Source of the DNA: Chlorokybus atmophyticus
Lineage: Eukaryota; Plantae; Mesostigma and Chlorokybus algae
Length of the DNA: 64,000 nucleotides
Direction of reading: 5' to 3'
NCBI GenBank assembly: GCA_009103225.1
Contig: RHPI01002910.1
Coordinates: forward strand, 195,645 to 259,644
The notes beneath the pieces were generated by a model. The model had not been told where the DNA came from, did not search any database, and worked only from the letters and a program-made list of their open reading frames with translations. Every line of letters starts with the position of its first letter. Within the stretch, counting starts at the first letter, position 1. Of this stretch, positions 1-64,000 are shown piece after piece. The position numbers and the translations under genes are program-made.

Positions 1-367
1 GTGCGGTGGTGGTGCGAGTAGATGTGGTTGGAGGTTGTGGCGCGTGTGTATAGCAGAGGCTGTGACGCATGTGGGTGAGAGTGCGTGCATGTGCGTGCTT
101 GCAACTGTGTGTGCAAGTGTATGCGTGTGCATGCGAGTTCTCTCAAGCATGTTACCACGCACGCATGCACTTTTTGTGCTCGCACAAGCATGCATCGTTT
201 CTGTATGTACACACGCATGGGTACATATGCGGCATGCGTGTGCGCGCGCGTGAGGGTGACGCGCGCCCGAGTGCAAGTGTGTATGTGTGTGCGTGTGCAC
301 ACATGCACTTTCCTTAACACGCATTCAGTGACACCCGGTTTTACTTGTAGCCCCCCCCTCTTCGCAG

Positions 368-2164
368 TCGGCATCTTGAAGGCTCGTTCGCTTGCGCGCG
401 AGCACCGTCTCCCTCTCGTCCCGATCCACCACATGGAGGCCCACGCCCTCGTCGCGCGCGCCCTCGACGACGGCGTACGGTTCCCGTTCCTCACGCTGCT
501 CGTGTCGGGGGGACACAACCTGCTGCTCGTCGCGCATGGAGTAGGGAAGTACACGCAGCTGGGGACCACGCTGGATGATGCGCTAGGAGAGGTAACAGAC
601 GTGCACTAGCAATCACAAGTAACGACCTGTCTTGTGTTGGGTGCTGCTTGTGTCGCTGTCAGTTGTGCATAACAAGACCATTCAACCAGCTCTGGGCGCG
701 ACTTGTAGTGCCTTGAACTTGCCATACTGCATGCACGATTTGGCAGTGTACTTTGCTTCATGCTTGATGCTTGGCGCATAAGACAAAGAGCAGCATCGTC
801 TACATCATTGTAAGCTTATCTATGTTTGGTGCAACAGTGACACAAGACAGTAGTAGTAGTAGCAGGTCAGTGTACGCATTCTTTTCTTCTTTCTTGATAC
901 ATCAGCTACATCTTTATCCTAGCGGTGGCAGCATGATTCTATCAGTACTCACAGCCAGGCGATGAGAACCGGTGTGGCAGGCATTTGTGTTAGGGTCTCT
1001 GACTGATACACTGTGTGACTGCAACCCCACGCAGGCCTACGACAAGTCCGCCCGCCTGTTAGGTCTCGACATGTCCCTCGGCGGCGGCCCTATCTTAGAG
1101 CAGACCGCGCTCCTCGGCGACCCCTCCCGTTTCAACTTCCCGGTCCCGATGCGGGGCAAGCCCGGTTGCAACTTCTCGTACGCGGGGCTGAAGACGGCCG
1201 TGCGGACCGCCGTGATGAGGGAGATGGGGGGGGAGGAGGGGGAGGGGGAGGGGAAGGAGCAGGTGAGGAGGGATATCGCGGCGGGGTTTCAGAGGGTGGC
1301 GGTGGAGCATCTTGTGGAGAGGACGAGGAGGGCGATGGATTGGGCGAGGGAGATCGAACCGGAACTGAGCTGCATGGTAGGTTGGGTTTTTATGTCGTTT
1401 CCATGTACACACACATGGGCACGCATGCGTGCACACAGACACATGTACACGCACACACGCACATACACAGCCGCGAAACCGCTCGTGCACATGCACACAT
1501 GCACATACGCACGTACACATGCATGCAGTGTCCTTGTGGTTGTTGTCGCTGCTATGGCTGTTGTAATGTGATTACTCCTGATCGTTGCTTTGCCCCAGGT
1601 GGTCGCGGGTGGCGTGGCGGCGAACAAGGTCGTGCGCAGCCGGTTGACGGCCGCCGTCGCGGAGTGGGCGGAGGCGCGGTGCACCAGCGAGTTGCGGGTC
1701 GTCTTCCCCCCGCCACGGTTATGCACAGACAACGGTACCAGTGACTTGGCTTTGATTGTTTTATCTCTTTTGAGTATGACAGATTGGGTCGGACAGCCTT
1801 GTAAGGACTCGTGTTGTCATGTTGCTTCAATGACGTGTTGTTTGGTGCAGGTGTGATGGCGGCTTGGGCTGGTGTTGAGCGATACCAATTGGGCCTATAC
1901 GACCCTCCGCCCGCGATTGACAGCGATGACGCCCTGCTCGACATCCGGCCAAGGTACATTTATACACATTCTCTCTCATGCCCGCAGATGAAGTGACAAA
2001 ACATTTGTACTCCTCGTCGTTGCAGGTGGCCGTTGGGCAGCGTGTTTGCGCGTGGCGAGTCCGATGCGAAGTCGCTCAAGCTCAAGCACAGCTACCCGAC
2101 GCTGAGTGTATCGGACGAGGCTTTCACGGCAAATGCGCAGCGCGAGATGCAGAGCCGGATGTAG
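368..2164 (+). CDS. tsaD: Organellar tRNA N6-threonylcarbamoyltransferase (TsaD/Qri7/GCP1 family), 5' part outside window; exons ~368-590, 1035-1376, 1599-1737, 1851-1951, 2026-2164
   Basis: Spliced translation gives the hallmark motifs HHMEAH, LLVSGGH, DDALGEAYDK, NFSYAGLKT, VVAGGVAAN, CTDNGVM and DIRPRWPLG. GT-AG junctions join in frame; TAG at 2162-2164. Confidence 0.93.
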
Positions 2165-2472
2165 AAGATAGCCATTGCTTAGTGTGGAGTTAAGTTTGTG
2201 TAGTGATTATCTCAATCTGTTGGCCTTGCAAGCAATCGCCGGCCTGTATGAATGTCACATGTTGTTGTCTGCGCAAATACGTGCGACAGAGGCGTAGGCG
2301 TATAACGCAAGCACTCGGCACCAATCATGCAGCATTGCATCAGGCTTATCTATCAGCGTGTATGCTGCGAGTAAGTTGGAAATTGCGTCTGGATATGACA
2401 AATGTCGATCGTGCACAGTGTGGACCGACGGTATGCACAAGTGCCTCCAACCGACCACGCGACTCGTGTGCC

Positions 2473-5400
2473 TTATGCGGGTCGCGGCGGGCCGTTTACT
2501 GAACTCCTCGCCAACTTCTCTTTGAGCTGCACAACAGCGCACATCAACATGTGATTATCGTCTCTTTGAGCTGCACGACATCTCCGTCGTCGTTGTGAAT
2601 GATGATGTGCGGTGTCTATCTCTCACCTTCAGCTGAAGCGCACGGTGCGTGGCCACGTCCTGCCGCTCCTCGAACTTGCGGTACAGCTCCTCAGCCCGCG
2701 CCATCTGGAGACTGTTTCACCAAACGGGAGGAAACATTGACATGCACGAGTCCCAGCATCAGTATTGGTCTTTATGCGATTTGACGCACACAAGCGCGCA
2801 TGCGCACGCGCACGCGCTAACGCGTGTGTGCGTGTGTGTCTCTGTATGCATGCACTGAACAGACATACACGTGTTCGTGCGTGTTTCTCTGTGTGCATTC
2901 ACGTGCAACAACACATGCGTGCACGCACGCGCGCACGCATTCTACTGCAATCTATTTAAGGAACCCAACTGACTCTCACACACATGCACACACGTGTGCT
3001 GTATGCACGTGTCCATGGTGTGTTGCGACACAACGCATGTGCACGCACACGTATGCCCTCGTGGTCATGCACACATCGAAAGCACACACGTACGTGGCGG
3101 CTATCTCCTGCGCGAGGCTCTCTTGCGCGACCCGGTCTCTCTCCACCTCCTCCTTCTTCAGCCTCTGCTTCTCAGCCACTTGCGCCTGTTGTGTCACGCA
3201 CATATCACACGTCACGCACATGACCACCCCATACGCGATGTGTTGGTCGCATGTGCAAAAGGCTCTCACGTCGAGTGCGTCGTAGTATTGGCGCCTTCTC
3301 ATGGCCTCCGCGCCGTCCCGCACGCGCGTGTCCGGCTCGCACGGGTACGCGCCCGCAGGCACGTTGAACTGCAACAACACCAGTATCACATGAGTACCGG
3401 TACCACCTTTGAATTGCAAGACAACAAGGCACGCGTGTGTACGCAAGTGTGTGTACCTGCTCTTTCCAGGAAGCCCGGCGCAACTCGGCCTTGCGCCTTA
3501 TCTCATCCACCATCTGAGCCTTTAAGAACTCCTAAGAAGCAACGTGTGCATGTTGAAAACTTCAAACCTTTCAACCACCACCACCACCACCACCACAACA
3601 ACAACAACAGCACTTTTCTCACCCTGTACTCGCGCTCCTTCTCCATCTTCTTCGACTGCATCTTGCGCGCTTCCGCATCGAGCTGCACACAACCACACAA
3701 CACAACGATAAAAGATACGCGCTATACACCATGTGCATATTGACCGTGTGCCAATGTGGTACTACTCCTCCCCCTCACCTTGGCCTTGAGTTGTTGCGTG
3801 TACTTGTCCATGCGCTCCGCCTGCGCGGCCTCGCTCGCAAGCTTCGCCTGAAGACGCTCGTACGCAGAACGCGTCGCGCGGTCTGATGCACATGTGTTGG
3901 TTGTTGTTGATGTGGGATGATGTTGATGTTGTTTGTGTTTGTGGTGGTGGTGGTGGATGAGGGTGAGGGTGAGGGTGATGGTACCTTGGATGCTGAGGTT
4001 GATGGTAGCCGCGAGGGGGGTGCCGGCCTGTATGCGTGAGAGCATAAGCATGAACAACAGCGATGGATGTGAACAGGGAGAAGGAGGAGACGCCAATAGC
4101 GACAGACGCATGCGCACACTATGTGACAAGAAAACATGCACACACACGCAGATGCACACGCACTCGCACACAGCAGCAGCAGCCACTCACCCTGTCAATG
4201 GCGTCCTCGCACGCATCGGCCAGGTGCCTATGCAACAGCTCCGCAGACATATCTCTGAGAAATACCAGATCCAACACATCACCACCAACAACTCCCCCAC
4301 AAACAACAGTTCACACACACATTACATCATCCAACGACAAACTCACAGTTCCCTGCCGTGGTGGGGTTGTCTAAGGCCGCCTCCCTTCAAACCCGCGTTA
4401 TCGGTGTTGGCGCGGGTGGTGCTCGTTGGGTTGTTGGCGTTCGCTCGCACGGTGGTGTTGTCCTTGTTGTTGTTGTTGTTGCTGGTGATGGGGTTGCGAG
4501 GGGGCGGGGCCTTGGGCTTCACCTGCGCGTCGTGGTGTTGGTGTTGCATACCGATACACGTGTGCGCGTATAGCTGCAATTCATACTGTCTGTGTGCCGG
4601 TGTTAATTTACGGGAAAGTCTCTCTTGTGTGCGGGGGAATTACCTTTGTTGCGGGTGTAGGCACCCGCTCTTTACTACTCTGCTGCGCTGGCTTTCTCAA
4701 CTGCAGCAGGTTGTTATGTCAATTACTGACGCACCTACACAGACACGCACATGCACAGACACCAGCACGTACAACTGCAGCACGCATGCATGCACGCACC
4801 GCGCAGACACGCACGCGCACGCATCTCAACCTGCGCTGCGAGATTACGCAGCAGGGTCGCTCACCATGATGATCCCGCTCTCTCTCTCCTCCCCTCCTCC
4901 CTGCTGCGCTGCACTCCTAGCACTCATCCTCCCCCTCCCCCTCTCCCCAATCCCCTTCAGGTCCATCTCCCCCCCNNNNNNNNNNNNNNNNNNNNNNNNN
5001 NNNNNNNNNNNNNNNNNNNNNNNNNNNNNNNNNNNNNNNNNNNNNNNNNNNNNNNNNNNNNNNNNNNNNNNNNNNNNNNNNNNNNNNNNNNNNNNNNNNN
5101 NNNNNNNNNNNNNNNNNNNNNNNNNNNNNNNNNNNNNNNNNNNNNNNNNNNNNNNNNNNNNNNNNNNNNNNNNNNNNNNNNNNNNNNNNNNNNNNNNNNN
5201 NNNNNNNNNNNNNNNNNNNNNNNNNNNNNNNNNNNNNNNNNNNNNNNNNNNNNNNNNNNNNNNNNNNNNNNNNNNNNNNNNNNNNNNNNNNNNNNNNNNN
5301 NNNNNNNNNNNNNNNNNNNNNNNNNNNNNNNNNNNNNNNNNNNNNNNNNNNNNNNNNNNNNNNNNNNNNNNNNNNNNNNNNNNNNNNNNNNNNNNNNNNN

Positions 5401-6090
5401 NNNNNNNNNNNNNNNNNNNNNNNNNNNNNNNNNNNNNNNNNNNNNNNNNNNNNNNNNNNNNNNNNNNNNNNNNNNNNNNNNNNNNNNNNNNNNNNNNNNN
5501 NNNNNNNNNNNNNNNNNNNNNNNNNNNNNNNNNNNNNNNNNNNNNNNNNNNNNNNNNNNNNNNNNNNNNNNNNNNNNNNNNNNNNNNNNNNNNNNNNNNN
5601 NNNNNNNNNNNNNNNNNNNNNNNNNNNNNNNNNNNNNNNNNNNNNNNNNNNNNNNNNNNNNNNNNNNNNNNNNNNNNNNNNNNNNNNNNNNNNNNNNNNN
5701 NNNNNNNNNNNNNNNNNNNNNNNNNNNNNNNNNNNNNNNNNNNNNNNNNNNNNNNNNNGGGTGGGCGGGGGTGGGTGGGGGTGGGGATGCGTGTGTGGGC
5801 GGGCGTGCGTGCGTGTGAATCAGTGTGTATGCGTGCACAACATGTACACGCACGCACTAGGCCTGTTTTCGAGCGCGGGCGTGAGCACAACTCTATGATC
5901 GTCTGTGCGTGCTTTGTCGATGAGCTTTGATTTTGAAGTCTACCTTATTCGCGGCGAGTTGTGCCCCAATCCAGCGGGACACAGCTACCCACACTCTCTG
6001 GCACGTCTGCGGGCTCTCGCGCCTCCTCCTCGCGCACTCCTCAAACACCTCCCTCATGGAAGATGAGCCGTGTGCCCCGTCGCAAACACA
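2473..6090 (-). CDS. Multi-exon coiled-coil protein, weakly CCDC81-like; model incomplete and interrupted by the assembly gap
   Basis: Exon-like segments with splice signals encode charged helical peptides (QAQVAEKQRLKKEEVERDRVAQESLAQEIA; AYERLQAKLASEAAQAERMDKYTQQLKAK; LKEKLARSSVNGPPRPA*). The segment at ~5945-6080 (TCQRVWVAVSRWIGAQLAANK|GT) recalls, from memory, the HU-like N-terminus of CCDC81. Frame continuity across 4200-4900 is not resolved. Confidence 0.45.
4976..5758. other. Assembly gap (783 N)
   Basis: Run of N, flanked by C-rich and G-rich low-complexity sequence. Confidence 1.
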
Positions 6091-6658
6091 CCAGCAGCTG
6101 TTGTTGACTTGCAACAAGTTCCTATATCCTATACTCCAACAACCTATCTATCTCACCACTGTGGTTATATCAATCTGTCCAATCTATGCCATGACCATTG
6201 CCAGTACATTAAGGCAGTGCTACTACCTGGCAGTGTTACACTGGATTCAGCAGCTCCTTGCGTGTGTGTGAAGTGCCACACAGCCTGCCGGCCCCCTAGA
6301 CTCGTTCTTAACACGCTCGAGGCTAAGTGCCAAGTGCACGCACGCCCACAGCGCTAAATACACCCTCACCGTCTCCTGCATCACCACTACTGCACAAAGT
6401 ACAATACAATAACAGCTAGCGACTACAGGTCTTGTCTCATGTACACAGTGGCATCCTCTCTCTGCGTGTGTGTGTGTGTGTGCGCGTGTGAAATCACTGC
6501 ACGCCGCTTGGATCTTCTCAGGTGGCTTTGTGCTGCCGCAAATGGCGCACACAACAAAAAGAGACAGACACGCCCACACCATTTTCGTGTCACGTGACGC
6601 TCGGATCGGGATCCTCGCAGCACCCTACGTGATCTGGATTGGGTGGGCACGTTGGCAA

Positions 6659-6670
6659 TTGGCGGGAAAA
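6659..6670 (+). promoter_or_regulatory. E2F-like site (TTGGCGGGAAAA) in the divergent promoter between the coiled-coil gene and the TPR-DnaJ gene
   Basis: Exact match to the E2F/DP consensus (reverse complement TTTTCCCGCCAA), located between two head-to-head genes. Confidence 0.4.
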
Positions 6671-6959
6671 CGCGCGAGAGGGTCAGGCGTCGCGGTTAAC
6701 AATGGGCTGCAACTAACCGCGGTGACTGGAACGTTCCGAAGGCAGCAGCAGCGGCAGTTAACCAAAACAGGCAGCGGTGGCAGGGACAGCTGGCGACGGC
6801 GGCGGCGGCGGCGTGGCTGGCGTGGTTGCAGTCGACCGGCGTGAGGACAGGAGTGCATTGTGGGTACTGCGAGGGTGCGCTGCTGGTTGGGGTCTTGCTC
6901 GGGGCAGGTCCAGCGGCAAATGCTGGTGCGGTGGTCTCACTGGCTGTGACTGGGCTGAA

Positions 6960-6968
6960 TTAGGGTTT
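6960..6968 (-). promoter_or_regulatory. Telo-box (AAACCCTAA on minus strand) just upstream of the TPR-DnaJ start codon
   Basis: TTAGGGTTT at 6960-6968, about 30 nt before the ATG at 6998. Confidence 0.4.
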
Positions 6969-6997
6969 GTTCTGCTGGTACGCTCAAGCAGCCAGCC

Positions 6998-9900
6998 ATG
7001 GGCTCAGCGACGGCGGCTCCTCCTGCGGCGGAGCACGCCGTCGCTGCTGCTGACGATGCTGACGCGCAAGCGGCAGTTGAGCTCAAGAAGAAGGGCGATG
7101 CCGCGTTCAGGGCTCAGAACTATGAGGCCGCGTACGAGCACTATGCCAAGGCGCTCGCTCACAACCCGAGCAGGTGTGCATGCTTCTGAACAGCACTCCC
7201 GCAGTTCAGAGCACCTAGCTTAACACTTTCATTGCTCTTGCCAGCACGAAGGCATCAGAAGTTGCGTCACATTGGCACATGAAACGTACTGTGTGTCTCT
7301 GTATGACACTTGACACATCAGCCAGTCCCCTCCCTCATTCAACAGCTTGTGCTGAACTTCGAGCTAAATGCACTTCCAGCTGAGCTCAGCTAAACACGCT
7401 ATGCTGCTAATTTGAACAACACTGTAATGTGTGCATGTTGTTTAGATCTCTCTCACCAACAGCATTGAGTGGACGCTACATGGGTGTTTTGGCGTTCTTG
7501 ACTTGTTCAGTCTGCAATTTCCACCATTTTGACCCGTTCTATGGCTCTTCGCTCTTGCCCATCGCAGCACTGTGCTGTTGGGTAATCGCGCGTTCGCAGC
7601 ACAGAAGTTGGGGCGCCGCCGCCAGGCGCTGCTCGACAGCAAGCGCTGCGTAGAGCTCGAGCCGGAATGGGCGAAGGGATGGTACCGCTTGGGCTCTGCG
7701 CTGCTCGCTTGCGACTGGGCTGCTGAGGTATGCCATGCACCAACCAATGAAACGGACACAGAAATTTGTGGTAACCAAGATACTATAACCCAAGGAGCTA
7801 CTGGCTCAGCGCATGTGGTTCGTCCAGCATCTGCAATTGTGTTGGTAGTTCGTAGCTTGTTCGTCGCTTATGCTTAACTGACTTAGTCACGGTCCAATTA
7901 TGTATGACACTCAATCATTGTCACAGGCTGTTGAAGCATTCAAGCATGGTCTCGAGATTGCACCTAATAACAGAGAGTTGAAGACAGGCCATGAGCAGGT
8001 AAGACTTGGCATGAGTTCAAAGTACTATGGCAGCTGGTACAACCGCATACGAGCTTAGCTGCTTGCGCATCTCATGGTTGTGCATACTGCTAGAAGTTGG
8101 CCGGCAGCTGTGTTCAACTAGCATGCTGTCGCGTAGCGCTTGCTGTTCACATTGTTGGGCAATGCATGCATGGTTCTGGCATGGAGCTAAGTCGCGGTTG
8201 TGGAATTGCAGGCGCTCGAGTCTCTTCAGCAGCGGCAACAGCAACTAGCTTCCATCAAAGAGTCGCATAGCGTTGCAAATGGCAGTCTGGAAAATGGCAT
8301 AGCTATGCTCAGCAATGGCAGCAGCGCTAGCAGCCTGGTCGATGCGAATGGCAGTGAGAGTGCTGTTGCGGATAGTCAGGTAAGAGAAAGGCGAATTGCA
8401 TGCCAGTAAGGGAATGGTTGTCGGTCATGACGCTGGACCAGTGTTGTCTAAATGTGTTTCATGTGGATTGAGTTTGCACCATGCATGCAACTCTGCTGGG
8501 GCGACCATGGCATATCATGTACCAGGCTTGTTGATACTATTCACATGGTCCCTTTGCATGGCGTTGCTCATAAGGCGTTGTGTCATGTTGCATTTGACAG
8601 CGTGCTTGAGTTCAGCCACATGATGGTCAATGGTATAACAGTTTTCCCGACTGGCGTAAGTCAGTCATGGGAGTCAATTAATCCACTGATGGCTGCGTCT
8701 GCCCTAGCTGACCAAAGCACACATGCGTGTAGCTATGATGGGTTGTAGCTATTGTTGTTGCTATTCAATGCTACTTGAATGGCTGCAGTGGACAGCGTGT
8801 TTATGACTCACCACCCATGTGCGCTGTACGTGCAGGAAGAGCAGGCAATGGCCGTGGGGTCAGAGCGCGGCTCCGATGACGGCAACAGCTTGCTTGAAGC
8901 TGACGATCAGGAAGCACCGGCCGAGCTTTCACAAGAATTGCGCTCGCAGATATGGGATACGCTGAACGGCACGTTTGTTTCGGAAGCTCCAACCAAACAT
9001 GGTGGACCGGACGTTCCCATGCAGTCGGCGCCCAAAGCTGCACCCGAGGAGTCATCAGTCAGGCCATCAGCCGTACAGGCAGAGCCGGACACGAGCATGC
9101 CAACAGCATCATTCCAAGGTAAGAAATCGTCAAAGCAGGTACCAGTGGTTATTCAGCTTGCTAGATGCTTATTGATAGTGGCTGGGGTTATCTTAAAGAT
9201 TCGCAAGAGGAGGTTATGCAAGCACAAAGGGTTGCCGAAGCCGAGGCTTTCAAGACGCAGGGCAATGAACATTACAAGAACGGACGCTACCACGAAGCCA
9301 TGGAAGCATACGGGGAAGCCATCACTCTCATGCCCAACGAAGCAGCTTATCACGGCAATCGGGCAGCCGCGGCGCTCATGCTGCGCAGATTCTCAGAAGC
9401 CGCTGCAGGTTGCATACAGGCCACAACACTGGACCCGACATACACGCGCGGTTATGCACGAGCGGGCAAAGCCTACCTCGCGATGGGGCTTGTGGATCAG
9501 GCGCGGTCGCAATACAGGGAGGCCCTGCGCAGGGACCCCGGCAACCGCACGCTCGCGGTTGAGGCCCAACAAGCCGAAGCCGTGGCCACCATGTTGCAAA
9601 CGGGTGAGGCTGCGCTTGATAGCAATCCGGACAGGGCTTTGAGTTTGGCGGAAAACGCGTTGACGCACGCTCCTGCTTCGGAACGGCTGCTCATGATAAA
9701 GTGTAAGGCGCTTTTACGGAAAGAGCGCTATCCCGATGCCGTAGCTGCGTCAAGAGACTTGACATGGCACGGCGATGCAAATGCTAGCGAGGTGAGGCTT
9801 TTATACTGATGTTGTTGCTATGCATCACGCATGCCACTCAGTAGTCATCAATTTGACCCAAGCTTGTTTATGACATGGCATGCAGGTGTTGGTTATTCGG

Positions 9901-11206
9901 GGGGAGGCTTTGTATAGGTCCGGGAACATGCCGCTTGCGCAGAGGATATTCGAGGAGGCGCTGCGAAGAGACCCGGACAGCACGGCGTGCCGGATTGGGC
10001 TCAAGCGCGTCCGCCAGTTGAATCAGCTCAAAGAAAGCGGCAATGCGGCATTCAAGAATGCCAGGTGGCAGGTGAGTCTTGAACGCCGTGCCGCATAGTG
10101 CCATCGTGTTGCTCTATGAGAGTGAGATGGGAACTCTGTATTGCGTGAGTAAAGGACAGTATATAAGACAGTGTTGATGCGAGTGCTTTTGTCAGCCATG
10201 TGCGGGCTCGTGATTATCGTATTACAGCATAGTAAATGTTGTGGCTGACTGTGCTCGTGTTGGTCACCTTTTGCTTACTCATGTTTGCATGCATGAACAG
10301 GAAGCGTTCGATTGCTACACGTCAGCACTGGCAGTGGATCCCTCGTTAAAGAGCGATTTCATGGCGACAGTTGCCTGCAACAGAGCCGCAGCGGCGTCCA
10401 AGCTTGGCAACCACAAACAGGCCGTAGAAGATTGTGACATGGCCATCGCCTGCAACCCCGACTTTGTCAAGGCGTTCTTGCGCCGTGCCGCTGCAAAAAC
10501 GGCCCTTGACCAGTTTGATGATGCGGTATGTGGACTCGCATGTGTTGTGGGGTGTTTACGTGTGGAATGTTGCCTACCTCAGCTTTACCCATGCATCACA
10601 TGCACACATGTCAAGACACTCAACAGACTTGGCGTTTTCTGTTGAGTAGAGCTTTGTCTAGTTTTTGCTGCGCGTCATTGTGTACTGTGTCTACAGGTAA
10701 GGGATTATGACAAGGTCAAGCAGCTGGACCCCAGCACGCCGAACATCTCTCAGATGCTGAAGGACGCCCAGTTAGCTTTGAAGAAATCCAAGCGCGTGGA
10801 CTACTACAAGATCCTGGAGATCGACAAGACTGCCACGGACGCTGACATCAAGAAGGCGTACCGGAAGCAGGCCCTCCGTTGGCATCCCGACAAGCAGAGC
10901 GCCAACAACAAAGAGACCAACGACACGGACGACCAGGAGAAGGCCGACAAGATGTTCAAGCTCATCGGCGAGGCCAACGCCGTGCTGTCCGACCCCGCCA
11001 AGAGGAGGAAGTTTGACGCGGGCTACTCGCTGGAAGAGATCGAAAACGGCGGAGGGATGGACGACATGTTTGGCGGGTTTGGAGGAGGCGTGTCGATGGC
11101 GGATCTATTTGGTCATGGGCATGGACATGGACATGGCAACTTTGCGGGGTTCCGACAAGGGCCGAGCCCCTTTTCAAATGGGCGGTATTCGTCGCGCCAC
11201 TATTAG
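6998..11206 (+). CDS. TPR-repeat + C-terminal J-domain co-chaperone (DNAJC7/Tpr2-like) with an additional N-terminal TPR block; about 9 exons
   Basis: Multiple TPR motifs (ELKKKGDAAFRAQNYEAAYEHYAKAL; AFKTQGNEHYKNGRYHEAMEAY; QLKESGNAAFKNARW), a J-domain DYYKILEI...ALRWHPDK...MFKLIGEANAVLSDP and a G/F-rich tail. In-frame GT-AG junctions; TAG at 11204-11206. Confidence 0.9.
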
Positions 11207-13032
11207 CACGCATTGGGCAACTGTTTGGTGAAGTACTAGTTTGTATGTCCACGCTGCTATGTGTGTGAGCAGCCACTACCGCTGGCTGGGTGCTTTGCAT
11301 GTCCAAGGCGTCTGTTGTGTTTATTGGTGTGATGAAGTTTTGTCTGTTAAGGTGCAGCCTGGCACACCTGCAGTGGGGTGTCTCTGAGCAGGGTGTATGA
11401 TGCCCAAGCGGGCGATTGCTGCAGTTTGCGCGCGATGTAAGACATTCCAGGTTGCTGTACTGCTGGATAGTGGTTGCACCAGCAAGTACAGGGGTGTACC
11501 ATCCACAGAATTCACATCAAGTGAAAAACGAGTTGTGTGCTGAGGGGTGATTGATGTACTTATTCTGCAGGCAGTAGTACAGGCGAGCAGCACATATCAG
11601 TACACACAAGCACACGCCTCCTCTTAGTGGAGTACATACATGCGTTGCATTTTGTTTTCGATGATGCCAAAGCTGCATACGTGGCTGCGCAGACTAGAAC
11701 ACACTACTACTTACAAGTGTAGGTGTGTTTGTTCACCGCTGCGCAGATTGATGGATACTGGCATGCCAAGCTGCTCTTCGATGTAGCCAGTGACATCTAG
11801 AGAAGCTACAGTAAGAGGCAACCGTCGTGATTGTCGTGTCACAGAGGATGGCCGCACCAAACTCTGGCCCTCCGTAATGCAATACGGCAACAGTATGACT
11901 GAAACTGACTACACTCCTCACGCATAGCACGCATGCTCGGGCATGGCTCCTTCTAGGCATGGACAGCGCAGACCGGTGGGGCACACATGCAATGGGGTTT
12001 CCTTGTTCCTTGCATAGCACGAGTACAGCCCTGGTGCGGTCAGCATGTCAAACGTGTCATCACGTAACAGGTACATGGCAGCAAAGGCTAAGAAACAAGA
12101 CGCGTGCGCTCTGCAGCAGGCCTGCTTATTGGATTGCATGACTGTATGTTTGCCAGTCGGCGCATCTAAGGAATACACAGACTGGCAATGCAGTCATGCA
12201 ATTATGTTCACTGCATAATGTAGTGTCACTGCTGTGATCATACCAAGCATGCAAAACGCTGGCCATCTCTCCACCCCTTGACATTGCATGCCATATCGTG
12301 TGGGCATCCCAATCTTGATACAAACCAACTACTACTCTTTCAGGTCATCTTCTGCTTGAAACCAGCTGTGCTATGCAACAGCCTGATCCAAGTACAGCTG
12401 TACTCACCATGTGTGTGCTCACCAGGTTTATACATGGCTTACTGTGTGCATTAACAGTAAAAAGTAAAAGCCAGTCGCCAGGCTGGCTCTCATCTCTTGC
12501 TCCTCCTCCTCCTCCTCCTCCTCATCATCATCATCAATCGCCGCCACCACTGTCTCACCGCCGTTTGGCCCACTCTCACTGCTGGAGGCAGCGGCCGCGG
12601 CAGCGGCAGCGGCGGCGGCGGCGGCGCAGGAGTGCTACGGTAGGAGGCCAGGAGGAGCAGGAGGAGGAGGAGGAGGAGGAGGAGCCGCCGCCGAAGTTCA
12701 GCGTGCTGGGCTGGACGAGAAGAGGAAAGCTTCTGCCGCACACGTTCACACAGCCAGTAACGTTGGCGAGACAGACAATTCGGGAGGAAGGTGAGGTTTT
12801 GTGTCTCTGACTGATCTTCATGCAGACGATACACGATGAAGTTGGTTTGAACTTGTCGTACAAGCATCCGCACTCAGAGACACAAACCTCACGCATGCAA
12901 GCACGCAAGTGCATGCACGCATGCACTCGCAGGTGTATGCGTATGTCCGCAGTGCACACACACACACACAGATGATTGTCCCTCACCATGTGCGTCCGCG
13001 CATGCGCGTGTGCGTGTCCCGCAGTCCCCACC

Positions 13033-15180
13033 ATGCATGCCTCCACTCTGCTGCGGTCGAGCGCGCGAGCAGCAGCAGCTCTTCATCGACACACATCCAC
13101 GCACTTGCTTGACAGCGCGCTGCCGAAGCGAAGCGCAGCGCAGCAGTGTGGTGGTGAGAGCACACTCACCATGTTATGAGCTTGTTGAGCTTTTCGTATG
13201 GTGTGGTGTGGTATGATATGGAGGGGGGTTTGTTGCAGCTGCGCACGTCGACACGCTGTCTGGGCGTGTCAAAGATGTGGACACGCCGTCTCTGGCGCGG
13301 TGGAGTGACGGCAGGTAGGTATTGGCATAGTATAGTATTGCAGCACGCAATCGTACTGGACGTACGTCTACGTAGTGTCGGTGTCGGTGTATGTGGGTTT
13401 ATGTGTTGGCGTTGCGTCTTCGCTTGCTATGCAGAATGCACCGGCATTCGGCAGCAGCGGCTGCGGCGCAAAGGCACGCGACGACCGTGTTATGCGTGCG
13501 CAAGGGAGATAAGGTCGTCATCATGGCGGATGGACAGGTATGTATATATAGTCTCACATTCATGTGAGACCCGTATCATTCAGAGGCAACTTTTTGTGAC
13601 TGCCGGATTTACTGCTATTCATCGGACCTTGGACGTTGCATACATAAGCACGTGCATGTGTACGTGCGCGCACATTATGACTTGCACACATATGCTTGGG
13701 GAGGGGCGGGGACAGTGCATGCTCACATTGGGCTCACACTGGTGTGACAGCAATGTGTAACGTGTACATAGGTCACGCAAGGCACGGAGATAGTCAAGCC
13801 AAACGTGCGCAAGGTGCGACGGATTGCCGAAAACGTCATCAGCGGCTTCGCAGGTGAGGCGTAACAGGATATATTTAAAAACACCTCTCTGATGCCAAAG
13901 TGTGCATACTGATGTTTTGTTTGTGATACACCACTGCTGGAAAGGTTCCACTGCGGACGCGTTCACGCTGTTTGAGCGTCTGGAGGCGAAACTGGAAGAA
14001 CACCCGGGTGAGGCTTGTGTAGGTTGCAACTGTGTCGCGTTGTGTTCGTTGTGCGCCTTTGCGTGGTGTACAGCGCTTAGCTTTGGTCTCTAGTACTTGA
14101 TTCGAGTTCTCATATGAACAGACGCACGTGCGCGCGCGCGTGCCCACACACACGCGCACACACACACACACACACACAGCAAAGTGATGACCGCTGTTTT
14201 TTTGTGTGCAGGGCAGGTATGGAGTCTGGCGGCATTGTTGGTTCATGTTGCACACTCGCGTGTGTGGTGATAAGGGTTTGGGACTTTGTGTCGCATGCGC
14301 ACTTGTGCACGCGCGCACAAGGACTGGGGTGAAGACAGTCCGGCCGGTTGATGTCACACGGGTTGAGTCGGTTGGTTGGTTTGTTGGCAGCTGATGCGCG
14401 CCGCCGTTGATCTCGCCAAGTCGTGGCGCACAGACAAGTTCCTCAGAAGACTGGAGGCAAGCTGTTGTAGTTGTATGCGTGTGTGCGCGTGTGCGTGTGT
14501 GCGATGTGGTATCGGTGCCTGGTCGTTCAATGCAAACGAGTTGCGCAGGCGGTCATCATCGTTGCGGACCCGGAGCAATCGTTGACGATTACCGGCAACG
14601 GCGACGTGTTGGAACCGCACGACGGCGTCATAGGTGCGGCTTTCTCTGCGTGTGTTGGTTGGTTGTATGTGGGTTAGCCCCCCTTCAGTCACTCTTGCTA
14701 ACACTAATGGTCTCATCAGGTATTGGCTCTGGCGGGTCGTACGCGCTGGCCGCAGCGCGGGCCCTCATGGACCTGCCCGACATGGACGCAGAGGCCATCG
14801 GTGAGTACATTGTGCTTGCAGTGTCGCTATTGCTGTACGTATGCTTAGTCGATGCCAGTTGCCCGTTGATGCTGGCTGTCGATGTGTTCACGTACGTGTA
14901 CGTGTGCGAGTATGTGTACATGTGCGTGTATGTGCCTGCGCGCCTGCGCGCGTGCTAATGCTGTATGTGTGCTTGTCCTGCAACAGCCAAGAAGGCCATG
15001 ACCATCGCAGCCGACATCTGCATCTACACCAACCACAACTTCGTGACGCAGACTCTGTCCACCAACACCTCCGCAGACTCACCCAAATCTGCCGAGCCCG
15101 AAGCAGTCGCAAGCTCTTCAAAGGATATCACCTCAGAGGACCTCAGCACCAGTATCAATAGCGATGCCAAAAGCACTTGA
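13033..15180 (+). CDS. hslV: HslV (ClpQ) threonine protease subunit with mitochondrial-type presequence; exons 13033-13153, 13239-13313, 13435-13537, 13772-13853, 13945-14007, 14212-14216, 14391-14456, 14549-14633, 14720-14800, 14987-15180
   Basis: Spliced protein: [23 protein letters not shown]...[55 protein letters not shown]...GNGDVLEP...[15 protein letters not shown]...[11 protein letters not shown]. The catalytic N-terminal Thr is retained; the N-terminus is Arg/Ser/Ala-rich. Confidence 0.95.
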
Positions 15181-18091
15181 GCAGTGCATTGGTATGAAGT
15201 CGGTCTGATTGTGGCACTCGCCGGTCTCCCACTTTCTTTGCTCATTTGCTGAGTGCGGTCATCATGGAACACTTGCATACCCGAGCGGGGCGTGCTATGT
15301 CTGAGTGTGGTTTCACATGTGAGGAGGATGGCACGCGCACACTTCATGCTATGCATACTTGAGAACAACAATGTAGCAAGCGCGCAGATTGTGTGATGTG
15401 ATTTGAATGAATCAGGTTGTGTCGCCAATATCAACTTCACTTACACCAGGCTGTCTGAGCAGGCGTTGTTGGTGCTAGCTCTTGTAACATGTCGTGCGAA
15501 CGCTGTACTTGTCGTGCGGGGATACAAGCCGGCCCAAGTCGGTTGTACAACCCACTTGCTGCTCGCAGTTATACATGTATATATGCTTCCTTCCTACTTA
15601 AGAGCTTGCTTTTGCAACTCTTGTTTGTTATTTACCTTTGTCTGCGGCCAATCGCACACGCATGTGCACGCCGACGCTCACATAAGCAGCAGTAAAACTC
15701 GCATAGTTGCTATATTGTAGATATCATGATTGTATGCACTTGTAGTGGAAACCCGTTTATACAATGTATGATTTATTGTGTAACAATATGATCGTGCAAG
15801 ACATATAGCTGCTTTATGTGCTCATGATTAATGTGGTTGCCCGCAATGCGTAAGTAGCAATCAACTGTGCACAAGGGCTAACCACCCGTTACCATATGCG
15901 CAAGTAGTAAGTAGCAGTCCATCATGCACGAGGTCCTTGCAAGTGTAATGTATTGCATAATGTATGTCAAGATATGCACATTGATCAGATTACAATATAG
16001 TTCAACTTGCGATGCGCATTATACCACATCGCTCCCCTTTGAAGAAAGCGGATAAATTGCTGGTCGATCATAGGGCGTACCAACTTGCACGGTAGTGGTT
16101 GCAGAATCCCACATTTCAGAGTCACATGTGGGATGAAGGGCTTGAACTCAATGTGCACGTAGTACAATAATGTACAGCCAATCGCATAAAGTTACGGTAA
16201 CTGCTTTGGTGCAGTAATTCTATGTTGGTTTTATGCTGACGGAGCATAAATGATTGGCTATATAAGTACATTACATATATGATATAATGTATATTACAAA
16301 TACTTATAGAAATTGCTATGATCGTTTCTACACTCATATCAATATAGATAATTACGTGGTCGTAGCATATGTGACGATACAACATTCCCAAATGCTGCAC
16401 ATGTAGCTTCACAAGCTTGGCTTATGCATATCTACAAGTAATACATATTCAATATGTTTGAAATATATCTCATGTATTACGTGGATCTAAGACTGTCTGA
16501 TATGCGTGTCTATATTGAGCTCTAGTTCCCAATCTCTTACGCATCCAATTTGTGGGTATTGCTTCAAGGTGTATTGTGTGTCGCATAACAATGAGAAATT
16601 GCAAGAACATACAAGATGACTTACACAAGCAGATGACGTTTTTTGCTCCATGCATTTAACAGCCTGTGCACGATTGTTGTTGGATGTAAGGCGCGTCTCG
16701 ATGGTAGGGCGATCAACGTGCTTGCAAGTGGGAGTTCAAGCAATAATGTTATACACCGCCAATCACTCTCGCAATCAATGACAACATGCCGAGTTGCTCA
16801 TGTGCCACTAAGTATGCAACACAATATACCTCAGCTCACTGCGACCGTGTCGTGCACAATATAAACATTGACCTACATCATATGGCGCTCCGATATGCAC
16901 TTCATGAGTTGTAGACCGCAGGTGTCAAGCACTCATCTCCTCTCTGCACGCACAACAACGGACTCCTAGTAGAAGTGGGTGTGTTAACTTAGGTAGATAA
17001 CGCATAGCCGTGCAATACTTGGACTAAGACATATGCCACATTGGCCGGGATGGGTAAGAGTGCTTTCATCAAAAGTATCGTACAGTATCGTAACATTATC
17101 TGTTACCTCATCTTCAGTTACACAGATACGATACCAAACGCAGCATATGTTAAAACATTACGTTTGTTGAAGAATGTCATGGATAGCATACCTCACCGCA
17201 AAAAAACCGCCGGCGGAGGCTGTGCAATACTAGTACCGTCACGCAGGCTAGCAACATCAGCCCGCATGTGCTCAAGCTTGCTCCCATTGGTAGTTTCTTC
17301 TTTGCGTTCAACTGCACTACTTTCTGCAGTAAGAGACCGTGAGGCTGCGTCAACAGCCCCAACGACGACACAATGTGAGTGGCCGGAGTGTTACCGCATC
17401 TCATTGTCGTGCCCATCTTGCACAGTGCATCCAAAGGCTCTGGACCCCTCTTCACCACAGGCACAGGCACACGCAGTGCACATGGAGTGCCTGTCAGGCA
17501 CGTGCACATGCATACGCACACGCACAGGCACAGGCACTGCCATGAAAATTCAGTACAGGCACATTCAGACTGATTCTGGACCTCGACTGTGCTACAGGTG
17601 TGTCCGGCATGGGCCCGACCGCCCTCATGGTTTGGTCATCGCTGATGCACCGTCATCTCAGTTTAGACAAGGACTTGAAGAGAAACTAGACACTTGCCTG
17701 GGGATGAAACACTCCTTCTATAGGCGAGTATCACAGCGTGCATCACTAGCAAGTTGGGTTGTACTCACCAGCAAGCTAAACGCTACCCATACCAACTCAA
17801 GCTAGCGTGAGGTGTCCATCACCTCATTAAACTTGTATCGCGCAGCATATGGGCATGCACCTGCATTGCGGATAATAGGACAAAATTTGCGTTATCCACG
17901 CAACCTTCGCATTGAACATACGATATGCATTGAGCCATGCACTAAACAACACACCATTCATGGGTCAAAACTCTTCCTTATCCAGCAACGATTACACTAC
18001 ACTTGCTCATCCAATGACTAAAGCGCTCCCGGTATCACAAGCAATTGCAAGCAACAATGTGTCAACCAGACAATGTGTCCACAATGTCATC

Positions 18092-21000
18092 TCAAAAAAC
18101 GCCTAAAAACTTGTTGCGCGCCAATGCGGCGCGCAGTCGTCTGCCTCGTTCCCCGTTGTTATAGAGTCTATGATACGTCCAGTACGCGCCCAACACGGAC
18201 TTGACGTAATATTTCGTTTCGCCGAAAGGCAGCTGCTCGACAAACTCGTCCCACTCCATCGCCTTCGAGCGGCTGAGCCAGTCGTCAACCAGCCCTGGAC
18301 CCGCGTTATACGCAGCAATGGCAGGCACTAGGTTGTTGCCGCCGTACAGTCCACTGACCCAAGCTACATACCTTTCAACATAGAAGGGTTGTAAGCCACA
18401 AACCACAGCTGCAACTTGCATGTGCATGTGTATACGCATGTGTATATGTCTGTGCATACAAATGTGTGGATGAACGTGTGCGCGTTGATGTGTGGTTACT
18501 CTACCATGAGCCGAGGCGGACGCTGTCTGCAGCGTTCATGAGATCGTAGCTCGGGACTCTGGCGCACTCGGCAATCCACTTGGCAGTCTCGGGCATGAGC
18601 TGCATCAGGCCCCTCGCGCCGACATGAGACATTGCTTTGGCATTGAACTGAGATTCCTGCAGGCATCTGAACGTGTCAGCACTGATGCATACGGACTTCA
18701 ACTACATGATTATGGTATGCAGCGCGGACATGCGCGCAAGCGCACGCACGATGGTAACATCCACGACACCTTGTAGGGTGTCGGTGGTGCACGCACCTGT
18801 CGTATGACTGCCATAACTAGAAGCGGGTCCACGTTGTATTGCTTTGACCAGTAAGCCACCCTGTCCCAAGACACACTCTGCTTGCTATCGTCCTGCAGAA
18901 AAACCTGATATTAAAGTCGTGTTGTGTACAAGTGCCGCTCATAGTATTGCGCCAACCGACATGCCAGGGATAGAGTTGAACACCCATTTTCAAACATACA
19001 CTCTTCTGTCTACACACTTTGGGTTACCTGTATACCGCGCGGTAACGGGTACACAGCGCGCAGGAAGCCCTGGCACTTCTCTAGCTGCTTGCACAGTCTG
19101 CGCTCGAGCGGCGTGTTGGCGCGCGCCATCGCACTGGCGAGCTCCATGAGCCCAACATGCGTGTCTCCGAGACCTAATCTAGGGTTCGGTGACTCGTCAG
19201 CCCTGCAGATGCTGTTGGGCAACAAACATTGCGCGTGATAAAACTGACCTCAACAACGCTTGTGTGATGGCCTCAGCAACCGAGGGCGTTCGCTCGTGCA
19301 CGTACTCGTGCCTGTGCCAATGCTCCCATGCAGCTTTGTATTCACCTGTGGCGCGAAAACCAAACGGACACCGTGTCTATCACGCAACCATATGGCGCAA
19401 GGCACCCCTAACATGCGCGCACGCACACACGTGCGTATGCGCACATGCACACGCACCTTTGCGGTACAGATGCCGCAGCTTGATTGATCCAACAGGCAGC
19501 GGCGCGTTGTCCAGGTTCCTTCGCCGCAGGAAAAATGACTTGGCTCTGCTGCCGATGGTGGTAGTTGTGGTGGATGCGAAGGCGACGGTGCTGATATCCG
19601 TTATCAACATGCGACTCCCCGCCGTCTGCTGCTGCTGTTGTGCTGATATCATCGACTGCGCGCTGACTGCCTCACCTACAGGCGAAGAGGGCCCCTCACC
19701 TGCTATGCTCAGCGCTGCGCTGAGACCAGGCTGCAAGCACGCTGCCGCACTCCAGCCATAGTAGGACTTCAACACACAAACACACAGTGATAACTTAAGT
19801 CTCACACATGTCATTGGTGGTCACTGACTGACTGCAGTGCACGAGACTGAACCTTGCGTGCAACCGTTCAAGACTATGATAGAGCATTGCGTGCAGGAAG
19901 AGCATACTTGTGGATGGCTTGCGAGCGCTCTCCGCCACCATCTGGCAGCCTGTCTATCATGTCCTCGCTTCTTCTCTATTCGCCCATTCTAACAGCAGGG
20001 GGGGGACGTTACAAAACATGCATGACACACACCACAACGGCAACGCGATGCAGTGTTGCAATTGGGTACGAACAGGACTTACCCAGTACAGCGCCCCAGC
20101 AGCGTATGCGCTTTGCAGGTTGGCTTTCGCTATGCCCTGAGACAAATCAGTGTCACTCAGTCACGATCGACGAGCACAAACAACAACCGCGCCACGGGTA
20201 CAGCAGTCAAATTTGTGCTTGACAACAACCACAAGCACAACCACGCGCGTTGAGCAACAATAGTCGTGAAGAATCAAAATTACAGAGAGAGACAAGCAGC
20301 AGAAAGTAACTGTGCCTGCAGCTGATCCAGCGCTTGCGGCCACTGCCCTTGCTTCAACGCAGCCATTGCCCCGTCCCACCTCACCTGATGCCAAGACATG
20401 CTGAGAATATGCAACACCACACCTGAATAGGTAGTAATTTGCTAGTTCTCCATTAAGCGATTGCAGGTACTGACCTCCGCAGCCGCATGACTTGTCGGAT
20501 GCCTTTCCAAAATCAGCTGCTCAGCTGCATGCAGCGCAGCCTACAGTCGGTACAGTCACTCACTCTGGTTGTTGAAGGGAGCAACAACAACAACAACATA
20601 AGCCACATGTAATGCATGACAGGATCAATGAGCTCCCTCTTACCTGTGCATCATCCGCAGCTTTCTTGCGCTGCTTCATCGCCGTGCTTCCAGCATACGA
20701 CGCACGGATGCTCGCGGCCTGCGCCCGCGCGGTGGCCGCTTCCGCATGCAGTATGCGCCGCAGGGCCGAACGCGCTGCGGTGCTCGCGGCCGGGCAGTCT
20801 TTCGCAAGTGTCTGTTGCGGGCAATGAGACCGTCGCGTTGTAGAGCACAAAGATGTCACTGGCTATCAACAGGCATAGAACATGTAAGCTCACTTCAAGA
20901 TGCTCGACGGTCTCTACTCGGTTCGTGGACAAGCAGGCGAGCCGCCATCTGGCCTGAGAAGGCAAATTTGATCACGATGATATACTCAATTTTGGCGCAA

Positions 21001-22130
21001 TGTACCAACAATGATTGCAGCGCATTGCGTTTGCAACAGTAAGTGGGACTCATCATGCAGCAAGTGGGATGAGTCTCAGCAGCATTGTGAACATGCTAGC
21101 GTTACATGACAGTAGAGATGCGCACACAGACACCAACAACTGCTAGCCCAGAATACCACCATGCCTGTGCACCAGCAGCGCTTCGGTTATCTCGTCGCAC
21201 CACACTTCTGTACATCTGCCTGGCAGCGTCCCGCATGCCTTCGAGCTCCAACCAGCTGTCGATGAAACAGAAGTCAGCGCATGCAAGCTTGACCTCTTGC
21301 AACGGCTGTTGCTTGGAAAAGAAACCCCGTGCAAATGTAATACTTACAGGCCATGTCTGTACATCAGATTCGAACGGTCGAATGCGCGCACGAGCAATGG
21401 CCGTCTCCGCTCAGGCGCAAGCTTCAATACCTACACAAAGCTTCAAATCAACAACCAAAGGTACCGAGATCATGGTGAATGCATGTGCATGCCTTCATAC
21501 ACACAAGATAATGCAATGCCGTGATTGTGCAGGCTCACGCACGCACGTGCACACGCATGTGCATGCATGTACATACATGCACATGCACAGACGCGCGCAC
21601 ACGCGCATATGCATGCATAGGTACTCCCCGTTGATTGCTTCACTGACCTGTGTTGCATACTCTTCAAACTCCACATTGCCAACCAGCACCGGCTCTGCGG
21701 ATGTAACATATTGTGTCATATTATGTACGTGCTGACGGCATACCATACTCATATAAGCTCAAGCAAAACAACACTGGCATGTCACACTTTACAACCACAT
21801 ACACACATGCTGGGTGACGACTTAACGACTGAACCTGCTGGCAACAGCAGCTTGCGCAGCCGAGACTCCGCCTGGACGAGCTCTCCCAGCAGCAGCACAG
21901 GCAGCTCTGGCCCTGCAAGTGGAAGGGAGAAAGAAAGAGATCAGATCGCAGAAAAGCACAAGCGATCAAATGAACGCCCGAGGCTATCAGGCTCAGTACA
22001 AAGGCAGAAGTGCCGAATGCTCACAGATCGCCATGCCGCTTGCCGCGTGCGCCAGTCTAGACAGCACTCCCTCAGCTGCCGAGAGAAGCACCAGCACCAG
22101 CACCAGCACCAAGCTCAGCTGCCATTAACT
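18092..22130 (-). CDS. slt: Soluble lytic murein transglycosylase (Slt family), cyanobacterial type; firm 3' exons ~19212-19030, 18892-18797, 18656-18505, 18371-18092; 5' exons and start uncertain
   Basis: Spliced C-terminal domain: AVYPLP...VDPLLVMAVIRQ|ESQFNAKAMSHVGARGLMQLMPETAKWIA...DSVRLGSW|YVAWV...AIAAYNAGPGLVDDWL...DEFVEQLPFGETKYYVKSVLGAYWTYHRLYN. All SLT motifs are present, including the catalytic Glu (QES). Upstream exons are helical/TPR-like (e.g. DAARQMYRSVVRRDNRSAAGAQAW). Confidence 0.93.
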
Positions 22131-23347
22131 TCATGAGCAGGGCAAGCTGCAGCGCTGTCGGCTACAGCCAGCTACAGCAATGGCTCCTCTCGCTCGTCCT
22201 CCTCATCTCTGTCCTTGGTCGACGTGTCCCGACTGCCGCCGCCGCCGCCGCGGACTTGCCCGCCACGTCAGCGTAAGGCGATCACCATGCCACTTCACCC
22301 CCTTGTGTTGTCACCATCTCACACAAGGTTTGCTAACTAGAGTGCGTCGTTGTTTATGTGAGTGGCTAACTCTGTGACAATGTTGTCACCACAAGGACGT
22401 CAACTCAGCGCTTTACACAACGCGCATGCAATAAAAATCGAAGAGTCACAACACCCACGCACTGTACTGTATAACACCGCGGTTGCTAGCATCAACCTGC
22501 TCCGGTTGTGTGTATCACATCACCTCAGGAAGTGGTTACCACTGTTGCTGCTGGTTTACTGCTGTGGTGTGTGAATCACAGGGATTGCATAATGCCCCAC
22601 ACAACGAGACGGCTAGGCTTGTGTTCAACGCTGTATACCAATGATGTAGTGTTGCTGCGTGCATGTTGCATGTCTATGCGCGTGCGAAACAGCACTTATG
22701 AAAATTCTATAAACAACAAGACAGCCAGGGACTTGTTTGGCAGCGAAGTTCACATTGCAATGTCGTAAAACCTGTTGCAGCCATGCTGTGGCATGTGAAA
22801 TGGAGCGTATACAATTACCTTCCATGTGCGAGTGCCAGCATATGTGCATGTGTGAGTGCCAGAGCGTGTGCATGTGCAAGCACACAATTCGCCTGATGGA
22901 GCAGCATGTCCACACTTACCCAACTCGTGACTCGTGAACACTGCCGCGTTTTCGCATTACATGACAATGGCACAGTCAACGTTGCTGGTCGCCGTGTGTA
23001 CAAAGAAGGCAGCGCAGGAGTGCCCATGCACGGTATACGCAGTGCTCATGCACACGACACCACTAATATATCACTAATTCACCACCGCGCTACCTAGCTA
23101 CTTAGAGCACTACCGCTACCCACTAGCACTAGCACCCCGATGGTCATGCAAGCATGCAGCCCAATGTTGCAATCACCTGCACATTGGCTGCATGGGTATT
23201 CATTCAATCATATGTCACTTCATTCAGTACACTTAGCCAACCAAGTGTTTCATCACTCTGTACAGAGCTAATCTGAGATGTCAACAGGCAAACCGCCACA
23301 CACGGACGCCAACGAACCCACCGACAAACAAACCAAACAACATCACT

Positions 23348-26300
23348 CTAGTGTGAATTAGTCACCGAAGGCTGGATCTCCAGCTTCTCTACCAGAAAGG
23401 CATACATCTCTGCTCGCGCTCGCAGCGATCGATGCTGCGGCAATGCCTCTGATTTGGCGTGAAGATCGGTCTTCAACAGAGCCACGCTGTCGCCGGGCTG
23501 GGAGACTGCTCTCAGCCTCGCCACAAACTTTGCAGCCTGCCATGCTGTGTCATTCGTGTTCGAACGCACCAACATGTGGGGATACCTGCGACAGAGTACA
23601 ACAAAATCATCAATCCACACAAGCACGCAAACGTAAATGTACATGTGGAGTTCAGACACATGCTTACATTACCTCTGCACAGGCATGTGTAAGTTACGTG
23701 TACACAAGTTGGTCCAAAGCAAATCATGTTCATACTACACAGATTAGCGCTCGCAATTTAATATGCTTAGCAGACGTGTCGTACATGTTATTGCACAACA
23801 CAACACACTCACTTGACGGGTTGAATATTTTCATATGGTGAGTAGCCCTTCATATAGTCATAATATTCGCTGTCCCGGGGGTTGCCCCACTCCGCCCACT
23901 CTGCAGCAGTCCTCGGCATGGAAGTATCAAGCATCCTGTTGACGACATCCACAAACGCCGTGTCCACAACAGCTGCCTGTCACACAACCACAGGCATCAG
24001 CCAGCAACCTGTTATTACGCACAAACAAGCACACACAGGCACACGCGCGCACAGACGCGCACATGTCCAACCTTGAACAGTGTTGGCTGTGAGTTGATGG
24101 CGCCCCCGACCGCGACTGCACCGGCACCCGTGCCATGCACGGCGAGAAGTTCCCTGGCGGTATATTGCAGAGACACGAGGTATTGTGCGCAGGCAATCAC
24201 ATCGTTGATAACGTTCTTCTTAAGCAGCAGACGCCCGCCCTGCGCCCAGTTCGTGCCCAACTCGGCGCCGCCCCTCACGTGTGCTAGCGCGATAATGAAA
24301 CCTACGCGAGAACTTGTGTTGGTCGGTGCTCGTGCGTGTACACATGCGACACAATACAGCACGACAACTTGTACAGCACAATGACAAATGCAGCATACCG
24401 CGGTTCAGCAGTGAGACTGTGTTTGCATCAAAGCTGGCTTCCAGACTCTTCCCATATGCGCCGTAGGCGATCAAAAGTAAAGGGTTGTGACCGTCCCGCT
24501 GCACGTGGCGCTTGTACATAACGGATACAGGAATCTGTTGATACATCGGCCTTATCAGTCGTTGCTGCCACCATGCAGCAACGCACTGAGTTGACAGTCA
24601 CAATGTGTTGCTGTGCGGTGAGTTTAAATTTGTTGTGAGTCGAGATGCATACAAAATAGCGAATCCACAAAGACAACGACAGTCAGCATACTTGCACGCC
24701 ATCATCTGCGGGTGCGAACACCCGGTCACAGATGTAAGCTGCTGCAATGAACCCGCCAAGAACCTGGCCAACAGTACGTGAGTAAAGACCCGCTGCATTG
24801 CAGCATGCGGTCGTTGACAACACTGTGTCAATGACCCAAAGCTACGATGTACAAGCAGCAAACAAAACCTAGTTACATGAGTCCATACCAGCTGCTCTTT
24901 GACGTGCCGAGTGGATTGAGCGTTCATGTCATACTCGAACACGCTGGGAACCGTGCAAAGAGACGAGAACACAAAGCGCAGCGTGCTAGTGGTGAACTCT
25001 GGGTTCAGCTCCAGCGGCAACGAGAGCGAGTAGGCGGGATCCGGGAACTCCACGACATGCGTCGCCCCCGTGAACATGTTGACTACTCTCAAGAGAGGCA
25101 ACCCGGCGGACCGCTCGACCAACACGATGAAGTGATCAAACACCAACATGTCTTCCAAATAGATGTCCTGCACAGGAGAGCAAGATTTATGATCAAACCC
25201 CAAGTTAGACATGCAGATGAAAGCAAGCATATGTTGGGTACCTGCCGATGTGCTACAAACTCCTTCCAGTTGGTCTGCTCAGGCGTGTACACTGACGTCG
25301 AGTACACCATGTAGTTTGTGGCTCCGTTGTAGTTGCTTCGTAGAAGGAACTTGCCTTCCCTGTGCTCCACATAGTACTTTACATCCGCCACACGCGGTTG
25401 CAACAGCGTGAAGCTGCGAGTCATATCTGCTGTCTCAAGGTAGCGAACTTCTGTTGTTGCCTGACAAACACACAGCCATACGATACATATATGGCCTTCA
25501 CAAGCCAGTAGCAGGCAATGCTAACCAGTGCACCATGCATGTTGTATGTGTACCTGGCTTTCTGAAGTGAGCAGCAAGTACTGTCCGTCCTTGGATTTAG
25601 AGGGCCTTAGCATGAAGCGGTCATCTCCTTCATTGTACAGATCCCTGTCATTCACCGTGGACCCAATCTGCGCAAAGAGGACACGCTTACATGCGTCTGC
25701 TTGTCACCAATGCCTGCACTGTAGCCCATGATTGAGGACCGCAGGTACAGCATGTGTACTTGCCTCGTGAAAGCGGGCTATGTACGGCCGAAGCGTAGCC
25801 GGCTCCAGCTCGACGTACAACAGAGTGCGGGCGCCTTTGGCCCACACCATCTCAGGTGAGGCATTGGGTATCTTGCCCGCAAGCGTGCGGCCAACCTGCA
25901 ACACGCGCACGTTGTTAGCTCCCACTCCGCCGCACAATGCAATGTAAGCCATGCAACTGCAAGCCTGTATTGTACCGACAAGTCCTTGAAGAAAATTGTG
26001 TAACTCTTGTCGCCAGTAGTGTCCGCGGCATACGCCAGAATGGAGTGATCATCACTCACGGCAACGCCACCAACTTGGTAGTATTCATGTCCAAACGCGA
26101 GCCGGTTAGGGTCCAAAATCACCTGGCAAGTGGAGAAGTCTTCTGCACAGGCAATCATGCGCTAGCAACAACAAACCAATGTAGTGGCTGTTTTTTCACT
26201 TCCAACCTGTTCAGGTGCACCCATGCTGCCTTTCTTGCGGCAGTACAGGATATGAGATTTGCCCTTAGCTTTGCGCTGGTAGTAGAAAAAACCGCCCCTT

Positions 26301-27401
26301 GGGACAGGCGCAGTGGTGTCTTCCTCCGCAACCCTCGACAGCATCTCTTCGACCAGCGTCTGAGTCACACATGTGATGCATGCAAGTCATGTTGACGCAC
26401 ATGCCATGTGTATAATCAAGCATGTCTCAGAAAGTCAGTACCTGCTGTAGGTGCGCTGTTTTCTTCAGTTGTGCATCGGCGTACATGTTCTCTGCAGCAA
26501 GGTATGCTTGCACCTGCAGCAAGCTGACTGTTGGCTAATGACAGCAAGTTGCCAACGCAGTGCATGGGAGCACAGACACGCACCAACGCATAAACACGAT
26601 TGTGCGTGACGCACACACACGAACCCATGCACATACACGCACACATACACAGATGCAGTCACGCACATGTGTTGTATGCACTAAGTTGCATGCGCACATG
26701 CATACAACACTGTGCACACACATGCGCAAGCAGCACTCACCTTTGGGTCATCCAGTTGCCTCAGCCAAGCATAGTCGTCAATGATGTCCTGCCCGAACAG
26801 GTGGCTTGTTACAGGAATCTTCTTTGCTCGTGGAGGCGGCAAGTCCTGCAGCACGCATGAGGCTGCAATCAGCATCATCACCCTGGGGGTCATGTCTGAA
26901 CTGCAGTGCTGTTGCAGAGGCACACACGCACATACGGCCATGCATGCCACCAAAGGCACTTCACCATGATGTCCTGTGATGGATGCAATGCGATGGCACA
27001 TGGCACTGCGTCGCACATGCATTGTTGACGACCGCCACAACCGATGCAACATTGCATGCATACTTGGTTGCATAGAGACTCACAGCTGGGTTGCGTAGCT
27101 TGGTGATGCGGGAGAACAGGGCCAGCATGATGAGGATGATGGCGGCAGCGGCGACCAGGATGGCGGACAGGCGCAGGAGCCGCCTGGCCCATGTGCGGAC
27201 TGCGCCAGGCCGGCTACCAGGCGGAACGCCTCCTGGAAGATTGGCCTGGTCGCCTCGAGCAGACCACCTGGCATGCGCAGCTGCTGCGGCAGCCGCCGAC
27301 GACCGCCTCACGGCGCTCCTGGGACCCCCCGCCGCAGCCTTCTTGGCGCTCAGGCTGGGCGGGCTGCTCACACCCGCCTTGAGCCCCGGGCTCGCCGGCA
27401 T
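23348..27401 (-). CDS. Oligopeptidase B (S9A)-like protein with N-terminal hydrophobic anchor; nucleophile Ser replaced by Gly (probable pseudo-enzyme)
   Basis: PtrB-like segments: [90 protein letters not shown]. The nucleophile elbow reads G-T-G-A-G instead of G-G-S-A-G. Hydrophobic stretch [19 protein letters not shown] near the N-terminus; the start could lie further upstream. Confidence 0.88.
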
Positions 27402-29100
27402 TGCGCCGCTCCCCCGCTCTCAGCCTGTCCTGGCTTGGCGTGGCCTGATGTGACCCGGCCTGGCCTGGCCTGCTCCGGCCTGGCCCAGGCTGTGCTTCAC
27501 TTGCGCTCACCGCAGCGCAGCCTGCAAGCGAGCACCAGGCCAGAGCAACGTTCCCATCCCAACACACCTTGCAGCTCAACCCCCCTGCCTCCGCCGCCTG
27601 CTCCTCCGCCGCCGCCTCGGCCAGGCCAAATCAGCAGTCACGTAGCCATCTGTAGTCGAACTGCTGTTACTTAACCGCGCTACGACTTGCAATCTTCCGT
27701 TTGTTAGCCACGCAATTCAAAGTTCGAACAGCTGTTCACTCGACTGGGCATTGTCAACTGACAGCACCAGCGGCGGTGGGTCATACGACGAGGAGGAGGA
27801 CGAGGACGAGGACGAGGAGCTGGTTGTGGCAATGCTGGAGAGATCTCGATTGCCATGGATCGCAGTGTTGTGTGTGACGCTAGCGTAGTTGAGTAAGCAA
27901 TCTTGCACGGAGTGAGAGACGCCTGTTACCTGGAGCAGGAGGCAGGCAGGATCGCAGTTGAAGCTTGGTGAGTTGTTATCACATGCAGCACACACACATA
28001 TTGAGTTCTGCGCATTGAATGCAAACACATTCATATCTGGAGTGCTTATAAGCAAGTCGCATCGCAGCTTTGTAAGTGTTTGCTGGCAAGCTGATTACAT
28101 CGGTTCTGCGGGCATGCTCTTGCAGCCTGGGTGTAATGCAAGCAATCTGCCATGCAGGGTATTTAATCTTCAAACACTTTCCCAGCGTGAAAGGAATGAC
28201 ATGCTTCTTCTCGTGATGCTCTCAGTTGCAGATGCTGACTTGCGTCTGGATCTAACATAGGTAGCAGGTATATAGTCACTATTGGCGGTGTCTATACGCG
28301 CTTACTGTCATGTGGGATGGTTCTGCGTGCGCATGTGCGCGTGTGTGCATGTTCAACACAGTTCATTACGACAACCTATGTCTATGGCCAGGTGATGCAT
28401 AGGCGATCCATCAAGGCATGACTCCCTGGCAGTGAACGATCTAGCGTCCAATGCTTGTGTTTCACAAGCACAGATGTCGTGTAAGTCAGTTGAGTGCTTC
28501 AACCGCTGCACGTCATTCTGAAGGTCATGGCCCCGTCCAGCTGGCGCGTGGATGAAATACCCGCACCCCAGGACCTCATTGCGAGGTACAGTATACTCCA
28601 CCCCTCCACCACCAGTACCCACACGCACACACATGCCCTGGACGTGCTACTCACTTCCAGTGTCCCAACACACTCAATGTCAGCTGCACTTGAGCGGGGC
28701 TGGCATGATGTCTGTGTTGGCGGGTCTTTCGGGGTTCACGTCGTGTTCTGGCCCGCACGTGTTTCCCCCGTGCAAGTGCTTGTACATAGAGTCGTACGGA
28801 AAGTTCATGTTTGGTTGCATGTGGCCACGTTTGGCAGTGAGTAACGAGGGGAGGATGTGACGTGTACAAACCCACATGAGCAACAGTGCAGCACGCGCAT
28901 GCTTCAGTTTGGGCGCTAGCATTCGCGCCCCCGTGCGCGTGTGTCCAGTTCTACTTCACTCATGTGCAAGTCATTTAGTTGTCAGTAGCTGAGAAGGGCC
29001 CAAGTGAGCATTGCTATCCTTGCAAACAGGACACCAGCTTATGTACGACCACAGCAAGGTCTACACTGATTGGTCATTCAACTAACTCATGGTCTCGCAG

Positions 29101-29905
29101 GTGGCGAGCATTGGCGCTGCTTGATGAGCTCTTCAGACAACGGAGCGACAACTGGTGCTTCCGCTTTGAGCCCTTGGCTGAGGGTAAGCGTGGCTTCAGA
29201 GTCAATCTCAGTCTCAAACGCATGGTTGACAACTCTACCTGCAAGCTCCTGTTCAAACACAGTGCTGACTGCTAGACAACAACACTTTCAGGCATCTTTT
29301 ATGATGCAACAACAGCACTGCTGTGTTGTGATAGTGCTGAGCAGCGGCCACAGGATATTGACAGCATACACTCACTGCCATGTACAGGAGGGGTGTTGGC
29401 TTCATGGGACGACGGCTCAGGCAATCAGTGTCACTTGAGGGTGGGGGAGGCGGGCGCGCTGCTGTGGGGCTTCGACCACGAGTGTCCCATGAGTCCATGG
29501 GCTTCCAATAATCCACCCGAGGTGTGGCCTGGCCTGCTGGACGGCATGCCCGGCGCTCTCACCGCATACTTGAAGCAGAAGCCATTCGACCGGGAGCGGG
29601 TCTCATTCTGCCTCTGGCACGTGACGGGTGTTGGGTGGAGCACCGGTGATGTGGACTACCCCGAGCACGACTTTGGGGACCCCGATGGCAGCCGTTCGAT
29701 CCTCACTCACATCTTGGAGAGCCGCGAAGGCGTCACCGACTGGGCTGAGAGCTACTACGGCTGCACCATTGACGAGGAGGCTGTTGGACGGTTGCTCTCT
29801 GCGGAGGCAATGGATGCCGCCTGCATACTGAGCCTCGCGCCCGGTGCTGATGTGGGTGTGGCGGTGAGCTTTGCCAAGAGTTTAGGATATGCTGTGAGAA
29901 AGTGA
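29101..29905 (+). CDS. Hypothetical protein of bacterial appearance; exons 29101-~29183 and 29388-29905; 5' exon/start unresolved
   Basis: The junction GAG G|GTAAGC...TACAG|GA joins in frame: WRALALLDELF...LAEGGVLASWDDGSGNQ...LWGFDHECPMSPW...VWPGLLDGMP...VSFCLWH...DPDGS...WAESYYG...SLGY*. The motif order recalls uncharacterised actinobacterial proteins (from memory, unsearched). Confidence 0.7.
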
Positions 29906-30581
29906 TGTGTTGAGTATGTCCGTCATTTGCTGAGCTTAGTAGCTGTGCAGGGAGGATCGTGCACATCACACCTAGGTGCTGCAAAATGAACTCAATCCCA
30001 TATCATGCCTCGAGTGCCATGGCTGTCTTCACTAGAACTTGTTGCATACTAGTTACAACCCAATCAGAGAATGCTGCAGCATTCACCGCCCTGTTTCGGT
30101 GCCACCACTCAGGCCTCAATGCAGATGTGCTAGTATGGCATAGGCATGTCCTTTTAATACTTGGTTACATGCGATGTGGTGGGCTCAAGTCACACGATCA
30201 GGCATGTGATGCAGACTGCGTAGCTTTTGTTGGTACACATGGTACATTTGGTACACTAGGCACTGTGTTATGTCATGATCTGTGTTTTATAATGTGCAGG
30301 GCTTGTGCATTCACATCGCAGCCAAATCGTCGAAGCATGCAAGCATTCCCAAGGATTACTTTGACGTGACCTCTGCAAAGTAGTTGACTCAGTAACATTG
30401 TGTGGCTTGTATGTGACAAGTAATCAGTGCTGCCAGACATGTAAATCACAGGCTAAGCGCACAAGCCCAAAGCACACACACCAAAGTAATTCCTGTGGTT
30501 TGATACTGTACAAGTTAGGTAGGTAGCGGCCATGCTGGTTGTACACAGCTGGACACATAGTAGCTGGCAGCTAGAAGGCAC

Positions 30582-33500
30582 TCATTCACTGTCAGATTCT
30601 TCAGTCTCACTCTCCGAAGATAACTCACTTTGACTAGCTTCACTGCTGTCGTCGCTGGCATCCACATGGACACTTTTCGCGTCTTCGCTCTTCACCGGCT
30701 TGGAGGCCATCATGGACATGCGGTTGAGCGCGTTTGCTTTGCTTTGCCTGCCCGGTCTCATCACCCTGGTTGCGGATGTTGCAAGGGACTCTTCACTTGC
30801 TTTGGATGAAATCGACGCTCTTGACACGGATGTCTTTGGCGCATGTGCTCTTGACTTGCGCCCTGTAAGACACAGCATCAGTGGCTTTACATACCAACAT
30901 GCGATATGCGTGTATGCTCTCGCAGTGGACAGGCTGCACATTTACGGGGCTGTAGACACTGGTATGCATACCTCGTTGCCGGCTTGTTGTGGTCACGTCT
31001 GATGCTTCACTGAACGGCAGCTGGTCTGAGGCCTGCTGCTCCACCATGAGCTGTTGTGCAAGTCCTGTCGAAACAACACAGCTTAGGAAGTAGTGCAGGA
31101 ATAGTGCCGCTGACATGAGCCAAGAGCGCATACCTGCAAACTGTGCAAGCTCTTCATTGGATAGCCCCTGCTGTGGAGTATGGTCCAAAGCAGCCAACTT
31201 CTGGCGGAAGGCTGTCACAAGCTTGATGGAAGGTTTGTCCACCAGTATCTCAAGTATGCTGCACAACAATGGACCTGTTGTTTCATGCACTTCATCCACA
31301 AGCAATCGTATTACAGGCATGGTGCCTACCTGTCCACACGGTTCAGCATCATGCGTATTTCCAGCTGTTTGGATGGCCTGAATGACAGCCCGCACAGGGT
31401 CTTGCATAGCGCTGCAGCATAAGCTGCGCATGTGCCAGTGCTTTGTGGCAACCCAATAATCTCCAGTGCTATTGCAATTCCCAAGCGCTCTTGCCCTTGG
31501 TCTGCGTCTTGACTCGTCTCCTGATTCTGCGTATGTCCAGGAATGTGTAGTAAACATGTTGTTGCTCAAGATCTTCTCACATGGCATCATGACCTGCCTA
31601 GACAATGCAAGTTGTGTCATCAATGGGCAGTGTTGGCGTCAGTGTACCTCAGCTGACAGCAATGGTGTTTGCAAAAGTTGCAGCATGTACGATGCCAGCT
31701 TTTGGACTTGCTTGCGTTTGATGGTGTCCGCACCCTCTCTGCACAAGACTCTTCTCAAAGCAGGCAGGAACGCCTTGCTGAGGACCACCTGAGTAAAGTT
31801 ATTTCAAGCATTGCCCAAATTGACAGTAAACAATGAGCATTATGGCACAACCCTTGATGCATTAAGCACATGAGGTTAAGCCTGTACAAGTGCACTGCAT
31901 GGCATTAACGTGCAATCAAGCATAGTACTACATTACCTGATGGCTGGCTGATGACGCTGCATAGGTGCAGAAGAATACAGATAGGCACTGCTGCAGCCTG
32001 CAAGTAGCGACTGTTATTTCACACAATGTATGCTTTGGGGGCAAGGCAACCACAGATGCACGCACAACATTACCTCGAGGATGTGCATTCTGCCTGGTTG
32101 AAGTACAGCACCAGCAACCCCGCCAACACTTGTTCAGGCGCGTCGAGCACTCTGTCAAACATCAACAGCTTGGCAAAACCTTCTGCAGCCACCGACTGCA
32201 TGTCTACCCAAGGGTCCTCGGCATCGACGTCCAGTTCAGCAGAAGCATCATCTGCGTCGTCAACGATCTCATGGCTAGTTTCTGAGCTTTTGCTCAGCAA
32301 CCCTATATAGAGCGTATCATCAGTACTATGCCACAGATGCAACAAACCGCTGGTTACAAAAGACCAGCTACCTTGGAGCAGTGTGGTCAACGGTAGCGAG
32401 TCTGCGGCACTGCCTGCATCTTGTACTGTGACATCCGGCACGAGAAGAGTGGAGTCGAGATGTGTGGTAGTGTGTGAAATTGCAAGGTCAAACAGAGCAC
32501 GAGCTGCCTGCACGAGCATGACGCGTTTAACACACGTGGCGGCACAGCAACTGCACAGGTCAAGTGACCAACCTGTACCTGTATGCGGACACATAATGCA
32601 TCAGCTTGCAGAGCCACCCGCAACAGGCGACTGTGCACCACAGCTGCCTCTGGATCCAACAAGCAGTACAGCCCAATGCACCGCACAGCTTCTGCTCTAA
32701 CTGTAGTGTCTGTGTTGGTGACCTGCAAGAACTTGATCCGTCAACGTCATCACCAAAAATATAGATAACCGGGCAGCTACCTAATGCTGATGGGCATGAA
32801 GGCAGCAAGTCAAACTTCACTTGCAGTGTGCAACAAGGCAGCCAATATCACTTACTGCGGTTAGCAGAACTGACTTCAACAGCTCAGAGGGACTCATGGT
32901 GGAGCACTTCAGCGACCTTGTTGACGATACGTCCTCAAGAAGCAGGCTTGTGACCTTCACAACCACGCGGCACATGCAAGTGAATCTTTACTGCTTCCTA
33001 TGCACGAAGTGCAAAAGCACGAGACAGAGCTTGGCATGCACCTGCAAGCATCGGACCCACTGCTTGCAGGAGTCCACTTCAGCTTGTTGGCTACTCCACG
33101 TAGCAGCGCCATCACGAGTATTGCGCAGCTCTTCTGCAATTTTCATTAGCTCCTCTACAAGTGCAGCCTGTGTATGCAGCTGGAATCAGACTGACAAGCA
33201 TAAGTTGGACGATGCCATCGTATTGCAAAGTTGCCTACCTGATCACCCAGGACATGTTTGATGGCATCATACTGAGCACGAAGCCAGTGCCTGATAGGAT
33301 CTGCGTCTAGAGTCACATCCTTCAGCAGGCCAACAAGGAACTGGGTCCCAGCTCGTCTGCTTGTGCCATCCGCAAAGTCATAACAGGAAAGGAGCTGCAG
33401 CAATTGACGAGACGCGAACAAGCAGTCTGGCCCTGCAAATCAAATGCAAGCTGTAGTTCATGGTATAGCAACCTGTAAGTAAGTAGTGTCAACTACCTGC

Positions 33501-35623
33501 GGCGGTGTGTTGCTTGATGAGGTCCACCAACTCAGCAACTGTTGCCGGGAGAATCTCTTCCAGAAGAGTGTGTTTCTCGTCAGCAGCAGCCGCAGCAACA
33601 GCCTGTGAGTTTAACAACCACAAGTACCTAGCGTCATTACCCCTTAGTGAGAGAACTTGCACGTACAGGCTGTTATACCGAGCAAGTATTGCATACCGCT
33701 TCTGCACCAGTTGAGGTGGCTGCTTTGCTGCTGTGCTCCGCTGCCTCTGCATGGAGGCGCAGACAGTGAACCCTCCACCACAACGCTTGTTCTGCAGCGA
33801 GCGTGGTTGCGCCATAAACTGCTTGCTCAATTTCTGCTGCACCGTCCTCACAATCGCTTTGGTCGCTACAACTGCTTGGCACAGCATCCTCGACGCTGCG
33901 CTGCCCAGCTGCCAGCCCGTTTTTGGCAGGCAGCATGCGCAGGCTTGTGCCTGCTGGCAGCTTAGCAGCCTTCATCGTAATCAGCTCCACCAAAACGGTT
34001 TCTGCAACCTTCTCGTGACGCTCCACATCCAAGTGGCGCAACAGCTCGACGGCATCACCATCGCAGTTCTTCAACCACGCAGGCAGCAGTTTCTCTGCGC
34101 ATGCAGCTCGTACAACAGGGGCTCTGTCTGCCAGGCCTCGTCGCAGCAGCAGCACCCTCTGCGCGATGCTGGCATGTAACAAGTTCAGCACTGGTATCAA
34201 AGTGTGCGATGAGGATGCAGTGTACTGACTTTCGTTTCGTTCCAAGGAACCTGCACTGACCTACTCTGCAACACTACACTGCGTCATGTGCAATTACAAG
34301 CAGGCCATGCAAGGTTACCTGAGGCTCTTGATGTGCACCTTTGAAGCCAGTGCCATATAGGAAACCCTTCGTACATCATCACTCACATCTCGGGTGCGGT
34401 CAATGATGCTGCTGATGGTGTTCCCAGTCATGTCAATAGCAGCTAGCACATACTTTCGGACATCCTGCACACCACATGCCAATAGTAAACTTTGCTCATA
34501 AGACAGCGAGGTTCGACAGAACAGCAACCATGTTGCACCACCTTGTTCTTTTCGGACGCAAGAATCTGTAGGTATGCGGCGGTAACAGGGTCATTCTCAC
34601 CCTTGTCAGGCTCTTGCATGCGTGCCAACGCCCTTGCAGCCTGAGACCGCACTGCAGGTATCTGCTGGTGCAGATGCTTAGTTTGTTGACGCCAACGAGC
34701 AGTTGCATGCTTGTTTGCAAATAACATACTCTACTGCAAAGTGCTGACCTTGTCTTTCAAGCGAGCGACCATTGCATTGCGCACTACTTCATAGACCTGG
34801 TCCATCAAGCCAGCATCCTCGTCAAGGCTGTGCATAATGGCAGCAACCAGCTGGCAGGTGCGATACCGTACAGCCTTGTCTTTGCAGCAAGATAGATCAG
34901 CCTGCGACGAAAACAATAGTTAGACTGGCCCCAATGGCTATGTAAACGGCAGCACAAGTGCATGCCGATGCAAAACTGCTGCATCAACACCAAAAATACT
35001 TCAACACAATGCAGTGCAACCAGTTGTCTGCTTGTAGGTTGTGTGTTCAGTATGCCTTGCGCCAGGCTGAAACAACTGTGCCTATGATAATGTGCGCTGA
35101 GGTTGGACAAATGTGAAGAGAGAAGGGTCCACACAAGTGGCGGCAAGAAAACAGCTAGCTCATCAATGCTTACCAAGTATGTAAGAAGGGCTTCAACAAA
35201 TTCTTCATCATCTTCACTCTGCTTGTCACGGAAGGTGGCTAGTGCAGTGACGAACTTTAACAGTCGATCAACCTGACAGGCACGTTGCGTTTCACATCTT
35301 GCTGCAGACTTCCCACAGCATAGGCAAACTTGCCGGCAATATGACTCTACACAGCGCATCAAGAAACCGGGCGCAGGGGCGTAAGGAAGATTTTCCACCC
35401 AATGTCAGAATGCCAGGGAACTGTGGTCTTTCACCTCCACAGAGCGGTTGAAGACAAGCAGCGCATGCTTCAAAGCCAAGCAGAGCTGGCGCAAGAACTC
35501 GTCACGGTCCTTCCTGCGCTGGTCCGCCAGCATCTTGACGTACTTCTTGTGGCACCCCACGGACAGCTGGCACTCTGTCAGCGCCCGCGCCAGCCCAGGC
35601 GCCACAACCACCGGCCCGCCCAT
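30582..35623 (-). CDS. CAPG: Condensin I HEAT-repeat subunit CAP-G (Ycg1/Cnd3)
   Basis: Spliced segments DRLLKF, DKAVRYRTCQLVA, RLKDKIPAVRSQAARALARMQ, DVRKYVL, IIDRTRDVSDDVRR, LRRGLADR...WLKNCDGDAVELLRHLDVERHEKVAE, DFADGTSRR, VRAEAVRCIGLYCL, AAEGFAKLL and an acidic tail ending SETEESDSE*. Confidence 0.9.
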
Positions 35624-35781
35624 GATCAGAATCAGAACGCACGCCACGCCACTCCTGGACAGCACCCTCACCACCTCCTCGCCTCCACCATGACGCCCAC
35701 GCTCAAGCCCTCACCCACACCGCCGCCACCGTCGCCGCCACGCTCGCCAACGTTCAGATGGATGCCACAATTTGAACATTA

Positions 35782-35797
35782 GGCGGGAAAACCCTAA
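35782..35797 (-). promoter_or_regulatory. Overlapping E2F site (TTTTCCCGCC) and telo-box (AAACCCTAA) about 160 nt upstream of the CAP-G start
   Basis: Sequence GGCGGGAAAACCCTAA at 35782-35797, in the divergent promoter of a cell-cycle gene. Confidence 0.55.
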
Positions 35798-36597
35798 GTT
35801 CAAACCGGCTTGACAAGTCGGGCTCTTTCGATCCGGTACTGCATGCTTAGGGTTCAGCCGCTGGACGACGTTGCTGTGGGCGTCGCTGCCGGCGTCGTCC
35901 GCGTCGACAGCGGTGTGGACTGTGGACTTTGTTTCTGCAGTTCTGCGGAGAGGTGTGCTCAGATTAGTGGGGCATTGATTGAGGTTGCCGCGCTGTTCTT
36001 GACGCTGGTACACCTGGACTATCGGCAAGAGCGCTGCCACGGGGCTGGCGACTCCGGCTTTGCAGAAGCGTGCAACAAACACTGCTTCCGCTTTGCTCTC
36101 AGCAGGCATGTGTCTGTTGGTTGTTTTGCAACCATTGAGTATTCAGCTTGTCGCCTCTTGTACGCTTCGTGGCGTCTGAACCGCTTTACGAAGTTGCATG
36201 GCTATTCTGATGTTGACGTTGCATGCGACGTGTGCTTGGGATTGCGAACAGCACAGTGCCCGTCTGAAAGTTACTTCGGTCAGCACTGACGTGCACTGTA
36301 TGGACCAATTCCACCATCAGTAGAATGTGTGCGATGTGCAAGATGTGGTGTTTCTTGACAATTGTGCGTTGAAGTAGTACTCCTTTGGAAGCCATGCTAG
36401 AGCTTGCTGGTGATGTGACATGTGTTAACATTGGTTCCATGCTCAATGGTGATCATTGTCGACGCTTGCATGGCAATTATCCATTCATTAGCCAAGTTGC
36501 CTGTGACACAGCATGTGATGTGGTTTTTGTGTTGTGTCGGCAGGGCAATGATAAGCATGCACGCGTAACGCGCCAACCATAAGGCAATTGCGCGTGC

Positions 36598-38713
36598 ATG
36601 GAGAGCGTGCTCGCGCTGCGACCAGCTCTACTTGGCAGGCCAATACCACTGAGACACGGTCTACAGCAGTCGTCGTCATTGCGTAGCCGGACATGCAGGC
36701 CGTGCAGACCCACTACCTGCTGCAGAGAGGAGCCAAGTGCGTCTCCCGCGCGCTCGCCGGGAGGCGTGACCCAAAAACTTGCGCAGAGCGCCTCAGAAGC
36801 GGAAGAAGATGGTGACCCTTGGGCTTGGGGCTCAGTCAACAAAAATCCGAAGCTCGTTGCTGCACAACAGTTGGCTGCATTGCAGCAGCGCGCTGAACAG
36901 CCGCGAGCGTTGTGCCGCAGCTGCAACCAGCGCTTGCTGTTGACACAATTTGAGGTGTCCAGGTTGGTATTCTCAAGGGGCTGCATCACATCACTTGTGT
37001 TGCATGTATTTGTTGCAACGCCATGCCATCAAGTCAGACACACTGATGCGGTTGCAGTGATGGATCGAGGAAGTTGCGCTGCCGCACTTGCCGAAAGGCG
37101 TTTTTGGACACAATCAAAGAAAAGGTTAAGGTAAGGGTCTGGTAGTCTCAAACGCCATGGACAAAAGTGAGCTTTATGTTTGCTTGTAGACCTGGAACAC
37201 TGTGAGCATGCCATCATTGGCAAAGAGTGCAAGACTTGTGCATCTGAATAACCACTGTGTTTATACATGTTTATACATGTCTATACATGCACTAAGAAGC
37301 GATACAATGTGTGAAAGTTGCATTAGCTGTCTACTGCGTGGGTGTAGTTTTATCAACTGGGCGTTGCATAGTTTCATCATTCTCACACTGGCTCGGTGCA
37401 GGAGAAGCCACTCGCCATTGCAAAAGCGTTAAGCACTGCAGTGCGAGTTCCAGGGACCAAGAAGGTGAAGCCGGGGCTGGACTCTCCTGACATGCTGCTG
37501 CAGGTTATGGCAGGCCAGTCCCCATGAATGATGATGTTTCCGTGCTGACAGCTCTTGATCCTGCATATACATATCTGTGAGCTGGAGTGTTCCTCCATCA
37601 TGCAAGCTTTGTCGATCATAGACGCACCAGTGTTTGGTTGTTACACATCTTTGGTCTGTCTGGAGTCATTATGTAGGCATCCCATACTCACTTCTACTAC
37701 CTGTCTGCAGACATGAAGCTCTGCAGGAGTTGTGGTAGCATCAAGACGACAGACTCCTTCTATCGCAGCAGGTACCGCTCGCGGAGCCATAGCACACTGT
37801 CATTGTCATCATGTGCTACAGGTTGACTGATTTGCTTAGGTTGCTGGTGACACAAGGCCATCCCTTGCAGGAAAACTTCACGGCTGCGTTGGGAGTGCAA
37901 GGAGTGCACTGCAGCCATAGCCAAAAGGCACAGGCTAGCCAAGAAACCCGTGGCAGAACCTCTGCCGGGGAAGAAGTGCACGGTATGTTTGCAAATTCAA
38001 CCCTCGCAGGCAATGCTGCCACATGTTTGGCGAGTACACGCTGTATGGCATGCCGAGTAGCATATTGTCAATCGGGTTTGTAGGCTGTAAGGGTATGCAT
38101 GTAGTTGAGGCTGCTGCTCAGCACATGTTGTGAATAACTTGCTTGTGTGCCCCAAACACCTGGTGCTACAACTTTGCCGGTGCAGGTTTGCGGGCTGAAC
38201 AAGCCTGCTGCCGAATTTCATTCTTCCCGTTGGGTGCATTCGGGACTGCGACCAGCCTGCAAACAGTGCACGCAAGCAAAAGCGTTGCTGCGGCCTCAAG
38301 TTGATAGCCAATCAATGCCTGCCCCAGTACCACCAGTTGAACTGTTGGCTGCAATCGAGGCCATCAATAGGACACCACGTAAGTGATCCAGAAGTGTATA
38401 CATATGTTGAAAAGTTTCATGTGTAGCTGATGTCTATGCGTGTGCAGGACGCAAAGTCAAACTGCAACCTGGAGACTTCATCTCCAAAACCAAGGTGCGC
38501 ATGCTTGAAGGTGATGCGTTGGAGGCAGCGAAGCAGTATTCCGTCGAAATGAAGCGTTACAAGAGACACCTGGCGGATTACGAGAAGCTGCTTGCCGCCC
38601 GCGCATACCTGAAAGAGACAAAAGCAGACGTGAAAGGAACCAGCGACCCAGTGGTTGAGTGGCGTGGCGCAGCGCGCCCAATGCGAAGCACCCTACTGCG
38701 GAGTCCCCGATAA
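36598..38713 (+). CDS. Protein with transit-peptide-like N-terminus and three CxxC...CxxC zinc-finger repeats; about 7 exons
   Basis: Spliced: CRSCNQRLLLTQFEVSSDGSRKLRCRTCRK; KLCRSCGSIKTTDSFYRSRKTSRLRWECKEC; KKCTVCGLNKPAAEFHSSRWVHSGLRPACKQC. N-terminus MESVLALRPALLGRPIPLRHGLQQSSSLRSR is Ser/Arg-rich; TAA at 38711-38713. One junction (~37503-37711) is uncertain. Confidence 0.72.
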
Positions 38714-41444
38714 CGGTTGGAATGAGATGCATGTGGTTGCGTGTCCATGCGCCCTAGTCACCGCTTCTCCTATGCACACAATCAACAAGGGCACATTCCG
38801 TAGTGACACTTGCTGCTGTGGGTTGACTAGGCTGTCACGGCATGCAATCAGCCCTCCACTGTACAATCAGTGCGGAAGGCAATTGCTTAGTCACATCACG
38901 CCACACACGCAGCACATGGTGGACCCCACATGGTCTCGACCATGGAGGGAGTACTGCATGGCACATGCAAGACATAAATGTTAAGGGTGTGATGCATAAG
39001 GTATATTATGAATGTGGATGTGGCCCCCTTAGCTCTCTAGGTTGTGGCCTTGCAACCAGATGATATGCATGCGCCTGTTGCTGTGACTGTGCGTGGGTGC
39101 AAGTGCATGCTTGAGTGAATGTGTGTGAGGATATGATTAGATTAGATTGCTATACCCTATGTACACCATGACGTGCACATTTGATGAATGTGTGCAAAGT
39201 ACTCAGCGCATGCTGCATTGGCCTTGTGGACTTATGTGTACCACTTATGCGCTAACACAATCTCATGCATGCCACAATCCTTGCATACTATTATACACTC
39301 AAAGCGCCGAGCACTCACATCACAGCCACAAGCACACCAACTCCCAACCATTTACTACACTTACCACACCTACTTCACTACACCAAGGGGCTGGCTAACG
39401 GGGCTAGCGATGTGCAATGCATATAGCTAGTGCATTAGGTAGGCGTGGGCGAGATGCAATAGTACCGTGTGTCCCCAACTTGATGCATGCTGCATAGCAT
39501 TTGACAAAACCCTAAAGCATGGCAGTCGCAGTAGTAGCGACCATTGCAGGTGGAGGGTTTGGGGGAGTTGGCGGGTCATTCTAGCCAACGTGGGTTGCAA
39601 CTGATGCTGCCATGGTGATGCAGGTAACTACCCTGATGCATGCATGCATAACGGACAGGGTCGAGCTATGGTGCTACTAGTAGAGTTGGTGGTAGGAGAG
39701 GGTAGTACCCCAGCAGTCAAGCATGTGGGCGTGAGGTGAGTACAAAAGGTGGTATGGCGCAGGGCGTGTGTTTGTAAGCATCACACTTGGTTGCAACATG
39801 ACAACTATGTGCAAGTGCTTAGTGCATGCTGCATTGGTTCTTGTGAGTCGACACCTCACAGCGCACGCCACACTCAACTCAATGCTGCATTTGCAACCAC
39901 CGGGTTAAGCCATGCACTTGCGTGCTCCCTACCGCCAACCCCTACCGTAGGTGACCTCTACCGGCTCCATGTTAGCCATGTATTCGGTGGTTAACATGCA
40001 CAGATGCACGTTTAGTGTACGTATAATAGTGTGCACACATGCACCGTGCTGCACCAGGCAAACAATAGCAACAAGACCGCTGCGCAGGCTGCCGTGTTTC
40101 TTAGCGTTGTACATGCAGCGTATGGCGTGCGCGTTGCAACATGCGCAGGGCTTCACCATCCAGGAGCGCGGCTCCGCGATCGTCGTAGCATTACCAGGCT
40201 GGGGTCCACCGCAGATGGCAGCTGTAACGACGGAGGGCATAGCTGACGCGGTATTGTATGCATAACTTGCGTAGCTTATGGCTAGATTTACACAACTTGT
40301 TGAAAATCAGTGTATGATATACGTTGTTAATTCTAGATTGGCAACTGTACTCTTTTTTGTACATGTATTCTTTTTAATACCAAAACCGGACTTTTTGGGC
40401 CACAAACTTGTGGACAAAGTATTACGCTTTGTGCAACATGCCATCAATTAATGAAAGCAATATAAAGAGCTACAATAAAAATAAATGCTTGGATTTATTG
40501 GCAAAATTTGCAGCACCTCCGGAATTTTAAAGTCATGCCATCATTGTCAGCATAGCATGATCTAGTTTGTAAACGTAAATAACACATGTCAATTCAAGCA
40601 TAATGGAGGCAAGTAGCCTTGCATTAGCATCAATGTGTGCTGATGAACACGTACCATACTCATTGACATGCTTATTCTTTTATGTGTGGCGTGGGTAATT
40701 AATATTGTTATGGCACATTGCGCAGGCCTCGGCTGTATACCTACAGACACATTACTGATTTTGACAAGACACTTGTATGCTGATTGGCTTGACAGATATA
40801 ATTCCACAAAGCTACACATTATAAGGAATGCTCTCTTATACGGGTGTGGTTTTTGAAGCTTTTCAATTGACGTAGCATGTTACCCACAGTCCACCATAAT
40901 TGTACCTAATTAATTACAGTTACTGGCTAGCCTAGTGTTAATACGCGGTGTTTACCACAATATATGATATTGACGTGTAGGTATTGGCGCCAACACCACC
41001 ATCATAAGGTTTTTAAAGTATCACTGACTGTGTAATATGTTCATAACATGGCTTGTTGAATGTGTGAATGACTTTATTCATTGCTCAATTGTTGCATACC
41101 ATATTTACCCCGTTAGCGTCCCGTCACGATATTACCATAAGTAATACTGATGTCGTTACCACGTGGCGTTACAAGGGTACCGTAATTGATTAAAGACTTT
41201 AAGGTTTTACTCTGTAAGCAGCACTTATGCCCCGTAAATTACTACAATGAACTTGCCTTATGGCATAATTCTACACGATAAAGATGTACTACATCTTGTA
41301 TCAAGGCATCTTACGGTACGTTACATGAATCTCACAAGTTTCAATGAGAGATTTCGTAGCATGCATGACAAGTATAGTGACGGGCGTGACAATTGTAACA
41401 CATGGGACGTGATGGGTACAACCCATCACACTTAGTAAGCTAAA

Positions 41445-41640
41445 CTAGCGGTGCGGCTGATTGGGCGTGTGATTGGGCCGGCCGGCCGGCCGGCATTAGG
41501 GCACAAGACACATCACACGCGCACCACGCACGACGGCCGGATCAGTGACATCCGGCACCCGCGACTGCCGGGCTGCGCGGTATGCGCGGCTCGCCTGCCT
41601 CTCATTGGCTAAGCGGCAATTATTAGCTATAGGCCGTCGA
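41445..41640. repeat. Partial copy of the GC-rich head of the local ~1-kb repeat family
   Basis: Shares GTGCGGCTG.TTGG, GCCGGCCGGCCGGC, CACATCACAC, GGCACCCGCGACTGCCGGGCTGCGCGG and CTCATTGGCTA with the copies at ~44520-44620 and ~45850-46000. Confidence 0.75.
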
Positions 41641-41840
41641 TCTATCAAAACAAATCTCGACCGTCCTAAGCTTATCCCCATGTCATGCAACTGCTCAAAT
41701 ATATGCGAATGATATATACTTTATTTCTGATAATCTTAATAACTGTATGCAATGATGACTACATATAATAATATGCATTATAATTAGTAACAAGTTAAAT
41801 ATATATATGTATCATAAGTGCAAACTATACATGATATATA

Positions 41841-43790
41841 CCGCATTTACCCGATCACAGTCCCCCCCTTTTTACAGTGTCCCCCCCCCCCCAATATGGG
41901 GGGGTATTGTATTCGGGGGGGGATATTATTACAAGGGGGGGACTATGTTTGGTAGCAGGGGTTGCCGCCTTTCCCGCCTTTCTTCCGCAAATCTCATCCT
42001 TGGGGGCGACCAACTGCGTAGTTGGCGGCGGTGTGGTTGTGGAGGGCGGTGTGGTTGTTGAGGGCGGTGTGGCTGGCGGCAGTGGCAAATGGTTGGTCGG
42101 GCTGCTGCAAGGCAGGCCAGCATGCGCCGGCTTGAGGAGGAAGCAGCGGCTGCTGCTGAAGTGGCCTCAGCAGCGGCAGCGGCTGCAGTCGAGGTTGCTG
42201 CCGCAGCTGCTGCTAACGGCAAGGCAGACCAAGCAGCACGTGAGGCGCGCCCAGATGGGGTGGTTGCAAAGCAGCGCGCACGTGAGAGCAGTTGTAAAAA
42301 GAATAAGAGGCACCTGCGCCGTCAATTTACAATAAGTTAAAGATGTGCATTCGGTAATGCTTGCTTGCGTGTGTTGTGTCAGCGCAGTTAGTTTCTGCTT
42401 GTGCACCTGTTCAACACATGCTCGACATTGATAAGCAGCTAATGCAAAGGTTGTGTGTGTAGCTGAAGATGTTGCGTCGGGCACGCCATATTGGGGTGAA
42501 GGCTGCAGCACGTGAGCATGATGTCTATCCAAAAAGCATTCGTGAATGGATCAAGCAGGGCATTAACATCACGGGCAGCTTGAGGTCTGCCTTCCGTTTG
42601 CAAGGGGGTACGATATGTGCAATATACTTGCAACATGGATTGTAAACATCAACATGCAGTGTTGAATGTGGTGCTGCCCTTTGACATGCAGGTGGGCGCA
42701 AACCACAATTCCCAGACCTGGAGGAGCAGTTGTTCGCCTTTGTCAAAGACAAGCGCATGCTTGGCCTTGCTGTTTCGCAGTAGATGCTACAGGTACTGCT
42801 TGTACACACGCACTCCTTGCTAACTGCTTGTGCATACCCACGCACTCATTGCTGACTGCTTCCTAACTTACACACGCACTCATTGCTAATTGCTTGTGTA
42901 CATGCACACGCACTCATTGCTGAACCCTTGTGTACATGCACACGCAATTCGTGCTGAGTGGTTGTGCACATACCCACGCACTCATTGCTGACTGCTTGTG
43001 TACATGCACATGCACTCATTGCTAACTGCTTGTGCACATACCCACGCACTCTTTGCTAACTTACACACACACTCCTTGCTGAATGGTTGTGCCCATACCC
43101 ACGCACTCATTGCTGACTGCTTGTGCACATACACTGACTGCTACACTGAATGCTTGTACACTTACACTCATTGCTAACTGCTTGTGCTTATGTGTACATG
43201 CTCAAACAGGCGCTTGCGAAGCAGCTGATCGCAGAGGCCGACGAACAGTCGCCCGACAAGCATGTGCACTTCAACGCCTCCTTAAACTGAGCAGTGAGTT
43301 TTTACAAACGCCACGATCTTGTCGTGCGTGCTCGCACGAAGGTGGGCCAGAGAGCGCCTGCTCAGCAAGCAGAGATTATGACATCCTTTAGGTTGTTTGT
43401 TGATGGCATGCGGAAGAAGAACAAGTACACTATGCAACAGGTGCATTTTGTTGAGTAATTGCTTGATCAACCACAAGCAAGCAAGCAATCAAATGATAAT
43501 CATACACTTTGTGGCAGATTATCAACATGAATAAGGTTAAAGACTTTGCATCAGCGAGGCGCACGAACTGTGGCCCATGACAACAAAAGGTCATGAGAAG
43601 GCGAGCTTTACCCTTGTTCTATCAGTTTGTGCTGATGGTTCCAAGCTGCCTCCTCTTGTTGTGCTCAAGCGGAAGACGGTGCCGCGACCTCAAGGTGCCG
43701 GGCATGCACATCTACGCCAACAAGAAAGGGTGGATGAATGAAGATATGTGCGTGGAGTGGGTGGACGTAGATGTGAAGAAGCGCCCACAG
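41841..43790 (+). mobile_element. Degenerate, 3'-truncated pogo/Tigger (Tc1-mariner superfamily, CENP-B-like) DNA transposon with spliceosomal introns
   Basis: Exon remnants: LKMLRRARHIGVKAAAREHDVYPKSIREWIKQ (HTH); GRKPQFPDLEEQLFAFVKDKRMLGLAVSQ*MLQ (CENP-B HTH); FNASLN*AVSFYKRHDLVVRARTKVGQRAP; IINMNK...GHEKASFTLVLSVCADGSKLPPLVVLKRKT, then a frameshift to ...ANKKGWMNED (DDE_1). Candidate left end TA|CCGCATTTACCCGATCACAGTCCCCCC at 41841. No right TIR found. Confidence 0.85.
42811..43200. repeat. Minisatellite of ~30-35-nt degenerate units (CACACGCACTCATTGCT(A/G)ACTGCTTGTG...) inside a transposase intron
   Basis: About ten imperfect tandem copies visible directly. Confidence 0.8.
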
Positions 43791-43909
43791 GTGCTGAGTG
43801 ATGTGCATTGACTGCTTGTGCTTGCACACACATGTAACATACATGTGTGTACAAGCAGTGCTTGTTGCTTGTGTGCATGCATGTGTATTTCGTGTTGTTG
43901 GTGTTGTGC

Positions 43910-44280
43910 ACGCTAACTGGCTGACTGGTTGCGGAGCACGCACACTTGTTTGTGTGCACACTGGCTGGCTCCTTGCTTCCGACTGCTTGTGCGCATGCTG
44001 CTTGTGTGCATGCATGCGTACTTGTGTGTGTGCACATTGACTGGCTGGCTGGTTGCTGAGCACGCACACTTATTTGTGCACACACTGGCTGGCTCCTTGC
44101 TTCCGACTGCTTGTGTGCATGCATGCGTACACGTGTGTGTGCACACTGACTGGCTGGCTGGTTGCTGAGCACGCACACTTGTTTGTGCACACACTAGCTG
44201 GCTCCTTGCTTCCGACTGCTTGTGTGCATGCATGCGTACTTGTGTGCATGCATGCGTACTCGTGTGTGTGCATGCTGATT
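43910..44280. repeat. Tandem repeat, three ~110-130-nt units
   Basis: Unit containing CTGGTTGC(T/G)GAGCACGCACACTT...CTGGCTCCTTGCTTCCGACTGCTTGTG occurs three times in a row. Confidence 0.85.
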
Positions 44281-44435
44281 TGCTGACTGATTGGCTCCCA
44301 CACTTGTTGTGGCTTGTATGCATAATACTATAATATTATAGAATGTTATATATATAGGTAATGGTGTATGCATAGTATATATGATATACGCAATCTTTTA
44401 TACATAATATATAATATAGTATATCAATAGTTTCA

Positions 44436-46746
44436 CATGGCTTATATGATCTGAACATGTCCCACATGTATTAGATAATACATTAAGTACTAACGTTTCT
44501 GCCACGTTACGTGCGGAGATGAGTGGTGCGGCTGTTTGGTCGGGCCATCCCACGGCACCGCGACTGCCGGGCTGCGCGGCAGTATGTGCGGCCCGGCTTC
44601 TCATTGGCTAGGCGGCGAGTACAGGCGTTACACCGTTATATCTGCTTAAACAATCCTAGCCGTCCAAAGCACATCCAATTGTTAAAACGCATGCCAATAA
44701 ATGTAAAATTAAGCACGGTTCTGCATACGTGGCCGCTTATGGCTGCATGTTGATCATTTTTATGTGTAACACAAATACTAATAAATATGGAGATACAATG
44801 ATACATGTTGATATCTCAGATGTGTTGCAAAATGAAGCACATCTGTTGCTAAATGGTGCAATATGGTGCAATATGGCTAGCAACCTGCAGTTAAGCGTTT
44901 CAAAACTTTATAATAAACGTAATGTTTATGCCACGGTACATGCTAAATTTTTCCGTCAGTAATGCCAAGGTTACAACCATTGAAATAATGCTAACCTAAA
45001 TTACCTTAACGTTAAGATTCAACTAAACGAAAATTTGCATCGTTAGGCCACCATCTGGTCACGCTTGAATTTGATCAGATGGGATCGCAACGGTGACAAC
45101 AGCCGTTGCTCAAAAAGGCAGCGATTTGGCCCATTATTGCGGAGATGCGTAAAAGATGCTGAAAACTAATTCAGCGGCAACTGCTGACCAACGGCGACCC
45201 AAAATCGCTAGGGATTCAATGCAATTGCAGCACAGTTAGTGGTTAAAACGGCCGCGTTTTTGGCGGTACGAGGTCGGGGCAGGCCCCATACCCCAAGGAC
45301 ATGCCGCCACTACTCACCCTCGTTTCTAACTAATCCACTATACCATGTAACGCTAGTTGATTACACGCTATAGTTACTGCGTCATCAAACATGGTCAACA
45401 GCCGAATAATAAAAATGTGTATCATAAGTGCAAATTATACTTGATATATACGCACTTATTAATGAGTATTCTGATATTATACACATTGCACATTATATAT
45501 GAATGAAAGATTATACGTATATATTATATAACAATACACACCATAATACACATGAAATGCATGTAATAAAATAACATTATAGCATACTATATACTTATGT
45601 GTAATCTTCATGCATAATATATACGATACACCATGATATAAAATTTATATAATATATGCATATCTTATATATAATATATATGCATATGATATATTGCAAA
45701 AAATGAGGACAACATGGTGCACATGTGACAGCATATGGTTTCCCCACATGGCTTATATGATCTGAACATGTCCCACATGTATTAAGATAATACGTTACGT
45801 TAAGCACTAACGTTACTGCCACGTTACGTGCGGAGATATCAAGTAAATAGTGGTGCGGCTGTTTGGCCGGGCCTGCCGGCCTGCCGGCCGGCCGGCAATC
45901 AAACCACATCACACATCCCGCGCATGAGGGCCATCACACGGCACCCGCGATGCCGGGCTGCGCGGCAGTATGTGCGGAACGACTTCTCATTGACTACGCG
46001 GCGAGTACAAGCGTTACACCCTTAGATCTGCTTGATCGATCCTGGCCATCCAAAGCACATCCAATTACGCACAGTTCTGCATACGTGGCCGCTTACGGCT
46101 GCATGTTGATCATTTTTATGTGTTACAGAAAGTGATATGATAAATCTAAAGAAACATTAAGACATGTTGATATCTCTGATGTGTTGGAAAATGAAGCACA
46201 TATAGCGCAATGTGTTGCAATCTGGTGCAATATGGCTAGCAACCTGCAGTTAAGCATTATGAAACTTAATATTCAACGTAACGCTCACGCCACGGTACGT
46301 GCTGCGAAATTCAGTAAGTACTGCCGAGGTTACAACCATTAACGTTAACGTTAAGATTCAACTAAACAAAACATCGCATCGTTAGGCCACCATTTGGTCA
46401 CGCATGGATACTATCAAATGGGATCCCCATGGTGTCAACAGCCGTTGCTGAAAGGCAGCAAATTGGCCAATCATTGCAGAGATGCACAAAAGATGCGGAA
46501 AACTATCTCGGCGGCAACTGCTCGCCAATGGCGACCCAAATTGGCTAGCGATTTGGTGCAATTGCAGCACAGTTAGTGGTTGAAAGGGCCACATTTTTGG
46601 CGGTACGAGGTCGGGACATGCCCCATACCCCAAAGACATGCCGCCACTACTCACCCTCGTTCTAACTAATCCACTCTACCCTTTAACGCCAATTGATTAC
46701 ACGGTATAGTTACTGCGTCATCAAACATGGTCAACAACCGAATAAC
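44436..46746. repeat. Two diverged direct copies of a ~1-kb element (~44436-45410 and ~45743-46746) separated by AT-rich DNA
   Basis: Shared start CACATGGCTTATATGATCTGAACATGTCCCACATGTATTA and shared end ATGCCGCCACTACTCACCCTCG...GTTACTGCGTCATCAAACATGGTCAACA.CCGAATAA, with colinear interior. Confidence 0.9.
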
Positions 46747-49700
46747 ATACTAGGCGTGATGGCGTGATGGGCGCAGCGTGTTATGCATGATGTGATGAGA
46801 AACCCTCGTTAATAGCAAATTTATGCTCCTGTCAAAGAGCATATTATTATGCATAAGCGTCAAGTGCATAACCCCGCCAAGAGCATAACATGGCGCATGA
46901 TAAAAAGTATGCTCTTAGCAAGGGTAGATCGCAGCTTGCAGCTCAGCCTCCATTGAACTGGATTATCCGATGGGATTATTTAATAAACTCCATCGCGAAT
47001 CCCACGGCTCAGACCAGAGGCAGAAGTGATGATGCCGCGCATAGCGTGGGAGTCCCATGGTAGAACCGTAGGACCTGCACCAAGAATTTAATCTGACGGT
47101 CAGACTCTGACCTTGTGTTTTTCGACCCAGTTGAGCTCGACCAGCTCTCTACGTCACGTCGCAGAGCACTTTTGCTTCAAGGTGTCCGAGGTCCGCGACC
47201 CATTAAGCTTGCAAAATCGCCCTGCTGTTATCCAAGCCACGTGTATGTGTGCAGTAGGTACGGATGCTTGTATGCAAACGCTCGACTGTGGTTCACCTTT
47301 AATAGACCGATGATATATAAGCCGCTACACCCTGTGCACTTGAGTCATGCGAGATGAGAAGCTTATGATTTGATAGGTTACCTACCTCATCATAACTTAC
47401 CAACTATGACATACTGTGTATGTTGTGTACGAGGTGCAGCATTGCGGTTTCGCAAATGACGGCTTCGCCAGGGGTTTCGCCAGCTTGCACCAGAGGCCCA
47501 ATTCTGATGATTGGCGAAACCCCTTGTTCCCGCCAAATCCGCATAGCAAAGTGCAGTTTGGCGGTAATCTCATGCATACATACACATATACAAGATGTGT
47601 GTCACTATTATTATTGAAATGATACTGTGATTACATGTGTAAATAGTAAAACGCATATACTGATACATAATAAACATGATATATCGATTATGCACCTATA
47701 ATTGTGCATGCAATTTGATTATATGAAACTACTTGTGTCATACATGTACAAAGATATGCTTTATGGTATATTTATCATCAGAATTGTGTAATAATCATCA
47801 GTAAAAATGTATTGTTTGCGCTTATTGACTTTTAACTGCGCAACTTCTGTCAACTTTGAAATGAGAGCTCACAGCAACGCAAATGACGTGCAACTTGGTG
47901 CAAGCTGCTGGCTGCGACTTTTATGACCGGTGAGCCGCTGTACGAGGTTCCGCCAGAGTTCGCCACATGCACCATGAGTAGTGCATCAATTACCAGAGCC
48001 CTTAGGGTTGCACCGCGCACATATACACTGTACAGGCAGTTGTACGTACTAGGATATACGACGAGCCCCCGCGCGAAATGGCTAGGCTTATCCCGTAGTG
48101 CCACATACGTTACAACCCACATCCACATTCTGCATTATGTTTTACTTCGACCCATTTGTGTATGGCAATTTCAAGTAGCAGTGCCGATAAGTTCTGGACG
48201 CTTGACCCGCCGTTATGTGCGTCGTCGTTATACTGTACCTTTGTGCTTCCTCCGAGGAAGCAGCTCGTACACTGCATTGTCAGTGCGACGGTGCAACAGC
48301 GCTGTACAAGCGGTACCGCAGAGCATTGTCGTTAAACGCTGCTGCAGCGGTATACTGGTTAGCAGCGCAGTACCCGCTGCAGTATGCGCAACTCGTCCCG
48401 TACGGCGCTGCTTTTGTGCGCGTTACAGCACACTGGCGGGTGCAGCGGTGTACAAGCCAAACGCTGGCGAGGCTGAGTGCGCGGCAGCGGGCTGTCTCAT
48501 AACCTAGCCCTGATCAACGACACTTCGACCCAACGTTGCTACCAATTTACGTCTATTCGTTATCGCTGCTGAATCCCTATTAAAAGTTACAACCAAGGCA
48601 TTTGTTAACTATTGTTAGTCGTAATGTATGTGGCAGTACGGTATCGTGGTCGAGCCGTCACATATCGTGTTCGGGCCAGACCGCGCGGAATTTTATGTGG
48701 TACCGCCGTCGCGTGGCGAGCCTTGGGAGGCCGGTCTGTCAGAACAGGCCCGGCTATCGTCGGTTGATGCCGCCCTGTTCTGACAGATATCACAACCAGC
48801 TGTGACATCTGTCAGACCAGATGCGACACGACTGGTATCGCGTGTGTTTTGCAGGCTTGTCGGCGAGCCACGTCGACGGTCGGGTTAATGTACCGGTACA
48901 TGTACCCACAGCGCACAGCACACCACAGCGTCGTACCGATATGTTCCTGCCACGTTCTTTTCTCTCCCGGATTCACCTCGCAGGCGCTTCACGGGTAACT
49001 TAACCCTCACGAAGCCGTTAGTTACGTTTGCTCACGTTGGGGCGGTTACCTGCAACCGATTCTAGCAGTGTACCTTGCGGACGAGATGTTGAAGTTTAAC
49101 CGAATCCGGTCACCAAAGTCGACCGATTGGCATGGTCGGTTAGAAAGTGCAACCTGGAATCGGCAATACCGGAGCATCATGTGAGAGGGGTGCGGCAGCA
49201 GTCAGCTGCAATCAGGAATCTTTTGACACCTTCCACGGTGGAAATGCCACTGCAAGCGTGGAGACCACACGCCTCGGCCTACATAAAGCGCATTCTGCGT
49301 TCTCCGAAAAGCGCGGGAAATTGTGTGTGCTGTTGTCGGCAGGGGCGGAAGGAGGCGGGGGCGGGATCTGCTGGTGCTGGTGTTGGTGCTTGCCGGGAAC
49401 AACACGTCTGTCTGCTGCATGATGAGTTGCCGCTCTCTCAGCACTCCACCCTCGCTGCTAGCAGCAGCACTTCGCACGCAGCTGATAGAGCGCTGCCTGG
49501 GTGGGCGGCTGCAAGCAAGGCGCACAGGGGCGGCGCAGTCGTCGGCGTGGTGCAACTTCGGCTGGAAGCCTATTCGCAAGAAGCCCCCCCGCGCACACGC
49601 CTTTCTCGTAAGTCGCCGCATCCCCAGTGATTGCAGCACACAGCAGTTGTGTGCATGCTCGCGTGACTGCTTTTGGCACGGAACGCATCTTGTGTATATG

Positions 49701-49824
49701 CATACACTGTGAATGCTTCAATTGGGCACAGCTTGCCGCCTAGGTTAGCATGTAGAGTCCTGATCTCCTTTTTTCTGTTGCAAACAGCTCTTTGGCTTTC
49801 CCTGTACGTAACGGCGAGTCAGAC

Positions 49825-51240
49825 ATGACGTTACAGGGAGGATTGGGCGTGCTGTTGCAGAGGGAGGGCTTCACTTCTCTTAAAGTCTGGACCGTGGTGG
49901 TGTTGGCGGTAGCGTTGCTGTTCGCATTGGTCGTGCTCATCCGGATCACCCGTGCCATTGCGAGGTGGCTTCCACATCACATTGCCGTCATGGCCGGCAG
50001 CTCTGAGCCCCGTTTGCAGTGGAAGAACGAAGTGTTGGAAGTCTTGATGGGGAGGCTGTTTGAGGGATTGGGTGGGCTTTTGGAGGGTGCAGGCGCAGCA
50101 GGACTTGCCGCAGCGAGCCAGCTGCGCGTCCGTGCAACCGGCATGGATGTGAACCTGTTTGTCGCATACGACAAATTGAAGGTCGCTGAACAGCTGATGT
50201 CGGGCTTGGCGACCAGCTGGATGGTGCAGGCAACATGGGCGGTCTGCGTGCCGCCCATGTTTGTTGCGTGGCTGGTCAGCACACAAGGAGGCGATGCGTT
50301 GCTGATGATCGGCATGGTGGGCCTCGTCATTTCCCTGGGGACGGGTATCTGGGGAATGCAGCACTACATCGCTCATGATGCCGATGTTGACCTCCTCACG
50401 ATGAAGTGCTTGGACATGATCATATTTGGGGTGATCACCACAACAACCGATGCTTCAGGCTGGAAGGCTGCTGGCAACGACAGATATGCGCTGGGCGATT
50501 GCGATATAGACCGCGAGAGCTGCAAGGAGGAGGTGGCCTGCATGCGGAAAACTTTGGTGCTTTATCAAGATGCCGTCTCAGAGAGCCTTGATAAGGTAAG
50601 CGCTGCTGCACACATTATCTCGTGCATTGTGCGTGATGCGTCACATTGCTTTCTCATGATGACATTGCATATGTTGGAGCACTCCTTGGAATGTTCATTA
50701 TGGCTGCATAACAAAGATTCTGTACAGCAGTATCCATGCTTTGCGCACGCATGTGTAGTTGACAGGAAGTCGAGCATTACTGATGATGCAACGTGTACAG
50801 CAGTACACCTTGCATCATCAAGAACGTGAATCCCTGCACTTGTGAAGCTCACGACAGCGCACATGACCTTCAAGCACCCAAATGTGTTCTACATCTGTTC
50901 AATAACTGGCTTGCTGTGTGTGCAGGCATATTTGGTGTTGCTTCTCAGCCTGTTAACGCTCCTCTGCACGTTCTTGGCTACCGAGGTGGCCACGAGCTTT
51001 GCACCCTGGATGTTTCAAGTGCTTGTCGAAAGTGTGACATGCTATTCCAAGAGCTGTCACTACCTGCGCTCGAGTCACCTTTCGCTTAGGACAACGCAGC
51101 AAAAGGTCTTCGAGGAGGTTCATCGCGCAACCTCGGTCACCGACATGCCGAAGGAGGCTTTTGCAGCTGCTGCTATCCAACTGCTGCAGAACACGCTGCA
51201 CAATCCGCAGTCCACTACTGCGGATTACCTGAAGTGCTAG
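49825..51240 (+). CDS. Hypothetical multipass membrane protein; exons ~49825-50595 and 50926-51240 (an upstream exon near 49340-49607 is possible)
   Basis: Long open exon with several hydrophobic helices (VWTVVVLAVALLFALVVLI; ATWAVCVPPMFVAWLV; ALLMIGMVGLVISLGTGIWGM; AYLVLLLSLLTLLCTFLA). The AAG|GTAAGC...TGCAG|GCA junction is in frame. No family recognised. Confidence 0.65.
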
Positions 51241-53171
51241 TGGAGTCATGACTGAGGGAGCCGAGTTCAATTGGCAGATTGTACTCTGAGTCTGAGTTGC
51301 ACTCCCAAGTTGCAGCAGCAAGCACCAAGCAATGCAAGCGCAAGAGAGGTTGCGCTTGCATCTGCTGCATGTAGATACTGTACTGTATACTGTCCTGTAC
51401 ATGCACTGTACATACATTGCTCGCATAGATAGCCTGGAGTGTGCAAGTAGACTGAGCTTGTGCCAATAAGTGGCGTGGATTGCTGCCATTATTGAGTTTA
51501 AGGATAGTTTGCTCTCGTTTACTTTGCTGACTGGCGTGCGTGAGTGATGCAGAGTAAGTGCAAGCCGTCAGCATTGTGCGTGCACAGTCTCTTGGTTGCA
51601 CTGTATCATGGCTGTGCGAAGTTGCACTTGAACTGGGCACAGTCCACGCGGGCTCATCTTTTGCAACGTTACATATTGGTAATGCCACTTGCACTAGTAC
51701 CACAAGTTTCCACACTGGTTGCACACGTAAACTATGGTGCTTTCCTCGTCCGTGTGATCTGTCCATTGTGCGCCTTGCATGAAGGCACCGAAAGGTTCGC
51801 CACTTTGTAAGAGTATGCCGAGTACCCAATGGGCGGGCCCTCACCACAAGAGACAATCCGCAGTGAGTGTCGCTTGGCATGTGTGGTTAGCGCATGTGCT
51901 TGTACGTGTTCCTGTAAGAGCGCGTGCGCGTGTGTGGGCATCTGCGTGCATGTGTGCATATGTGTAAGTTTGGTGCAGTGTGGCGGAAGCTGAACACCCT
52001 GGCGATACCCGCACACTGTGGTTTCATCCACGCTAGTCGCAACAGGTGCATATTGTGGCATCAGGTTTACACGTGTGTGCGTATTACATGATACATCATG
52101 TTGTGTATTTTGTGTGACACAGGTAACTGGGGATGCGGGACCTTTGTGCCATGATGCCGAGCTGCTGTCTCTGCTTCAGCAATTGGCAGCGGGTGGCATG
52201 GTGGGCAGAGTAACTGTCCATTATTAATGATGTCGAAACCGGGAGTCTCAGCTGAGCCGCGCCTGGATACATTAAGTCGCTGTTGCACGAACACAACACT
52301 GAAGTTTATACGCGCACGCTCGCGTAGAAACACGCACAACACGCACACGCGCAAGCACTTTTTGTGTTGTTGTTGTTGCTGCTTTCATTCAGAACTGTCA
52401 GTTTCGTAATCTGCGCATGTGCTTTGCAGGTGAGCTGTACAAGTTTTTGGACAGCTTGTCAATGGTAAATCTAACAATTGTAAAAGTGGAGTGTAGAAGC
52501 GTTCCAAGTGTGTTGGGGTGTGCGCAGCAGCGCCACGCTTATTATGTGTAAACGTGGAGGCTGGGCGCGGAGACGGATAAAAGATGGCAGGCACATGGGT
52601 AGTACAAGGATTGTTAGGGATGACGCATAACTTACCTATCATAACTTAGAGACAACAGCAGAGGTGTACAGCGTGTGCAGCATGAGTGGCAACAACAATA
52701 CTTACCCAAACTAACAAGCCAACATGATCTGTGTGTGGCTGCCTTTGTGGCTTAATCTCTGACGTCATAGTACACGCATCTCTTGTTGTCACAGTCGCAG
52801 ACAACATCATGACCATCAATCCGTGACAAGACTTGGGTTGTTGGGGAGCTTGCTGGGGAGGAACTAGCAACATGTACACGCGTACAACTTGCAGGTCTGC
52901 CTGTTCCCTACGTCACACAAGACTGAATACACGCGTACAATGAGTTTGATGCTTTGTCATGTATGCATACACAACACCGCATGCCTGATTCATCTAAAAA
53001 TGACACAGTGCATGCGCTATGCGCAGCTGAGGACCGCACGGAGTGAAAGCTGCGCATCCAGGTTTCAAGCAGCAACGTCAATATATGTGAAGAATGACTA
53101 TTGTAATATCTTTTCTATAAAGACCATCAAGGATGTACAGGAGCTACAAGGGCCTTGGCAGGCAAGCGGGC

Positions 53172-56100
53172 TTACTCTACTGCAAACGCAGTCTTGTGGG
53201 CAGCGCCTTGTTGTGGCTGCAACGCTCGCATACCGGTGTAGTACACTACTGAAGCCAAGAAGAACCCGACAAACCAGGCGTATATGTATAAGCTGGTCCA
53301 CACTGAGGGCACTTGAGCCGCGACTCCTGCTGCCTGGGCAACACACATCCCATCGTCACAACGATAATGTACCGGACTGCAAGGTCCACAACGTGAAGCT
53401 GCTTGGGTTCAACGCTTAATACAAGCCATCACATGACTAGCGCAGTGCCGCTCTCAAGAGCCACATATGTATAGCTGCATACTGTCAGAAGCGCCAAAAG
53501 AACGTGTGCGGGCGTGCGTGTGCGGCCAGCATTGTGCGCACCTGAAGAAAGCCTGGGATGTTGGGTGCAACGCCAGCTATTAATGCAGCAACAGCCACAG
53601 GGTTGACTCCGCCATGATACCAGTACGCCGCATCCCGATCCTAATACCATGCAGCATTGATGACGGGCTGACCAGCAACAACCCCACAGTTTTGGCATTC
53701 ACTGATGGGGACGTGTTGATAGCCAGAAAACTTGCCTTGGAGTACAACGCATCAATGTCAAGCGTCCGCCTTCTAAGTAGAAAATAATCGGTGATGATGA
53801 TACCGCCGACCGGGCCTAGCAGTGCAGAGTATCCAATGAGCCATGTATAGATGAACCCCTGTCGTCACCCAAGTCAGGTGGTAGAAATAGCCCACAATAG
53901 TTGCAACAAATGCCGCAAGTTGGCAAGCAACGAGTGCAGACCTGTGTGGATGATATCAGTCTCCACGGTGCAATTGCTACACCCAGTACGGCTGCAACGA
54001 GGCCCCCGGTGCGAAATGATATCTTATTCGGTGCGAGGTTGACCTGAATTCATGTATGCGAAGGTGAGGATGATCAAGCCTGCTGGCAGCAGTCATGTTT
54101 ATGTCTTACAGCTTTCTTACACATTGCAATCGGCCTATGACGCTCGTGTCGAAGCTTACCAGAGCATTTGCGGGTGCGACAACATTCGCAGCTGTGGGGA
54201 CACGCACGAATGAGCTGTGAGTTTCCGCACAACTGGCGTCACTGTTGCAGACAATAACGTGTGTACATGTGCAGTAAACCACCACATCACGAGTGGTTGC
54301 GAATAATGCTTGAAAAGCTTGACAGCACCGTTGAATGTTGTGCTTGCCACCCCACTCAAAGGACTGGTACATGTGGCACCTTACCTATATTGGTTGACAG
54401 CGTGGCGAGAAGCAGCCCGATGAGGGACAAGCAGGTGGGCAACAGGCCTTTAATACGGCTAAGCAGCTCAATCTGTTGATAACATGTAGCAGCAGCTTAG
54501 CTTTTGCGTATCAGGCTGCCAGAGCATGCAAGCAGCCTACCATAGACTGTTGAGTTTGATGTTGGCTGGGTTACAGAGGATACTCACTGGATCAGCGATG
54601 GCATGGCCAAATATGACGACGGTGGCTGAGGTCACGGCCAGCCCAATAAATGTGAAAAGCGCCATAAACAACTGCACGCCAAGGAGAGACTCAAGACACA
54701 GTGTCACACGTGCATTTTGCGTTATAACATGACAGGCGCTCAAGGCTTTCATGCAGCTGTCAAGGAAATGCATGGCAGTGTGTGTGTAACAGAGATAGCA
54801 TACCGGCAGGCCGATGGCTTGGCCGAGGAGCTGTTCGGTCTGGCTGCGTGCATATCGTGTGAAGTCCGGGATGTTCAGCGACAGCGTCGCCCAAAATCCA
54901 ACATTTGCTACACACAATAACAACTAGAGTTACTGCGTTGACATCTTCAAGAGCTACTGCACATTCGGGACTTACCGGTCAGACTTGCAAAGAATACTGG
55001 CCAGAACTCGCCATGCTTCGGAAACCCGGGAGCAAACTGCGATGGCGCTGATAGCATGCTACCAAATCCTCCTGCCCTGATCATGTTGCATCGTGAAGCG
55101 TTGCCGATACATCATCAACGCCGCTTGCAGACTACATCACGTGTTGTACCTGAGGTATGCCCATGCAAGGAGAGCCAAGCCCATCGCAATCAAAACGGGC
55201 GCAGCGTACTCCTCCACTTGGCGTATGGACTCGATGCCGCGCACAATGATTGCAACCTACGATGGTTTTAGATTGATTGTCATCCATGTTCCTGCCTTTG
55301 AACTTGATGCATGTACGACAGTAGTTTCTACCTGTATGGCCCAGAAGACCATGAAGCAAGCAAACTGCGAGAGGGATATGGACATGATGTTGGTTGATGC
55401 TTGCGCAATGTTGTTGCCAGTGAGGGCGCTAACGAGGCGGTGAATGGCTGTGCCGCCAACCCAAGTCTGCGGATAACATAACAAAGTCAACAACAACAAC
55501 AGAGCTGATGTCAAGCACTGCTTGTCGCACCTGAATGCCAAACCACCCGCAGGCCACCAGCGCACGCAGGAGGGACGGGATGTTTGCGCCAAGCACTCCA
55601 AAGCTTGCGCGTGCCAGGACCGGAAATGGTACTGTGGATGGAGTGAGTGAGCGAGTGAGCGGGAGAGTGAGTTTGTGGGTGCGCAAGAGGGCTGCTAAGG
55701 AAGTGACTACGCAAGGGCGTGAGTGGTCGAGTGAGCGGGTAAATGAGTGAGTGAGTGAGTGACTGCACGAGGGGTCGTGGTCGAGTGACTGGCTCAGTGA
55801 GTGACGAAGCGAGCGAGTGAATGGGTGACTGAGTGACGGAACTAGCGGATAGCATCAACCCACTCGATAGCACAAGGGGAAGGTGCATGCCTGACAGGCG
55901 GAACGTCTCAACAAGGCACGCGACAGAGGAAGCAAGTTCATTGTTGCATGGTGGCTTCTAACTCACTTCCGTACTTGGTGCCAGGGTGGCCGGTCAGCAC
56001 CATAGGAAAAAGAACGATCACGTTGCCGAGAAACACTGTAAGGACACCCTGCCACCTACAACCATTATGACTCCCGCAAACAGCAACAGAAACTACCAGT

Positions 56101-57006
56101 GAAACACCGTCAAAAGTAAACGATTTGTTACCATGACATTCCGAGCTCGACAAGGCTGCCAGCGAGGTAGTATGTTGGCACGCACACAACGAGGCCGATC
56201 CACAGCGAGGCCAAATCGTACACGCGAAATGTGCGGGCTGTTGTAAGCGTCGGCGCAAAGTCCTCATTGCTGAGCAAGTTAGCACACGTCTGTCAGTTGT
56301 ACACGCATATGCGACTTATTTAAGGAGAAGAAGCTCACGTTATCTTATGCATATACACAGAACGTATGGTGTACACATGCACAATGCACAAACCAGAAGT
56401 ACATGCATACACACCACAAGTGCAGCTGCACATGTGTTGTACATGCATGCACGCAACTGTTTGCAAGTTACTTGTGTACGCGCAACACGTATGTAATAGC
56501 ATGCCATGCACGATGCATGCAGTTGACTGCATGCATTGCGCTTTGGTTGCATGGCAGAGCAATGCAACGCAGCATTGTGTGGTACAGCACACTCGCAGGC
56601 AGGCACAATCTCTCATATATGCATACATGAGCGAGGGATGGGCGTCGACAGGGGTCCTGGCAGCAATTGGCTCAGTGAGCGCATTGAAGGCTTGCTTCAG
56701 GCCGCCTCCGCCTCTGTCTCCATCAGCGCTCCCGTCATAGCTGCCTCCCTGCGTGCTTGTTTCAGCAGCGTTGACAATATTCCTCCTCCTCCTTCTGGCA
56801 GTCCTCTTCCTGGTCCGTGTTGAAGAGCCCGTCAGCTGGGGTGTCGCCGCGGCCGAGCTTGGGAGGACGGCCACAGCCTTGACAGCTGGCAGCCTGGCTT
56901 GCAACAACGGCGACGCCGAGCTCGCGCTCGATGCCGGCCATGACAACGACAACAACGACGACGAGTACGCCACGCCTGCCCTCGCCGCCGCCGCCGTGTA
57001 GGCCAT
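53172..57006 (-). CDS. NCS1 nucleobase:cation symporter (PLUTO-like) with plastid transit peptide
   Basis: Motifs [20 protein letters not shown]...[109 protein letters not shown]. The N-terminus is Ser/Ala/Arg-rich; TAA at 53174-53172. Confidence 0.92.
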
Positions 57007-57442
57007 GCTGGCTACTACGACATTGTCAGCATCCACCTGCTGAAGGTGGATGTAAAGGCAGCGGCGGCGGCGGCGGCGGTGCAAGCTGGTCACGTAGCTG
57101 CTTCAGGGTGTGGGCCACCGGATCATCTGGTCGGGGAGCCTTCCAGGCCAGGTGCAATCGCCAGCCTTCAGCAGCAACAACAGCTGCTTTCAGTGCTGCC
57201 ATCGCTGCTTCAGCACAGCTTGCAAGCAACAGGTTTGTGTGCTTGCTTGATTTGTAGCATGCTAAAGCTAGGCTGAGCTAGGGCTAGTCCTGTTGTATCA
57301 GCTGGAAAGCATGCTGCAAGCGTGTTCAGCTGTGCCGTCCTCAAGCATAACCAGATGTCCATATTGTGTCAAGCTAGGTGACCTCAATTGACGTTTGATC
57401 TTCAGTAGAGGGCATGTTGTGACGAGCAGTCAGGCGGCTTAT

Positions 57443-59163
57443 ATGGGCGAGGAGGCAGAAGTACACAAGAAGGTGGACTTGACTGATCATGATGATGCTG
57501 TTGACCATATCAGTCTTGATACTGGTAGGGTATTGATGATCGTAACCCGGGTACAGGTAGCTTGTGTGTACCACTACCCATGCCCAGATGGAGTGTTTGC
57601 CGCAGTGGCAGCACACCTGTACCACAAAGCCATTGGCTGCAAGGTACCAACTGTGTCTGCCTCAGAGTTCCCGTGTACGCGCCTTTGCACGGCGCCATCA
57701 CGTATGCACACCAGTGGACATGCACGTGTTAACCAACGCACATTATAGCATAGTAAGGTATACCTGTTCAAGCCAAGGCAACTGGTGTTTGGTCACAACG
57801 CGCATGCTTTGGCAGGTCGACTTCTATGCCAACACAGTGTTCTCGCCACTGTCGCTGGATAGTTGGAACCCAGAATCATATGATGCGGTGTACATGCTGG
57901 ACTACATTGGCCCTGCGGGCTATGCGCAAATGCTGGCAGCCAAGACAAAAAGTTGTGTCACCTTGCAAATGTCTACTCGAGCCCGCACGCTTAGCTTTAG
58001 CTTTGATGCCTCTTATTCTGGCTGACTCTTATCTTAGGTGTGGTCTTCATGCCAGCAGGCTGATTCTGTTGGACCATCACAAGACCGCTGCGGAGTGTTT
58101 GGCTGAGTCAGAGCTGCCATCGAACATAGAAACCACCATCGACATGGCGCGGAGTGGCGCCACCATTGCATGGGACTACTTCCATCAGAAAGCAAGCACG
58201 CAAGGTTTTTACATCCCATCACACCTGAACTGAGTGTTGCTTTCAGATTTGTCTTCTGTATACGATGGCTTCAACTCTTGTTGTAGAGTGAGACTCACTT
58301 GTGTTACCTCTTTTCTGTCCAGGGTTGGAGCTTGTGCAAGCGAAGGATAGGGAGCGTGTGGACTCATTGTTCAGATATATCGAAGACGCGGATCTCTGGC
58401 AGTGGAAGCTGCCAGGCAGTAAAGCCTTCACCTCTGGCTTGGGTGACTTGCAGCTGGAGATGGACATCAACCGCAACGGGAAGCTGTGGAGTGAGCTTCT
58501 GGCCCTGGAGCCCGCGGCACTAATCAGGAAAGGGGAGAGGAGTCTGAAGGCCAAAGACGTTGCGTTGCAGCGAGCAATGGCCACGAGCTTTGTTATCGAG
58601 CTGGGCGGCCACGGCAGATGCTTGGTAAGGCTGGTTGGGTGGTGCCTCTCAAGTGGTGATTGGTTGTGGTTGTCTGTGTGCGTGTGTTTGCCGTCGTCTC
58701 AGTGCACCGCAACAGCGCAGGCGGTGAGGGCAGATGAACTGAAGCATCTGAGAAGTGAGTTGGGCAACAGGCTCGCTCGCAAGAGCCTCAAAGCAGGGTT
58801 AAGGTGCGTGGTTGTTTTCTGTGACTGTCGTTCTTACAGCACAAAATGTTGCAACCATCCATTGCTCTCTGCTACGCTGTGCAAGTGAACAGTTCTCTTC
58901 TTGGCAGAGGGATTGGTGCAGTGGTGTATACTCCATCAGAGGACACGAGCTTAGTGAAAGTGAGTCTGCGTAGCATTGGAGAAGAGGAAGACACCACAGT
59001 TATATCAAAGGTACCGGCTTCGCTGCACCAGGTTATGTTGCGCATGCGTGTGCACGCGCGTGTGACATGCTTCTTTGGCCAGGCTTATGGCGGAGGTGGG
59101 CACTGCGCTGCAAGTTCCTTCCTGATAAGCAAGCAAGATTTTGCAACATGGCTTGTGGATTAA
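57443..59163 (+). CDS. DHH-family phosphoesterase with DHHA1-type C-terminus
   Basis: Motifs YHYPCPDG, YMLD, ILLDHHKT, RSGATIAWDYF, YIEDADLW, KVSLRS and GGGGH in order across about 7 exons; TAA at 59161-59163. Start codon is tentative. Confidence 0.88.
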
Positions 59164-59476
59164 GCTGCGACACCTCTTTGTGCATCTGAAAGGCACTCGT
59201 GTGTGGAGAACAGGTTGCAACGAGCCCATGGATTACAGGTGCAACCTGTCAGATGCGCGCAAGAGCAATCCCACACGCACGTACCAGCTAGTACTGTGGA
59301 GTGTTTGCATGTCGTGTTGGATGAAGTATAGCAAGCCTGTCCACGGACACCATGCAAAAGTGGTAGGATATGACTAGTATGGCTTAGCAGCATATGTGCG
59401 ATAATTACAGGTTGAAGCCGCTATCCCTGTGCAGCAGGTGATATAAATAATGCAATATAATAGTGTTGCCAGGCCA

Positions 59477-62000
59477 TCACTCTCTGTCATCAACAGCAAG
59501 CCTGGATCGGCCTTCATTGTCCAGCAGCTGCATGTCAAACTCCTCGTCGTCATCTTCGGGCTTGAACACCTTTTTCAAGCGGGCGAAGAAGCCCACCTTT
59601 GTCATCTTCTGTCGGCGCGCAGCCTCCTCTTCGGCAAATGTGGCATAACCGTGCACGGGCCTCACCACCTTGGACTCCTTTTCAAACCTCCTGAAGGCTT
59701 CCACCAGCTCGGCCGCGTCCCGCGAGTCCTCAACACTCAAGGCCGCTGCTTCTCCCTACAGGACAACATGAAGGATATGCAGCGAGCCAATGCACACCCA
59801 TACGGACAGCATGCAGTTCTGTAGCATATTCCCTGACAAAGATGGTTCACCAAGAAGGTGTACATTGCAACAATATTACACCATGTACCTCCTGCTCGTC
59901 TTCGACCATAGGTGAAGCCATGGAGAAGGTTGCCAAGCCAATGCGCCCGGCATCGCTTCCAGCAAAGGACACCGCTCCTACTTCACCCCTCCCATGCTCC
60001 TCGGCCTGCACGCACGCAGCAGAGCCCAACATGAAGCTGCTTGCGTGGACGCCTAGCACAACTGTGCCATAAGACCCTTTCTCATGGACTGCTAGGCCCC
60101 TGGCTGCGGTGTGCGTGGCTCACCCTTATCACAGGTGTTTGCTCATTTGAAACCATGACCTGCTGGGCCTCCTGTGACTGTGGCCGGCGCGACATAAACA
60201 TGGTGAGGCCAGCCTGGGCCCAAAACATCCAGCATGAACAACATGGATGGATGATGACGCTACCCCCCACAGAGCCTAGCTGACAGTGCATGGCAAAGCC
60301 TATCCGTGCCATTATCGTTACCTCATGTAACAGCCGATCGACGGACAGTACGCTTTGCCATCGTTTACGTATTCTTTGCAAGTCTTCTTGCTTGTGAACG
60401 GCATCAGCCTGCCAGAGCAACGTGATGTAATGGTTTAGCACTATAGCACTACAACATCCACGAGTGTGCAATGACAGCAACAGATACCTGATCTTGGGAT
60501 GAAGTTGATTGACTTGGTGACTTTTTGCGCAGTGCACGTGTCACGAAGATGGCCGCGGCAATGGTGCACGCAAGTAACGACCCCAATAATGGTATGGGTG
60601 AGAGAAAGTCCACTGGTAACCTTGCCTGAGCAGAGACGAGGATGTCATGCAATGCAATGAAGTGCAAATTGAGCAGAGACGGAGATGGGTTAGAAGAAAC
60701 AAAGTCATTTGCCAAGTACCGGCCGGAAAGTTGTATTTGCTGCAATTGCTGCGATTGTGCGCGGGGCTGCCTGGCTGGCATCAATGGCTCTGCGTACGAC
60801 TGCGGACGTGCTTGGGGGGAGGCATATCTCGCTGTTGCCGCCCTCGCTGTCCCGCAGCGGTATTCGTAAACAGAAGCCCTCTTGCACGTAGTTAGCATTG
60901 GTAAGCGAGTTGTACGCCGCTATCTCTTTGGAAGACATTGCGTATCTGCACAGCCGTTTATGATTGAATGTTGTGGCACATGACGACCGCTTGCGCCTAC
61001 GTGTGTCCGTGTTTGCCCATGCTTGCGTGCCCTTGCATGCAAGCTCTGTGTGCGCATGCTGTTTGTGTTAAAATGCACGCGACAACACCACAGCCTGACC
61101 TCCTTGCAACTTTTGACAGCGTGTCTCCTCGAACGAGTGTGTACAGCTGGTCACTTGATGTGGTAGCGTGAGCAGTCTGGCACACCAAAGAAACGCTGTC
61201 AGTGTTTTGGCAGGTCACGCCTGGCACTTCCACTTGAACTCTGCTTGAATAATCGCGTGTTTTGTTTAACTCTATACCGTGCAAGTGCTTCTGACCAAAC
61301 GAACAGACAGGGAAGTCGTATTCAACCAAAACTTTGCACAGTCAGCCACGACAACTGAGCTGCTCAGTTCAGCTCAGTTCAGCTGTGGACAACTGGTTGG
61401 CACTGGTAATCTCCCCAGCAACATTTTAACGTTGGCTAGCAACCTACAGACTACCTCTTGTGAAGTATAACTCCACAGATCAAGGTACTTGCAGTTCTGT
61501 GCAACGTGACACAAATAGCCTTACACATTTGGCACTGTCTCTAGCACATTGTTGCTGCCTGACAGACGTCATGAGCGGATGCGTGTGTTCTTTGTTTGCA
61601 TTGATCCATAGGCATTTCTCATAAGCATTGGACTGTGCATTGTAAAACCCTAAGGCATGCCCTCAGCCAGTGCGCACACATTGCGAAAGGGTTAGCTGTC
61701 ACATCATGCATCACACAATGTGGCGCACAAAGCATGCCTCTGGCACCTCACCTCATCACTACGGACGCCCACCACAACCTCATTCCTCTTGACGTCCTTT
61801 CCCACGCCTCTCCCGCCGCCGCCGCTGCCGCCGCTGGCAGCAGCTCTGCAAGCCGTTGGGGGTGGCGCCTCTGCTACTCTTCGCCTTGGCCTAGCGCAGC
61901 GTAGCCTTCCTCCGGACACCTCCGTCGACCACGACAAGAACAGTCCTGCGCATGCCTCCCCAGCCAAGGACCCGGACACCGCCGCCACCGCCGCCGCCAT
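59477..62000 (-). CDS. LysM-domain protein with transit-peptide-like N-terminus, one transmembrane helix and a charged C-terminal tail
   Basis: LysM split by an intron (61099-60946): YTLVRGDTLSKVARR|YAMSSKEIAAYNSLTNANYVQEGFCLRIP. TM PIPLLGSLLACTIAAAIFVTRALRKK; N-terminus MAAAVAAVSGSLAG...RLRCARPRRRVAEAPPPTACRAAAS; last exon ends LAVDDRE*. Confidence 0.8.
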
Positions 62001-62853
62001 GTTCTCAGCCTTATTTTCTACAATTTTGCCGCCAATTTTTTCTCCCAAAATGCCATGCCCGTTTGAGGAGCGCACGCTGCGGTCAGTTGGACGAGCCCGC
62101 AGCCGGGCATCAGCAACCTATTCAGCACGCTCGCCTGCATGCATATCGGGTCCAAGGCTTGATATCTGTAAGACAACGATATCAAAGTGCAGTGCCAGCA
62201 ACAATCATTCCCTGCGCTCTGCATGTTGACGTGGCAGGCTGCACAGTCAGTGGGCGGAGGCGGCGGCGGCGGTGGTGGCGCCGGTGCATATAGCCGTCGT
62301 TACTCTTGGTAAAAGTTGCCGTGTGTTACAGAATTTGTTGATCAAACGGTGGTTGTGAAGCCAGGCGGAGGGGGAGGCGCGTCTGTCTCGTGGTAAGCTG
62401 TAGACTTTGCCAAGCATAAGATTGCTGTTGGCATTGGCACCATGTGTGCTTTTGCAATCACACACACCTAGTTCTGGTCAGTTGAACTCTGTGCAAGAAA
62501 TGTAACTCTGTAAGTGCTCTTTGAAAACGAGTACCAAAAAGCAGCAAAGCTGTTGTTGTCTTGATAAACTTGCATGCCACGAGTTTGTTTTCGTCTTTTT
62601 GGTGCATTGCAGCTCATGCGCACACACGACAGCACATGCAAGACCTGCGCTGAGCTCACACTGCATGTCCCTGTGCGTCTTTCACAGGCGCCAACATACA
62701 CAAAACAGAGCCCTGAGAGAGAGTGACCTCCACCCCTATTCCACACACCACAGACACAGACAACATGAGCTCAACGCGCCACTGAAGCCATGCCCTTCAC
62801 CTCATAACCCTACCCACACACAACCCTCACGCACGCACACACACCCAACAACC

Positions 62854-63700
62854 ATGCATTGCAACCGACACGCTTTCCTCCCCTCCCTCCTCCACTCACT
62901 TTCCTCTCCCTCCTTCCCCTACTTCAGACCCTCCCACCTCCCACAACCATTCACCACCCTCCCCGCACTCACCAACTCACTCACCCGCCCAGTCACAACC
63001 GCCACTCTCTCTTCTCAGCGACGGCTACACGCTGATGGCATCCCCAGCTCCCCTCCCGTCTCGCAATCTGAGTTATCTCGTCTTCACGACTTCGTGTCCA
63101 ACTGCGCGCCGGGCCGCCTGGTGGCGCTGACGGGGGCGGGGACGAGTACAGAGAGCGGGATACCGGATTATAGGTCGCCCGGGGGGGCGTACTCGACCGG
63201 CTTCAAACCAATGACGCACCAGGTGATGGGTGGTGTTGTGGTGTATGCGAACGACAGCTTTGACAGCGTCATTGCCGTTGCCTGGTGCATGCAAGCTTGC
63301 GTACCTGGAGCACGGCATTGATAGCCATGGCATCACACGCAACGACAAGATTGGTTTGATTACAAACGACAACGGATGTGCGCCATGGCGGCTCGTTGCT
63401 TCAGTTCACTGTGATGCACTGCTGAACTCTATACCAGTATTGAATTCCCTCCACTCCTTCACGCCACACGTACACTGGCACACGCACTCGCACCCGCCCG
63501 CGCCCGCAGACACCCGCACACACACTCATGTACGCTCACTTGCAGTCCTTCATGAAGTCCCCCTCCTCCCGCTCCCGCTACTGGTCCCGCTCCTTCTTCG
63601 GCTACCTGCCCTCCGTGGCCCCCTCCGCGGCGCACAAAGCGCTCGCGCGGTTAGAGAGTCTCGGGAGGCTACACGCCGTCGTCACGCAGAACGTCGACAG
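62854..63700 (+). CDS. SRT2: Class II sirtuin (SIRT4/SRT2-like NAD-dependent deacylase) with organellar presequence, 3' part outside window; exons 62854-63222, 63546-63700
   Basis: LVALTGAGTSTESGIPDYRSPGGAYSTGFKPMTHQ|SFMKS...RYWSRSF...AHKALARLE...VVTQNVD matches the SIRT4 subfamily pattern. Confidence 0.92.
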
Positions 63701-64000
63701 GTGAGAGGGGGTGTACGGGGTGTACGTGTGTGACTAACGCAAGTGCACGGTGTGTGCATGTGCATGCGTGCGTACGTAGTGAACTTATCCGGGGCTGTGT
63801 GCACGCGCACACGATCGCACCTGTCAGTACGCGTTCTCCTGCGTGCTCAAGCACGTGCACGAGTGCGAGCACACATGTATGCGTGTGTGCATGGACACGC
63901 TTTTGTATACACTTGGTATGCGCGCTGGCACGCACGCACGAGCGTCTGTATACACGTGCGCAAACACGCATGTGCGCGTGTATGTGTGTGTAGAGGTGTC

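What the first reader, a model, noticed from the sequence alone, without database searches (positions are those of the whole stretch)
18092..22130. Intron-containing, cyanobacterial-type lytic murein transglycosylase in a eukaryotic alga
Seen: a complete SLT catalytic domain split over spliceosomal exons, with an intron immediately before the catalytic Glu codon (18656-18654), so this is a nuclear gene and not bacterial contamination. Known: SLTs cleave peptidoglycan glycan strands, and plastid peptidoglycan exists in glaucophytes, mosses and some green algae. From memory, the tail MPETAKWIA...DEFVE.LPF.ETK.YVKSV...YW.Y.RLYN is typical of cyanobacterial Slt. Inference: an endosymbiont-derived enzyme remodelling a plastid murein layer during division. 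The long, divergent Ser/Ala-rich helical N-terminal half is unexplained.
Basis: partly seen in the sequence, partly recalled or inferred. Interest (0 to 1): 0.85.

Follow-up and report, generated by a model that had tools for sequence, protein, structure and literature searches.

The report
Algal nuclear gene for wall-cutting enzyme
The green alga Chlorokybus expresses a 17-exon nuclear gene, inherited from cyanobacteria, for an intact enzyme that cuts bacterial-type cell wall; it most likely trims the thin wall around the chloroplast, but it carries no recognisable chloroplast address label.

Summary
The window is Chlorokybus atmophyticus nuclear DNA. Spliced transcript contigs from two independent studies define a 17-exon, 630-aa gene on the minus strand (ATG 22034, stop 18094-18092). 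It has 14 GT-AG and 2 GC-AG introns. One phase-0 intron ends directly before the catalytic Glu codon (18656-18654).

The protein is an Slt70-type (GH23, family 1A) lytic transglycosylase with every family-invariant residue kept. The "unexplained" N-terminal half is the homologous superhelical U and L domains. It is truncated: the signal peptide and the first ~215-285 residues of cyanobacterial homologues are missing, and a low-complexity loop is inserted.

In an ML tree the alga and its only eukaryotic relative found, Mesostigma, sit inside the cyanobacterial Slt clade (100/100). The sister is Gloeomargarita, weakly supported.

Cyanobacterial origin is therefore supported. A role on plastid peptidoglycan is plausible but inferred. 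Neither alga has an N-terminal transit-peptide extension, and one transcript assembly carries an unproductive splice form.

I found no published description. One paper states that green algae use GH103 rather than GH23. This is a new member of a known kind, of moderate interest.

The parts
17962..22299 (-). Transcribed span of the Slt gene as covered by transcript contigs (3' UTR to about 17962, 5' UTR to at least 22299)
   Evidence: X1 contig (1988 nt) starts at 17962. X2 contig (2091 nt) reaches 22299 (table 8).
22025..22034 (-). Exon 1, coding part (ATG 22034-22032; codons 1-3 plus 1 nt)
   Evidence: The X2 contig bridges 21912 to 22045 over 17 letters the tool left unplaced, which match window 22041-22025. 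X1 record 3 covers 22024-22145 without gaps. In-frame TAA at 22127-22125.
21835..21912 (-). Exon 2
   Evidence: Joints in X1 and X2; model.
21648..21694 (-). Exon 3
   Evidence: Joints 21694>21835 and 21428>21646 (cut +2), both runs.
21348..21430 (-). Exon 4
   Evidence: Joints in both runs.
21165..21255 (-). Exon 5; followed by the GC-AG intron 5 (21164-20954)
   Evidence: Joint 20951>21163, both=5, in X1 and X2. Only the +2 register gives a canonical border, GC..AG.
20894..20953 (-). Exon 6
   Evidence: Joints in both runs.
20644..20811 (-). Exon 7
   Evidence: Joints in both runs.
20475..20540 (-). Exon 8
   Evidence: Joints in both runs.
20316..20384 (-). Exon 9 (productive form); followed by the GC-AG intron 9 (20315-20137)
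   Evidence: Joint 20135>20315 in X2 only. It keeps the frame and the homology to Mesostigma on both sides.
20309..20315 (-). Alternative GT donor 5 nt downstream (GT at 20310-20309); its use adds GCACA, shifts the frame and gives ...LQAQA-stop
   Evidence: The X1 contig has 5 more letters than X2 between exons 12 and 7 and lacks the GC-donor joint (table 8 arithmetic). Translation. Inferred: the X1 joint itself was not listed.
20083..20136 (-). Exon 10
   Evidence: Joints.
19908..19988 (-). Exon 11
   Evidence: Joints in both runs.
19457..19766 (-). Exon 12; holds the end of the U-like domain, the Ser/Ala/Thr/Gln-rich low-complexity loop (codons ~291-355, 19703-19509) and the start of the L-like domain
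   Evidence: Joints in both runs. Sequence. The matching stretch of the Mesostigma model has pLDDT under 50.
19249..19345 (-). Exon 13
   Evidence: Joints in both runs.
19028..19178 (-). Exon 14 (L-like domain)
   Evidence: Joints. Residues 355-455 are 39.8% identical to Gloeomargarita Slt.
18797..18892 (-). Exon 15 (start of the SLT domain; ...VMAVIRQ)
   Evidence: Joints; alignment A1.
18505..18656 (-). Exon 16; its first codon GAA 18656-18654 is the catalytic Glu488; carries the ES and GLMQLMP motifs
   Evidence: Pfam SLT 44.4 bits on this exon alone. E, S, G, L, M, Q and P are invariant in A1.
18092..18371 (-). Exon 17; AYNAG motif, C-terminal tail, stop TGA 18094-18092
   Evidence: 100% identical to the end of EukProt Chlorokybus protein P0001.
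19704..21388 (-). Codons ~60-290: truncated Slt70-type superhelical (U-like, TPR-like) domain
   Evidence: BLASTP of residues 1-290 alone hits cyanobacterial Slt at their residues ~216-545, up to 72 bits. The model of the ortholog aligns with Slt 5ohu and Slt70 1qte at Z 25.
22072..22134 (-).
   Evidence: Direct reading. Covered without a gap by X1 and X2 contigs. Different frame from the main ORF.

Best explanation
This is an expressed nuclear gene of Chlorokybus atmophyticus. It descends from a cyanobacterial slt gene, most simply one carried by the plastid ancestor.

It encodes a catalytically intact Slt70-type (GH23, family 1A) lytic transglycosylase of 630 aa. The parts are a ~60-aa algal-specific N-terminal segment, a shortened superhelical U-like domain, a disordered low-complexity loop, an L-like helical domain and the SLT catalytic domain.

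By analogy with Slt70, Glu488 protonates the MurNAc-GlcNAc glycosidic bond and then helps the C6-OH attack. This cuts the glycan strand without water and leaves a 1,6-anhydro-MurNAc end.

The likeliest substrate is the peptidoglycan layer that streptophyte algae are thought to keep between the two plastid envelope membranes. Strand cutting there would allow envelope growth, division and turnover.

Shown: gene structure, expression, fold and family, retained catalytic residues, cyanobacterial ancestry. Inferred: enzymatic activity, substrate, location and any link to plastid division.
For: - Organism and gene: the last exon is 100% identical to EukProt Chlorokybus_atmophyticus Chrsp76S07653.
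- Splicing and expression: contigs of two runs from different studies (the tool only guesses that they are RNA) skip all 16 introns; the result is a 1893-nt ORF.
- Family: Pfam SLT at 98 bits. The best solved relatives are LtgA, Slt70 and P. aeruginosa Slt.
- Fold: the AF2 model of the Mesostigma ortholog matches Slt 5ohu at Z 25.1 over model residues 56-808 and Slt70 1qte at Z 24.6. SLT-only enzymes reach Z 17-19.
- Active site: all 15 columns invariant in 43 homologues are kept in both algae, including E-S, Q, Y-N-G and the tail Y.
- N-terminal half: it aligns on its own with cyanobacterial Slt.
- Phylogeny: the careful ML tree puts the algal pair inside a 100/100 clade that otherwise holds only cyanobacteria. 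The ML sister is Gloeomargarita at 66/88.
- Constraint: 6 of 8 exonic differences between two Chlorokybus samples are synonymous.
- Eukaryotic make-up: exon GC is 0.59 and intron GC 0.48.
- Pathway context: all streptophyte algae are reported to encode the 10 core peptidoglycan enzymes (PMC7455551). Other first readers noted MurG, MraY, Ddl, MltB, an amidase and NamZ in this genome (unchecked).
Against: - There is no N-terminal extension that could be a transit peptide. An in-frame stop lies upstream of the ATG within the contig-covered 5' UTR.
- Mesostigma starts at the same residue.
- The first 60 aa hold 8 Glu and are more conserved (56%) than the adjacent domain (41%).
- The bacterial signal peptide and the first ~215-285 residues are missing, so the route to the intermembrane space is unknown.
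- The X1 assembly carries a +5-nt splice form with a premature stop.
- Only two eukaryotes have the gene in the searches made, which also fits a later transfer.
- A position for the algae outside all cyanobacteria is not rejected (p-AU 0.35).
- No activity or localisation data exist.
Confidence: 0.6

Rival explanations
1. Same enzyme and same plastid-wall role, but the gene came by a later horizontal transfer from a cyanobacterium into the common ancestor of Chlorokybus and Mesostigma, not from the plastid ancestor.
For: - Only these two algae appear among eukaryotes in the full-length and N-terminal searches and in the exhaustive search with the last exon.
- Burns et al. report GH103, not GH23, for green algae and plants (PMC5741210).
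- The position inside the cyanobacterial clade is poorly resolved.
Against: - The ML sister is Gloeomargarita, which I recall as the closest known relative of plastids.
- The stem branch is long, and 16 introns plus native base make-up argue for an old residence.
- Cyanophora is reported to have GH23, which could be the same inheritance. I could not fetch that sequence.
- The searches list only the best 120-150 hits, so other eukaryotic copies may be hidden.
Confidence: 0.2
2. The enzyme does not work on the plastid wall. Lacking any targeting peptide, it stays in the cytosol or reaches another place. There it would act on bacterial peptidoglycan or its fragments (defence, digestion, signalling), or it has taken on a non-catalytic role.
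For: - There is no transit or signal peptide, and the N-terminal 60 aa are acidic and conserved.
- The ring domain is truncated.
- Other first readers noted peptidoglycan hydrolases without targeting peptides in this genome (unchecked).
Against: - A cytosolic lytic transglycosylase has no known substrate.
- The full catalytic set is conserved in two lineages that separated very long ago.
- The genome is reported to keep the whole peptidoglycan pathway, which gives a natural substrate.
- Routes into the chloroplast intermembrane space are not well understood.
Confidence: 0.17
3. The gene is decaying, a unitary pseudogene in the making, and makes no working enzyme.
For: - The X1 contig carries the +5-nt form with a premature stop after codon ~227.
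- The gene has an upstream ORF in the leader, two weak GC donors and an N-terminal truncation.
Against: - The X2 contig is fully in frame across all 16 junctions.
- The 630-codon ORF is intact.
- All invariant residues are kept.
- 6 of 8 differences between samples are synonymous.
- An ortholog with the same architecture exists in Mesostigma.
Confidence: 0.04
4. Bacterial contamination or an assembly artefact.
For: The closest relatives outside the two algae are all bacterial.
Against: - There are 16 spliceosomal introns with canonical borders, removed in transcript contigs from two studies.
- The best identity to any bacterium is only about 34% over about 500 aligned columns.
- The gene is embedded in a 64-kb window of similar make-up.
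Confidence: 0.01

Closest known systems
Cyanobacterial soluble lytic transglycosylases (Slt; e.g. Gloeomargarita MEN9234269, Ca. Synechococcus calcipolaris WP_277866573, Prochlorothrix MEB3273840)
   Same: - Collinear from algal residue ~60 to the end: TPR-like superhelix, L-like domain, SLT domain and the tail DxFVExIPFxETxxYVKSVxGxYWxYxRLYN.
- About 34% identity over ~500 columns.
- Same clade at 100/100.
   Different: - The alga lacks the signal peptide and the first ~215-285 residues.
- It has a new ~60-aa N-terminal segment and a ~65-aa low-complexity loop.
- It is nuclear with 16 introns.
E. coli Slt70 (1QSA/1QTE), P. aeruginosa Slt (5OHU), Neisseria LtgA (5O1J): family 1A 'doughnut' lytic transglycosylases
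   Same: - U-like + L-like + catalytic domain architecture.
- Z 24-25 with 346-376 residues aligned for the ortholog's model.
- Catalytic Glu-Ser, GLMQ and AYNAG motifs.
   Different: - About 23% identity.
- The match starts at chain residue ~74-119, so the first helices of the ring are absent.
- Whether the ring still closes was not examined.
- No periplasmic export signal.
Plant and green-algal plastid peptidoglycan lytic transglycosylase of the MltB/GH103 type. Presence in green algae and plants is from PMC5741210. The moss knock-out work of Utsunomiya et al. 2021 is known to me only by its title and from memory.
   Same: Nuclear gene of bacterial ancestry, presumed to cut plastid peptidoglycan.
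   Different: - A different glycoside-hydrolase family and fold family (GH103 versus GH23).
- As I recall, the moss proteins were shown by GFP to enter chloroplasts; I could not read the paper.
Mesostigma viride Mv00601 (EukProt EP00899 P002709), the only eukaryotic ortholog found
   Same: - Same start position and same domain order.
- 52% identity over 504 aligned columns.
- Forms a 100/100 pair with the Chlorokybus protein.
   Different: 817 aa with an extra ~165-aa low-confidence insert before the SLT domain. This may be a gene-model error; no genome or RNA was checked.

Membership tests
SLT / GH23 lytic transglycosylase domain (Pfam PF01464) | Profile match above the curated cut-off | tested here: met
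   98.2 bits against a cut-off of 21.3 on the annotated protein. Exon 16 alone scores 44.4 bits.
SLT / GH23 lytic transglycosylase domain (Pfam PF01464) | Catalytic Glu followed by Ser (ES), plus the GLMQ and AYNxG motifs | tested here: met
   E488-S489, GLMQLMP and AAYNAGPG are present. These columns are invariant in A1 and A2.
SLT / GH23 lytic transglycosylase domain (Pfam PF01464) | Non-hydrolytic cleavage giving 1,6-anhydro-MurNAc | not testable with these tools
   Needs an enzyme assay.
Family 1A (Slt70-like) lytic transglycosylases | N-terminal alpha-superhelical U domain plus L domain before the catalytic domain | tested here: met
   - Model of the Mesostigma ortholog: Z 25.1 to 5ohu (model 56-808) and Z 24.6 to 1qte, against Z 17-19 for SLT-only enzymes.
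- The Chlorokybus protein is collinear with it.
- Its residues 1-290 alone hit cyanobacterial Slt N-terminal parts.
- The Chlorokybus protein itself was not folded.
Family 1A (Slt70-like) lytic transglycosylases | Complete ring-forming U domain | tested here: inconclusive
   The match begins at Slt residue ~74-119 and at cyanobacterial residue ~216-286. The first helices are missing or replaced by a low-confidence 60-aa segment. Ring closure was not examined.
Family 1A (Slt70-like) lytic transglycosylases | N-terminal signal peptide for export to the periplasm | tested here: not met
   The protein starts MAIWPELPVLLLGELVQAESRL, with no long hydrophobic core and with acidic residues. There is an in-frame stop upstream. 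No signal-peptide predictor was available.
Cyanobacterial Slt clade | Branches within cyanobacterial sequences in a tree with other phyla | tested here: met
   The 32-row clade at 100/100 holds 25 rows named as cyanobacteria (Gloeobacter to Nostoc), 5 unnamed rows and the two algae. Gastranaerophilales, Proteobacteria, Gemmatimonadota and others lie outside.
Endosymbiotic gene transfer from the plastid ancestor | Sister to the plastid-related cyanobacterial lineage and shared among archaeplastid lineages | tested here: inconclusive
   Gloeomargarita is the ML sister, but only at 66/88. A position for the algae outside cyanobacteria is not rejected (p-AU 0.35). Only two eukaryotes were found. 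The Cyanophora GH23 could not be fetched.
Plastid-targeted nuclear-encoded proteins | Cleavable N-terminal transit peptide: an extension over the bacterial homologue, poor in acidic residues and poorly conserved | tested here: not met
   There is no extension. 8 of the first 60 residues are Glu, and the segment is 56% identical to Mesostigma. No targeting predictor was available, and non-canonical import is not excluded.

The most novel reading that the evidence does not exclude
Chlorokybus and Mesostigma alone among green plants kept the plastid ancestor's GH23 Slt, which contradicts the published GH103-only picture for the green lineage. The enzyme would reach the peptidoglycan in the plastid intermembrane space without a cleavable presequence. 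The conserved ~60-residue N-terminal segment, which replaced the bacterial signal peptide and first repeats, would act as a new kind of envelope or intermembrane-space address or docking element. Choice between the GC donor (productive) and the GT donor 5 nt away (premature stop) would tune how much enzyme is made.
Probability: 0.15. Interest if true: 0.7.

Novelty: new member of a known kind. Interest (0 to 1): 0.5.

Why it matters
Plastid peptidoglycan in green plants is known mainly through its synthesis genes. How the wall is opened for growth and division is much less studied.

One comparative paper states that green algae and plants have GH103 lytic transglycosylases, whereas the glaucophyte Cyanophora has GH23 (PMC5741210). 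This gene shows an expressed, intact, cyanobacterium-derived GH23 Slt70-type enzyme in the earliest-branching streptophyte algae. The green ancestor therefore probably had both kinds.

The gene also gives a clean test case for how a soluble wall enzyme without a presequence could reach the space between the two envelope membranes.

Finally, it corrects the public gene model, which has the wrong start and about five mis-called exons.

Tried and rejected
It is a 20-codon upstream ORF with a stop. The annotated model skips that stop with an intron that the transcript contigs do not show.
- My GT-AG guesses for introns 5 and 9: rejected in favour of the GC-AG borders given by the contigs.
- 'Cyanobacterial type' from the 92-aa last exon alone: not decisive. 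103 of the top 148 representatives are under 45% identical to any of the 80 fetched cyanobacterial proteins, so they are probably mostly not cyanobacterial. Full-length comparison and trees were needed.
- The 80 genome loci, all cyanobacterial: treated as biased, because the search patterns came from a mostly cyanobacterial alignment.
- Looking up the Mesostigma gene's contig: not on record. Intron positions therefore could not be compared.
- Search for further eukaryotic orthologs with the N-terminal 300 residues: only the two algae.
- Literature searches for Slt, GH23 or lytic transglycosylase in streptophyte algae or Cyanophora: nothing specific except Burns 2015. Utsunomiya 2021 is not held.
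- Folding the RNA-supported Chlorokybus protein: left out. The Mesostigma ortholog was folded instead.
- Pfam on three long ORFs elsewhere in the window, including one in the low-GC block at 4-6 kb: no family.
Full report
**Source and gene model**

The last exon (window 18095-18370, minus strand) is 100% identical to the end of EukProt protein EP00898 Chlorokybus_atmophyticus P007972, JGI Chlat1 model Chrsp76S07653, here P0001. The window is therefore nuclear DNA of the streptophyte alga Chlorokybus atmophyticus.

Two runs from different studies (X1, 2013; X2, 2021) hold contigs of 1988 and 2091 nt that lie on the stretch as a chain of blocks with every intron skipped; the tool only guesses that these runs are RNA. 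From their joints I built a model of 17 exons and 16 introns. The ORF is 1893 nt and the protein 630 aa, with ATG at 22034 and stop at 18094-18092.

Fourteen introns are GT-AG. Two are GC-AG: 21164-20954, seen in both runs, and 20315-20137, seen in X2. Introns are 70-217 nt long with GC 0.48, against 0.59 for the exons.

Intron 15 is phase 0 and ends directly before GAA 18656-18654, the catalytic Glu488.

**Corrections at the 5' end and to the public model**

The main frame has a TAA at 22127-22125 inside the 5' UTR covered by the contigs, so translation starts at 22034.

The public model P0001 (582 aa) differs from the transcript-supported protein in five places. It has an invented N-terminus and three wrong or missing exon parts in the superhelical region, including the whole 23-aa exon 9; one further 8-aa stretch is missing.

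**What the protein is**

- Pfam finds SLT (PF01464) at 98 bits.
- The best solved relatives by sequence are Neisseria LtgA, E. coli Slt70 and P. aeruginosa Slt.
- All 15 columns invariant among 43 aligned homologues are kept in both algal proteins. These include the Glu-Ser pair, the Q of GLMQ, Y-N-G of AYNAG and the tail Tyr.

**The N-terminal half**

The N-terminal half is not an orphan. The full protein aligns in one piece with cyanobacterial Slt proteins from algal residue ~60-70 to the end, for example 32% identity over residues 68-611 with Ca. Synechococcus calcipolaris. Residues 1-290 alone still hit the N-terminal parts of cyanobacterial Slt at up to 72 bits. Residues 355-455 are 39.8% identical to Gloeomargarita.

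The alignments start at cyanobacterial residues ~216-286. The alga has therefore lost the signal peptide and the first repeats.

I could not hand the spliced Chlorokybus protein to the folding tool, because it has no single reference. I folded the Mesostigma ortholog P0002 with a 43-row alignment instead. Residues ~65-285, 385-485 and 655-805 have pLDDT above 90. Two inserts are disordered.

The model matches P. aeruginosa Slt (5ohu) at Z 25.1 over model residues 56-808, and E. coli Slt70 (1qte) at Z 24.6. Enzymes that share only the SLT domain reach Z 17-19. The 'Ser/Ala-rich helical' half is thus the truncated U-like and L-like superhelix of a family 1A lytic transglycosylase. A low-complexity loop (about residues 291-355 in Chlorokybus) is inserted in it.

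**Origin**

The exhaustive search with the 92-aa last exon found one close relative: Mesostigma viride Mv00601, 66% identical over the exon. After that came a flat list of bacterial proteins. Most of these are under 45% identical to any of the 80 fetched cyanobacterial proteins, so the exon alone decides nothing.

The 80 best loci from 185,579 species genomes are all cyanobacterial. The search patterns were biased towards that group, so I did not rely on this.

A careful ML tree of 60 proteins and 671 columns under LG+C20+F+G4 settles the question. The two algae pair at 100/100 and lie inside a 100/100 clade of 32 rows. Its other 30 rows are 25 named as cyanobacteria (from Gloeobacter and Anthocerotibacter to Nostocales) and 5 unnamed ones (labels). 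Gastranaerophilales (Melainabacteria), Proteobacteria, Gemmatimonadota and others are outside.

In the ML tree the sister of the algae is Gloeomargarita, at 66/88. From my own knowledge this is the lineage held to be closest to plastids. The support is weak, and a tree with the algae outside all cyanobacteria is not rejected (p-AU 0.35).

Searches with the whole protein and with the N-terminal 300 residues found no other eukaryote. Those lists are capped, so absence elsewhere is not shown.

**Is it in use?**

- X2 is in frame across all junctions.
- X2 differs from the window at 8 exonic sites. Six are synonymous, and the two replacements (T166A, V330A) lie in poorly conserved parts.
- X1 is identical in sequence to the window, but it carries 5 more letters than X2 between exons 12 and 7 and lacks the GC-donor joint. 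The only canonical reading is use of the GT donor at 20310-20309. That shifts the frame and stops at ...LQAQA*.
- The X1 joint itself was among the rows not shown, so this is inferred. Contigs cannot say which form is commoner.

**Location**

This is the weak point of the plastid reading. The protein has no extension over its bacterial relatives; it is shorter. Its first 60 residues contain 8 Glu. They are 56% identical to Mesostigma, which starts at the same position; the adjacent U-like domain is only 41% identical. None of this looks like a transit peptide or a signal peptide. I had no targeting predictor.

On the other side, all streptophyte algae are reported to encode the ten core peptidoglycan enzymes (PMC7455551). 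Other first readers of this genome noted MurG, MraY, Ddl, MltB, an amidase, VanY, NlpC/P60 and NamZ (unchecked by me). A LysM membrane protein was noted in this same window. The natural substrate is therefore likely present, between the envelope membranes. How a presequence-less soluble protein would get there is open.

**Comparison with what is known**

Nuclear genes for plastid peptidoglycan synthesis are well known in glaucophytes, some green algae, bryophytes and ferns.

For hydrolases I could only see the title of Utsunomiya et al. 2021; the paper is not held.

Burns et al. 2015 state that green algae and plants have GH103 whereas Cyanophora has GH23 (PMC5741210). I found no paper that mentions an Slt, GH23 or lytic transglycosylase of Chlorokybus or Mesostigma.

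The gene is thus a new member of a known kind. It adds a GH23 Slt70-type enzyme to the green lineage and raises a targeting puzzle.

**Verdict**

Interest is moderate.

Noticed in passing
window 22072-22134 (-): A 20-codon upstream ORF (MKLMAAELGAGAGAGASLGS) lies in the 5' UTR, in a different frame from the main ORF. The public gene model fuses it to the main ORF through an intron that the transcript contigs do not show.
   Followed up: partly
window 20309-20316 (-): Two competing donors lie 5 nt apart at the end of exon 9. The GC donor (in the X2 contig) gives the full protein. The GT donor (inferred for the X1 contig) gives a premature stop. This may be regulated unproductive splicing or noise.
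   Followed up: partly
window 18092-22134 (-), versus protein P0001: The public JGI/EukProt model Chrsp76S07653 (582 aa) disagrees with the transcript contigs in five places. The N-terminus is wrong, exon 5 is read in the wrong frame, exon 9 is missing, 8 aa are cut from exon 12, and exon 13 is replaced.
   Followed up: yes
window 4001-6000: A block of 35% GC sits in a ~53% GC window. It has long ORFs on both strands (e.g. 3933-5930, 665 aa), no Pfam match for that ORF and no large tandem repeat. Its nature is unknown.
   Followed up: partly
window 20581-20598 and 22233-22268: Short low-complexity tracts ((GTT)n-like in intron 7, (GCG)n in the 5' UTR) attract contig pieces from runs of other organisms (X3, X4). 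These are chance matches, not homologues of the gene.
   Followed up: no
window 21540-21625, 19400-19455, 18390-18500 (-): Several introns carry imperfect GTGCGTGCATG / CACA-type microsatellite-like tracts.
   Followed up: no
window 22025-22044 (-), and 8 exonic sites: The X2 sample (2021 study) differs from the window by a 3-nt deletion and one substitution in the 5' UTR and by 8 exonic substitutions. X1 is identical. X2 is probably another strain or a cryptic Chlorokybus species.
   Followed up: partly
That makes two peptidoglycan-related genes in one window; I did not examine it.
   Followed up: no
protein P0002 (Mesostigma), residues 488-654: The ortholog has a ~165-aa Gly/Ala/Pro-rich stretch with pLDDT under 50, just before the SLT domain and absent from Chlorokybus and bacteria. 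It may be an unspliced intron in that gene model.
   Followed up: no

Follow-up and report, generated by a model that had tools for sequence, protein, structure and literature searches.

What a membrane protein with a single LysM domain does in an alga, and on which membrane, is the question raised by a gene in the 64,000-nucleotide stretch of the Chlorokybus atmophyticus genome that we analysed (the window; GCA_009103225.1, contig RHPI01002910.1, positions 195,645 to 259,644). The initial annotation had read its product as a candidate tether between the plastid envelope and peptidoglycan. As to how the plastid peptidoglycan of the green lineage is positioned and linked to the envelope membranes, we know only of hydrolases (DipM) and one correlative candidate (PPASP) that have been proposed. 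A protein that joins a LysM domain to a membrane anchor, has no catalytic domain and begins like a presequence is a reasonable candidate for such a tether, its genome also containing a nuclear gene for a lytic murein transglycosylase (SLT). If it is a surface protein instead, it is one of the kinase-less glycan sensors of algae, which have been little studied. In both cases, its domains form an ordinary combination and its tail is lineage-restricted. We find that the architecture is real, but that it does not force the reading as a plastid-envelope peptidoglycan tether; the protein, about 408 residues long, probably crosses the membrane once and serves, without catalytic activity, as a tether or sensor that binds glycan.

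The coding sequence comprises 1227 nt (408 codons and the stop) in eight exons (Table 1). All introns are of the GT-AG type, are 79-575 nt long and have matching phases. Coding potential was assessed with a codon-usage log-odds score trained on 10 homology-confirmed exons from the same window. The proposed frame was the best of six in eight of the nine exon pieces, exon 8 scoring highest, and all seven introns were negative in every frame. The eight-exon gene is confirmed as real; it is a nuclear gene of the green lineage. Elsewhere in the window, an SRT2 exon is 64-70% identical to its counterparts in streptophyte algae, land plants and also chlorophytes. The candidate TGTAA signal behind the stop codon (Table 1) would hint at derived chlorophytes, but is statistically weak.

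Table 1. Features of the LysM membrane-protein gene and its product (positions are those of the window).
Feature	Positions	Strand	Evidence or remark
Whole coding region	59477..62000	-	8 exons; ATG to TGA; GT-AG introns; phases consistent
Start codon ATG	62000..61998	-	context gagaacATGG
Exon 1, 83 aa, presequence-like N-terminal region	61752..62000	-	predicted; codon score 0.205, ranking first among six frames; first in-frame ATG; donor GAG/GTGAGG
Exon 2, 25 codons + 2 nt	61100..61176	-	PF01476 match in last 14 codons
Last 14 codons of exon 2, N-terminal third of LysM	61102..61143	-	PF01476 positions 1-14, 13.4 bits
Start of exon 3, C-terminal two thirds of LysM, with the last base of the codon that intron 2 interrupts	60858..60945	-	PF01476 positions 16-43, 13.3 bits
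Remainder of exon 3, 46-aa linker	60720..60857	-	48% S/T/A/P; one NTT sequon right before the membrane segment
Exon 4, 46 aa: TM segment, RALRKK, then Ser-rich stretch	60488..60625	-	hydropathy; no Pfam family
TM segment, 19 aa	60539..60595	-	Kyte-Doolittle mean 2.17
RALRKK	60521..60538	-	translation; directly after TM segment
Exon 5, 29 aa, charged	60322..60408	-	splice sites and phases
Exon 6, 18 aa	60160..60213	-	splice sites and phases; predicted end, as use of another in-frame donor at 60124 would lengthen it by 12 aa
Exon 7, 39 aa, acidic, Gly/Ala-rich	59889..60005	-	codon score 0.30
Exon 8, 92 aa + stop, charged tail	59477..59755	-	coding score 0.515
Basic amphipathic helix in exon 8, KVGFFARLKKVF	59564..59599	-	
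Acidic cluster, then DMQLL, in exon 8	59522..59536	-	
Stop codon TGA	59479..59477	-	
TGTAA, candidate poly(A) signal of chlorophyte type	59405..59409	-	motif, 68 nt 3' of stop; weak, background ~1 per kb per strand

An alternative is that the model is partly wrong, in that exon 1 or the 3' end differs or intron 5 is retained, so that the architecture is incomplete or partly artefactual. Intron 1 stands out by its length of 575 nt (the other introns measure 79-154 nt), and the coding scores of exons 2 and 4 are weak. Exon 6 has two in-frame donors; its extension to the second scores -0.27 bits per codon, compared with 0.08 for the short exon. Intron 5, 108 nt long, keeps the frame and contains no stop, yet its codon usage is that of non-coding sequence. 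Nor did exon 8 find a relative, or itself, in a representative library drawn, one protein per cluster, from about 15 billion predicted proteins clustered at 50% identity. Against such an error stand the GT-AG boundaries and matching phases of every junction, the coding scores of the exon pieces and the non-coding scores of the introns, and the exact restoration of the LysM domain across intron 2. Furthermore, no in-frame ATG lies upstream of exon 2 and an upstream exon is therefore needed. On balance, we regard a faulty model as quite improbable.

The LysM domain is split by intron 2. The Pfam profile PF01476 has 43 positions and a gathering score of 20.9 bits. The piece in exon 2 aligns with its positions 1-14 at an E-value of 0.079; exon 3 aligns with positions 16-43 through its first 29 residues at an E-value of 0.08; and position 15 is the codon that the intron divides. 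When the exon-wise scores of the two halves are added, they amount to 26.7 bits, which is above the gathering score. The conserved positions (Y-x-V-x-x-G-D-T-L ... N ... G-x-x-L-x-I-P) are present in the translations, which read YTLVRGDTL in exon 2 and ...AAYNSL...EGFCLRIP in exon 3. Two ordered, adjacent and complementary halves of one LysM model are far beyond what chance would give, and the single well-formed LysM of the initial annotation is borne out. A phmmer search of the PDB with a LysM half returned one match only, an unrelated repeat, which we discarded.

The remainder of the described architecture also holds. Behind the LysM domain follow the Ser/Ala/Pro linker and the TM segment, the hydrophobic core of which is preceded by one K/R and one D/E and directly followed by four K/R in six residues. 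The charged tail beyond it is about 178 residues long, and its last exon alone contains 17 K/R and 23 D/E. As had been claimed, the protein has no kinase or catalytic domain: an exon-wise Pfam search found no Pkinase, M23 or other catalytic family, and no family other than LysM in any exon; in exons 5-8 there was no match at E<=1 save one of noise.

The tail is probably largely disordered, with two short amphipathic helices. A single-sequence AF2 model of exon 8 alone has a low pLDDT of 51 and places helices at residues 11-27, an amphipathic stretch of acidic and basic residues, and 53-64. The basic amphipathic helix listed in Table 1 resembles a bacterial membrane-targeting sequence. Two further elements of the tail, DMQLL behind an acidic cluster and the motif YATF, resemble cytosolic sorting signals. 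The tail may instead be lineage-specific filler, or the 3' exons may have been modelled wrongly, even though exon 8 scores highest for coding.

How might these parts work together? The order is presequence-like region, LysM, flexible S/T/A/P linker, TM helix, RALRKK as a putative stop-transfer flank, and charged tail. If the positive-inside rule holds, the tail would lie on a cytosol- or stroma-type side and the LysM domain on the opposite face, i.e. the cell exterior, the endomembrane lumen or the plastid intermembrane space. There it would bind a GlcNAc-containing polymer, be it peptidoglycan, a chitin-like glycan or a glycoprotein. Devoid of enzyme activity, the protein would serve as a tether or sensor and connect the glycan on its LysM domain with whatever partners its tail recruits. 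Topology, kind of ligand and function are inferred here, the first of them by the positive-inside rule.

The choice between compartments depends first of all on the N-terminus. We took transit peptides to contain few acidic residues and to be enriched in hydroxylated residues, Ala and Arg, and secretory signal peptides to combine a basic n-region, an uninterrupted hydrophobic core of 7-15 residues and small residues at -1/-3. Residues 1-31 contain no basic residue and two Glu (E15 and E27). Residues 4-22 have a Kyte-Doolittle mean of 1.56, with the Glu at position 15 inside this hydrophobic core, and S-W-S at 23-25 offers a possible cleavage site after residue 25. An Arg-rich block follows at residues 32-41, including RPRRR, and then a stretch rich in A/G/S/P. 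Over the first 60 residues, Ala accounts for 25%, Arg for 12% and Ser plus Thr for 15%. The N-terminus called transit-like in the initial annotation is only loosely so. An Arg-rich block behind an N-terminus that lacks positive charge is more in keeping with an organellar presequence than with a classical signal peptide, and the charge-difference rule, applied across the N-terminal hydrophobic stretch, likewise argues against the latter.

These properties, together with a host that belongs to Viridiplantae, agree with import into the plastid. In its complete form, this explanation has a transit peptide, an anchor in the inner envelope, a stromal tail, and a LysM domain that sits on peptidoglycan in the intermembrane space as a tether or sensor. 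The acidic character of residues 1-31 is atypical of transit peptides. In addition, what is known of import mechanisms suggests that a stop-transfer event after import would leave the LysM domain in the stroma, and an intermembrane-space LysM would therefore need re-export. The combination of LysM, TM, basic flank and tail is also a standard layout of type I surface proteins. We consider this complete scheme rather unlikely, and still more so a specific version in which a green alga that has kept its plastid murein would use a lineage-specific, non-enzymatic tether of the inner envelope, unrelated to PPASP or DipM. Its LysM domain would hold the murein layer in the intermembrane space, and its stromal tail with the basic amphipathic helix would connect this layer to the inner envelope on the stromal side.

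That same layout, with an ectodomain, an S/T/A/P stalk, a TM, a basic flank and a tail, is canonical for a secretory type I protein. In this explanation, a weak, Ala-rich signal peptide would be cleaved, the LysM domain and the stalk would face the wall or the lumen, and the tail would be cytosolic. The N-terminal 22 residues are moderately hydrophobic, small residues lie near the possible cleavage site, and the motifs of the tail would suit a cytosolic location; by our estimate, however, such short motifs are expected by chance roughly 5-10% of the time. Furthermore, the hydrophobic core contains a Glu, lacks a basic n-region before it and runs directly into the RPRRR block. Such a secretory protein is a tentative possibility, and so is the role it would have as a kinase-less protein, receptor-like or wall-anchoring, whose LysM recognises a glycan of the wall, or else chitin or peptidoglycan from microbes.

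The characterised LysM receptors of plants are all secretory (PMC2728734). Like LYP/CEBiP/LYM proteins and LysM-RLKs, the protein described here combines a LysM ectodomain with membrane anchorage, and we would expect it to recognise a GlcNAc polymer (chitin or peptidoglycan) at a membrane surface. In contrast to its one LysM, ambiguous N-terminus and absence of a Pkinase match, however, LYP and LYK proteins have three tandem LysM domains, and these families have a clear signal peptide and a GPI anchor, a short tail or a kinase.

A third explanation dispenses with cleavage altogether. The N-terminus is not convincing as a signal of either kind, and if it were retained, it and the LysM domain would be cytosolic, the TM would sit in an endomembrane and the tail would be lumenal, making the protein an algal counterpart of LysMn or LYSMD3-4. 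LYSMD3 (PMC8344708) and the non-secretory LysMn (PMC2728734) are similar to it in size range; they have one LysM in the N-terminal half and no catalytic domain, and LYSMD3/4 share its single TM, with the LysM N-terminal to it. This resemblance is one of layout only, with no similarity detected beyond LysM. The position of RALRKK on the C-terminal side of the TM predicts the opposite orientation, with the LysM out, and the exon-wise searches found no relative. We hold this uncleaved form to be unlikely.

As regards location as such, the plastid envelope and the secretory pathway or cell surface are about equally probable, neither being favoured, and some other location or an error of the model is unlikely.

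Precedents from plastids point both ways. DipM/NlpD-type proteins with LysM and LytM(M23) domains occur in cyanobacteria, Cyanophora and Physcomitrium, and their LysM acts on peptidoglycan in the intermembrane space (PMC4015805). No other plastid LysM system bound to peptidoglycan is known to have been localised by experiment. DipM is soluble, usually has several LysM domains and ends in an M23 hydrolase, whereas our protein has one LysM and a TM, and its exons 4-8 contain no M23 or other catalytic family at E<=1. PPASP, a small two-part protein described in 2016 and reported only from streptophytes that have the peptidoglycan pathway, with which it co-occurs, was proposed to reside in the plastid envelope membrane and to touch the GlcNAc moieties of plastid peptidoglycan (PMC4815162). 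Compared by description, the two proteins agree in being non-catalytic with one TM helix and one LysM. Their order differs: PPASP has an N-terminal TM of 21 aa and a C-terminal LysM, and neither a transit peptide nor a long tail, whereas here the LysM precedes the TM and the long tail. LMR1 of Chlamydomonas (Cre09.g393765), which has two predicted LysM domains and not one, was seen at patches of the chloroplast envelope (bioRxiv 10.1101/2022.05.31.493820). It shows that LysM proteins of green algae can be envelope proteins, and also that they can be so without peptidoglycan, as its ligand is thought to be something else because the host lacks most peptidoglycan synthesis genes. Similarly, LYSMD3, an animal protein with LysM and TM found at the Golgi or the plasma membrane, binds chitin and beta-glucan, but not peptidoglycan (PMC8344708).

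The genomic setting contributes one more argument for the plastid. An intact, intron-bearing nuclear gene for an SLT lytic murein transglycosylase lies in the same window, 40 kb from the LysM gene, and the genome thus contains peptidoglycan-active genes. Full peptidoglycan toolkits are reported to persist in scattered green lineages. However, the SLT enzyme could equally be antibacterial or horizontally acquired, and its gene does not place the LysM protein in any compartment. In a scan of bacterial genomes, its exon matched diverse phyla at 40-54% identity with no cyanobacterium in the top 80; as the scan depends on exact 8-mers, these matches say little about the origin of the gene.

Outside the LysM domain, exon-wise searches show no detectable relatives, and these searches supplied no orthologues that could be profiled against Mur genes. 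Word searches with exon 8 and exon 3 gave no match among targets of 0.55-1.75 times the query length, a range that excludes full-length kin, and these blanks are therefore weak. Metagenome scans with exon 3 and with exon 8 found no relative either. The representative library gave exon 8 two marginal matches, to a repeat in a RhoGAP protein and to a bacterial adhesin, which were rejected as chance matches. When each exon was compared by tblastn with the surroundings of sirtuin homologues at three loci (two algal contigs of JGI metagenome 3300060284 and Klebsormidium nitens DF237358), no exon of the LysM gene was found nearby; a Klebsormidium match with an E-value of 0.008 sits in non-coding-looking sequence and was dismissed. 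An exact look-up of two ORFs of the window retrieved no record, and Rfam had no match in the window. Downstream of the stop codon, the TGTAA motif may correspond to the poly(A) signal of chlorophyte type (PMC1868727).

The LysM gene, a candidate gene for a protein with one LysM and one transmembrane (TM) segment, had been placed at 59477-62000, and a minus-strand coding region matches these limits. It opens with an ATG at 62000..61998 (context gagaacATGG, no earlier ATG in its open frame) and closes with a TGA at 59479..59477. All introns separating its eight exons (see table) are GT-AG with consistent phases, and a codon is split by intron 2 only. The coding sequence amounts to 1227 nt (408 codons and the stop), and the introns are 79-154 nt long, with the exception of intron 1 (575 nt). 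For a codon-usage log-odds score, we used as the training set 10 homology-supported exons of other genes in the window (TsaD, TPR, DnaJ, SLT, Cnd3, a prolyl-oligopeptidase-like gene, sirtuin and NCS1). The proposed frame ranked first among six in 8 of the 9 exon pieces (0.52, 0.30 and 0.21 bits/codon for exons 8, 7 and 1, respectively), and all seven introns were negative in every frame. Exons 2 and 4 scored weakly, yet the proposed frame was still the best. A significant error in this gene model is quite improbable.

Features of the window (window-relative positions)
Feature	Position	Strand	Remark
LysM gene exon 1	62000..61752	minus	predicted from sequence alone
LysM gene exon 2	61176..61100	minus	
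LysM gene exon 3	60945..60720	minus	
LysM gene exon 4	60625..60488	minus	
LysM gene exon 5	60408..60322	minus	
LysM gene exon 6	60213..60160	minus	
LysM gene exon 7	60005..59889	minus	
LysM gene exon 8	59755..59477	minus	
LysM gene intron 5	60214-60321		108 nt
Pfam LysM, first piece	61102-61176	minus	in exon 2
Pfam LysM, second piece	60855-60944	minus	in exon 3
TGTAA, LysM gene	59405-59409		68 nt past stop
TGTAA, SLT gene	17992-17996		96 nt past stop
SLT catalytic domain	18095..18892	minus	three exons
DHH/DHHA1-like gene	57561-59163	plus	
Stop-free stretch	49756-50826	plus	357 codons
N run	about 4980-5780		assembly gap

Two possible splicing variants deserve mention. Exon 6 has an alternative in-frame donor at 60124, 36 nt downstream, which would add 12 residues, and the added piece scores like an intron. 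Intron 5 is in frame and free of stops, so its retention would leave the protein unbroken. Retention of intron 5 would alter the tail by 36 residues, and alternative splicing of exon 6 (60124-60159) by 12, with the frame kept.

The Pfam LysM model (cut-off 20.9 bits) was tested exon by exon and therefore as two pieces. The exon 2 piece corresponds to model positions 1-14 (13.4 bits, E 0.079) and the first 29 residues of exon 3 to positions 16-43 (13.3 bits, E 0.08), while the codon that intron 2 interrupts provides position 15. Neither half reaches the cut-off by itself, whereas their sum is 26.7 bits. Since the halves are complementary parts of one model, follow each other in the correct order and meet at the splice junction, and since the signature residues read from the translations are complete (YTLVRGDTL ... 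N ... G..L.IP), we accept the one well-formed LysM of the initial annotation. By these membership tests, the predicted product is a LysM protein. Exon-wise Pfam searches found neither a second LysM nor any other domain in any exon of the gene, in agreement with the proposed absence of a kinase or catalytic domain.

The architecture downstream of the LysM also turned out as first described. The Ser/Ala/Pro linker that follows the LysM is 46 residues long, 48% of which are Ser, Thr, Ala or Pro, and carries one NTT sequon. Exon 4 encodes a hydrophobic TM segment of 19 residues (mean hydrophobicity 2.17), preceded by ten residues with one basic and one acidic side chain and followed directly on its C-terminal side by the basic RALRKK. 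According to the positive-inside rule, the LysM would lie across the membrane from the tail, which this flank puts on the cytosol- or stroma-type side. The charged tail (exons 5-8) comprises about 178 residues, with 17 K/R and 23 D/E among the 92 residues of exon 8. A single-sequence AlphaFold model of exon 8, of low confidence (pLDDT 51), contains an acidic/basic amphipathic helix and a second, basic amphipathic helix (KVGFFARLKKVF) of the kind found on membrane surfaces. The tail ends in an acidic cluster and DMQLL, which resemble an acidic-dileucine sorting signal, with an estimated chance expectation of 5-10%. The protein is likely a non-catalytic, single-pass, glycan-binding tether or sensor, in which the LysM lies opposite a charged and mostly disordered tail.

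Of the known LysM proteins, LYSMD3/4 and LysMn have a layout in common with the window protein, the likeness being one of layout only. It is not a PPASP, as the domain order differs, and not a DipM, as it has no M23 domain; it differs from the LYP, LYK and LMR1 types in having only one LysM. Its translation would place it with single-LysM, single-pass, non-catalytic proteins, with a tail that looks lineage-restricted. Word searches with exons 8 and 3 were blank, although they are little informative as they covered proteins of 0.55-1.75 times the query length. A representative search with exon 8, open to any protein length, gave two marginal matches, a repeat in a RhoGAP protein and a bacterial adhesin, which are not relatives. 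It gave no self match, and hence the window protein is absent, in this form, from the representative library. Two metagenome scans returned no relatives, and the neighbourhoods of three homologues of the adjacent sirtuin gene, searched with every LysM gene exon, yielded nothing. Given these exon-wise results, the non-LysM parts look lineage-restricted.

The N-terminus is less clear-cut. The composition of its first 60 residues (A 25%, R 12%, S+T 15%) is like that of green-algal organellar presequences, but acidic residues come early and the first Arg comes late, unlike in such presequences: residues 1-31 contain no basic residue and have Glu at 15 and 27. The earlier label "transit-like" is therefore a fair impression of the sequence and not a finding. 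Residues 4-22 are moderately hydrophobic (KD 1.56), residues 32-41 read RLRCARPRRR, and an Ala/Gly/Ser/Pro-rich stretch connects residue 41 to the LysM. The succession of LysM, stalk, TM, basic flank and tail fits the textbook layout of a type I surface protein, and a secretory type I membrane protein is possible, if on the unlikely side. Its N-terminus would make a poor signal peptide: the core contains a Glu, the n-region is not basic, and a strongly basic block follows shortly after. The charge-difference rule states that a basic block after a hydrophobic stretch disfavours translocation of the part that follows, and RLRCARPRRR is expected to act in this way. That the protein is signal-less, with a cytosolic LysM, appears rather unlikely.

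The same window holds, 40 kb away, the SLT gene for a lytic murein transglycosylase with an intact catalytic domain. Its motifs are complete (catalytic Glu-Ser, GLMQLMP, AAYNAGPG), its middle exon reaches 44.4 bits by itself (E 1.4e-11), and alignments with bacterial Slt proteins cover all three exons. The gene probably extends to about 21400, and its upstream exons resemble a helical domain of the Slt70 type. In a pattern-limited scan, the best bacterial matches came from diverse phyla at 40-54% identity, with no cyanobacterial match among the best 80. With a spliced nuclear gene for a murein-cleaving enzyme, the genome must handle peptidoglycan in some way. The substrate need not be plastid murein, as the enzyme could be antibacterial.

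The initial annotation proposed a plastid-envelope protein with its LysM in the intermembrane space on plastid peptidoglycan. A transit-peptide protein arrested in the inner envelope normally keeps its N-terminal domain in the stroma, so this orientation requires a re-export route, which counts against the proposal. It is favoured by the Arg-rich, presequence-like block, the green-lineage host, the SLT gene and published precedents. In the intermembrane space, DipM acts on peptidoglycan (PMC4015805). PPASP (TM and LysM) is found together with the peptidoglycan pathway and has been suggested to make contact with peptidoglycan from an envelope membrane (PMC4815162), and imaging placed Chlamydomonas LMR1, which has two LysM domains, at envelope patches (bioRxiv 10.1101/2022.05.31.493820). 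However, most peptidoglycan synthesis genes are missing from the LMR1 host (same reference), which makes it less secure to go from envelope to murein, and LYSMD3, an animal protein with LysM and TM, binds chitin but not peptidoglycan (PMC8344708). The full proposal is rather unlikely.

The LysM gene and the SRT2-type sirtuin gene are arranged head-to-head (62000-62851), with their ATGs about 850 nt apart, and probably share a promoter region. This pair is not kept beside the Klebsormidium nitens sirtuin or on two algal metagenome contigs. The sirtuin exon matches SRT2 proteins of Viridiplantae only, which makes the contig green-lineage and not human; the best matches (64-70% identity) are from Closterium, Spirogloea, Klebsormidium, Mesotaenium, a lycophyte and mosses, with chlorophytes close behind. 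The metagenome contigs Ga0590114_0001372 and Ga0590114_0002156 (JGI metagenome 3300060284; 92 kb and 72 kb, ~49% GC) are evidently algal nuclear DNA annotated by a prokaryotic gene finder. On both, "hypothetical proteins" of 319 and 298 residues contain the same sirtuin exon, at 64% identity to the window.

Four 3' ends were examined, and TGTAA occurs past the LysM and SLT stops as well as 230 and 387 nt past two others; AATAAA hardly occurs in the window (0.12 per kb). UGUAA is the poly(A) signal in derived chlorophytes and is absent in streptophytes (PMC1868727). The four 3' ends give only a hint of a host among the derived chlorophytes, whereas the best sirtuin matches lean to streptophyte algae.

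The DHH/DHHA1-like phosphoesterase gene is convergent with the LysM gene (stops ~310 nt apart) and shows DHH and GGGH motifs in translation; Pfam gave no match on its single exons. The N run explains why the 4001-6000 bin appears to have a GC of 0.35 and why long pseudo-ORFs of X occur there. Many imperfect CA/CG-rich low-complexity stretches occur window-wide (e.g. 85-600, 2800-3300, 43700-44300) and translate to His/Thr/Ala/Cys runs in several frames, giving long spurious ORFs. The 357-codon stop-free stretch is of high sequence complexity, matches no Pfam family and encodes several hydrophobic segments; it may form a large exon of an uncharacterised membrane protein.
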